A DNA stretch of 63,725 nucleotides, the filler included, from Octopus bimaculoides (lineage: Eukaryota): assembly GCF_001194135.2 (NCBI RefSeq). It is 3 parts of 3 records of this genome, joined end to end, with 100 filler letters (N's around TTAATTAATTAA, not from the genome) between each part and the next. Parts side by side here need not be neighbours in the genome. Positions count along the whole stretch, not along the records: positions 29,861 to 61,741 come from NC_069010.1; 2 more parts are not named here. One strand, written 5' to 3'. The position numbers and the translations under genes are program-made. Positions 1-63,725 of the stretch are shown here, piece by piece; the stretch's first letter is position 1; each line of letters opens with the position of its first letter. Under the pieces are notes generated by a model. It did not search any database, was not told where the DNA came from, and saw nothing but the letters and a program-made list of their open reading frames with translations.

Positions 1-102
1 GTTATAAACACGGAGGTGACGATTTTAGAAAAAGAAAAGATTAATAATTTTAAAAATTCAAACTTTCAATTTTGTCAACCTTGCATGTGTGTGTGTGTGT
101 AT

Positions 103-335
103 AGACGGAAACTGAAAGAAGCCCGTCATATGTGTGTGTGTGTGTGTGTGTGTTTGTCCCCCACCATTACTTGACAACCGATGTTGGTGTGTTTACGTCC
201 CCGTAATTTAGCGGTTCGGCAAAAGAGACCGTTAGAATAAGTACTTACAAAGAATAAGTGCTGGGGTCGATTTGTTCAACTAAAGGCGGTGCTCCAGCAT
301 GGCCGCAGTTAAATGACTGAAACAAATAAAAGAAT
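103..335 (+). mobile_element. SINE family 1 (tRNA-headed, CORE/OR2-like), 3' half
   Basis: Has the diagnostic blocks tagacggaaactgaaagaagcccgtc, (TG)n, ...ggcggtgctccagcatggccgcag and an aaagaata tail, shared with many copies in the window. Confidence 0.8.
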
Positions 336-338
336 ATG

Positions 339-376
<38 letters not shown>

Positions 377-1226
377 TAGATAGATAAATGTAAAACGATA
401 CAACATAACAGTAACAAAGGCAAAAACAAAACACAAGACAAATAACAGCAACTAAGACATGTAAAAAAAAATACAAAATAAGGCAAACAACTTCTGTAAA
501 CAAGTCCACAACACTAGCAATTTTTACAGCAACAACAATAACTACAACATCAAAAGAAACATGAAGAAAAACAATGACAACAGATAATAAAAGAGGTGAA
601 ATGGTCTTATTATCATTATTATTATTATTATTAGTTCTGTTTTTTTGTTGTTTTTTTTGTCATTGAAGCTCAGAAGAAAAAGCGGAGTTTGATGTCTGAG
701 TGGATGTTAAAAAACTAGTTGAGAATCAAAGGGCTAAAAAGCACTTTCTGATGAAGAATGCTTTTCTTTTTTTCTTTCTCTTTTTATTTTTTATTTGCCG
801 CTGAGAAGAGAAAAACAAATTGCTTCCGGCTGTGGTACATATTTTTGGCCACGTGGTAACAAAAAGAGTTCCATGTCAAAGGTCAGATTGCAAATCTGAG
901 GAAAATAACNNNNNNNNNNNNNNNNNNNNNNNNNNNNNNNNNNNNNNNNNNNNNNNNNNNNNNNNNNNNNNNNNNNNNNNNNNNNNNNNNNNNNNNNNNN
1001 NNNNNNNNNNNNNNNNNNNNNNNNNNNNNNNNNNNNNNNNNNNNNNNNNNNNNNNNNNNNNNNNNNNNNNNNNNNNNNNNNNNNNNNNNNNNNNNNNNNN
1101 NNNNNNNNNNNNNNNNNNNNNNNNNNNNNNNNNNNNNNNNNNNNNNNNNNNNNNNNNNNNNNNNNNNNNNNNNNNNNNNNNNNNNNNNNNNNNNNNNNNN
1201 NNNNNNNNNNNNNNNNNNNNNNNNNN

Positions 1227-1268
<42 letters not shown>

Positions 1269-1284
1269 GTGTGTGTATGTGTTT

Positions 1285-1475
1285 GTATGTCTGTGTTTGT
1301 CCCCCCAACATCGCTTGACAACCGATGCTGGTGTGTTTACGTCCCCGTAACTTAGCTGTTCGGCAAAAGAGTCCGAAAGAATAAGTACTAGACTTACAAA
1401 GAATAAGTCCAGGGGTCGATTTGCTCGACTAAAGGCGGTGCTCCAACATGAAACAAGTAAAAGAATAAAAGAAAT
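1285..1475 (+). mobile_element. SINE family 1, 3' part
   Basis: tttgtccccccaacatcgcttgacaaccgatgctgg...aaagaataaaagaa. Confidence 0.8.
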
Positions 1476-2389
1476 ATTAGATATTCAGGTACAGCTTCGA
1501 TTTTCCGGAATTTTTGGTTCCAAAAGCTTTTCCGGATTACAGTTTCTTCCGAACCAGGAGTGGTTAAACAAAATACAGGTTCTTGTACATTAGTATAAAT
1601 TAGTAACGGTTATAAGATGTTCCGGAAAGTTAGTGCTGTAGCTGTACTCAGGGCTGGTTTTAAGGTTTTTAAACACATTTGTTCAAATTGGGCCCCGCGC
1701 CAAGAGAGGTTCCCCGCGCCAAGAGAGGGCCCCGCTCACTCGCTCGAACGTAGGATGCCATGAAGAATTTTTTTTGTATAGCAAGCCCTCAACGCTTTTT
1801 TGGCTGGGACTGACGCACTACACGAATCATAAACGCCATCTTCAACTTTTGCAGTGTAAAGGGCCTCACTGACAATTCTCTAATTGGGCTCCGTACTTCC
1901 TAGCGCCGACCTTTCTGTACTGTGATGATCAAGGCTTGAATGCTTTGATATACTCAATTACTGTTAACCTGGAATTAAATACCAACAACACCATCACCTC
2001 TTTATCTTCTCTGCCAATGCTCTTGGGAAGAGCAGGAATATTGCACCTGCCATAGCTCTTAACTTATAAATGTGCCAACATCGATCCTTTAAACTTCTTC
2101 CTCGGCACAGAATTACGCTGGAGCTCAATTCTGTTTGGAAACGTTCTGGGATTTTGTTAACTTTTTTCTAATTACTTGAATTATTTCATATTTTCACCAG
2201 ATTTTCCCCCCAAATCTCCTACACTGATGTAACTTTTTATTATTGATTTCTAGAAAAAAATGACCGTGATTTTCGTCATTAGCATTTAAAGCTACATTTT
2301 TTGGAAAATAATCTGGTGAAAATTTGAAATACTTCATGCGGTTGGAAGAAATTTAACAAGATCCGTATTCTGGGACCATATCAATATTA

Positions 2390-2740
2390 TCTTTTGTCTT
2401 TTCTTGTTTTATTCATTGGACTGTAGCCCTGCTGGGACAACGCCTTGATGGGTTTAATCGAATAAATCGACTCCAGGACTTATTTTTTTAGTCTGGTACA
2501 TATTCTATCGGCGTATTTGAGACGTAAACAAACGAGCACCGGTTGTGAAGCGGGAAAATATAAACATATGCACACTCATATAGATATAATATATGCGACG
2601 GGCTTCCTCACAGTTTCCGTCTATCAAATTGGTCATTGATCATCCCAGGGATATAGTAGAAAATATTTACCCAAAGTGTTGTGGAACTGAACGCGAAATC
2701 ACGTGGTTACAAAGCAAGCTTCTTAACCACACGGCCATTA
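2390..2740 (-). mobile_element. SINE family 1, diverged copy
   Basis: Reverse complement matches the family-1 tail, body (cgacgggcttc..cagtttccgtctatc) and head. Confidence 0.65.
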
Positions 2741-3189
2741 AGAAATCATTCGTTGTATGCATATTTAATCGTTAATTATCAATTAACTCCCTGCTGTACT
2801 CTTTTTTTTCTTTCTATAGTTTCAGCTGAAAGCTGCGGCCATGCTGATGCACCGCCGTTAAGAGAATGATGGGACTGAATGTGTGCTTGTGAAGGGAAAT
2901 TCTTATCATGTAGCCATGCTTTAGCACTTGCACATATATTTACATAGAGTACGTGTAGGTATGACCTGTTGGCTGTGAATTTCCACCCTACTTTAAGCAT
3001 CTTGTCCATTTATCTTAGTCCGTTGTCACGGGTCACCCTAAGGCATCTCTGTGAAGCTGCGTTGACAGAAAGTTTTGAAACCATTTGGTTGGATCGTACA
3101 TGTAACTTTAAAGATTCATCTTTGTACCTCATACAAACACATACACATGGTGGAGTTTTTCACCACAACTCTTTCATCCCGTTTCTGTT

Positions 3190-3357
3190 TTTCAAAGGGC
3201 CAGCCTTGTCACACTGTGTCACGCTGAAACTACCTAAGAACTACATTAAGGGTACACGTGTCTGTGTTAAGCCACTTACACGTTAATTTCACGAGCAGGG
3301 CTGTTCCTTTGATCGGATCAAATGGAACCGTTATCGTCGCAACCGACGGAGTGCCAC
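3190..3357 (+). mobile_element. SINE family 3, 3' part
   Basis: caaagggccagccttgtcacactgtgtcacgctg...gatcggatcaa...gacggagtgcc; homologous to 3832-4025 and 14496-14758. Confidence 0.75.
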
Positions 3358-3361
3358 GATA

Positions 3362-3492
3362 TAAACGGTGTCCACAAGGTCTGGGTACAAGGAGTAAATA
3401 AAATCGCAACATAAACAATTAGATATAAGAAATAATAATTTCTTAAAGTATGTGTTAATCCCCATGTACCCAGACTTTTTGGACACCCTGTA
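3362..3492. mobile_element. Tc1/mariner-type MITE
   Basis: Imperfect ~27-bp TIRs (aacggtgtccacaaggtctgggtaca / tgtacccagactttttggacaccctg) flanked by TA on both sides. Confidence 0.7.
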
Positions 3493-3831
3493 TATATCAC
3501 TGCGACTGCTACGAGAGACAATACACGTACATCTGTCCTCAAAGGAATTTGGTTCCAATAAAACAGTGATGAACAAATTTATCTCCACGCAGATTGTAAA
3601 AGGAATGAATGGCAGGCAGTCCACACCAGCGAAACTTCCACCGTCACATATTTTCTTGATCATCTCTTCCTTTTCCTATAGAGAATACACTCGATAAAAT
3701 TAGTACCAGTCTACTGGGGTCGATGTAATCGATTTAATTCCTTTCCCCAAAATTTGAGGCCTTGTGCTTCCAGTAGAAAGGTTTTAGTCTGAGTACTGCG
3801 CATGCACTTTTGGCTATTATTGCCGTCTTTC

Positions 3832-4025
3832 TTTATGTTGTACCTGTATTTCAAAGGGTCAGCCTTGTCACACTGTGTCACGCTGAATATCCCCGAGAAC
3901 TACGTTAAGGGTACACGTGTCTGTGGAGTGCTCAGCCACTTGCACGTTAATTTCACGAGCAGGCTGTTCCGTTGATCGGATCAACTGGAACCCTCGACGT
4001 CGTAAGCGACGGAGTGCCAACAACA
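3832..4025 (+). mobile_element. SINE family 3, 3' part
   Basis: tgtacctgtatttcaaagggtcagccttg...cgacggagtgccaacaac. Confidence 0.8.
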
Positions 4026-5508
4026 ACGCCGTCTTTCTTTATTCACTGCTGCTTTCTGTCCTCTCTTTGAAAAGTTTTCTCCTACATTTTATAATTGCAA
4101 TGTCTCTGATCAGATCCTCAAGATTATTATTAAATAATACACCTGCTTCTATACTTTGAAGAGACAAAGCATCCCGAATACTATTTTAGTTTAAAGTGAT
4201 TTCTTTCGTGCCGTAAACCATTTACTCAACATTTCTGCGGTGTCCTCTCTTTCCCTTCATGCTCTGAGCACGTGCTTAATTTGCTTACTAGGTTATCTAG
4301 AGCTGCCTCGAGAGCGTTTTAGATGTTAATGGAATTATAAAAGAAGAAAACGGTTACTCTCCTCCAGTTTCATCTCGTCTGCAAATAAAAAATTATTCGT
4401 AGCATTTACTTTTTCGCCACAGTTTGTGTGTGTGTGTGTGTGTTGTGCGTGTGTGTGTGCGCCTCTATCTATCTCAAACATTCTCTCTCTCTTACTCTCG
4501 ATTTTTCTCCCTCCTCCCTGCCTCTCGCTAATACACAACAAACACATTGAGAGAGAGAGAGAGAGAGAGAATTGCTGTGAAGACAAAAATATCTCCCTAC
4601 GGTATGTAAGTACTAAGAACACGNNNNNNNNNNNNNNNNNNNNNNNNNNNNNNNNNNNNNNNNNNNNNNNNNNNNNNNNNNNNNNNNNNNNNNNNNNNNN
4701 NNNNNNNNNNNNNNNNNNNNNNNNNNNNNNNNNNNNNNNNNNNNNNNNNNNNNNNNNNNNNNNNNNNNNNNNNNNNNNNNNNNNNNNNNNNNNNNNNNNN
4801 NNNNNNNNNNNNNNNNNNNNNNNNNNNNNNNNNNNNNNNNNNNNNNNNNNNNNNNNNNNNNNNNNNNNNNNNNNNNNNNNNNNNNNNNNNNNNNNNNNNN
4901 NNNNNNNNNNNNNNNNNNNNNNNNNNNNNNNNNNNNNNNNNNNNNNNNNNNNNNNNNNNNNNNNNNNNNNNNNNNNNNNNNNNNNNNNNNNNNNNNNNNN
5001 NNNNNNNNNNNNNNNNNNNNNNNNNNNNNNNNNNNNNNNNNNNNNNNNNNNNNNNNNNNNNNNNNNNNNNNNNNNNNNNNNNNNNNNNNNNNNNNNNNNN
5101 NNNNNNNNNNNNNNNNNNNNNNNNNNNNNNNNNNNNNNNNNNNNNNNNNNNNNNNNNNCTCCGTGTGTGGTTGTGGTGGTGGTGGGAGGATGAAATAGAG
5201 AGAGAGGAGAGGGAGAAAAGGAGGGGAAGAGAGAGAGGTAGGAAAAGAGAGAGAGAGAGAGAGAGAGAGAGAATTGCTGTGAAGACAAAAATATCTCCCT
5301 ACGGTATGTAAGTACTAAGAACACGCACGCGCATATGTGTGTATGTATATACGTTCATCGACATGTACATATAGATACATAACTGGGTACATGACGTGGC
5401 AAAAGAACAAGGACAAAATGGTAAACAAGGTGCAACAAACAAGCAGGCCACATAGAAACATCCCCTTCATCAGCTGCCACCATTAAAACTCCGGCGTTTC
5501 GAAGAATT

Positions 5509-5545
<37 letters not shown>

Positions 5546-5750
5546 GAATGTGTGTGTGTGTGTATAAATAAATATAGACATACATGCATACATACATAGA
5601 CATGTATACACAAATATATATATATAAACATATGCACACACATGTATATGTTTATATATATATATATGTGTGTATATATGTTTATATGTAAGTATATTTG
5701 TTTATGTATATATGTATATATACATACGCATACGTATGCATACATTTGTT

Positions 5751-5781
<31 letters not shown>

Positions 5782-6043
5782 TTGTAAATGCATGTCTATG
5801 TATGTATGTATGCATATGTCTATATTTATTTATACACACACACACACACACACACANNNNNNNNNNNNNNNNNNNNNNNNNNNNNNNNNNNNNNNNNNNN
5901 NNNNNNNNNNNNNNNNNNNNNNNNNNNNNNNNNNNNNNNNNNNNNNNNNNNNNNNNNNNNNNNNNNNNNNNNNNNNNNNNNNNNNNNNNNNNNNNNNNNN
6001 AATAGAAGGGAAAAGGAATAGATTTAATTGCCTTATTTATCAA

Positions 6044-6075
<32 letters not shown>

Positions 6076-6181
6076 TAATAATAATAAATTGATATATAAA
6101 AATAAAATTCATTATTCAAAAGAATTTACGGATCTTTTACGGAGGGATTGTGAAGTTGACGACAGTTGCTCATGTTATCCA

Positions 6182-6227
<46 letters not shown>

Positions 6228-6565
6228 TCATATGTAAAGCTGATAAAACCTCGAATGGAAGCAAGGAAAAGGAAAAGGTTTAAATTAATATGCTGTGGTG
6301 GTGGTGGTGGTGGTGGTGAGTTTATATAAGCTGTCGTTCAGATCAACACACCACCACTCTCTCCGTTCTGTTTTTCTCTCTCTCTACGATTTGCTGGAAA
6401 TAACAGCCAAATCTCTCTCAATGCCACACGTTAACATTATATAAACGCGAGGACACATTGGATAAGATGGGAAGTTTTTCTCACCCAGACAAACGCGTTA
6501 AGAGCAAACCGTGTTCTACGTGACACATTCAACCAGTATCCCAAGTTTCAAACTGTTTAGTTACT

Positions 6566-6903
6566 CTCTTTAATCTTCACTCTTTTACTTGTTTCAGTCA
6601 TTTGACTGCGGCCATGCTGGAGCACCGCCTTTAGTCAAGGAAATCGACCCCAGGACTTATTCTTTGTAAGCCTAGTACTTATTCTATCGGTGTCTTTTGC
6701 CGAACCAGCATCGGTTGTCAAGCGATGTTGGGGGGCAAACACAGACACACAAACACACACATATATATATACACATATACATATATACGACGGGCTTCTT
6801 TCAGTTTCCGTCTACCAAATTCACTCACAAGGCTTTGGTCAGCCCGAGACTATAGTAGAAGACACTTGCCCAAGGTGCCACGCAGTGGGGCTGAACCTGG
6901 AAT
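6566..6903 (-). mobile_element. SINE family 1 (repeated across the gap at 7735-8110)
   Basis: Family-1 tail and body in reverse orientation; a near-identical sequence reappears after the N gap. Confidence 0.8.
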
Positions 6904-9324
6904 NNNNNNNNNNNNNNNNNNNNNNNNNNNNNNNNNNNNNNNNNNNNNNNNNNNNNNNNNNNNNNNNNNNNNNNNNNNNNNNNNNNNNNNNNNNNNNNNN
7001 NNNNNNNNNNNNNNNNNNNNNNNNNNNNNNNNNNNNNNNNNNNNNNNNNNNNNNNNNNNNNNNNNNNNNNNNNNNNNNNNNNNNNNNNNNNNNNNNNNNN
7101 NNNNNNNNNNNNNNNNNNNNNNNNNNNNNNNNNNNNNNNNNNNNNNNNNNNNNNNNNNNNNNNNNNNNNNNNNNNNNNNNNNNNNNNNNNNNNNNNNNNN
7201 NNNNNNNNNNNNNNNNNNNNNNNNNNNNNNNNNNNNNNNNNNNNNNNNNNNNNNNNNNNNNNNNNNNNNNNNNNNNNNNNNNNNNNNNNNNNNNNNNNNN
7301 NNNNNNNNNNNNNNNNNNNNNNNNNNNNNNNNNNNNNNNNNNNNNNNNNNNNNNNNNNNNNNNNNNNNNNNNNNNNNNNNNNNNNNNNNNNNNNNNNNNN
7401 NNNNNNNNNNNNNNNNNNNNNNNNNNNNNNNNNNNNNNNNNNNNNNNNNNNNNNNNNNNNNNNNNNNNNNNNNNNNNNNNNNNNNNNNNNNNNNNNNNNN
7501 NNNNNNNNNNNNNNNNNNNNNNNNNNNNNNNNNNNNNNNNNNNNNNNNNNNNNNNNNNNNNNNNNNNNNNNNNNNNNNNNNNNNNNNNNNNNNNNNNNNN
7601 NNNNNNNNNNNNNNNNNNNNNNNNNNNNNNNNNNNNNNNNNNNNNNNNNNNNNNNNNNNNNNNNNNNNNNNNNNNNNNNNNNNNNNNNNNNNNNNNNNNN
7701 NNNNNNNNNNNNNNNNNNNNNNNNNNNNNNNNNNTCTCTTTAATCTTCACTCTTTTACTTGTTTCAGTCATTTGACTGCGGCCATGCTGGAGCACCGCCT
7801 TTAGTCAAGGAAATCGACCCCAGGACTTATTCTTTGTAAGCCTAGTACTTATTCTATCGGTGTCTTTTGCCGAACCAGCATCGGTTGTCAAGCGATGTTG
7901 GGGGGCAAACACAGACACACAAACACACACATATATATATACATACACGACAGGCTTCTTTCAGTTTCCGTCTACCAAATTCACTCACAAGGCTTTGGTC
8001 AGCCCGAGACTATAGTAGAAGACACTTGCCCAAGGTGCCACGCAGTGGGGCTGAACCTGGAATAATATGGTTGGGAAGCGAGCTTCATACCACATAGCCA
8101 CGCCTGCAACTACATATCTTTTTATCTTTTTACTTGCTTCATTCATTGAACTGTGACCATTCTGGGGCATCGTCTTGTAGGATTTAGCCGAACAAATCGA
8201 TGTCCACTGCATGTTTTTTTTTTTTTAGAGCCTGGTACCCATTGCGTGGATCTCTTCTGCTGAGTCGCTAAGTTATGGCAACGTAAACAAACTAACATTG
8301 GTTGTGAAGAGGTGGTGGTGGTGGGGCAAACACAAACACACATACATGCTTGACAACCGGTGTTGGTGTGTTTACGCCCCCGTAACTTAACGGTTCAGTA
8401 AATAGACCGATAGAATAAGTATTAGGCTTTAAAAAAAGATAACAAGCACTGGGGGTTGATTTGTTCGACTAAAATTCTTCAAAGCACTCCTCCAACATGG
8501 CTGCAGTCTAATGACTAAAAAGAATAAAAGAACTATATATATATAATACAAAGAATATATATACATGTATACACACATATATGTACATACTTACATCTAC
8601 ATGTGTATATATATGCATATCAGGGTACAGGACGTTAGAACAATGAACTACAGACAACGGAACGAACACATAGGAAAACGGAAAGCCACTTGGAATATTC
8701 CTTCATCAGCTGTCTCTATTCTAACCTGACGTTTCGAAATATATTTATATACGCAAAACATCAAGACAGTTAGGTGATACAAGAAAGGGACAAAACATCC
8801 AGATAGACGATACAAAGAAAACACGGACAGGTCATTCAGAGTTTTCTCTCTTCAATCGAGACCCAGATCATCCTTGCAATTTCGGCTGGTTATTCTCGAT
8901 NNNNNNNNNNNNNNNNNNNNNNNNNNNNNNNNNNNNNNNNNNNNNNNNNNNNNNCCAGCCCCAAGGAAAAACTAAGCTAAGAGCATTAGATTCCTTGGAA
9001 GAAAGCAGCGAATGTATACAAAAACAAGGACGGAAAAAACGAACAATGTTACACAAATACAGTAGGAATAATAACGGGACATAACAACAGATGTCTTTCG
9101 ACTAGGGACGAATAAAATTTAGCTGATATATATATATATATTCTTCGAAACGCCGGTGTTTTAATGGTGGCAGCTGATGAAGGAGATGTTTCTATGTGGC
9201 TTGCTTGTTTGTTGTACCTTGTTTATCATTTTGTCCATGTTCTTTTGCCACATCATGTACCCAGTTATGTATCTATATGTACATGTAGATGAAGGTGTGT
9301 ACATATATATGCATATACTCATAT

Positions 9325-9362
<38 letters not shown>

Positions 9363-9469
9363 CTGTTGATCGTTAGAGTCATAACAAGCTTTGCAAGATA
9401 ATGAAAAGGAATGTGAAATTCCAGCAACTCGTTGTTTATCATCAACACAGAAGGTGGATTACACACACA

Positions 9470-10030
9470 CACTCAACAGGATTCCACACACTTCCCAGTC
9501 TACCAAATTCAGGTATTCTTTGGTTATCTCATCCCCATTAAAAAATTGGGTTATCTCCCCGCGTTTTACGAGAAATATCGGTAGTTTTGGTTATCACCTT
9601 CGACTAAAAAAAATTGTTTAACCCTCAATCAAATAAAGAAAGCAGAATGAAAAAATTAATAAACATAAAAAGTGAAAGGATGAAACATCGTTTTGAATCT
9701 GATAACATTTTTATAACAAATCATACCATTTCTATTGAGGAGGTCAAACGCCAACAATGAGTTGAAGTATTGAATCGAAAGGATCTAACTCTTTTAATCT
9801 AATCTCTTGTCGCCACATTAACTCGATTTTTTAGTGGGGAAATAACCCAAGTTTTTAATGGCAATTTTTTAATGGGTGTGAGATAACCAAAAAGTACCCA
9901 AATTCACTTACAAGGCATCGGTCAGCCAAGGGCTATAGTAGAAGACATTTTACCCCAGGTACCGCACAGACGGCCTGAACTCGAAACCACACGTTTAAAA
10001 AGCGAGTTTCTTAACCAGACAGCCACGCAT
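9470..10030 (-). mobile_element. SINE family 1, 5' half, interrupted by a MITE
   Basis: gtctaccaaattca|...|caaattcacttacaaggc rejoins the family-1 consensus once 9512-9906 is removed. Confidence 0.7.
9512..9898. mobile_element. Merlin-like MITE (8-bp TSD, TIRs starting GGTA)
   Basis: ~37-bp imperfect TIRs (ggtattcttttggttatctcatccccattaaaaaatt and its reverse complement); exact 8-bp duplication caaattca at 9504-9511 and 9899-9906. Confidence 0.7.
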
Positions 10031-11586
10031 GTGTGTGTGTGTGTGTGTTACTATATGTTCTTATATTTAAGAATTTATACAACGCACTCAAATGTTCTCT
10101 CTCCGAACATGAATGTTAAGTGAAGCACCGAGTGTGCGCTCACGTGTTTGTGTTTATCTTTTTGTTCCCCCCCACCACCATCTCCATTACAATTGCTAAA
10201 GTAATGCACTGAACGTTCTCAAGTGTCCAAGGGAAGAAAGAACCAGCATGTAGGTGTTACTGGAAACAGTCAAGTTATAAAACTACTAGGCCTTCTTTGA
10301 TTCTGTTTCTAATCATGTGATTCTCTTTGATGTTGCCGCTTTGATTTATCGACAGGCTGAAAAATTATTGTCGTTATTATTATTATTAGAAGTTCTCGAT
10401 CTGATTTTGAAAAGAAAGAAAATAAAAAAAGGCAAAATGGGGAACTAACACTTGTCTGTTAATGTGCCTCTGTTTCTATATCACTTTGATTTTCACGATT
10501 AATCCACCTTCTGTATTGATGATAAACAACGAGTTGTTGGAATTTCACATTCCTTTTGGTTATCGTGCAAAGCTTGTTATGACTCTAAAGACCAACAGTG
10601 AATATGGTAATCACGTTGTTTCTTACTGAAAGAGTGAAACATAAAAAAAAGATAATGGAATGCACCTAAGTACAGCTCTTTGATTTACATTCATGTCTTT
10701 CTTGAAAAACAAATCGCTCTTTCTCTCTCCCTCTCTGTATATATTTTTATATACACGTACACATTAGAGGCGCAGGAGTGGCTGTGTGGTAAGTAGCTTG
10801 CTTACCAACCACATGGTTCCGGGTTCAGTCCCACTGCGTGGCATCTTGGGCAAGTGTCTTCTACTATAGCCGTTTGGGCTAGATATACAGAATAAACATG
10901 CATGTAAATAGAGAAAAATAAAAAAACAAAATCAAAAAATATTCAGACGATAAATATTCATGTATAAAATATATAAATATCTCTATGTTTTTACATGAAT
11001 ATTCATCGCCTGTTTATTTGCACTCCTTGTTTTTCTCTTTTTACATGTATACAGGTATGTATATTTTGTATAACTAGCCCAAGCGGGTTATTTGTTTATT
11101 TGCATCATTATCTCAATATCTGCTCACCTGGATTCTTCTTATGGCCACTCTTTACCCCGCGGACTTATTCCTCGTTTAAAGATTTTGGAGTGTAGGTTCA
11201 AACCATTTGAGCGCTGCAGAGTGTTTTCAGTGTACTTAATGGTATACACAACACGTGATGGATGAGGATGATGATGATGAGGAGGAGAAGAATAAATAAT
11301 TTATTTTTTTAAAAAATTTCGCTCGCGAACAGAAAAGGTACAAAGTCAAATAAATAAATAAATGAATAAATCTGGTGATAATTGGGAACTACGCTAAATG
11401 AGAAGGGGAGATAATTTTAAGAAATTTAAAATAAAATTCACGGTTAAATATAATCGTGAATGAACCAAATCAAAAGACTGGCTCTTGAAGGCACGAGAGA
11501 AATATATATATATAGTTGCCATGATTGATCGCTGACCAAAACATTCAATTTTTTTCTCCGTGTTTTTCTCCTTGTTTTCTCCGTAT

Positions 11587-11623
11587 TCTTTCTGTTGAAG
11601 AGCGTAGCTCGAAACGTTAAAGA
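11587..11623 (+). ncRNA. Minimal type-I hammerhead ribozyme motif (variant core) in a Penelope-type repeat
   Basis: Helix I tcttt/aaaga, core ctgttga plus an extra A, helix II gagc-gta-gctc, then GAAAC-GUU with the palindrome aacgtt. Confidence 0.6.
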
Positions 11624-12436
11624 CTTTCTGTATTCCCGAGCGTTAAACTAATACATCCTTTTGTTGTTTACACCACCTGTCCTCGTCTGTTGTTTATTTC
11701 GTAAATTCTCCCACATATATATATATATTTATATGTTCCCAGGAACTCTGGGAATGAGTATCAAATTGTCTCCCCCATCCTCCCGTCACCAAGTATGCTA
11801 ATTCAACCGTGAAATTATTCTGGATTCTCCAGTTACTGTGCAAGGGATTGGGCCGCCATTATATACATGCCTTTAGTGAAAAATGGATAGAATTGGAAAG
11901 AAAACGATGAAATTGAATCATCTTTGACATAGGAGGAGACAAACACTCCTTGATGAGGGTGATAATGGTGATGACGGTGATGACGGTGATGACAACGACT
12001 ATGAGGATAAAGGGGACGATAATGATAATGTAACCCAAACCCTTGCGCGAGTTCACTGTCGGACGGAACTGCTCTGAAAATACGGAAGAGCAACGTTTTA
12101 CGTCTAGGCACAAGGAAAATAAGAACACCATCAGGAAAATTTAACAATCGTATACAGGAAACAGAAGAAATGAAATGAATACTAACATCATGGGAATATC
12201 TGCGAGTAATTGAGAAGATGATGGCTAAATTGTAAGGAAATATAACACAACGGTGTGATCGAAAAATCGTATTTTTAATGGGATTTCTAATGGAAAATGT
12301 TAAAGAAAAATTGCTGATTGGTACTGGACAATTTCATGTAGAGTGATATAACAAAACTACAAGGAAAACCTTTCAGTAAAATTTCATACAGGTGTATATA
12401 TCAAAACACATACACACCACCCAAAGCAAAAATTAA

Positions 12437-13000
12437 AAAATCTATTACGTATGTGGGAAATTCTGTCTGTAGGTGTGTTTGTGGAATTGTTAGCTAACTC
12501 CTCCTACATCGTTTTATCGATTTTGATGAAACTTGACACTTGAGTAGAACTCTTGTCTGGAAACCTCATGGCATACTCAGATTGTTGAAAAAAAAATCGA
12601 TAATAGGGCCCCTGGAAGGGGTCCTTATAGATATCTAATATATTCTATTTTAAAAAACCAAGGGAAATAACCCATTTGCCCCTGGAAGGGATCCTTATAT
12701 ATAGCCAAGGAGAATAACTCATCATTTTTCTAAATTATTTCGTAAAAATGAAATTGAGTATGCTTCTTTCTTAGTATTTGAACTGTTAGAGTTATTTTCG
12801 CAATTTATCTAGTACAACCCTTAAACAAGTAAATAGTATTTTCTTAAACTTATTTCGGTTAGCGACTTATTCACGAATATACCAACACTAGCGCCCCTGA
12901 GGGTAATATTCTATGGGAACGTACGCACAAAAGCCCTTTTCAGAGTTATTTACTTTGAATTGTTATTATCTCATATCTGATTTGCCTGTTATTACGTAAC
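12437..13000 (+). mobile_element. Possible non-autonomous Helitron-type repeat
   Basis: Begins A|TC (tctattacgtatg), followed by ctgtctgt and atcgattttgatgaaacttg motifs typical of such elements; no clear 3' CTRR end. Confidence 0.3.
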
Positions 13001-13271
13001 ATGGTTCCCGATTTTAGCATACATACCTTATTAATATTTCCTCCTATATTCTATATACTCTGGGAACGCTTTGAAGCCCTTTTCGGGGCTACTTTCTTTG
13101 AATTCTTATGAAATTAGTTACCCGATAGTAAGAATTCAAATAAAGTAGCCAGAAATGCACACAGGCTTGAAAGAAAGAGTGTCACTGAGCTGAAATCACC
13201 TTTAGAAGCTAAAATATGTCACAAACATATCTGAACTATCCTAGGGTTTATTCATCTTTCATCACTGCTTT

Positions 13272-13655
13272 GCACTATGTGATAAGAAGCTTGCTTCCCA
13301 ACCACATGGTTTCGGTTTCAGTCCCACTGCGTGGCACCTTGGACAAGTGCTACTATATATAGCCTCGAGCCGACCAAAACCTTGTTAGTGGATTCGATCT
13401 ACAAAAACTGAAAGAAGCCCGTCGTATATATATATTTGTGTGTGTGCGTGCTTGTCCGCCCGCCATCGCTTGACAACTGATGCTGGTGTGTTTATGTCCC
13501 CGTAACTTAGTGGTTCAGCAAAAGAGACCGAGAGAATAAGTACTAGGCTTACAAAGAATAAGTCCTGGGTTCGAGTTCTTCGCCTAAAACCCTTTAAGGC
13601 GGTGCTCCAGCATGGCCGCAGTCAAATGACTGAAACAAGTAAAAGAATAAAAGAA
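13272..13655 (+). mobile_element. SINE family 1, full length
   Basis: tRNA-like head (gtttcagtccc B-box region), ccttggacaagtg core, central microsatellite, aaaagaat tail. Confidence 0.85.
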
Positions 13656-14088
13656 TATATATGCAGGTGTGTGTGTGTGTGTGTGTGTATTAAATAATGT
13701 TACAATTGTTCTTGCTACTTTCTTTCTATGTAGTTCCTATTTCAATAACGTGCTGTTTCCTATTTCAATGACAGCACACTTTCTGCTTTTCTTTCGTTAT
13801 TTCTTCTTCCTTTTCTTCTACAGAAGAGTGAGTGAAACTACAGAGTAGGAGAGAGAGAGAGAGAGAGAGAGAAAATATTGCGCGTGTGTACAGACTTCAA
13901 TTGGCTATGTGCCATCGGGTAACGTCATATCAAATTCTCGAACGATGCCATACACCTATGAAGCCTTCATGTGTATGAATGTTCAGTGCACGAGTGTGTC
14001 TATGTGTTTTTGTTTGTAAATGTATTTGTTTATATGTAGGTCATTAACTACAGGTAGTTAACCTAAATGAATTATTCGTTTTTACATA

Positions 14089-14428
14089 GGCGCAGGAGTG
14101 GCTGTGTGGTAAATAACTTGCTTACCAACCACATGGTCCCGGGTTCAGTCCCACTGCCTGGCACTTTGGGCAAGTGTCTTCTACTATAGCCTCGGGTCGA
14201 CAAAAGCCTTGTGAGTGGATTTGATAGACGGAAACTGAAAGAAGCCCGTTGTCAAGCCCACCATTCGCTTGACAACGTTGCCGTAATCTAGCTGTTCGTC
14301 AAAAGAGACCGATAGAGCAAATACTAGGCTTACAAAGAATGAGTCCTGGGGTCGATTTGTTCGACTTAAGGGCCGTGCTCCAGAATGGCCGCAGTCAAAT
14401 GACCGAAACAAATAAAAGAGGAAAAGAG
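14089..14428 (+). mobile_element. SINE family 1, internally deleted
   Basis: ggcgcaggagtggctgtgtggtaa head through to the gtcaaatgaccgaaacaa tail. Confidence 0.85.
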
Positions 14429-14495
14429 TGATTTCGTTTTCACTCGTGTATATCTGCACTTATCTCTATCAGCATGTGTGTGTGTGTGTGTGTGT

Positions 14496-14758
14496 CGAGG
14501 GGTTCCAGTTGATCCAATCAACGGAATAGCCTGTTCCTAGAATTAACATGCAAGTGCTTGAGCACTCAACAGACACGTGTACCCTTAACGTAGTTCTCAG
14601 GGAGGTTCAGCGTGACACTGAATACGACAAGGTTGGCCCTTTGAAACACAGGCACAACTAATTTTTGCCAGCTGAGAGGACACAACGCGCAGCCAAGAAT
14701 CGAACTCCCGACTTTACAACCGTAAGCCGAATGCCTTAAGCACTGAGCCACGCGCCTT
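14496..14758 (-). mobile_element. SINE family 3 with tRNA-like head
   Basis: Minus strand reads ggcgcgtggctcagtgc (A box)...gagttcgattc (B box), then the family-3 body. Confidence 0.8.
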
Positions 14759-15754
14759 TATGTGTGTGTATGTATGTATGTATGTATGTATGTGTGTGTG
14801 TGCATGCATGCGCGCGTATGCCTGTATATATATATANNNNNNNNNNNNNNNNNNNNNNNNNNNNNNNNNNNNNNNNNNNNNNNNNNNNNNNNNNNNNNNN
14901 NNNNNNNNNNNNNNNNNNNNNNNNNNNNNNNNNNNNNNNNNNNNNNNNNNNNNNNNNNNNNNNNNNNNNNNNNNNNNNNNNNNNNNNNNNNNNNNNNNNN
15001 NNNNNNNNNNNNNNNNNNNNNNNNNNNNNNNNNNNNNNNNNNNNNNNNNNNNNNNNNNNNNNNNNNNNNNNNNNNNNNNNNNNNNNNNNNNNNNNNNNNN
15101 NNNNNNNNNNNNNNNNNNNNNNNNNNNNNNNNNNNNNNNNNNNNNNNNNNNNNNNNNNNNNNNNNNNNNNNNNNNNNNNNNNNNNNNNNNNNNNNNNNNN
15201 NNNNNNNNNNNNNNNNNNNNNNNNNNNNNNNNNNNNNNNNNNNNNNNNNNNNNNNNNNNNNNNNNNNNNNNNNNNNNNNNNNNNNNNNNNNNNNNNNNNN
15301 NNNNNNNNNNNNNNNNNNNNNNNNNNNNNNNNNNNNNNNNNNNNNNNNNNNNNNNNNNNNNNNNNNNNNNNNNNNNNNNNNNNNNNNNNNNNNNNNATAG
15401 GTATGTGTATGTATAATTATGTATATTTATGTGGAAATGTAAGGTAAACTTATAGTGTGTCTATTTTCCCTATTATATTTTTTACATGTTTGTTCTACGT
15501 CTCTTTTCTTTATTCTCCCATTCTGCCTTTTTCTCTTAATTTCTTTCACTCGTGATTTCTTCTTATACTCTTCTGATTTTCCTCTTCCGTTGATGCAGCG
15601 CACACGTCCTCTCTCTCTCTTACTTTCTTTCTCATTTCACATATCTTTCCCCTTATCCGTTTGTACTTCACCTGCGCGGTTGTCTATTATAAACGATTTC
15701 GTCTCGTTTCCACGGACAAACATAGATGAGCGCGTGAGCACACAGACACACACG

Positions 15755-15900
15755 GCGAGGTCGACTTTGCCTTTCATCCTTTCGGGGTCGATTAAATAAG
15801 TACCAGTTACGCACTGGGGTCGATATAATCGACTTAATCCGTTTGTCTGTCCTTGTTTGTTCCCTCGGTGTGTAGCCCCTTGTGGGTAGTAAAGAAATAA
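15755..15900 (+). mobile_element. SINE family 2, 5'-truncated, tail type B
   Basis: gaggtcgactttgcctttcatcctttcggggtcga body; tail gtttgtctgtccttgt...aaagaaataa. Confidence 0.8.
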
Positions 15901-16009
15901 CACACGCACGAGCGGCACACAGATCGATGTAACGGTGTAACACAAATAAATGTACAACGTAACGCAAATTTATAGTATAGTGTGTGTGTGTGTGCGTGCG
16001 CGCGTGCGC

Positions 16010-16040
<31 letters not shown>

Positions 16041-16164
16041 TGAGAGAGAAAAGAAAAGAAAAGAAAGTATGTGCGCGTGTATATGCGCGTGTCTAGAAGT
16101 CATTACAAGAATTCTTTTTGTCATTTTGGAGTACTATTTTATTTAATGGCACATGCGCCAGATG

Positions 16165-16335
16165 GCACATGCCACAGAAAGACGTTTTGGAACCAACTGG
16201 CGCTTATTTTATCGATCCAAAAGGATGAAAGGCAAAGTCGACCCCAGTAGAATTTGAACTTAGGACGTAAAGACGGACGAAATGCCGCTAAGCGTCTTGC
16301 CCGGCATGCCAACAATTCTTCCAGCTCGCCACATT
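16165..16335 (-). mobile_element. SINE family 2, diverged
   Basis: ggatgaaaggcaaagtcgac...gaatttgaact...ccagctcgcc. Confidence 0.75.
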
Positions 16336-16774
16336 CACTTATTGTTATCGTTATTAAGTTTTCATGCTTCAGGCGCACCTGGGTATCGCCCTACCTCATA
16401 CCGTCATTATTTGATCTAAAACGTTGTTATTGAAAAGAAAAAAACTCCTCAAAATTCATGCGATAACTATAGATTTCTCACATTTGTATGAAATTAAAAT
16501 ATTTTTGCGGAGAGATATAAAACCAGAATGAATTATTTATAATTTTTGCTTTTGTTTCCTACAAATCAAAAGAAATAGACCGGTTTCGATTTTATTCGTC
16601 GCGTAAAGGGAAAATAATTGCACAACACCTGGTTTGAGAGTATAGGTGAAAATAGGCGAGAATTCAAATCATAAAAGCAACCGATTTTAATTTAGAGTAT
16701 CAATTAAGGTGAGTTTACATAACTGCGTTTGTGAGAGTGTTTTACGTGTTTTACGAACTCAATTGGTTAATGTG

Positions 16775-17190
16775 CTTGGCGTGGTTGTGTGGTTAAGAAG
16801 TTTGAATTCCCAGCCACGTGGTCCCGGGTTCAGTCCCACTGCGCGGTGTCTTCGGTAAGTGCCTTCCACTTTAGCCACCGGCCATCGAATAGCCTTGTGA
16901 GTGGATTTGGTAGACGGAAACTGGATGAAGCCCATCACATATACGTGTGTGTGTGGGTACGTGCGTGCGTGTGTATGTGAATCTTTATATTTGTTCCTCA
17001 CCACCGCTTGACAACGGCTGTTGGCTTGATTGCGACCCCGTAAACTTAGCGATTCAACAAAAGATATCGATATAACAATACTATTGGTTGAAAAAAAAAA
17101 CAAGTACCGTGGGCGATTTGGTCGACTGAACGCTTGAAAATGATGCCCCAGCAAGGTTGCAATTCAGTGACTGAAACAAGCAAAAGATAA
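16775..17190 (+). mobile_element. SINE family 1, diverged full copy
   Basis: Head gtggttgtgtggttaagaag...ggttcagtccc; family-1 body and tail recognisable. Confidence 0.7.
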
Positions 17191-17257
17191 ATGATAAAAC
17201 AAGACATATAACAAAGTCACTGGAATAATGTGTTGCAGAAAATGCTATACGAAATAT

Positions 17258-17895
17258 ACTTTTCTACTCTAGACACAAGGCCTGAAATTTTTGGAGAGGG
17301 GGCCAGTCGATTAGATCAACCCCAGTACGCATCTGGTACTTAATTTACCAACCCCGAAAGTATGAAAGGCAAAGTCGACCTTGGCGGAATTTGGACTCAG
17401 GACGTGTAAAGACAGACGAAATACCGCAAAGCATTTCGCCCAGCGTACTAACGTTTCTTATTTCTTTATTGCCCACAAGGGGCTGAACATAGAGGGGACA
17501 AAGAAGGACAGACAAACGAATTAAGTTGATTATATCGACTCCAGTGCGTAACTGGTACTTATTTGATCGACCCCGAAAGGGTGAAAGGCAAAGTCGACCT
17601 TGGCGGAATTTGAACTCAGAACGTTAGCGGCAGACGAAATACCGCTAAGAATTTCGCCCGGCGTGCTAACGTTTCTTATTTCTTTACTACCCACAACGGG
17701 CTACACACAGAGGGGACAAACGGATTAAGTCCATTACATCAACCCGAGTGCGTAACTGGTACTTAATTTATCGACCCCGAAAGTATGAAAGGCAAAGTCG
17801 ACCTCGGCGGAATTTGAATTCAGAAGGTAACGGCCGACGAAATACCGCTAAGCATTTCGCCCAGTGTGCTAACGTTTCTGCCAGCTCGCCGCCTT
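17258..17895 (-). mobile_element. Head-to-tail trimer of SINE family 2 (tail B, tail B, tail A)
   Basis: Three consecutive bodies containing ggcaaagtcgacct(t/c)ggcggaatt; only the unit ending near 17895 keeps ggcggcgagctggc. Confidence 0.85.
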
Positions 17896-20326
17896 TGCTA
17901 TAGAAAATATAAGTTTATATGTTTGTGTTTGTAAAGACGAAATTCTTATGAACAGGCAGGCAAACGACAGCAGTAAAGATAAACGCAATTGTAGAAGTTA
18001 TTCTTAGAGGCCAAATCAAGAGCGAATTAGACTTCTAGCGAGAGATAAGCGTGGTTGAGTAAAATAAAACGTGATGGCTTAAAGAACGATACTATCGTGG
18101 GTTCTCTACAAACTATTAATCCTTCATTGACTTATATTTCTGACTGGTTAAAATAACTCACATGACAAAAATGGTCGTAAAAAGATGATCGGATGTCCCG
18201 TTTAACTAGCCTTATCCCTACAATCAAATGGTTGACAAAGTGCTGGTCTTTGATTTGCGAAAATAACCTACAAGACAACAGTGAAAAATGATCGGATGTT
18301 TTGTTTAGCTAGCTCTCTCCATTCTCACTAAATGGTTAGCAAGCTACTAGCCTCTAATTGGTTGAAGTAACATCCTTAAGAAACCAACGAAAATTAATTG
18401 TCATTGCATGAGGTTGCATTGATAAATGACCATTAAAACGTTTAATTATAAATAGAATGACGTGTAAAAGAAAAAGGAGTGAATAAGAGAGCCACTCAGT
18501 GTTCGCTCGATCTGTTAGAAATAGCAATTGTTATAAACCCAAACTCGAATATCAAAGTTTAAAAGGTTTTAATCGACTAAAAATACAGCAGTATACAATA
18601 CAAACAAAGATTGCTAAACTGTAAGCAAAACCAAACTTCAACGCAATAACATTTTTATGCAGCGAGTTGCTACATTCTCGACTCACTAAAACCAATACTG
18701 AACAAGTCGTGCCGCAAACAGAACAGAACTCCGCGCAGTCGCACTGCAGGCATATAACAGCAATCGAGACAATCAAAATCACGTGATCAAAACTAAAATC
18801 GCAACAGCAACAGAATATCTCTGTCTTAAAAGAAGGAAAGACTCATTGCACAAGTAGTCTAAGATTCGTCGACTTTTAACCAACAGGTCTTCTCGAACTT
18901 GGAGTTAAAATTCCTTTCCTTAAGAAAGCCATCCTAAAACCATCCTTCACCTTTCAGCCTGACCCTTATGCAAAAAATGAGTTATACCATTGTAGTTTGC
19001 TCCTTCTTTAATACTCATAATTTGTTGGTATATCGGTCAGTCATCATTTATCAGGAACCTCATGCGGAACTTTTTACGTGATAGTTCGAATTCCCTCTAA
19101 ATCACAACCGACCTTCTAAACAAAAAAAGAAGAAAGATTACATTGGCGAATGTAGTCCTAGATACAGCGTGTCTGAAAAAAGAGAGAATCGTCTCGGCTG
19201 GAAAACTTGTCAATCGGTTTGCTTGAACAGAGTTGGCTAGGACTCAACAACAACAACAGCAATAACGACAGCGAAAGCGACGACTACAACAACATATACT
19301 TTTTTTACATGTAGATTATTTTTAAAACTCAAGTTGTATTTATCTAGGTTATCAGTTAGTCCATTTGCCGACTTATTTTCAGCTGTTTTTTTTTTCTTGA
19401 TGCTCGTGATTGTCCATGAAAGTGCGTTAAAAGTATCTCACAAGATCACAAGATACGTACCAAAGAACGTTAATATGCATCAGCAGATTAGCTCAGGCTT
19501 CGTGTTTAACTGCTCTTGCTGTTTGCTACTGCACAACTGAGTACGACAGTCGTTAGCTAAATCTAGTCCCTAATGCATTCTGTCGACTGATCAGCTGTCT
19601 TAAGACAATTATGCGCTGACAACCTTTGCATTTTAATAGTCACCTCTCCAACTGCCATTACAAGGATAGCGATCTATTGAAAAGGACGTCACCAGCCGAG
19701 CGACAGCTTCTATGGGGTCGCTGTTACGAGAAATAGCATCCAAATCTCCCTTAAATCACACTCTTATTGTCCTAAAGAAAAAAAAGGGTTACACTTGATG
19801 TGTTCCTCGATACAATGTATCTGGAAAAAAGACGAGATGGTCGCGGCTGAGCTGTATCTTTGATTATGTATCAGCTTGATCGATGCTGAATGGAGTTAAA
19901 TATCCACAATTCCGGTGCCAACAAATAGACAAACGGCATCCTATGTTCGATTAAGCAGATTCAGAACTGCTATGGAACCAAGGAAAAGTTTCCTTAAACG
20001 TGTCATTCTCTTTATTGTGACTGACATCATAACATGTAAAGTAAGAATGATTTTGTGAAAGGAAATAAACAATAGCCTACTGTCTTCAACAATAATGGAA
20101 ATGATACCAGGTGTAAGCAGTTGCAACATGGTGTGAATGCAAAGAGAAACAAATATAAATGTCTTTGATCTAGTTTGGATTCTTTGCAATCAAATTTGGA
20201 TTCTTTGCAATCAAATTTGAATTCTTAGCAATCAAATTTGATGGCAAAGAATCCAAACTAGATCGAAAACATCTATATTTTAGTTGATTGAAAACATGAA
20301 CTGGCTACTCCAATTTCATTTACATT

Positions 20327-20539
20327 AAGGCGGTGAGTTGGCAGAATCGTTAGCACGCCGGGCGAAATGCTTAGCGGTATTTCGTCTGTCTTTATGTTCT
20401 GAGTTCAAATTCCGCTGAGGTCGACTTTGCCTTTCGTCCTTTCGGAGTTGATAAATTAAGTACCAGTTGCGCACTTGGGTCGATCTAATCGACTGCCCCT
20501 TCCCCCAAAATTTCGGGTCTTGTGCCTAGAGTAGAAAAG
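20327..20539 (+). mobile_element. SINE family 2, full length, tail type A, 15-bp TSD
   Basis: TSD aatttcatttacatt at 20312-20326 and 20540-20554; head aaggcggtgagttggcaga, B box gagttcaaattcc. Confidence 0.9.
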
Positions 20540-21059
20540 AATTTCATTTACATTTCTTACAAAATTTCGCTATTCTAGATACATGTTCATATGGATATAT
20601 TTCGAATATATCAATTAACATATATGCAAATCCAAATTGCTCTGTAGTGCACAAATGGTTCCCTCTATCAGCTGGCTGTCGTGCTCTTTCAGTTGTTTTG
20701 TTTTTTCAATCCATTTCCTGAAGCTTTATAGGTGTGTAGAGACAAAGATGTATTTTAATGTAACGCCCCCCCTCTCTCTATTTAAGTCTGAGCATGTATG
20801 TATAAGTATGTGATGGATATGTATCTGCATATTCATATCGATATACATACATCCATACACAAGTATACATACATATATCGAAACGCCGGTGTTAAAACGG
20901 AGGTAGCTGATGAAGTAGAATGTTCTCTATGTGGCTTGTGTGTTTTCTCGTCTCTGTTTTGTTTGCAATGTCCTGTACCCAGATATGCACCTATACATAC
21001 AGGTGGATGTCGGTATGCACATACCTGTACGTATATATGCATATACTCATTTACTATTT

Positions 21060-21091
<32 letters not shown>

Positions 21092-22822
21092 NNNNNNNNN
21101 NNNNNNNNNNNNNNNNNNNNNNNNNNNNNNNNNNNNNNNNNNNNNNNNNNNNNNNNNNNNNNNNNNNNNNNNNNNNNNNNNNNNNNNNNNNNNNNNNNNN
21201 NNNNNNNNNNNNNNNNNNNNNNNNNNNNNNNNNNNNNNNNNNNNNNNNNNNNNNNNNNNNNNNNNNNNNNNNNNNNNNNNNNNNNNNNNNNNNNNNNNNN
21301 NNNNNNNNNNNNNNNNNNNNNNNNNNNNNNNNNNNNNNNNNNNNNNNNNNNNNNNNNNNNNNNNNNNNNNNNNNNNNNNNNNNNNNNNNNNNNNNNNNNN
21401 NNNNNNNNNNNNNNNNNNNNNNNNNNNNNNNNNNNNNNNNNNNNNNNNNNNNNNNNNNNNNNNNNNNNNNNNNNNNNNNNNNNNNNNNNNNNNNNNNNNN
21501 NNNNNNNNNNNNNNNNNNNNNNNNNNNNNNNNNNNNNNNNNNNNNNNNNNNNNNNNNNNNNNNNNNNNNNNNNNNNNNNNNNNNNNNNNNNNNNNNNNNN
21601 NNNNNNNNNNNNNNNNNNNNNNNNNNNNNNNNNNNNNNNNNNNNNNNNNNNNNNNNNNNNNNNNNNNNNNNNNNNNNNNNNNNNNNNNNNNNNNNNNNNN
21701 NNNNNNNNNNNNNNNNNNNNNNNNNNNNNNNNNNNNNNNNNNNNNNNNNNNNNNNNNNNNNNNNNNNNNNNNNNNNNNNNNNNNNNNNNNNNNNNNNNNN
21801 NNNNNNNNNNNNNNNNNNNNNNNNNNNNNNNNNNNNNNNNNNNNNNNNNNNNNNNNNNNNNNNNNNNNNNNNNNNNNNNNNNNNNNNNNNNNNNNNNNNN
21901 NNNNNNNNNNNNNNNNNNNNNNNNNNNNNNNNNNNNNNNNNNNNNNNNNNNNNNNNNNNNNNNNNNNNNNNNNNNNNNNNNNNNNNNNNNNNNNNNNNNN
22001 NNNNNNNNNNNNNNNNNNNNNNNNNNNNNNNNNNNNNNNNNNNNNTAGCGGTTCGGCAAAAGAGACCGATAGAATAAGTACTAGGCTTACAAAGAATAAG
22101 TCCTGGGGTCGATTAGCTCGACTAAAAGGCGGTGCTCCAGCATGGCCACAGTCAAATGACTGAAACAAGTAAAAGAGTAAAAGAGTAAAGTGTATATTAC
22201 TCCTGTTATCATAGTTTTGCTACAACATAAAGAATGGACTGTCATGTTTTTTCTTTCTTTTTTTTCTTTTCTTTCTTTTTTTTCTTCTTTTTTTTCTTTT
22301 TTTTTCTTTGATCCTCCAAAATACTAATTTGACCTCTCTATCAATCACTTTTCTTTCGATTACAGTCAATAAAACCAAATGAACTTTCTTGTCTCGCATC
22401 GGCTAGTAATTGAAACAAGTGAAAAACAAAAGATACATTGAATGACCCCGAAGGTCCGGGAGAGTAAAATAAGAATCAAAGGGGCTCCATAAGCTAAAAA
22501 TGGTTGAGAACCACTGATCTAAACCATTAGTCTTTAATTAATGCAGCATATTCTTTTGCCTATAAGTAGGCGTGTGTAATCATTTCGCATGTGACTCATT
22601 ATCATCTCTCCTCATTTACTCATTTGCATTCAATGAGGTCACAGCACCACAGCAGTCAATGTTTGTTATTTAGTTCATGATTTTGCCTCGGTTATCTAAC
22701 AAACGGGACCATTTATCGTAATCAGAATTAGAGCCTTTTGCAGCCTTCGAGAAAACATCATGATTAAATCTAATTGTAGCTTTGTGCCATAAATAATTTC
22801 TTTTTTAAATAGGCAACTACGT

Positions 22823-23300
22823 CTAAGTACATGCATACGTACGTACATGCGTGCATACATACATACATGCGGCCATACATACATACGTACATACATACAA
22901 ACCAAAATACATACATACGTACATACGTACGTACATACGTACGTACATACATACATACATACATACATACATACGTATGTACATGCGTGCATACATACAT
23001 ACATGCGGCCATACATACATACAAACCAAAATACATACATACGTACGTACATACGTACGTACATACATACATACATACATACGTATGTACATGCGTGCAT
23101 ACATACATACATGCGGCCATACATACATACATACATACATACAAACAAACCAAAATACATACATACATACATACATACGTACGTACATACATACGTACGT
23201 ACATGCGTGCATACATACATACATGCGGCCATACATACATGCAAACCAAAATACATACATACGTACGTACATACGTACGTACATACATACATACATACAT
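22823..23300. repeat. Compound (TACA/TACG)n satellite with ~110-130-bp higher-order units
   Basis: The block catgcgtgcatacatacatacatgcggccatac...aaccaaaatac recurs four times. Confidence 0.85.
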
Positions 23301-24944
23301 AGTATGTACATGCGTTCATACGTACATGCAAGCATATGTACATAGATACGAACGAACATAAATAAATACATAGAGATAGACAAGCACACACACACTCACA
23401 CACACACGTGCGCGCGCATTTCTCTTTTACAGACACTTTCTTATGAGACCGGACAACGCACTTAATGCTACAGAGGAACTTATTAATAGGCTGGAACCTG
23501 CCGTGAATCACATCATCTCTTAATGGTCTTTTTTGAAGAAAAACATTTTAATAGATTTATACATAGTTTGTACATAGATTTTTGATTTCCAAAATAAAAA
23601 CGACGCCTCATAGTTGATTATGTTTAACCNNNNNNNNNNNNNNNNNNNNNNNNNNNNNNNNNNNNNNNNNNNNNNNNNNNNNNNNNNNNNNNNNNNNNNN
23701 NNNNNNNNNNNNNNNNNNNNNNNNNNNNNNNNNNNNNNNNNNNNNNNNNNNNNNNNNNNNNNNNNNNNNNNNNNNNNNNNNNNNNNNNNNNNNNNNNNNN
23801 NNNNNNNNNNNNNNNNNNNNNNNNNNNNNNNNNNNNNNNNNNNNNNNNNNNNNNNNNNNNNNNNNNNNNNNNNNNNNNNNNNNNNNNNNNNNNNNNNNNN
23901 NNNNNNNNNNNNNNNNNNNNNNNNNNNNNNNNNNNNNNNNNNNNNNNNNNNNNNNNNNNNNNNNNNNNNNNNNNNNNNNNNNNNNNNNNNNNNNNNNNNN
24001 NNNNNNNNNNNNNNNNNNNNNNNNNNNNNNNNNNNNNNNNNNNNNNNNNNNNNNNNNNNNNNNNNNNNNNNNNNNNNNNNNNNNNNNNNNNNNNNNNNNN
24101 NNNNNNNNNNNNNNNNNNNNNNNNNNNNNNNNNNNNNNNNNNNNNNNNNNNNNNNNNNNNNNGAAATATGTCACAGGGAATAACATTTTTATGACCGCCC
24201 AGCAGTAACTCTATTCAGCTGAATAGACGTCAGTGATTGGTTGAAATTACAGAAATACGACAACTTTAACATGGAATAACTTGCGATGTACGTTTTTTTG
24301 TTAAGAAGACTAAGAGTAAAAGATGTTTTATATGACACATTCTACCAGTGTCCCAAGTTTCAAAGTGTTTCGTTAGTGTTTCGTTAAGAAAATACTGGTG
24401 CCCCCGTTTTGAAATAGATCCGATTTTTGATTTCCAAAATAAAAACGACGCCTCATAGTTGATTATGTTTAACCCCAGTTCATGACTGGTTCATGTCGGC
24501 TCTGGAAGGATAAAAAGCAAACTCAACTCTAGCGATATTTAAACTCTGAACCTAAATACCGATAGATATTTTCCCTACCGATATGAAATTTTTACATAGG
24601 GGCAGGCGTGGCTGTGTGGTAAGAACCCATTCTACAACGCTAAACATCCGATACCCTTTTATGCCACTTACCTTGAAGATATTTTTGATGCATGTATTTA
24701 TGAAATTATAGGATTTCACGGTTGTCACTTCCAGCGCAATTAACTTTCACTTATTTTTAGACACTAAACTGCATATTAACCTCTTCCATGTGCAATAAAC
24801 CAGATATCCTCCAAAGATTTGAATCAAGGTTAATTTTTTTTTTTTAATAACGGCTCCCCATAAAGTTCTCGGATGTTCTGGTGGCAGTTTTAGGCTAGTA
24901 CACCTACCACAATCTGACGTCAGACATGCTTAGTTAAATATACC

Positions 24945-25150
24945 ATTCAGCTATAGGCACAAGGCCTGAAATTTGGTGGGTGGGGTCAAGTCGATGACAT
25001 CGAATCCAGTGCTCATCTGGTACTTATTTTTATCGATGCTGAAAGGCAAAGTCGACCTCGGCGGAATTTGAACTCAGAGCGTAAAACCAGAAGAAATGGC
25101 GCTAAGCATTTTGCTCGGCGCGGTAACGATTCTACCAGCACGCCTCCTTA
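24945..25150 (-). mobile_element. SINE family 2, diverged, tail A
   Basis: aggcacaaggcctgaaattt...aaaggcaaagtcgacctcggcggaatttgaactcag. Confidence 0.75.
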
Positions 25151-25274
25151 TATAGGTAGCTAATATTGATTTTAAATTTCGGCACATGGCTAGCAATTTC
25201 TGTAAAGACGGGCGAAATACCGCTAAGCATTTTGCCCTTATTTATTAAATATATTATATTACCAAATAGTAATA

Positions 25275-25437
25275 GTCGCAGGAGTGGCTGTGTGGTAAGT
25301 AGCTTGCTTACCAACCACATGGTCCCGAGTTCAGTCCCACTGCGTGGCACCTTGGGCAAGTGTCTTCTACTATAGCCTCGGGCCAACCAAACCCTTGTGA
25401 TTGGATTTGGTAGACGGAAACTGGAAGAAGCCCGTCG

Positions 25438-25468
<31 letters not shown>

Positions 25469-25856
25469 NNNNNNNNNNNNNNNNNNNNNNNNNNNNNNNN
25501 NNNNNNNNNNNNNNNNNNNNNNNNNNNNNNNNNNNNNNNNNNNNNNNNNNNNNNNNNNNNNNNNNNNNNNNNNNNNNNNNNNNNNNNNNNNNNNNNNNNN
25601 NNNNNNNNNNNNNNNNNNNNNNNNNNNNNNNNNNNNNNNNNNNNNNNNNNNNNNNNNCCCCCCCCCCAGCATTGCTTGACAACCGATGCTGGTGTATTTA
25701 CGTCCCCGTAACTTAGCGGTTCGGCAAAATAGACCGATAGACAAAGTACTAGGCTTACAAAGAATAAGCTCTGGGGTCGATTTGCTCGACTATAAAGGTG
25801 GTGCTCCAGCATGGCCGCAGTCAAATAACTGAAACAAGTAAAAGAGTAAAAGAGTA
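25275..25856 (+). mobile_element. SINE family 1, full length, gap in central microsatellite
   Basis: Head cgcaggagtggctgtgtggtaag; tail aaaagagtaaaagag. Confidence 0.85.
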
Positions 25857-27499
25857 ATGTTGTTCAAAGATTAGTGTTTGAATCTTATGGAAAGCTAACT
25901 GCAACAAACTGGACACTTGCAACTCAGTGGCAACAAATCCACCCGTGTTCACCTTTATATGACTACATCATTTTCTCTTCACTCAGAAGACGAAACTTTT
26001 AGAAATTATAATGCACGTAAGGTCCAATAGTACAGAGATTTGTTGCGTCTGGTAAATTTATTTGACTGCTTAGCCTATGTCGTATATATTGTACTTCAAT
26101 ACATCTTAAATATCAGGTGGTATTTTCAGTTGATGAAGCATGGAAATATGGTTGAATTAATACGTTTATGACTTAACGCGGAGCTGACAAAACCGTTGTT
26201 TGTTCTATGGTTGCTTCTATATTGGGTCTGTTATGATAGGACTAAATACAGTTCGAAACACTTCAAAGGAGTGAGATGATACACTGTTACAGCTACTCTC
26301 CCGCCACACACATACATACACAGGCGCGCTAAAATTGTATTACAGGGCTTAATAAATACGTCAAAAGAGGTGCGGCAGAAACAGTAAAATGCGGGAAGAA
26401 ATATCAGTTTATAGAGTTTAGTCTCGTCTATCTATCTGCACTTCAAGTTCAGATACTACTGGTGTCAACTATGTCTTTCATCTCTCCGACTAAAATTAAG
26501 TACTGAAATAACTATATGGGTTTAGTCAATTTTATCGACTACATTCCTCCCATACAAATACGTGACTGGGTACCAAGAGGAAATATAAAATTGATAGTAA
26601 TTTAGTGGAGCAGCGAAGGTTTGGTTAGAACCAGTGACGGCTCGATTATAGGCACTGCGGAACTGCAGCACCCCCTATTTCCACTCGATATTATCGATAA
26701 CATACGCCATAGAAACCGGGCCCACGAGCCTGGTTAGGCTTTAAAAGGGCGCATAAATAATAAAAAAATTAATGTCAGTCGTCATCTCCTAGTTTATGAG
26801 AAAGATACAAAAATCTTTGTATAGAACTGTGTTAGAATGGGGGTAGCTGACGAAGGAGATGTTCTCTATGTGGCCTGTGTGCTTTCTGTACTCGTTTATC
26901 ATTTTGTCTACGCTTTGTTTGCAATGTCCTGTACCCAGATATGCATCTATATATACAGGTAGATGTAAGTATGTACATACATGTACGTATATATGCATAT
27001 ATTCATTTATTATTTGTATTATATATATATATATATATATATATGGGAGGGGGCTCCCGCATTATTGCTATGGAACAAATTTATTCACAAGGCAATTGAT
27101 TGGTCTAGTACTATAGCAGAAGGCACTTTGCTGAGGTTCAGTTCCACGCCCGGTGCCTGATCCTATCCTTCAAGAAATCGAAGACGTTCTAGATTAAGAC
27201 ATTACTATTCACTTGAACTTAGATCATGAAGTCGATTGCGTTTACATTTATTTTTGCTAAAGGTCAGATTTTTACGTTTAGCAGTTCTTAAGAAATTCCA
27301 CTACAAACTAGAGAGAACAAAAAAACAAGCCGAATATGAACTTCTACCTGTATCAAGTTTCGTTGATAAATTCATTTACGACTGCCTGTAACATTGAGAT
27401 ATTAAGTTTAATGACTATAAGAACTTGATAAATATCTTCCAGCTGTTTAGAAAGTTGCGTTTAATTTTTCTACGTGAATTATACCAATTTAATAACTGT

Positions 27500-27850
27500 T
27501 TCAAGTGCCAACAATTTTAGGGGAAGGAGTTAATCGATTAAATCGATCCCAATACTCAACTTGTACTTATTTTATCGACTCCAAAAGGATGAAAGTTAAG
27601 GACGACCTCGACGGCATTTCAACTCAGACTATGAGAAGTCAGATGAAATGCCGCTAAACATTTTGTCTGACGTGGTTAACGGTTTAACCTGCTCGTTGCT
27701 TTAATAACTTTGAATTTTGGAACCAGGCCAATAATTTTAGGGGATGGGGTAAATCGATTACATCGATCTCAGTGCTCATATGATAATTATTTTATCGATC
27801 CCAAAAAGATGAAAGGCAAAGTCGACCGCAGAAGAATTTGAACTCTTAAC
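27500..27850 (-). mobile_element. Two old SINE family 2 copies in tandem
   Basis: Two bodies: ggatgaaagttaaggacgacc and gatgaaaggcaaagtcgacc. Confidence 0.6.
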
Positions 27851-28577
27851 CAGCGCTGGATTTACCATTAAGCAAAATAAGGCACATGCTTAGGGCATGT
27901 GGCAAATGGTTTACGGCACAAAAGAAATCACTTTAAACTTGCTAAAATAATATTCGAAGTGGTTTATATGATCGGAAACATAATTTTGAAGTGTTCACGT
28001 TGTTGTAGCAAGACTGTTGTCATAAAATGTTACACCATTTAGGGTTAAATAGTTGGAAATCGGCTCATCCTACATGTTTCTAACGATTGGTCACTTAAAC
28101 CGGTCATGTGATGGTGTTATATTTGACCGAGTCTGTTTCTTGGATTGGTCAAATTTTGCGCAGGATACAGTTTTATATCCAATCGCTTTGTGCGATAGAC
28201 CAACTAGCACGGCAAAATCAAGTGCTTCTGTGAGCCTCAGTTTATCTTTGAATGAGAGAATTTTTCCTGTTTTCGCCAGTGATGTGAGAATTTTCTGAGA
28301 GACTGCCAGGAAGCTATGTGCCGTTATTTTATTCCTGTTTGCCAAGCACTTATTCTCAAGTTTCGACTGAGTTGAGAAGTACACTATGTGCTACAGACGA
28401 CAGCGTGCTAACGTTTCTGCCAGCTCGCCGCCAAAATCCATACAAACACCGAAAAGAAAAGAAAAAAACAAAACAACAAACAAATACATTTTAAATGATG
28501 GATGCACTCTCCTACCGAAAACGACGGATGAACGTTCAGCTTTTGCCGAACGACCTGCACAAATGATTGGTTTATAG

Positions 28578-28850
28578 CAGAGGTTCCCAAACTTTTTCGG
28601 GATACCGTCCCCTTGACACCCAGGCCACATTCCTAGCACTCCCACCCCAACTAACCATCACAAACACAGACCTCTTTTTGAAGCAAATTCAATGCAACTG
28701 TATTCAACAAATAAAACTTAACCCAATGAACCATTATTTTATTGTTTTTACATGAATCGCTCCCCCATTATCGCTCCACTTTTCTTCAACTTGGAACTTT
28801 CTGCCACCCTCGGGGTGGCGGGGCAATACCGCCCACTTTGGGAATCACTG
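28578..28850. mobile_element. hAT-type MITE
   Basis: Imperfect 16-bp TIRs cagaggttcccaaact / actttgggaatcactg; exact 8-bp TSD gtttatag at 28570-28577 and 28851-28858. Confidence 0.85.
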
Positions 28851-28865
28851 GTTTATAGTGATCAA

Positions 28866-29080
28866 ATGCATGTGATGTACATTAGCTCTCTCTCTCTCCA
28901 TCAAATCGGCGTTGTCTGAACAGGTGCACCGTGTACCTGGCGTCAGGTGTCGAAGTAATCGTAGAGTTACGTGCGTTAAAGTGTTTTGCTCAAGAACACA
29001 ACGCACCACCCATTCTAGGAATTGAAATCACGATCGTCAGATCGTGAGTGCAACACTCTAACCACTAAGCCATGCATCCT
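28866..29080 (-). mobile_element. SINE family 4 (tRNA-like head)
   Basis: Minus strand reads gcatggcttagtggttagagtg...gatttcaattcc...ttgtgttcttgagcaaaacac; second copy at 47229-47395. Confidence 0.7.
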
Positions 29081-29414
29081 CGTTTTAAATAAGACCAGAA
29101 AATTTAATAGATGGGACGGCCTTGGGTAGAATTCCATTGATCGTACAATAGGTCTGCTAGAATCAAAGCTGATCTGGGTTTAAATAACCGTAATAGTTAG
29201 CGACGTATTCATCCACAAGTCAACGACTCCTTAACTGCAGTCACTCGATATGTTAAAAATAACTGTCAAATCATTTATGGAATGTCTTTGATCGTGAAGG
29301 TCTTCTGTTCAAGGGCAAAGCAACAAAACCAACAGAAGCAGCATCAGTAACAACAACAACAACAACGACAGCAACGACAAGTGTAATGGCAACAATAGCC
29401 AGTACAACAATAGT

Positions 29415-29626
29415 AACGGCGAGCTGGCAGAAACGTTAGCATGCCGGGCGAAATGCTTAGCGGTATTTCGTCTGCCGTTACGTTCTGAGTTCAAATTCCG
29501 CCGAGGTCGACTTTGCCTTTCATCCTTTCAGGGTCGTAAATTGAATACCAGTTGCGTACTGTGGTCGATCTAATCGATTGGCCTCCTCCCTCAAAATTTC
29601 GGGCTCTGTACCTAGAGTAGAAAAGA
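29415..29626 (+). mobile_element. SINE family 2, full length, tail A
   Basis: cggcgagctggcagaaacgttagc...cctagagtagaaaagaat. Confidence 0.85.
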
Positions 29627-29760
29627 ATACTGTGTCCTTTTTGTCTTTTTAAATGGTAATGTGATATGAAGACGCTTGGTTTAAAAATAGATGAGATGAT
29701 CACATTTGGAACGCAGGATGGTCGCGGCTAGGTGGAAGAGTCGCGGTTGGAACGCTTTTC

Positions 29761-29860
29761 NNNNNNNNNNNNNNNNNNNNNNNNNNNNNNNNNNNNNNNN
29801 NNNNTTAATTAATTAANNNNNNNNNNNNNNNNNNNNNNNNNNNNNNNNNNNNNNNNNNNN
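29761..29860. other. Artificial scaffold spacer (N44-TTAATTAATTAA-N44)
   Basis: Exactly 100 nt; a palindromic six-frame stop linker; an identical construct occurs at 61742-61841. Confidence 0.9.
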
Positions 29861-30864
29861 AGCTAAGTGAGACCAAAATCTAAGGCCTCTGCCAGGGATG
29901 TAGCCAGCCCACTTACGCGTAACTTCCTTCTTTGGACACTAAACTCTGCTTGCGAAGACCTTTTGAGGCAAGTGAAATCCAAATCAAACTAAATTTGTAG
30001 ACTGGTACCCATGCCAATGTCTCTTCATTGAACACTAAACTCGGCTTGCGAGGTGTTCTTAGTGCTCCACTGGTACAGGTGCCATCACGATTTCGCTTTT
30101 GCTTGCCCCAACAGGTCTTCGCAAGCCAAATCCAATAATGTTCGGATGTTATTGTTTTGGTTTCATTCAATATAAAATAAAGTTATGTGAAATATTTTTG
30201 ATATTCATCAGATTTATTTTACAAAATATTGCAGTGACACTTTTTAATTACTTGATCTTAATTAGCATTGGTGACAGATGCATTATAGTAGTGGTGACGG
30301 AATGGAATGTAAGTAGGGTTACACATTCCTTTTAATATTTTTCTTATATCAACAATGACATCAGAAAAACAGTTTCTGTCAGTGAAACCCTTCTGCAAGT
30401 ATCTTTTATATCTTCAAATGTGTTGGCAACTGGGTTTCCACCCAATTAAGGTCCACCACATTGATAGAGAGGGCATCAATAGGGTAGAACTAAATATTGC
30501 TCATCTGGAAAGAAAGCTGCTTTATTAATAAGGGCTACTGAGGTTGAAATATACCCAAATATTTGCTGAATCAGATGACATTCTGGTGAAATGTGGTGTC
30601 AGCAATTAGAATTCAAGATTACCAGCAGTAACGTTTAGCAAAGAGGGCAGGTGTATGTTGACCCTATTTCAAATGGTGTGTCATGTATTTGTGGCTATAT
30701 CATTAATGGCCAACTAGTAACACCTTAAAAAAGTGTTGACTACAAGCATAGTGTTCCCTATTTGACTATTGACGATAACATGTCCCACAATAATGAAACA
30801 TAGATTAATAATAACAATAATGAAATTATATTATAATATATAAAATTTGGAATATTAATTTCAG

Positions 30865-30912
30865 AGAGTGTAAAGATTCTGGAGGACGACCTTGAGGCAC
30901 CACAGCAAATTA
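30865..30912 (+). CDS. Candidate 48-nt phase-1/1 exon of the death-domain gene (SVKILEDDLEAPQQI)
   Basis: tttcag acceptor, gtgagt donor, open frame; flanking introns homologous to those of the 72-nt exons. Confidence 0.4.
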
Positions 30913-31737
30913 GTGAGTATAAAATAAACAGTGACCAATTGATTTCTATAAATTGTACTTGAACTTGGGTTTTTTTAGTTTATCAGAATGACTGGGAACA
31001 GTTTTCATTCCTAACTTACATTTGAAAGATTAGCTGTATAATAATTCTATTGAATATATCGATATTACTGAAATTTCACAAAATATCCAAAGAGGTTAGA
31101 ATTGTTCGTAAAATGGACAATTTAGAAGACAATGGGGTTAATAATATATTTTGGAACAGAAAACAAAATTATGTTGTTGTTTAAGAGTAAACAGTTGATT
31201 TAATTTTAATTTGTTTTACATCATTACTAAGCTTATTGATAAGTTGTTGTTACGTATAAGTGTCATAGCCTGGCAAAGTTACCTTGCCATGTGTTCCAGG
31301 GGTGAACACTCTGTCTTTTTCACTGATAGTAAGTCGATCAGTAAATCCACTAAACCTTTTCTTTATCGAAATAGAAGAGTTTGGTTTGCAGCGACGACAT
31401 GTCATAGATGTATTATAGATGTAAGAAAGAAAAGAGAGAACTAAGAGAAAATCAGTTTTATTAAGTCTTAATCAAAAGCGTTAATTCCATTTGTGTTAGA
31501 TTGTGCAAGATGACTTAAGAGAGAAAGAGAAATGGGGACTTAAGAAGATTGGTCTTTTGTTGGTGGAGCTAAATATTGAGCTATTATATGGTATCACTGT
31601 AGAAAGTATAAAGATATTTACCAAAACCACTAGTTGAGTGCTTGTGATAGGAATGTCTCACAAAAGTAAAATATACACTATTAAGAAAGATTTTAAAAAA
31701 TTCTATAAATTGTAAAACTTTGATATATGTATTTCAG

Positions 31738-31809
31738 AGAGGTTAAGGCTGGAGGAGAAACACCTCCATAGTATAGAAAAGAAATTGTCAGTTAAGCAGC
31801 AACATGTTG
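31738..31809 (+). CDS. Candidate 72-nt phase-1/1 exon, paralogue of the DD N-terminal exon (RLRLEEKHLHSIEKKLSVKQQHV)
   Basis: tttcag/gtgagt; same length and phase as 37912-37983; similar peptide but lacks the conserved Trp. Confidence 0.5.
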
Positions 31810-32374
31810 GTGAGTATAAAATAACTGTACCAAATTGATTTTTATATGATTTACTTCATCTGAGCATATTTTGTTTGCCGGAAAGACTGAAAATAGGTTC
31901 TATTCCTAAAATTACCAATTGAAAGATTAGCTATAGAATAATTCTATTAAAGATATTACTAAAACTGAATAAAATGTCTACCAAGGGTGGACCACACAAT
32001 ACAGCTAATGTTGGCTTCTGGAAAAGAGAACTAAAATATATAATTGCTCAAGGGTCAAAGAAAATGCGTAATGAAAACAGTTTTGTTTGTTTTACATTTT
32101 TACTAAGTTTAATTATAGGATGTCATCATTGTTGTTGTTTAGGTAGATGTGTCTCATAAACTGGCGCACTTACAATGGAATGTTGCAAGTGCGAAAAGTG
32201 TCTTTTTTCGTTGATAGTAAATCTAACATTACGTCCACTAAACATTGTCTTTATCCAAGCTGAAGACTTTGGTTTGCTGCTCACACAAAACTTTGTTTTT
32301 TTCTCTCTCTCTCTCTCTCCCTCTCTCTCCCTCTCTCTCTTCCTGATAGATAATGGCTGCAAAAAGCAATATAA

Positions 32375-32545
32375 GAAATGATATCACCCTCATCATTTAT
32401 CCTTTAATTTCCGTGCTCCCATGGATTGGATGGGTGGTCCCTGTCCAAGTCAGTTCTTATTATTGCCCTCCTGGATTGGTTGAGGAACACATCTCACACA
32501 TTCCAGTTTTTCTCTGATGGTATGCCCTTCTTAACACCAACTACT
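32375..32545 (-). mobile_element. RTE-type LINE 3' tail fragment
   Basis: Reverse complement ttggtgttaagaagggcat...ccatccaatccatg... matches 34530-34690. Confidence 0.5.
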
Positions 32546-32689
32546 TTATAATGGATCCTGGGTGCATTGAATTGTGACACAAGCACTAGCAAAATTATCT
32601 TTCGCAACAAAATTAAACATACCCCTCTGAATTATGCAAAGATAGATCGAACATATTGCAATATAGGAGAGTAAATGGTTAGAGTATCG

Positions 32690-33945
32690 CTCCTTAAGAA
32701 CGTTTATGGCGTTACTTGGAAGCTGTTTTTCATATGCCAAGAAGGGAAGGTTAAAATGGACTGAAGATGAACTAGATGTGCATATACAGGTGCCCTACAT
32801 TGACTCAAAGCAAAATCAACCATTCCCACTCCTGGACAATTTGAAATGTCATCGAAACCATGATTCAAATCAGTCTCATGATGTCAGCAATAAACAAGTT
32901 TAAAGCTGAGTGAAGAAGGCAAAAGCAAAGATTGCTCCAGGATGTGATGGTGTACCATATAGAGTGTACATGCGTTGTACTCAATCATATTAGAAGTATT
33001 AGCTACTACCCTGAGAGTTGTGGCTGAAAGATGAACTGGTTGATGCAAGTCAGGTGTTTACTTACATTAAGCTGAAGCAGACTAAATTGGCCAGTTCAGA
33101 CCAGTTTCAATCTTGAATATAGATGGTAAGATTTGCATGCATATACTTGCTAAGATATCTACAAAATAATGGCTACGGGACTGAGAGAATTCAGACGACT
33201 GCGTGTGAGCATTTTCAATCTGGAACGTGATACAAGACAGAAAGAAGAATAAAAGGGACTTGAATTCTTTATAGATTGATCTTGCTAAAGCTTACAGGTT
33301 TGTATCACACAAATTTTTAATGGACACAGTGGAATTCTTTTATATCTTAGACGAGATTAAAGATCTGATGAGGAGCTGCTATAACAGTTTCAAAATATGC
33401 TTCAAGAAAGAAAATGAAACAAAAACAGACCAGTATCATCTTGGAATCGGAATTTCTGTAGTTTGTATTATATCAATCATTTGGTTTTTGCTTACGATGG
33501 AGGTTTTACTTAGATGAGCAGATTGATCAGAAGGAATGGCTCAAGGGAAATCACCGAAGAAGTCATTCGTGGATGATACCACAATACTAACAAGTGACCC
33601 AAAGGATATGCAAATAGTTCTGCATAGACTGGATTAATTAATTACTTGGTAAAGAATGAAAGTTAAAGCAAATACTTCATGCAGTCTGTCGTTTGTCGAA
33701 TGTAAGCAGAAGTAAGTAAATTTAAATATAGCAAGAGAAGCCATATCAAAGGTAAAAGACAAATCTATAAAAGGATTAGGATGATGATGTACTAGCTTGC
33801 TGTCTGGTAGGGGAGTGGAGGCATTGATACATAGCTTGGCACAAGCAAAAGAATTATAAGCATTAAATACGCCAAAGTGACTGGGCAAATACGGTCTTTG
33901 TCGCTTCCATTTTGATCTCTATCTCCGACTTGCTTATATATTCTT
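32690..33945 (+). pseudogene. Decayed reverse transcriptase of an RLE-type (HERO/NeSL-like) non-LTR retrotransposon
   Basis: Remnant motifs APGCDGVPYRVY, FRPVSILNIDGK, IDLAKAY-FVSH, FFYILDEIK, SFVDDTTIL, RMKVKA; many stops. Confidence 0.75.
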
Positions 33946-34213
33946 GAGAATCACTTTTTAAATACCATTTAAGATATATTCATTTTAGAGTAACATGTTG
34001 CTCAATAGTTGCATGTAGTTAATGATACTTGATACAAGTGTACAGTGTTTTTAGACACCTATTATTATTTAGCTATTCGACCTGTGCGTGTCACTCACCT
34101 GGAAAGAAATCTGATTCATTAAGGAAGATGAATAACAAATATTTCCTGAATCAAACGACATTATGCTTAAGTGTGATACGGGGAGTAAAAATTAAAGATT
34201 ATCAGTTTCAATG

Positions 34214-34267
<54 letters not shown>

Positions 34268-34272
<5 letters not shown>

Positions 34273-34690
34273 GATGTGGAAGAGGGAGACCCAGGAAGAC
34301 ATTGGACAAAGTAGTGGAGGCCGACCTCAAAACTCTGAGAGTTACGAAATAAATGACAGAGTTGAAATATGGAGCACATTGCTGTACTTGAGAAGATCTC
34401 CCCACCGTATCTGAATGTAGAACCTAAAATTAAAGTACCAAGTACAAAGTATCGGAACAGGTGCTGAACAGGTGCTGGTGAAAAACACTAGTGCTGGTGA
34501 CACGTAAAAAGCATGCAGCATATTGTGTGAAGTGGTTGGTGTAAGGAAGGGACTCCAGCTGAAGAAACCAACAGAAAAGAGATTATAGAATCTGGTGCAG
34601 CCCCTGGCCTTGCCAGTTCCTGGTCCTACCAGTTACTGACCATCCAACCCTTGCCAGAATGGATAACAGATGTCAAATGTTGATGATAGT
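34268..34690 (+). mobile_element. RTE-clade LINE 3' end, degraded
   Basis: GRPRKTLDKVVEADLKTL remnant followed by the gtggttggtgtaaggaaggg...ccatccaacc 3' UTR. Confidence 0.6.
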
Positions 34691-36529
34691 ATGAATATTA
34701 TTGAAATTTCATAAAATAATTACCGATGTTAACATGGTTGGGAATATGGATAAATTACTATTTCAGATATTTTCACTGCATTAATGTGTGAATGACTAAT
34801 GATATGTAGTTAATGAGGGTTTGTATAAATGTACAATATTTTCGGACACTTGTTATCATTTTCTGTTCCATTTCATGTGTCCAAAGAGGTGTGAATGACA
34901 TTAAAATGTCTTCAAAACTTTGCTGAATCAGATGATACTCTGGTGATGTGGACAGTTAAAATTAAAAAGTAACAACTGTACGCTTTAAGAATGAGAGAAT
35001 GCGTATGTTTATCTTACCTGAATTATTGTGTCATGTGTTTGTGGTTGATCACTGATGATCAAATTGGTTGATGTTAGAATTAAGGAAAAGATGAAAAGAA
35101 ATTTGGTCAATAATTTCAAGAAGTAGGAGGACAATATTATGTCACACGTGTAATACAGATGCAGTGTGTTCAGCCTAAATTTGACAACTGTTTATGTCTT
35201 CTATATTCAGAGACACCGGGATGTATTGTTGAACGACAATCAATGACAATGGACTTTATAAAGATGAAAGATGTAATTGAGAAAATGTTAGCTGACATGG
35301 ACGACTGCAATCGAACTAGGGATTAGAAAAGAATTACCTGGATTATGATGTACAAATACCACATATCAAAATGACAACACCATGGCTGCTGTTCAACAAT
35401 TTGTAAACATTTTAAAAGCTGTAAACCATAACATGGGCAGCTGCAAAGGGGACTACAAAGCCCTGGCCAGTAGGTCTTCAGTTGCGTCCCCAGTGAAGGA
35501 GGCATGATGTCACCCCACATCTTTGAACACAGCTTTGAACACAGCTTTGGGTTCAATTGAGATGACCATGCAATGATCCATGAGACGGTGGTCAAGCACT
35601 TTCTGAACACAGTTGGTTCTGTCTGAAAGGACTTAAAAGTAGCATCAGGATTTAGATCCTTTCCATACCCCCAGAAAGAGTCAAAAGTATTTGTCGGAGA
35701 ATTTTTATAACTTCAGTTGACTCAATTTCTAGCTTTCTAATTTCCCTGATTGTAATCCTATGGATTATTAAGTATGGGCCACCCGGGGAGAAAGACACCA
35801 TCCGCTGTAACGGCAACACGAAAATTGGGCCTGTGGGCGAGACTAAGGAGGTGTTCAAAGATTTTCCAGGCACCATAGAGAGGAATGCTTGTGTCAGGTT
35901 GCAGAGGCACCTTAAAAGCGTGGTGGAAGCTGAGGGAAATTCCTTTGGGTAATTTATATTCTCCTAGCCACATCTCGTTGAAATTTGTTCACTTAAATAC
36001 TTTTTTTTTTAATGTGACATTGTACATTCTTTTATTCAAACTGACAAATTTAAACTGAACATTTTAAATAAGAAACGAAAGTCTAAATGAACAAAAGAAC
36101 AGCAAACAGTGTTATCAAGTGATAATTAAATGAGAAATTGCAACATTGTTAGATTATGGAGGATGTCTTAATATATATAGAGAGAGTAGGTTTAGGAAAG
36201 TTTAGGGGTAAGCGTCTAAGTTAATGGCAATATTCTTGTTTGATTTACATTTTGACTGACATTTTGAATATTGATAATTTATTATAGTTAGTGTTAAACC
36301 AGATGTCTTTTGTAATCTAGCAGTCTTATGATTTACTGCTAGTAAATCTATCATTAGATCCACTACATATTGTATATATCTACCAACAAGACTTTGATTT
36401 ACAACTGAGATAACAGCTGTCTCTCTCTTTTCCTTCTCTCTCTCTCCCTATTTCTGTATCTCTATCTTTCTCTTTCACCCTGTTTCTCTTTCTCTCTCTT
36501 TAAAATAGATTCCTGCTGCAAGTTTCATG

Positions 36530-36990
36530 TCCTCATAATAGAGAAACTATTTTTAGGAAGGTTACTCAAGTTTTGTTGTGGACTTAAATTTGGCGGAGTT
36601 AATGGGATCATTGTATAATCTTTACCTGTTAGAGTTGTAGCAAAAAAGTGGATCAGTTGATGATTGGTTCAAGGCAGAAGGAGATTACTTACCAATGGAT
36701 GCTAATACAGAACCGATCGAGCAATTCAGAACAATTTCAGTCTTGAATATAGATGGCAATATTTGCTTAGGTGTACTTGCTGAGGGACCAATTCGATATC
36801 TACAAAATAATGGCTATAGGACTTAAGACAAAAAGAAGAAAAAATGGATTTCTATGTTGCATGACTTGATGTGGCTAATACTTCACATTCTGTATCACAC
36901 AAATAAATGAGAGCACAATAGATTTATTTTATATATGAGATAAGATAAAGGATGTGATGAGGATATCTGTTTAACATGTTCCAATGGATT
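36530..36990 (+). pseudogene. Second HERO/NeSL-like RT fragment
   Basis: EQFRTISVLNIDGN...YLQNNGY; homologous to 33090-33390. Confidence 0.65.
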
Positions 36991-37299
36991 GGATGAATGG
37001 TCAATATCAAAGTCACATCTTATTCAGAATTACTGACCACCTTCCTTGGTTGAAGAACACACGCAACTCACTTAAACATTCCAGATTTTCTATGGCGGTA
37101 TGGCCCTTCTAAATCCAGAAACCTTATAAATAGTCCTGAGTGAATTTTATTGTGGTATAAACATTAGAAAGATTGCCGACTCCTCAACATCTCTCTCACT
37201 TATGCAAAGTAACATCAGACATGCTGGAACAGGGAATGAGTTTAAGTGGTTTAGAGAACAGCACCTTCAGAACACTTATGCAGTTAATAGGAAAGTATT

Positions 37300-37600
37300 T
37301 GCAGGTGCTAAGTGCAGCAGTCTACAATGTACTGAAAATGAACTGGACAGGTATATACAGGGGCCCTAGAGTGACCCACAGCATGGTCAGCAGTTCCAGC
37401 TCATGGACGATTTGAAACATTGAATGAAAATAGGAATCACATTCCAGCTTGGTTATTTCATCAAGAAACAAGAAGATAGCTGTGTGAAGAAGGTAAAAGC
37501 CAAAGGGGCCCCAGAGGTCGACAGTGTGCCAAAGAAAGTGTACAAGTATTTGTACAGGATTCTGTTATAAGCTTTACGTACTACTTAGAGAATTGTGACA
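37300..37600 (+). pseudogene. Third HERO/NeSL-like fragment (pre-RT region)
   Basis: LKCTENELDRYIQ...KVKAKGAPEVDSVPKKVYK; homologous to 32750-32980. Confidence 0.55.
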
Positions 37601-37911
37601 TGAAAGTGAACTAGTTCATCGAGTGATGATTAGATGAGATATTTGCTATGCTATTTGATAATGTACAAAGTTTTTATTAGAAAGGGGAGGTTTAGGAAGG
37701 TTAATACATTCCGTTGTGGACCTAAATATTGAGCAATTGCATGGGACACTGAAAGAAAGTATAAAAATATTGACCAAAACCATAGTGGTCACCAATCGAC
37801 CATTGATAATAGGAATGACTTACAGTATAAAATACAGTAATAAAATAAAGACCAATTAACAGACAGAGAAATAATACAATGAAGTGTAAAATTTGGAAAT
37901 ATTTATTTCAG

Positions 37912-37983
37912 AGTATCTAAAACTGAATAAGGAGCTTCTTCATGGTACAGCAAAGAAGTTAGGGAGCAACTGGCAGCAAGCTG
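37912..37983 (+). CDS. Death-domain gene, penultimate exon (YLKLNKELLHGTAKKLGSNWQQA)
   Basis: tttcag acceptor, gtgagt donor, phase 1; splices in frame to 39774; L-x2-ia-x-LG-x2-W-x2 pattern of DD helices 1-2. Confidence 0.8.
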
Positions 37984-39052
37984 GTGAGTATAAAATACGT
38001 AACTGATTTCTATAAATTTTGTCATTACTCAAACTTGATTGTTTGAATATCTGAGAATAAGTTCCATTCCTAATTTCGTAATTAAAGGTTAGCCAAAGAT
38101 ATTAATGATGTTAGCATAGTTTTGCATGGTTAATGAAAGAGATAACTTAGACAATACAATAGAGTTTATATTGTCATTTGGAACAGGTAACTAAATGATA
38201 TTGTTTAAAGCTGAGTTATGTTTATGTTTGTTTACGTTGTTTACATTTCTACTAGGTTGTTGCTGTTGTAGTTGTTGTTGTTGATATTTTGGGTAAATGG
38301 TTTCCTTAATCTGGCAGACTTAAGAGGAAAATAGTTCCAGATGTGACATCATTGTTTTACTTGGGAGAACAGGATCACTTTATCAAATGCAACTTTTTTA
38401 ATAGGAAAGTGTGCATTTTGTGTGACATGTTGTAATCTGCCCTTTGGCCAGTCTGTTTCTCTATATTTATTGTAGTTCTTTAACGCCAGGTCAACCTATT
38501 GTCTTATCTCTAAACAGACAAGCCCTATTGTTGATTGTGTTCATGGGTAGATTGAACTCAGCACATGTAAGTTAATGAAACACTAATTAATAATTAATTA
38601 TGCCAACAGATGCAAACTCGAATTTATTTTGTTTCTCAATTGAAATCATTTCACTCTTCTTTACATTACAAATGTCCTTTGGAAAGGCATGAACATCACA
38701 ATAACCCATTTCGTCTTGTCTGAATGTGTAACAAAATAACATCTCATTTCTACAATGTTCCCAGCAATGCCTCCCCATGCTACATATCTAGGTAGACTGC
38801 ACCATAGAGAAATGTCTTTACCAGGGACATAGAGCAGTGATGGAGACTAGATCTGAACCTCTGATCCTTGACTCAAGAGGTCATGACAATATCCTGTCTG
38901 TCTGCTAACAGAAATGTATTATCTAAACTAAGAGAGGATATCATCTATGACATATCAAACTTGTTATATTCCTGGAATTAATATAAAATTACCAGTCACA
39001 TACTAGGGTAAAATCAATCCACTAACAGCAGTCCATTATCATCATCATCACC

Positions 39053-39084
<32 letters not shown>

Positions 39085-39773
39085 CATCGTCATCACATCA
39101 TCATCATCATCACCATCATCTTGTGTCTATTTTTTCAAGTTTTAATGTGTTAGACTACTTCTCCCACAGCTGTTGTCTTTTGCTCTCTAAATTGTGGCCT
39201 TGATCCAGTGAAAGAAATCCTTGAGTTATGAACCAAGACAATTAATTTGGTGTCTTCTATAATATTTGAGAAATAAGAAGTATTATATTTTTTTGTATAA
39301 TTGTGATCATTCTGGTATCTTGTCTATTTGTAATTCAATTGGTCCCCGTGTACCTAATATTACTGGTAATATTTGTCAGTCCAGTCCGCACTTTCCAGAT
39401 ATTTCTAAATGCTGATATTCCAGAGGATGAAGAGGCATCACACATCATTATTACCAGCATTGATCCTGTGATGTTATCAGATGGTTTTTCAGTGCCTTCC
39501 TGAAAAACAAAATAAATACTGCTCCTGCTATCTGTTTACCATACATTTTCTCAAATCCTTCATTTTTATCTTCATTTTTCATTTCAACATCTTTGTTATT
39601 TTTGTCGACACCCTTTGAATTAGAGAGCAACATCTTATATTTCTCATGTTTCTTAGCTATTTTTTTATATTTCTCTATTGATATAGTTTCTATGTTATAT
39701 CTATAACCAACAGTACAGTTTTGTATATTATTGTTAATGTTGTTGTTATCTCTTATCGTTGTATCTTTTGCAG

Positions 39774-39979
39774 CTATCTATTTAGGAGTTACAACAGTTG
39801 AGCAGGATATCATCAAGAATGATTTTCCTCATGACACAGTAAAACAGAGTTACCAAATGCTTTGTGAGTGGTTTCTAAGTTGTGTGCCAGAGGAACGTAC
39901 GGTTGAGACACTCAGGAAAGCTTTGCAAGATGCTGAGTGCTTTGCTGCACTTGAATATCTTTCATTACAAGAAGAGTAA
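39774..39979 (+). CDS. Death-domain gene, terminal exon (AIYLGVTTVEQDIIKNDFPHDTVKQSYQMLCEWF...TLRKALQDAECFAALEYLSLQEE*)
   Basis: ttttgcag acceptor at 39773; DD signature LG..i..I....p......MLxxW......tv..L..aL; ends in TAA. Confidence 0.8.
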
Positions 39980-40321
39980 ATTTCTGTGTAAATGTTGTTT
40001 AGTCCCAGGTGAATGCTGACCAAAGGGAGACCTACGATCAAAGTATAAAGAACTCAGAAACACATTGTATAACGTGTGAAATGCAGTGGATTTGGTTACT
40101 AGTTCTAGACGATTTAGCTACCATATAGAGAGTCCTTCACTGGTTTGGATTCTTTGTTAGAATAAATATAAACTTTGAAATGTCCATTTGTTGTTGTTGC
40201 TGCTGCAGTTGTATATATAATCACCTTCCTAAACAATTCCAATGTTATTTAGACAGTTTTAATATCCTCTGGTCAATTCATAGTTTTCTGACTTCATTTA
40301 TAACTTAGAATAAAATGTCTA

Positions 40322-40364
<43 letters not shown>

Positions 40365-40365
<1 letters not shown>

Positions 40366-40757
40366 TTCTCTTTCTCTTTTCTCTTTTAATTGTTTCAGTC
40401 ATTTGACTGCAGCCATGCTGGAGTACAACCTTTAGTCGAGCATATCGACCCCAGGACTTATTCTTTGGAAGCCCAGTACTTATTCTATCGGTGTCTTTTG
40501 CCGAACCATTACGTCATGGGGACGTAAACACACCACCATCGGTTGTCAAGTGATGCTGGGGGACAAACACAGACACACATATATATACATACATACGACG
40601 GGCTTCTTTCAGTTTCCATCTACCAAATCCACTCGCAAGGTTTTGGTTGGACCGAGGCTATAGTAGAAGACACTTACCCAAGGTGCCACGCAATGGGAAT
40701 GAACCCAGAACCACGTGGTTGGTAAGCAAGCTACTTACCACACAGCCACTCCTGCGA
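40365..40757 (-). mobile_element. SINE family 1, full length
   Basis: Complete tail-to-head match between (TA)n runs. Confidence 0.85.
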
Positions 40758-41717
40758 CTATATATATANNNNNNNNNNNNNNNNNNNNNNNNNNNNNNNN
40801 NNNNNNNNNNNNNNNNNNNNNNNNNNNNNNNNNNNNNNNNNNNNNNNNNNNNNNNNNNNNNNNNNNNNNNNNNNNNNNNNNNNNNNNNNNNNNNNNNNNN
40901 NNNNNNNNNNNNNNNNNNNNNNNNNNNNNNNNNNNNNNNNNNNNNNNNNNNNNNNNNNNNNNNNNNNNNNNNNNNNNNNNNNNNNNNNNNNNNNNNNNNN
41001 NNNNNNNNNNNNNNNNNNNNNNNNNNNNNNNNNNNNNNNNNNNNNNNNNNNNNNNNNNNNNNNNNNNNNNNNNNNNNNNNNNNNNNNNNNNNNNNNNNNN
41101 NNNNNNNNNNNNNNNNNNNNNNNNNNNNNNNNNNNNNNNNNNNNNNNNNNNNNNNNNNNNNNNNNNNNNNNNNNNNNNNNNNNNNNNNNNNNNNNNNNNN
41201 NNNNNNNNNNNNNNNNNNNNNNNNNNNNNNNNNNNNNNNNNNNNNNNNNNNNNNNNNNNNNNNNNNNNNNNNNNNNNNNNNNNNNNNNNNNNNNNNNNNN
41301 NNNNNNNNNNNNNNNNNNNNNNNNNNNNNNNNNNNNNNNNNNNNNNNNNNNNNNNNNNNNNNNNNNNNNNNNNNNNNNNNNNNNNNNNNNNNNNNNNNNN
41401 NNNNNNNNNNNNNNNNNNNNNNNNNNNNNNNNNNNNNNNNNNNNNNNNNNNNNNNNNNNNNNNNNNNNNNNNNNNNNNNNNNNNNNNNNNNNNNNNNNNN
41501 NNNNNNNNNNNNNNNNNNNNNNNNNNNNNNNNNNNNNNNNNNNNNNNNNNNNNNNNNNNNNNNNNNNNNNNNNNNNNNNNNNNNNNNNNNNNNNNNNNNN
41601 NNNNNNNNNNNNNNNNNNNNNNNNNNNNNNNNNNNNNNNNNNNNNNNNNNNNNNNNNNNNNNNNNNNNNNNNNNNNNNNNNNNNNNNNNNNNNNNNNNNN
41701 NNNNNNNNNNNNNNNNC

Positions 41718-41992
41718 TTGGCTTGCCGGGTCTTCTCACGCACAGCCCATTTCCAAAGGTCTCGGTCCGTAGTCATCGCCTCGGTGAGGCCCAATGTACG
41801 AAGGTCTTGCCTCACCACCTCAGCCCAGGTCTTCCTGGGCCTACCTCTTCCACGGGTTCCCTCAACTGTTAGGGTGTGGCACTTTTTCACGCAGCTATCC
41901 TCCTCCATTCTCACCACATGTCCATACCAGCGCAATCGTCTCTCTTGCACGCCACAACTGATGCTTCTAATGTTCAGCTTTTCTCTCAAGAT
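41718..41992 (-). mobile_element. RTE-clade LINE ORF2 C-terminus
   Basis: RRLRWYGHVVRMEEDSCVKKC...GRGRPRKTWAEVVRQDLRTLGL. Confidence 0.85.
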
Positions 41993-43676
41993 ACTTACAT
42001 ATATATATATATATATATATATCGATGTATTTTTATCTTTCTTTGTCATATAGAAATGGTATTTCTATGTTATATACAATGTATCTAACGATACATCACC
42101 TTGTCCCATTATGGTTTAGGGACGGTCAGATGTGGGGATGGTTTTATAATAATTCGTGGGGTCTTGAGTGCAATTAAGAATTATTTTTATTTTACATTCT
42201 CGCTTTAGGATCCTCGTTATTTACTAGTTATAAAGTTTTAATAAAATAAAACTTGACGTTGTACATCCAAACCGGAAACCTTTAATAATAACTATGCTGA
42301 AAAATCCACCAAATCAAAATACTGATACATTTGTTTTAATCTCATGGGATTGTTGAAAAGCCACAGTGATTCTCACTTTCGAAATAATTTCAGGGAATAA
42401 GCAAAGTATTGTTTTTCCACACAATATTTAACTTCACACTTCTCGAACTTTATTGCATTTAAATTTGCTATTTAATTTCACAATCGTTACATCATAGACT
42501 CAGATAAAATTGTAAATAATTAAAGCACATGAATCTTCCTAGAAGGACTTCCTTTGACCATAAAATTATAGGATTTGGCAGAAAGCTCTACATTGCAAAA
42601 TTTAATGAAACAAGATAGGAAGACTCGTAAGCATTATCCATTTGTTAATTGATTCTTTTGTGATAGGCGTTAACAAATTAAATACAAAAATATTTAAATT
42701 GCCTCAAATTTATTTCGGAAACTGATACAAAATTACAATTGAAAATTATTTGTATTAGAACAACTTATTTGGTATCAAATTTTGTATATAATTATTTCAA
42801 AATAAATTGCTTACTGACATATATCTTCAAAAACTGGGAGTGAAATTATACTCAAACATTACTCCCATTACTTAACTTGAGAGAGGAGAAATTACAGCTT
42901 GCTTATACAAAGGTAAATTTACCTTCTCTCGATAAAAAATAGTATTAGGGACCCTTCTTGCATCATCCCTACTCATGGCACCTTAGTTCTTCATAGAAAC
43001 AGTAAAATTCGATTCTAATTGATGGCAAATATTACCTTCCAATTAAAGTTAGTCTATAAGCATTTACACCTAAGCCTATCACAAGTAATCGAGCATTATT
43101 ATCCTTCGAGTTTAAAATTTCACCTCTCACACATAACTAAATTATATAATATATTATTTTACTGCCCCTCAATATTACCTTCTCACCCCTTTTAATCATA
43201 TACCACCAGTTTTATTAACTCTTAACTTAAATTTAGACTATAGAGTGCACAAATATCCATTACCCTAACCCTAACCCCTCCCTAAATTGAACATTTGGCC
43301 AACTACAATGACTTACTTTGACTTTATTTGCAACTAACTTTACCTTCCTATACTATCGGTTGGTTTGTTTCACTTAATTTAGTCTGAATCTAATTTCAGT
43401 CAGCATGGAACTACTTCCATCTATTGTACACCCCCTATTAGATTCACTTATTTCAATACCCTCACCCCCATTTAACATATAATTATTTAACATATTAATA
43501 TGAACTTCACACCTATTTTAGTTTGTATTTGCTTGTACTTTGTATTGCAGTTAGTGCTTTTCTGTCAGCCATTATTGATAGGTGTGTTATTATATGCATG
43601 GAAGCCCATTTGTTGAAGCTCCAATATGTATGCACCCAAGCATGGATTGATAATAATAATAATAATAATAATAATA

Positions 43677-43735
<59 letters not shown>

Positions 43736-44076
43736 CAATAATAATAATAATATAATATGAAGTATGACTAAGCAAATTGTGGTATGAACCTGCATTTGCA
43801 ATGTTAATAACAATTAGCAAGTAATTCAATTGTAATCATTCAATTAATTTAGAGATTTATTCTTATACTAATTTTTATGATCATTAGACTTGACTTAGAG
43901 AATGTTTAGTCAATTAACCGTTTGAATTTCTAATCACCTAACTGTTTGGGTGATGTGGACGTTTGTTCAGAAATCAGACTCTGTATTATATACTCAAAAT
44001 TTAGTTCATGTCCCTAGTTTTTATCTCCCCTTAACCGTTATTTTTGTTTTTCCTTATCATTCTTCCTAATTCATTT

Positions 44077-44420
44077 CCAAGACGCCTCCAAACAAGTCTG
44101 GCGCATGACCAATAGAGTTCGTGGGGCTGGCCATCCAAGTCTGGCGACTTGTCTCCTGTACAGCCTGCCATCGTATCCTGTACGTTCGCGGTTTTGATGG
44201 GTCTTTCACAACGCTCTGCCTCTCTTGCCGAGAGTCGGAGTAGGCCTTTTTATTCTGTTATATCCTTATAAACGATGCCTGTTAAGCTGTTTTGCCGAAC
44301 AACTTGTCCGTTGGATATTTTCTCATGCTCCCTGTGCTCTTGTCAGGTGCAGCTTGCCTCTGTTGGACCCATGGTTGTTGGTTAAGTAATTAATAGAAAA
44401 GGTTGTCTGTCTTTTGTCTG
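44077..44420 (-). mobile_element. Tx1/L1-type RT fragment (inverted duplicate of ~60430-60770)
   Basis: GDKSPDLDGQPHELY remnant; near-identical to the reverse complement of 60430-60770. Confidence 0.65.
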
Positions 44421-44975
44421 CGTGCAATTCTGTTGTCCTTGCTAATTTTAGCAAGTGTGCATGGAAATAGCACCAGGAACATGTTTAATTCGTTTCCTCG
44501 AACTCCTCTTAGCTCACGTTATATCATATTTACCAGCATATATACTCTCTGCCATTTCGGATGTTGTTTCCATTTGGCTTTTTTCTTGCACTTGTATGAA
44601 CATTTAGTTGTGGTTGTTGTACACACGTGTTTTTTTGGGGGGGACATTTGTTTTATACTCGTTTGTTTTACTTTCAACTTTCAGGCTGTTGAGGGGGTAA
44701 TGTTGTAAAGGAAATTTGTTTTTTTTTTTGTTGAACCTTTCAATGTTCTTTAGTTCAAAGGTTAATCTCAAATAAGGGAGCCAAACTATGAAAGGAGTCT
44801 CTAGAGAGATCTGCAAGATTTAATTGCTAAATCCTCTTCAATTCACAACTTGTCACCTTAAAGAACGTATTGGACAAAGTGGTTGTGGGAAAAGACAGGA
44901 TGATTCTGGCTGAAGGAATTGAATCCTGGGTCACTGTTTCGTAAAGTTAGGCCTGGGACTAAAGAGCAGCAACAT

Positions 44976-45430
44976 TTACACACATCTCCCTTCTTTGTCT
45001 AATGATAGATATTCAAATGCAGTGAAGCACTTGTCTTCTTTAAGAGCTTCTTTTAGTGATCTGTGTGTCCGTTTTTCTAGATTATAACTTCTAAACCATT
45101 TGTACAGCATTTGGTCGATCTCTTATTCTAGAATGTTCAAAGGATAGTTATGCTTGATCCAGGTCAGTAGTTTTAATTCCCAAGAAAATACCAATTTGTT
45201 ACCAATTACTTCCTAACTGCCGTGACACCTTCAGGAGATCCTTCTCTTCCAGGTTTTCGGAATCAACTTCCTGGAATGTAGCCTCTAATGGCTGTGAATC
45301 AGTCTGTAAGTTCTTCTCCTCAACCTTTGCACATTCAACTGTCTGTGATGTGGTCAGGACGTTCTGCAGACAAATTGCAGTCTCTGTCACCATTTGGACT
45401 TCCTTTTCTTCAATCTTTGCAGTCTCAACT
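44976..45430 (-). pseudogene. Intronless death-domain pseudogene, paralogue of the 37912-39979 gene
   Basis: LEEKDLLKVSRQLGSNW*QIGIFLGIKTTDLD/IKHNYPLNILE*EIDQMLYKWFRSYNLEKRTHRSLKEALKEDKCFTAFEYLSLDKE; two stops and one frameshift; no intron at the GSNWQQ|AIYLG site. Confidence 0.8.
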
Positions 45431-45615
45431 TGCTATGATTTACTTTTTGAACATGACCCCAGGGATGGAATTTCATGTATTAACTTCACACAACCTACAT
45501 GGTATTTGTAGTGAGAATAATGTCTTTAATTTTTGTTTAGACGTTTCATTTTTAAGAAGGTTCAATGAAGTTAGGTCTCTTTTGTTTTTCCAGTAAAAAT
45601 TGGCTNNNNNNNNNN

Positions 45616-46560
45616 TTCGGCCTGAATCTCCCTCCACTTGGGATTGCATGTGAAAGTGATGAATAAGTCAGGCCTGCCGTAATGGCGGACAAAGGTCATT
45701 GCATCCTGTGTTCTTTCATGCATATATCAGGGACTTCCAATGAATGTGGAAGGCAAGATGCAAAGTCTTCCTATGCTTGTTGGAGCAGCATCCTTGTTCA
45801 TGGCATCTCGGAGATGGATGTAGTTGTCAGAGCACAATTTTTGTTGATGTGATCTGATGAAACACAATCTCTCTGATTCCACTTTTGCGCACATATCGAC
45901 TGCAAATTGATGAAACAGTTCTCCAGACTGGTGGAGGTGATTACAGGAGTTGTTTCGTATCATAAATCAGTATGAGTAGAAGTCCATGCAGGATACTGGC
46001 TTGTTGAGATATTCATTGCGATTTTGTGGATGTTGCTGTGGTATACCGATGTGGTAGCCATCCTCACCGTAAACAAACAAAAGTGGATACTGAAGTGTAT
46101 CGTATGATCGGTGTGTTTCTGTAANNNNNNNNNNGTGTGTTTCTGTAATTCGTTGGAGGGTGGTGTCACGTCGCCTAAGGACAATGTCTCTGGGATTGTG
46201 CTGTTCACCGTGAAGGAGTACGGCTATTTCATTGCGTGTGGGTGCATTGTAACGGCCTGCATGTTCTGTAGATGGTCTTTTCTGAGCATCTATGATAACA
46301 TTGAAATTCGAAGAAGCTTCTGTTTCTAAGGCATACTTGAAGCTGTGTACGTAGCTGTTTGTTTGGTGTAGAAGTTCTTGTAGTTGCATTATCAATTGAA
46401 ATTTAGTGCCATTGGAAATGGAGTTTCGTCGGGTGGCTTGTTCATGTAAATTACCTACAAAGTACAGTTGAAGGAATTGAGGATCTTTATTTTCAGCAGG
46501 TTCGAGCGATCCTATCCTATGGTAAACCTGTCCCTGCACTTTGAAAGTTGGCATAAACCC
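45616..46560 (-). pseudogene. Helitron Rep fragment (copy A)
   Basis: FMPTFKVQGQVYHRIGSL, HRSYDTLQYPLL, ILPSTFIGSP*YMHERTQDAMTFVRHYGRPDLFITFTCNP. Confidence 0.9.
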
Positions 46561-46825
46561 GTTCTCAAAGGCATGGTAGAGTACTTCTTTGCTCCTTCCT
46601 CCGTCTTGAAATAAACCTTCACTGTTCCATACTTCCTTCTTCTCATAAATAATACAACTTCCTCTGTAATTTCTTTCAAACAATTCTCAATCACTTCTGT
46701 CTCTGCAATTTCGATTTTCTTGGAGCCAGTATTCAACGTTTTATTTGTAATAATTTTTCTCTCGGCTTCCTCCTTATTTCTTTGGGTGGGTTAACCCGCA
46801 GACCGTCTCATTCTTTCTTCAAATA
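46561..46825 (-). mobile_element. Fragment of LINE-type Gag/ORF1, related to 50745-51740
   Basis: TLNTGSKKIEIAETEVIENC...RRKYGTVKVYFKTEEGAKKYST aligns with TMKADTRKIEIAPIEAIEEC...GRRYATVEVRLTTEEAIKHST. Confidence 0.75.
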
Positions 46826-47227
46826 CTATAGTGGTGTGGGTCGTTTTAAGTCTCCGTACTCTAGGAAGGTTAGAGGTGAAGTGGATGATTCTATTGTATC
46901 TTCGTGATAAGTAATGAGAATGAGATGTAAAGGGACAATGTTTTTGAGATTCCGGTTCGAATGACATCAATGTTTTTGTTTCACTTTTGACACGTAATAC
47001 TTAAATAGTGGAGGGGATATGATGTTGCTGTGGGCTCGAACTATGCAAGAGGTTAAAAAATGTTTTTGACTAAAACACAACCGGGACCCTAAGTAAGGCA
47101 TGTGTAAAATTTGAATGAAATTGGTTGTGTAGTTCTTGAGTTTTAGGGATTTACATAGACACATAGACACACACACACACACACAGACAGACAGACAGAC
47201 AGATTCTCATTTTTATATATATATAGA
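46826..47227 (-). mobile_element. Helitron 5' terminus (copy A)
   Basis: Minus strand starts A|TCTATATATATATAAAAATGAGAATCTGTCTG with (GTCT)n; 46826-47065 matches 55348-55610. Confidence 0.8.
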
Positions 47228-47228
47228 T

Positions 47229-47395
47229 GCATGTGCTGTACATTGGTTCGCTCTCTCTCCATCAAATCGACGTTGTCTGAACAGGAGGATGGTGTATCAC
47301 GTGTCAGGTGTCGGAGTTATGACAGAGGAACATGAGATGAAGCGTTTTACTCAAGAACACAACACACCACCCCGTCTAGGAACTGAAACTGATGG
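47229..47395 (-). mobile_element. SINE family 4 fragment abutting the Helitron 5' end
   Basis: Homologous to 28866-29020 (ctctctctccatcaaatcg...caagaacacaac). Confidence 0.7.
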
Positions 47396-48759
47396 CAACA
47401 ATTAAATGTGCACACACACACACACACTCATATGCTCGTGCATCCCAGCCTCCCACTCCTACATTGTGTTGAGAATTATCTCCCTTCACTAAGATAAAGT
47501 AGAAACATTTATGCAAGGATTCTAGAAATGTAAAAGGTTTGTAGGAGAAATGGTGCAGAGACAGAGCGTTTAAGACTTACCGAATATATTAGATAGAACT
47601 ACTGCAGACATACATACATACAAAGATACATACATACATATGTATATACATACATACATACATACATACATACATACATACATACATACATACATACATA
47701 CATACATACATTACCCATGACTGGAACTATAAAAATCTGTAAAACTTTCCAGAAGTTTATCATTTAAATATATATGATCATGTCTAGATGTGTAACTATT
47801 TGCATGAGAATACATACATAAAACATACAAATCTGCACATACATACACACATACAAACAAATATACCCTGTTGTTGATGAAGGAACCTTGGATCTAAATT
47901 AGAAACCGGTTCTTTCTGTATTGGCAAGAAAACTGAATAATGGCATACATAATTACATACACGTGCGCATGCGTGTATGTATTTAGGAAGGGTACTGAAA
48001 ATTGTCTGGTTTTAAAAGTGTTATGAATGTCCTGGTTGGAGTTTTGTTTCTCTGTCGGGCTTAGGGAGTCCTTCCGTCCCTATTCGTCACCTCATTAATG
48101 ACACACCCTCGTTACACCAGCTTTCCTTCACGTTTCTCTTCCTTCTGTCTCCTTCTTTAAACGTTCTTTCTTTATATTTCTATGGATGTGAGATATAATG
48201 TATACGGGAGAGAGGAATACAGTGGTAAAGAGAATGTGTTTGTGTGTGTGTGTGTGTTTGATCGTTCGTATGATTGTATGTTTGTATGTATGTGTGTGTT
48301 CGTGTGCATATGCATGTTCGTTTGTGAGTGTGTATATGTGTGTGTATGTGCATGTGTGCGTTAATGTATGGCTTCAACTTCATTTCCTATAACGCCATCG
48401 CTCGATTTTCACCTGAAACCTGAGCCAGCTGAATGTGGCTTTTAAGTCCTGCTTCGGATTTGCAGTCTTTTGTACAGACGTGACAAAAGTGGGCGCCTCT
48501 TGTGGTTGGCGTTACAGTATAGTAACTTGTGATTTCACTGATTCTGGGCCTAAGCCCAGCTCTTCATAAATATTCACCTCCTCAGATATCGCAGACCAGA
48601 CATTCCACATTTACTCCAATGGTGCGCCCTTTTCTTATAGCATCCTTAAAATCAGTTTGAAAAATGCGTGTATTTCCAAAAATGCTTCCGCTTTTCCTTA
48701 TTTATTTTCTCAATTTATGGCGATGACAAGCATCGCTTTCACAATTAACCTCTCATATT

Positions 48760-49090
48760 TCATATACCTTCAACGAGATCTTTACACAGTCCTTAAATCG
48801 TAGTCTTTGTTTCTGCCAGGGACTCTTTCCATAAACAACTTTAGCTTATAGCATCTGCTTAGGGATTTTCTGATCCTTAATCTAAAGAAGATGCCCAGTC
48901 CAACTTTAATTGGTTTTGGTATATCATCATTATTTTCTGTGGTTTTATACTTTGACAAATAATTCAACCTTTCTCCTTCTCTGGGCAACATATTTTTCCT
49001 TTGATGCTTTTAAAATAGGAAAATTTCTTTGACAGTCATTGACTAGAACAAGATGAAGATCTCAAGCAGTAAGGAACTGAGCTGGGGGTC
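48760..49090 (-). mobile_element. RTE/BovB-like LINE C-terminal remnant
   Basis: WTGHLL*IKDQKIPKQML*AKVVYGKSPWQKQRLRFKDCVKISLK. Confidence 0.7.
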
Positions 49091-50639
49091 ATCAAATTTT
49101 GAAGTGACCCTTTTTAGATTTATAAAGTCGCTAAAAGTGTTACGTTTTATCAATTTATAGAAAACTAACACTTTTATAAATGAGTTCATTGCTACAGATT
49201 AAATGTTAAACTAAATTTGCTCCAGCTGGTCTATATAAACAGTAACCTACAGCTTCGAACAGCTTTATTATTTTGTTGTGTATTTACATCGCATATGATG
49301 TGTGAATATAATTTCACCCCCAGTTATTCAAGCAAAAAATCAGAAACATATATTTTCAATTTATTTAGAATAATTTTGTACAAAGTATGATACAAAATAA
49401 TTTTGTTGTGTCTGGGGAGAGTCATTCTCCTTTAGTGCCTTATAATTTAACACACTCACCAGTAAAATTTTGTTTTGTTTTAATAGTAAATATCAATATC
49501 TGAATAATTTTTTTATTTAAATTTAATATCTTGATTATTTAATTTGAAAACAATCAGATTTGTTCACTTCTATCACAAAAGAATCCAATAAAAGATGAAT
49601 AATACTTATGAGTCGTCCTTTCCCATTCCACAAAACTCTGCTCGGTAGAGTTTCCTGTCACATCTTATAATGTACATAAAAGTTTCATGTGTTTTACTTA
49701 TTCAATCTTGGTCTCTGCTTTAAGAACTTGAAATCTAATTTCAAATTAAAATAACTTGTAATAACAGTAGAGTAGTATGAAGGTAAATGTTGTAGGGCAA
49801 AACTGTACTCTTCCTTTATCTGAAGTTATTTAAAAAGAAGGAGACATTGTGGCGTTTCCACAATCACATGGAATTGAAATAACAAGTGTTGTGTCATTAT
49901 TTTATTATCTCAGGATTTTGTAGCACAGCTATTATTGAATTTTATTTTTTTAATGTATTTTCATGTGTATAATCGTGAAGATTTATTTTTACTGACAAAA
50001 ATTGCAGCAATTAGTAAATAATGAAGATCCTAAAGTAAGAATATAAAATAAAAAATATTGTATATTGCACTCAAAACCCCTTGAATTTTTATTCAACCAC
50101 CCCCACTTTGGAGAGGCCTGTCTTAAACCACAAAAGGACAAAGTGAGATATCCTTAGATACATCATATTTTATGTAGAAATACTCTATAGGATATATAAA
50201 TGGAAAAAGACATCAATATATATATACCAGGCATTCTACTCTCAGCTAAAAATGAAGGTAGATAACTATTAATATAGCAGAAGATATTAAAGCTGTCTAT
50301 ATAACACTGGGGGAGTTTAGGGAGGGGGTTAGATATACAACAACAGCAACAACAACAATAAATGAACATTTTTCAAAGTTTCTCTTTATTTTAAAAGTGA
50401 ATTTTGAACAAAGGAGTCAAACCAGTGAAGGGGTCACCATGTGGTTGAGATACATGCTAGAATTAGTNNNNNNNNNNNNNNNNNNNNNNNNNNNNNNNNN
50501 NNNNNNNNNNNNNNNNNNNNNNNNNNNNNNNNNNNNNNNNNNNNNNNNNNNNNNNNNNNNNNNNNNNTCTTTGCTGTGTGTTGCTTGTGTTATATACTCA
50601 GTCGACAACAGACATGCATGAAGTGCTGTCTGGCCAGTG

Positions 50640-62976: not shown

Positions 62977-63499
62977 GTGATAATAAAAAAAACGTATCAC
63001 AATTCACTTTTTGAACATAACACTTCTTTACAAAAATGTCCGCATTTATAGTTTTTTCACAGTTTCAAACCCGCAATTTTTCGCTTATTTTCGTTAACAC
63101 GCTGACACTTCGGCACAGCCCCAACAGTCTCACAGCTTTATATAAGCATAGTTGCGTGAAATAATTGTGTGACAGACAAAACAGTTTAGCAGAAAGAGTG
63201 TTAGGCACAATAAAACAAAATATAATATAATACAATATAATATAATATATAAACGAAGAGAAAAATGGAAAAAGAAACAGCTTTACAGTGTCTGATAACT
63301 AGCTTTTTATTTTCTACTGTATCGCATCATATTTTTGTTGACATGGTTTCACACGATTTACATAATATGTATATTTGTGTTTCTCGGCCATTTTTTTTTT
63401 TTTTTAATCTATGGTTCAATTTTATTCCTATTTTATTCTGCTGGACCATCATAGCCATTCGAGGTTTAGATAAAAACCTATTATATTATTATAATTGTA

Positions 63500-63680
63500 T
63501 ACTGCTTTCAAATTTTGGCACAAAGCTAGCAGTTTCGGGGGAGGTAGGTTAAGACGATTACATCGACCCTAGAGTCTTATTGGTATTCATTTTATCGGAA
63601 GGATGAAAGGCGAAATCGATTCCATGGAATTTGAAATCAGAACATAACGACGGACGAAATGCTGCTAAGCATTTCCTCCG
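63500..63680 (-). mobile_element. SINE family 2, diverged
   Basis: ggatgaaaggcgaaatcga...gaatttgaaatcag...gctaagcattt. Confidence 0.65.
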
Positions 63681-63725
63681 CCTTTTCATAATTGAATAGT
63701 ATTAAGAATTATGTCGAGGCCACTC

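What the first reader, a model, noticed from the sequence alone, without database searches (positions are those of the whole stretch)
44976..45605. Processed death-domain paralogue carried inside a Helitron segment, 5 kb from its spliced relative
The minus strand encodes a full DD aligning end to end with the spliced gene (QMLYKWF/QMLCEWF, RT..SLKEAL/RT.ETLRKAL, CFTAFEYLSL/CFAALEYLSL). It has no intron where the relative has a 1.8-kb one, and its upstream ETAKIEEKEVQ repeats resemble the 48-nt exon peptide, which implies an mRNA intermediate. It lies between the Helitron Rep fragment and the 707-bp block shared with copy B. The equivalent position in B is the 904-nt gap (59160-60063), close in size to the 822 bp in A, so a second copy probably hides there. 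Together this suggests a retrocopy-then-Helitron route for spreading immune or apoptosis adaptor domains. A 10-N break at 45606-45615 leaves the Rep-DD adjacency unproven.
Basis: partly seen in the sequence, partly recalled or inferred. Interest (0 to 1): 0.7.

Follow-up and report, generated by a model that had tools for sequence, protein, structure and literature searches.

The report
Dead octopus retrocopy beside Helitron fragment
This is a decayed, intron-less, poly(A)-tailed copy of the 3' third of an octopus ankyrin-RING-death-domain ("MIB2-like") gene that sits beside a broken Helitron transposase fragment and was duplicated with it once nearby; it is an ordinary processed pseudogene, and nothing shows that the Helitron moved it.

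Summary
The minus strand from 45605 to 44719 is collinear with the last ~200 codons, 3'UTR and poly(A) site of an octopus gene family. The family has ankyrin repeats, a RING finger, 48-51-nt linker exons and a C-terminal death domain, and is annotated "E3 ubiquitin-protein ligase MIB2-like".

Three annotated O. bimaculoides genes have five introns across this stretch. The window's spliced relative has the one that can be checked. The candidate has none. Its similarity to the family stops about 19 nt after a degenerate AATAAA signal, at an A11 run. So "processed" is well supported.

The copy is dead. It has at least five premature stops, two frame changes and a ~100-nt deletion in the RING part. 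It is only ~40-50% identical in protein to any known member, so the neighbour is not its parent.

Copy B shows the same 3'UTR end and A-run at the edge of its 905-N gap, so a second copy very probably lies there.

The Helitron part is unproven. Only the transposase N-terminal third is present, and both copies share a stop codon in it. The shared end has no CTRR terminus, no hairpin and no A|T insertion site. The two copies lie 8-16 kb apart and inverted. Local duplication fits at least as well as Helitron transposition. Helitron spread of retrogenes is already known from bats. Interest is low to moderate.

The parts
44719..45605 (-). Processed pseudogene (retrocopy) of an ANK-RING-linker-death-domain "MIB2-like" gene. 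It is 5'-truncated or runs into the 10-N gap.
   Evidence: It is collinear with family proteins from 'ANFY...' to the stop codon. There are no introns at five conserved junctions. The 3'UTR similarity ends at the A-run.
45479..45604 (-). Equivalent of the end of the 'GANFY...LKTLF' exon and the start of the RING exon (ANFYWKNKRDLTSLNLLKNETSKQKLKTLFSLQIPCRLCEVN). It is contiguous across a junction that holds a 0.7-3 kb intron in family genes.
   Evidence: tblastn shows 40-55% identity to 13 family proteins, for example P0067 at 52% and P0072 at 55%. The intron positions come from P0025/L004, P0035/L003 and P0041/L005.
45433..45478 (-). Remnant of the RING-finger exon. About 100 nt are deleted, with a frame change and in-frame TGA and TAG stops (..EVNT*.. 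/ ..LGSCSKSKS*QVE..).
   Evidence: P0066 and P0065 alignments.
45264..45425 (-). Four linker-exon equivalents of 48, 42, 51 and 21 nt (ETAKIEEKEVQMVTET / ..ICLQNVLTTSQTV / ECAKVEEKNLQTDSQPL / EATFQEV). Each ends in ..GTT G or a similar sequence, as phase-1 family exons do.
   Evidence: The family's linker exons of 48 and 51 nt are seen in L004 (16397-16447, 18481-18528) and L005.
45192..45263 (-). Equivalent of the 72-nt first death-domain exon (DSENLEEKDLLKVSRQLGSNW*QIG). It has an in-frame TAA where the family has W or Q.
   Evidence: It matches the L003 exon 14295-14369 at 64% identity.
44976..45191 (-). Equivalent of the last exon, the rest of the death domain and the stop codon. It has two in-frame TAA stops and one frame change near 45150.
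44730..44975 (-). Retrocopy 3'UTR. It includes a degenerate polyadenylation signal, ACTAAA where the family has AATAAA, at about 44748-44753.
   Evidence: Alignment A5. It is 79% identical to the family consensus in the 120 columns before the A-run.
44719..44729 (-). A11 run, the remnant of the poly(A) tail, about 19 nt after the signal.
   Evidence: After it, identity to the family falls to 45% while the other six members stay at 71-81%.
44077..44718 (-). 642 nt of non-coding flank after the poly(A), shared with copy B. It has no Helitron Rep or helicase coding potential and is not a high-copy repeat in the loci on hand.
   Evidence: No hits in L001-L005.
45606..45615 (.). 10-N assembly join between the Rep fragment and the retrocopy. 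The adjacency is unproven.
   Evidence: In copy B the Rep frame continues 101 nt past this point.
45616..46560 (-). Helitron transposase fragment of copy A, equal to Helraiser residues ~200-545. It has a shared in-frame TGA (..FIGSP*YMHERT..), a further indel, and an unmerged 14-nt overlap at the 10-N join 46125-46134.
46560..46760 (-). Fragment of a gag-like gene joined upstream of the Rep fragment in copy A only.
   Evidence: tblastn to the 331-aa ORF at 50745-51740 gives 40% identity over 67 aa, E 1.3e-7.
46826..47056 (-). Block 3, shared with copy B (55350-55609). Substitution identity is 94.4%, with a 29-nt indel.
60065..60131 (+). Copy B: the last ~50 nt of the same retrocopy 3'UTR plus the A-run (CAACACAAAAAAAAAAC), directly at the edge of the 905-N gap.
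   Evidence: It matches copy A at 58 of 59 positions.
59160..60064 (.). 905-N gap in copy B that should hold the rest of the retrocopy.
   Evidence: About 826 nt of the part visible in A, plus about 80 nt, would fill it. This is my inference.
60132..60770 (+). Copy B of the post-poly(A) flank. The shared sequence ends at ...GGAGGCGTCTTGG.
57580..59159 (+). Copy B Helitron transposase. The N-terminal arginine-rich and zinc-finger-like part is 57580-58125. A 153-N gap follows, then 58279-59159, equal to Helraiser residues 257-566 and beyond. It runs into the 905-N gap.
55350..55609 (+). Copy B of block 3. It abuts the 527-N gap, so the outer limit of the shared unit on this side is unknown.
37912..37983 (+). 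Spliced relative: the 72-nt first death-domain exon (EYLKLNKELLHGTAKKLGSNWQQA.).
39774..39979 (+). Spliced relative: the last exon (..AIYLGVTTVEQ...LSLQEE*). It is followed by a 3'UTR with the conserved AATAAA signal.

Best explanation
An mRNA of one member of the octopus ankyrin-RING-linker-death-domain ("MIB2-like") gene family was reverse-transcribed and inserted as a 5'-truncated, poly(A)-tailed copy of ~0.9-1.0 kb. I infer that a LINE's target-primed reverse transcription did this, acting in trans. The copy came to lie directly 3' of, and on the same strand as, a truncated and already inactivated Helitron transposase fragment. It then decayed into a pseudogene, with stops, frame changes and a deletion in the RING part. 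Later, a 3-5 kb stretch was duplicated once, giving the inverted copies A (44077-47056) and B (55350-60770). This stretch comprised block 3, the Rep fragment, the retrocopy and 642 nt of flank. The copies then diverged by ~2-3% and by internal rearrangements. I think a local segmental (inverted) duplication is somewhat more likely than trans-mobilisation as a non-autonomous Helitron, but the data do not decide. The element has no predicted present function.

Shown: the family membership, the absent introns, the poly(A) end, the pseudogene state, the shared tail in B and the shared stop in Rep.

Inferred: LINE mediation, the order of events and the mode of duplication.
For: Family:
- A profile search found 59 relatives, mostly C-terminal death domains behind RING and ankyrin parts.
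- The sources name them E3 ubiquitin-protein ligase MIB2(-like) of O. bimaculoides, O. sinensis and O. vulgaris, with Pfam Ank, zf-C3HC4_3 and Death.
- The candidate aligns over 146 of its 151 conceptual residues to P0029 (E 1.5e-25) and at 49% identity to P0035. A further 42 residues upstream align at 45604-45479.

Introns:
- P0025/L004, P0035/L003 and P0041/L005 have separate exons for 'ANFY', RING, each 48-51-nt linker, the 72-nt first death-domain exon and the last exon. The introns are 0.4-5.7 kb.
- The window's relative has the same 72-nt exon and a 1790-nt intron.
- The candidate is contiguous across all of these junctions.

Poly(A):
- In alignment A5 all six genomic family members share GAAATAAAGATAAAC...GAAATGTTC and stay 71-81% alike for the next 120 columns.
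- The candidate is 79% like them up to that point, then has A11, then drops to 45%.

Duplication:
- A and B are 98.4% and 97-100% identical over the two main blocks.
- B shows the 3'UTR end and the A-run.
- Both Rep fragments carry the same TGA in ..FIGSP*YMHERT...

No Helitron end:
- The shared unit ends in ...GGCGTCTTGG, followed by A in copy A and C in copy B.
- The fold z-score is 0.62.
- There is no GC-rich hairpin followed by CTRR inside the flank.
- There is no Rep or helicase frame after the poly(A).
Against: - The 5' end of the retrocopy and its junction with Rep lie in a 10-N join, so no target-site duplication can be checked and the adjacency is unproven.
- No parent gene was found. 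The best relative is ~46-52% identical over parts, so the age and source of the copy are unknown.
- The A-run is only 11 nt, and the signal hexamer is degenerate in the copy.
- Landing within 5 kb of a family gene is unlikely for a random insertion. It is largely explained by how the finding was ascertained, but not fully.
- A and B share blocks on both sides of the Rep and retrocopy core despite different interiors. This is what copies of one mobile composite element would look like, so a Helitron or other transposition origin of the pair remains possible.
Confidence: 0.8

Rival explanations
1. The retrocopy inserted into, or was captured by, a Helitron. The composite was then spread by rolling-circle transposition, with the transposase supplied in trans. 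A and B are two transposed copies.
For: - A genuine Helitron transposase fragment lies next to the retrocopy in both copies and on the same strand.
- A and B share sequence on both sides (block 3 and the 642-nt flank) around different interiors, as members of one element family often do.
- Copy B has ~500-bp tandem repeats upstream of Rep. From my own knowledge, some mollusc Helitron-like elements carry such repeats.
- The process itself is documented in vespertilionid bats (PMC4224331).
Against: - There is no CTRR end, no subterminal hairpin and no A|T target at the one definable boundary.
- The catalytic Rep and helicase parts are missing, and the sequence after the poly(A) is not Helitron-coding. 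This is not a simple nested insertion in an intact element.
- Only two copies are seen, 8-16 kb apart and inverted.
- The 5' end cannot be examined because of the gap at 54820-55346.
- The Rep-retrocopy junction is hidden in both copies.
Confidence: 0.25
2. It is not a retrocopy. It is a DNA-level duplicate of a family member whose 3' exons are fused, through ancestral intron loss or a single-exon subfamily.
For: No parent gene is known, so an intron-less parent cannot be excluded directly. The copy lies inside a cluster of family genes, where tandem and inverted DNA duplications are frequent.
Against: - Every family gene that could be inspected keeps the introns: three O. bimaculoides genes, the window's relative and two O. 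vulgaris loci.
- Similarity to the family stops exactly at the expected cleavage site and is replaced by an A-run, whereas DNA-level paralogues stay alike for over 120 nt beyond it.
- Even an intron-less parent would itself have arisen by retroposition.
Confidence: 0.05
3. The adjacency of Rep and retrocopy, and perhaps the A/B pair itself, is an assembly artefact: a scaffolding mis-join at the 10-N gap, or collapsed or duplicated repeat contigs.
For: - The junction is a 10-N join, and in B it is a 905-N gap.
- The other 10-N join (46125-46134) is an unmerged 14-nt overlap, which shows imperfect contig merging.
- A 294-nt stretch is 100% identical between A and B amid 97-98% flanks. That pattern could reflect collapsed repeats.
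Against: - The same order and orientation (Rep, gap, retrocopy tail, flank) is seen independently in both copies, with consistent spacing.
- A and B differ by 2-3% and by large internal differences, so they are not the same reads placed twice.
Confidence: 0.1

Closest known systems
Processed pseudogenes / retrocopies made by LINE machinery acting on cellular mRNA
   Same: It lacks all introns of the parent family over the copied part. It is 5'-truncated. It ends about 20 nt after the polyadenylation signal in an A-run. It has no promoter of its own and has decayed by stops and frameshifts.
   Different: No target-site duplication could be checked because the 5' end is in a gap. The parent gene is unidentified. 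The LINE responsible is unknown.
Helitron-amplified nested or captured retrogenes of vespertilionid bats (Thomas et al. 2014, PMC4224331)
   Same: A retrocopy with an A-run lies next to Helitron sequence, and the composite exists in more than one copy.
   Different: In bats the carrier elements have defined Helitron ends, many copies, and empty sites or target-site duplications. Here there are two local inverted copies, no recognisable Helitron ends and only a dead third of the transposase.
Octopus "E3 ubiquitin-protein ligase MIB2-like" ANK-RING-death-domain genes (e.g. O. bimaculoides P0025, P0035, P0041; O. sinensis P0065)
   Same: The candidate shows the same order of 'GANFY..LKTLF', RING, E/K-rich VQT linker repeats and C-terminal death domain. 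It also shares the conserved 3'UTR with the AATAAA signal.
   Different: The candidate has no introns, covers only the 3' third, is 36-52% identical and is not translatable. True MIB1/MIB2 of other animals have a different architecture and no death domain (my own knowledge), so the database name is only a label.
Helraiser / canonical Helitron transposase (PDB 7LCC)
   Same: The neighbouring fragment aligns to residues 257-566 at E 3e-42, including the ..DLFITFTCNPKW.. motif.
   Different: The HUH nuclease core and the helicase (residues ~570-1496) are absent from what is visible. An in-frame stop is shared by both copies.

Membership tests
Processed pseudogene (retrocopy) | Collinear with the spliced mRNA: parental introns are absent | tested here: met
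   Five junctions that hold introns in P0025, P0035 and P0041, and one in the window's relative, are contiguous in the candidate.
Processed pseudogene (retrocopy) | Ends at the mRNA cleavage site with a poly(A) tract | tested here: met
   An A11 run lies about 19 nt after the degenerate AATAAA equivalent. Similarity to the family is 79% before it and 45% after, while the family members stay at 71-81%.
Processed pseudogene (retrocopy) | Flanked by target-site duplications | not testable with these tools
   The 5' end lies at or inside the 10-N join 45606-45615, and in B inside the 905-N gap.
Processed pseudogene (retrocopy) | An identifiable parent gene elsewhere | tested here: not met
   No protein above ~52% identity was found. 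The neighbour is ~40% identical. Only the family, not the parent, is identified.
Death-domain superfamily | Sequence similarity to death domains across the whole domain | tested here: met
   The conceptual translation hits the PIDD, RIPK1 and CRADD death domains at E 0.002-0.009. The relative hits RIPK1, PIDD, CRADD and FAS. Family members carry Pfam PF00531.
Death-domain superfamily | Intact reading frame able to give a folded domain | tested here: not met
   There are three in-frame stops and one frame change within the domain.
Helitron (canonical, Helraiser-like) | Rep/helicase transposase homology | tested here: met
   Helraiser residues 257-566, E 3e-42. This is only the N-terminal third. 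The HUH core and helicase are not visible.
Helitron (canonical, Helraiser-like) | 3' end CTRR preceded by a GC-rich hairpin | tested here: not met
   The shared unit ends in ...GGAGGCGTCTTGG. The fold energy is no better than shuffles (z = 0.62). No hairpin followed by CTRR was found in 44040-44760.
Helitron (canonical, Helraiser-like) | Insertion between A and T, without target duplication | tested here: not met
   The base after the shared end is A in copy A and C in copy B. The 5' side is not testable because of the gap at 54820-55346.
Helitron (canonical, Helraiser-like) | 5' TC terminus | not testable with these tools
   Block 3 of B abuts a 527-N gap, so the outer boundary of the shared unit is undefined.
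Helitron-carried gene fragment | The fragment lies between the two ends of an element that occurs in several copies with empty sites | tested here: inconclusive
   There are two copies in the window with shared flanks. No ends were found, and the rest of this genome could not be searched with the tools on hand.

The most novel reading that the evidence does not exclude
The Rep-fragment, retrocopy and flank composite is a non-autonomous Helitron-derived element that was mobilised in trans. On this reading a cephalopod Helitron has amplified a retrocopy of an expanded ankyrin-RING-death-domain family. That would be the first case of Helitron-mediated retrogene spread outside bats. The inverted A/B pair could also be read through into a hairpin RNA that yields small RNAs against the family.
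Probability: 0.15. Interest if true: 0.45.

Novelty: new member of a known kind. Interest (0 to 1): 0.27.

Why it matters
It gives a clean, well-documented example that poly(A)-dependent retroposition of cellular mRNAs has operated in an octopus genome. It also adds a dead member to a large, lineage-expanded ankyrin-RING-death-domain family whose biology is unstudied.

The exon structure of that family is a useful by-product for annotation: symmetrical phase-1 linker exons of 48-51 nt, a 72-nt exon and a conserved intron inside the death domain.

If the composite proved to be mobilised by Helitrons, it would extend a mechanism so far described only in bats. As it stands, the locus is non-functional debris and does not bear on immune or apoptosis signalling.

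Tried and rejected
- Word-indexed protein search with the candidate's conceptual translation found no hit, so there is no close parent in the collection.
I used a profile of exact window pieces plus O. vulgaris hits instead.
- I looked in the window for a 48-nt linker exon of the relative with a splice-site and ORF scan, and with tblastn of the linker peptide. None was found in the piece. The 48-51-nt exons were shown in family genes elsewhere instead.
- I tested whether the sequence after the poly(A) continues the Helitron transposase. It has no such frame.
- I looked for a Helitron 3' hairpin and CTRR and found none.
- I tested whether block 3 is the 5' part of the gag-like element at 50745. 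There is no DNA similarity.
- Rfam, tRNA and tandem-repeat scans to classify the 642-nt flank found nothing.
- Exact-product look-ups aimed at ungapped contigs of the same genome all failed: the gag-like ORF, a 78-aa Rep ORF and a 101-aa flank ORF. Look-ups for P0029, P0065 and P0067 also returned nothing.
- The O. vulgaris loci of the relative's closest proteins show no retrocopy or Helitron nearby.
- The species could not be fixed. Genes are 65-75% and repeats 80-92% identical to both O. bimaculoides and O. vulgaris loci.
- I considered and rejected the neighbour as the parent, on identity. I also rejected a chance ORF, on E-values.

Full report
WHAT IS THERE

The piece is octopus DNA. The best protein matches of the spliced gene are Octopus vulgaris proteins at 67-76% identity. 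The wider family is annotated in O. bimaculoides, O. sinensis and O. vulgaris. The species itself could not be fixed.

On the minus strand, 45263-44976 translates into a death-domain-length sequence. It aligns end to end with two plus-strand exons at 37912-37983 and 39774-39979. Protein identity is 40-43% and nucleotide identity is 68.5% over 165 nt. The similarity is far beyond chance. It reaches E 1e-25 against family proteins. Even the decayed translation hits the PIDD, RIPK1 and CRADD death domains in the PDB at E ~2e-3. The relative hits RIPK1, PIDD, CRADD and FAS.

The relative has a 1790-nt phase-1 intron at 37984-39773, with donor GCTG|GTGAGT and acceptor TTTTGCAG|CT. The candidate reads straight through the same codon. 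One correction is needed: the domain is broken by three in-frame TAA stops and a frame change near 45150.

WHICH GENE FAMILY

A profile built from exact window pieces and the O. vulgaris hits found 59 relatives among 1.84 billion representative proteins. Nearly all share one architecture: ankyrin repeats, a C3HC4 RING finger, a run of E/K-rich "..PK.EEK.VQT..E.." repeats, and a C-terminal death domain. NCBI names them "E3 ubiquitin-protein ligase MIB2(-like)", with Pfam Ank, zf-C3HC4_3 and Death.

The candidate's upstream peptides, VETAKIEEKEVQMVTETA and VECAKVEEKNLQTDSQPLEA, are homologues of those linker repeats. For example, P0065 reads SKSEVETAKVETKEVRTVT.

In another frame, 45604-45479 reads ANFYWKNKRDLTSLNLLKNETSKQKLKTLFSLQIPCRLCEVN. 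This matches the family's "GANFY.KNK...PLDLIK..LKEKLKTF...C..CE" segment at 40-55% identity in 13 proteins. The copy therefore reaches the very edge of the 10-N join.

WHY IT IS A PROCESSED COPY

I mapped three annotated O. bimaculoides genes onto their loci: P0025/L004, P0035/L003 and P0041/L005. Each has separate exons for the 'ANFY' segment, the RING finger, each linker repeat (48 or 51 nt, phase 1), a 72-nt first death-domain exon and the last exon. The introns between them are 0.4-5.7 kb. In P0041 this stretch spans 16.9 kb of genome. In the candidate it is 629 nt. The candidate's internal units of 48, 42, 51, 21 and 72 nt abut one another exactly where family exons end.

The second hallmark is the 3' end. 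I aligned the downstream regions of the candidate and six family members: the relative, a second remnant in the window, two O. bimaculoides genes and two O. vulgaris loci. All six genomic members share ...GAAATAAAGATAAAC..GAAATGTTC and remain 71-81% alike for the next 120 columns. The candidate is 79% like them up to that point. It has ACTAAA in place of AATAAA, then about 19 nt, then A11 at 44729-44719. After that it drops to 45%, the level of a forced alignment. Loss of five conserved introns together with a poly(A) tract at the conserved cleavage site is the signature of retroposition.

Every relative I could inspect has the intron. No close parent is known, though: the best match is 46-52% identical over parts. 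The spliced neighbour is certainly not the parent.

STATE OF THE COPY

It is dead. There are stops at ..EVNT*....SKS*QVE....SNW*QIG....LDQA*.. and ..ILE*EID... There are two frame changes. About 100 nt of the RING exon are deleted.

THE HELITRON AND COPY B

The minus strand of 45616-46560 is a Helitron transposase fragment. The better-preserved copy B fragment at 58279-59159 aligns to Helraiser (PDB 7LCC) residues 257-566 of 1496 at E 3e-42.

Self-comparison shows three blocks shared with an inverted copy B:
- 44077-44783 = 60770-60065, 98.4% identical.
- 45616-46428 = 59058-58279. One 294-nt stretch is 100% identical and the rest is 97.2%.
- 46826-47056 = 55609-55350, 94.4% identical with a 29-nt indel.

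First, the start of the "707-bp block" is the retrocopy's own 3'UTR end and A-run. B shows TGGCTCCCTTATTTGAGATTAACCTTTGAACTAAAGAACATTGAAATGTTCAACACAAAAAAAAAAC right at the edge of its 905-N gap. The gap size fits: about 826 nt of the part visible in A plus about 80 nt.

Second, in B the Rep frame runs 101 nt past the point where A has its 10-N join (..KWREIQAELFFGQKPKDRHDLLAQVFHLRLITLMDLLKKGQ). So A's join hides at least ~100 nt, or A carries a deletion there. The adjacency is unproven in both copies. The other 10-N join, 46125-46134, is merely an unmerged 14-nt contig overlap.

Third, both Rep fragments share the same in-frame TGA (..FIGSP*YMHERT..). Neither copy has room for the missing ~930 residues of nuclease core and helicase. 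The transposase was therefore already dead and truncated when A and B separated.

Fourth, the Helitron hallmarks fail wherever they can be tested. The shared unit ends in ...GGAGGCGTCTTGG, followed by A in copy A and C in copy B. There is no CTRR. The terminal 70 nt fold no better than shuffles (z = 0.62). No GC-rich hairpin followed by CTRR exists in the flank. The 642 nt after the poly(A) have no Rep or helicase frame. The other end is lost in the 527-N gap.

A and B also differ inside. A has a gag-like fragment at 46760-46560, 40% identical to the ORF at 50745-51740 (E 1.3e-7), where B has the transposase N-terminus and three ~500-bp tandem repeats.

INTERPRETATION

The well-supported part is that this is a 5'-truncated processed pseudogene of the ANK-RING-death-domain family, duplicated once together with a neighbouring Helitron remnant.

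How the pair arose is open. A local inverted segmental duplication needs no extra assumptions. It also fits a region that holds other tandem and inverted duplications: 30556-33374 against 34913-37997, and 40098-42859 against 50467-49298. Mobilisation as a non-autonomous Helitron composite remains possible, because A and B share sequence on both sides of different interiors. It lacks any positive terminal evidence, however.

Helitron amplification of nested or captured retrogenes is already documented in vespertilionid bats (Thomas et al. 2014, PMC4224331).

The nearness of the retrocopy to a family gene looks improbable for a random insertion.

VERDICT

"Processed" is supported. "Second copy in B" is supported. 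"Full DD", "parent is the neighbour" and "spread by Helitron" are not supported or not shown. The object is a new member of a known kind, of low to moderate interest.

Noticed in passing
window 50745-51740 (+); fragment at 46560-46760 (-): There is an intact 331-aa gag-like ORF with a CCHC zinc knuckle (..CFTCGEKGHMKAWC..) and a lysine/glutamate-rich tail. It had no PHROGs hit and no exact product on record. A 40%-identical fragment of its residues 64-129 is joined directly upstream of the Helitron Rep fragment in copy A only.
   Followed up: partly
window 55647-57156 (+): Three tandem units of ~450-500 bp, 75-78% alike, lie between block 3 and the Helitron transposase N-terminus in copy B. 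They are absent from copy A and were missed by Tandem Repeats Finder.
   Followed up: no
window 40098-42859 (+) versus 50467-49298 (-); 54475-54648 (-): There is an older inverted duplication, 67-72% identical, of the 3' flank of the spliced relative. The minus-strand copy is the tail of a second, convergent family gene. Its last exon is lost in the 100-N gap 50468-50567 or displaced by the gag-like element. A weak 'ANFY'-exon remnant with a stop lies at 54475-54648.
   Followed up: partly
window 30556-33374 versus 34913-37997 (+); exon 31738-31809: There is a tandem duplication, 65-75% identical, of a ~2.8-kb unit. Each unit holds a 72-nt phase-1 exon. The upstream one (ERLRLEEKHLHSIEKKLSVKQQHVG) is a degenerate copy of the first death-domain exon, a type that serves as a linker exon in proteins such as P0012. 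This shows how the linker region grows by exon duplication.
   Followed up: partly
window 46125-46134: This 10-N join is flanked on both sides by the same 14 nt (TTACAGAAACACAC). It is an unmerged contig overlap, not missing sequence. Once collapsed, the Rep frame is continuous and matches copy B.
   Followed up: yes
window 46135-46428 versus 58279-58572: A 294-nt stretch is 100% identical between copies A and B, while the neighbouring shared sequence is 97-98% identical. This may be gene conversion, or repeat collapse in the assembly.
   Followed up: no
window 41717-42049 (-), next to the 948-N gap 40769-41716: There is a fragment encoding ..RLRWYGHVVRMEEDSCVKK..GRGRPRKTWAEVVRQDLRTLGL..DRDLWKWAV. 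From my own knowledge this looks like the C-terminal tail of a LINE-type element. It is inserted in the 3' flank of the relative and is 90.7% identical to L004 18715-18972 of O. bimaculoides.
   Followed up: no
window 40330-40768 and 61319-61552: These are short interspersed repeats with many copies, 80-92% identical, in every O. vulgaris and O. bimaculoides locus fetched. They were not classified. There were no tRNA or Rfam matches.
   Followed up: no
window 45616-45625 and 45596-45605 (minus strand): The two sides of the join show microhomology. The Rep contig ends ..ATTCAGGCCGAA. The retrocopy contig starts AGCCAATTTT, where family genes read ..CAGGGAGCCAAC... This could reflect a microhomology-mediated junction or deletion, or could have confused the assembler.
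   Followed up: no
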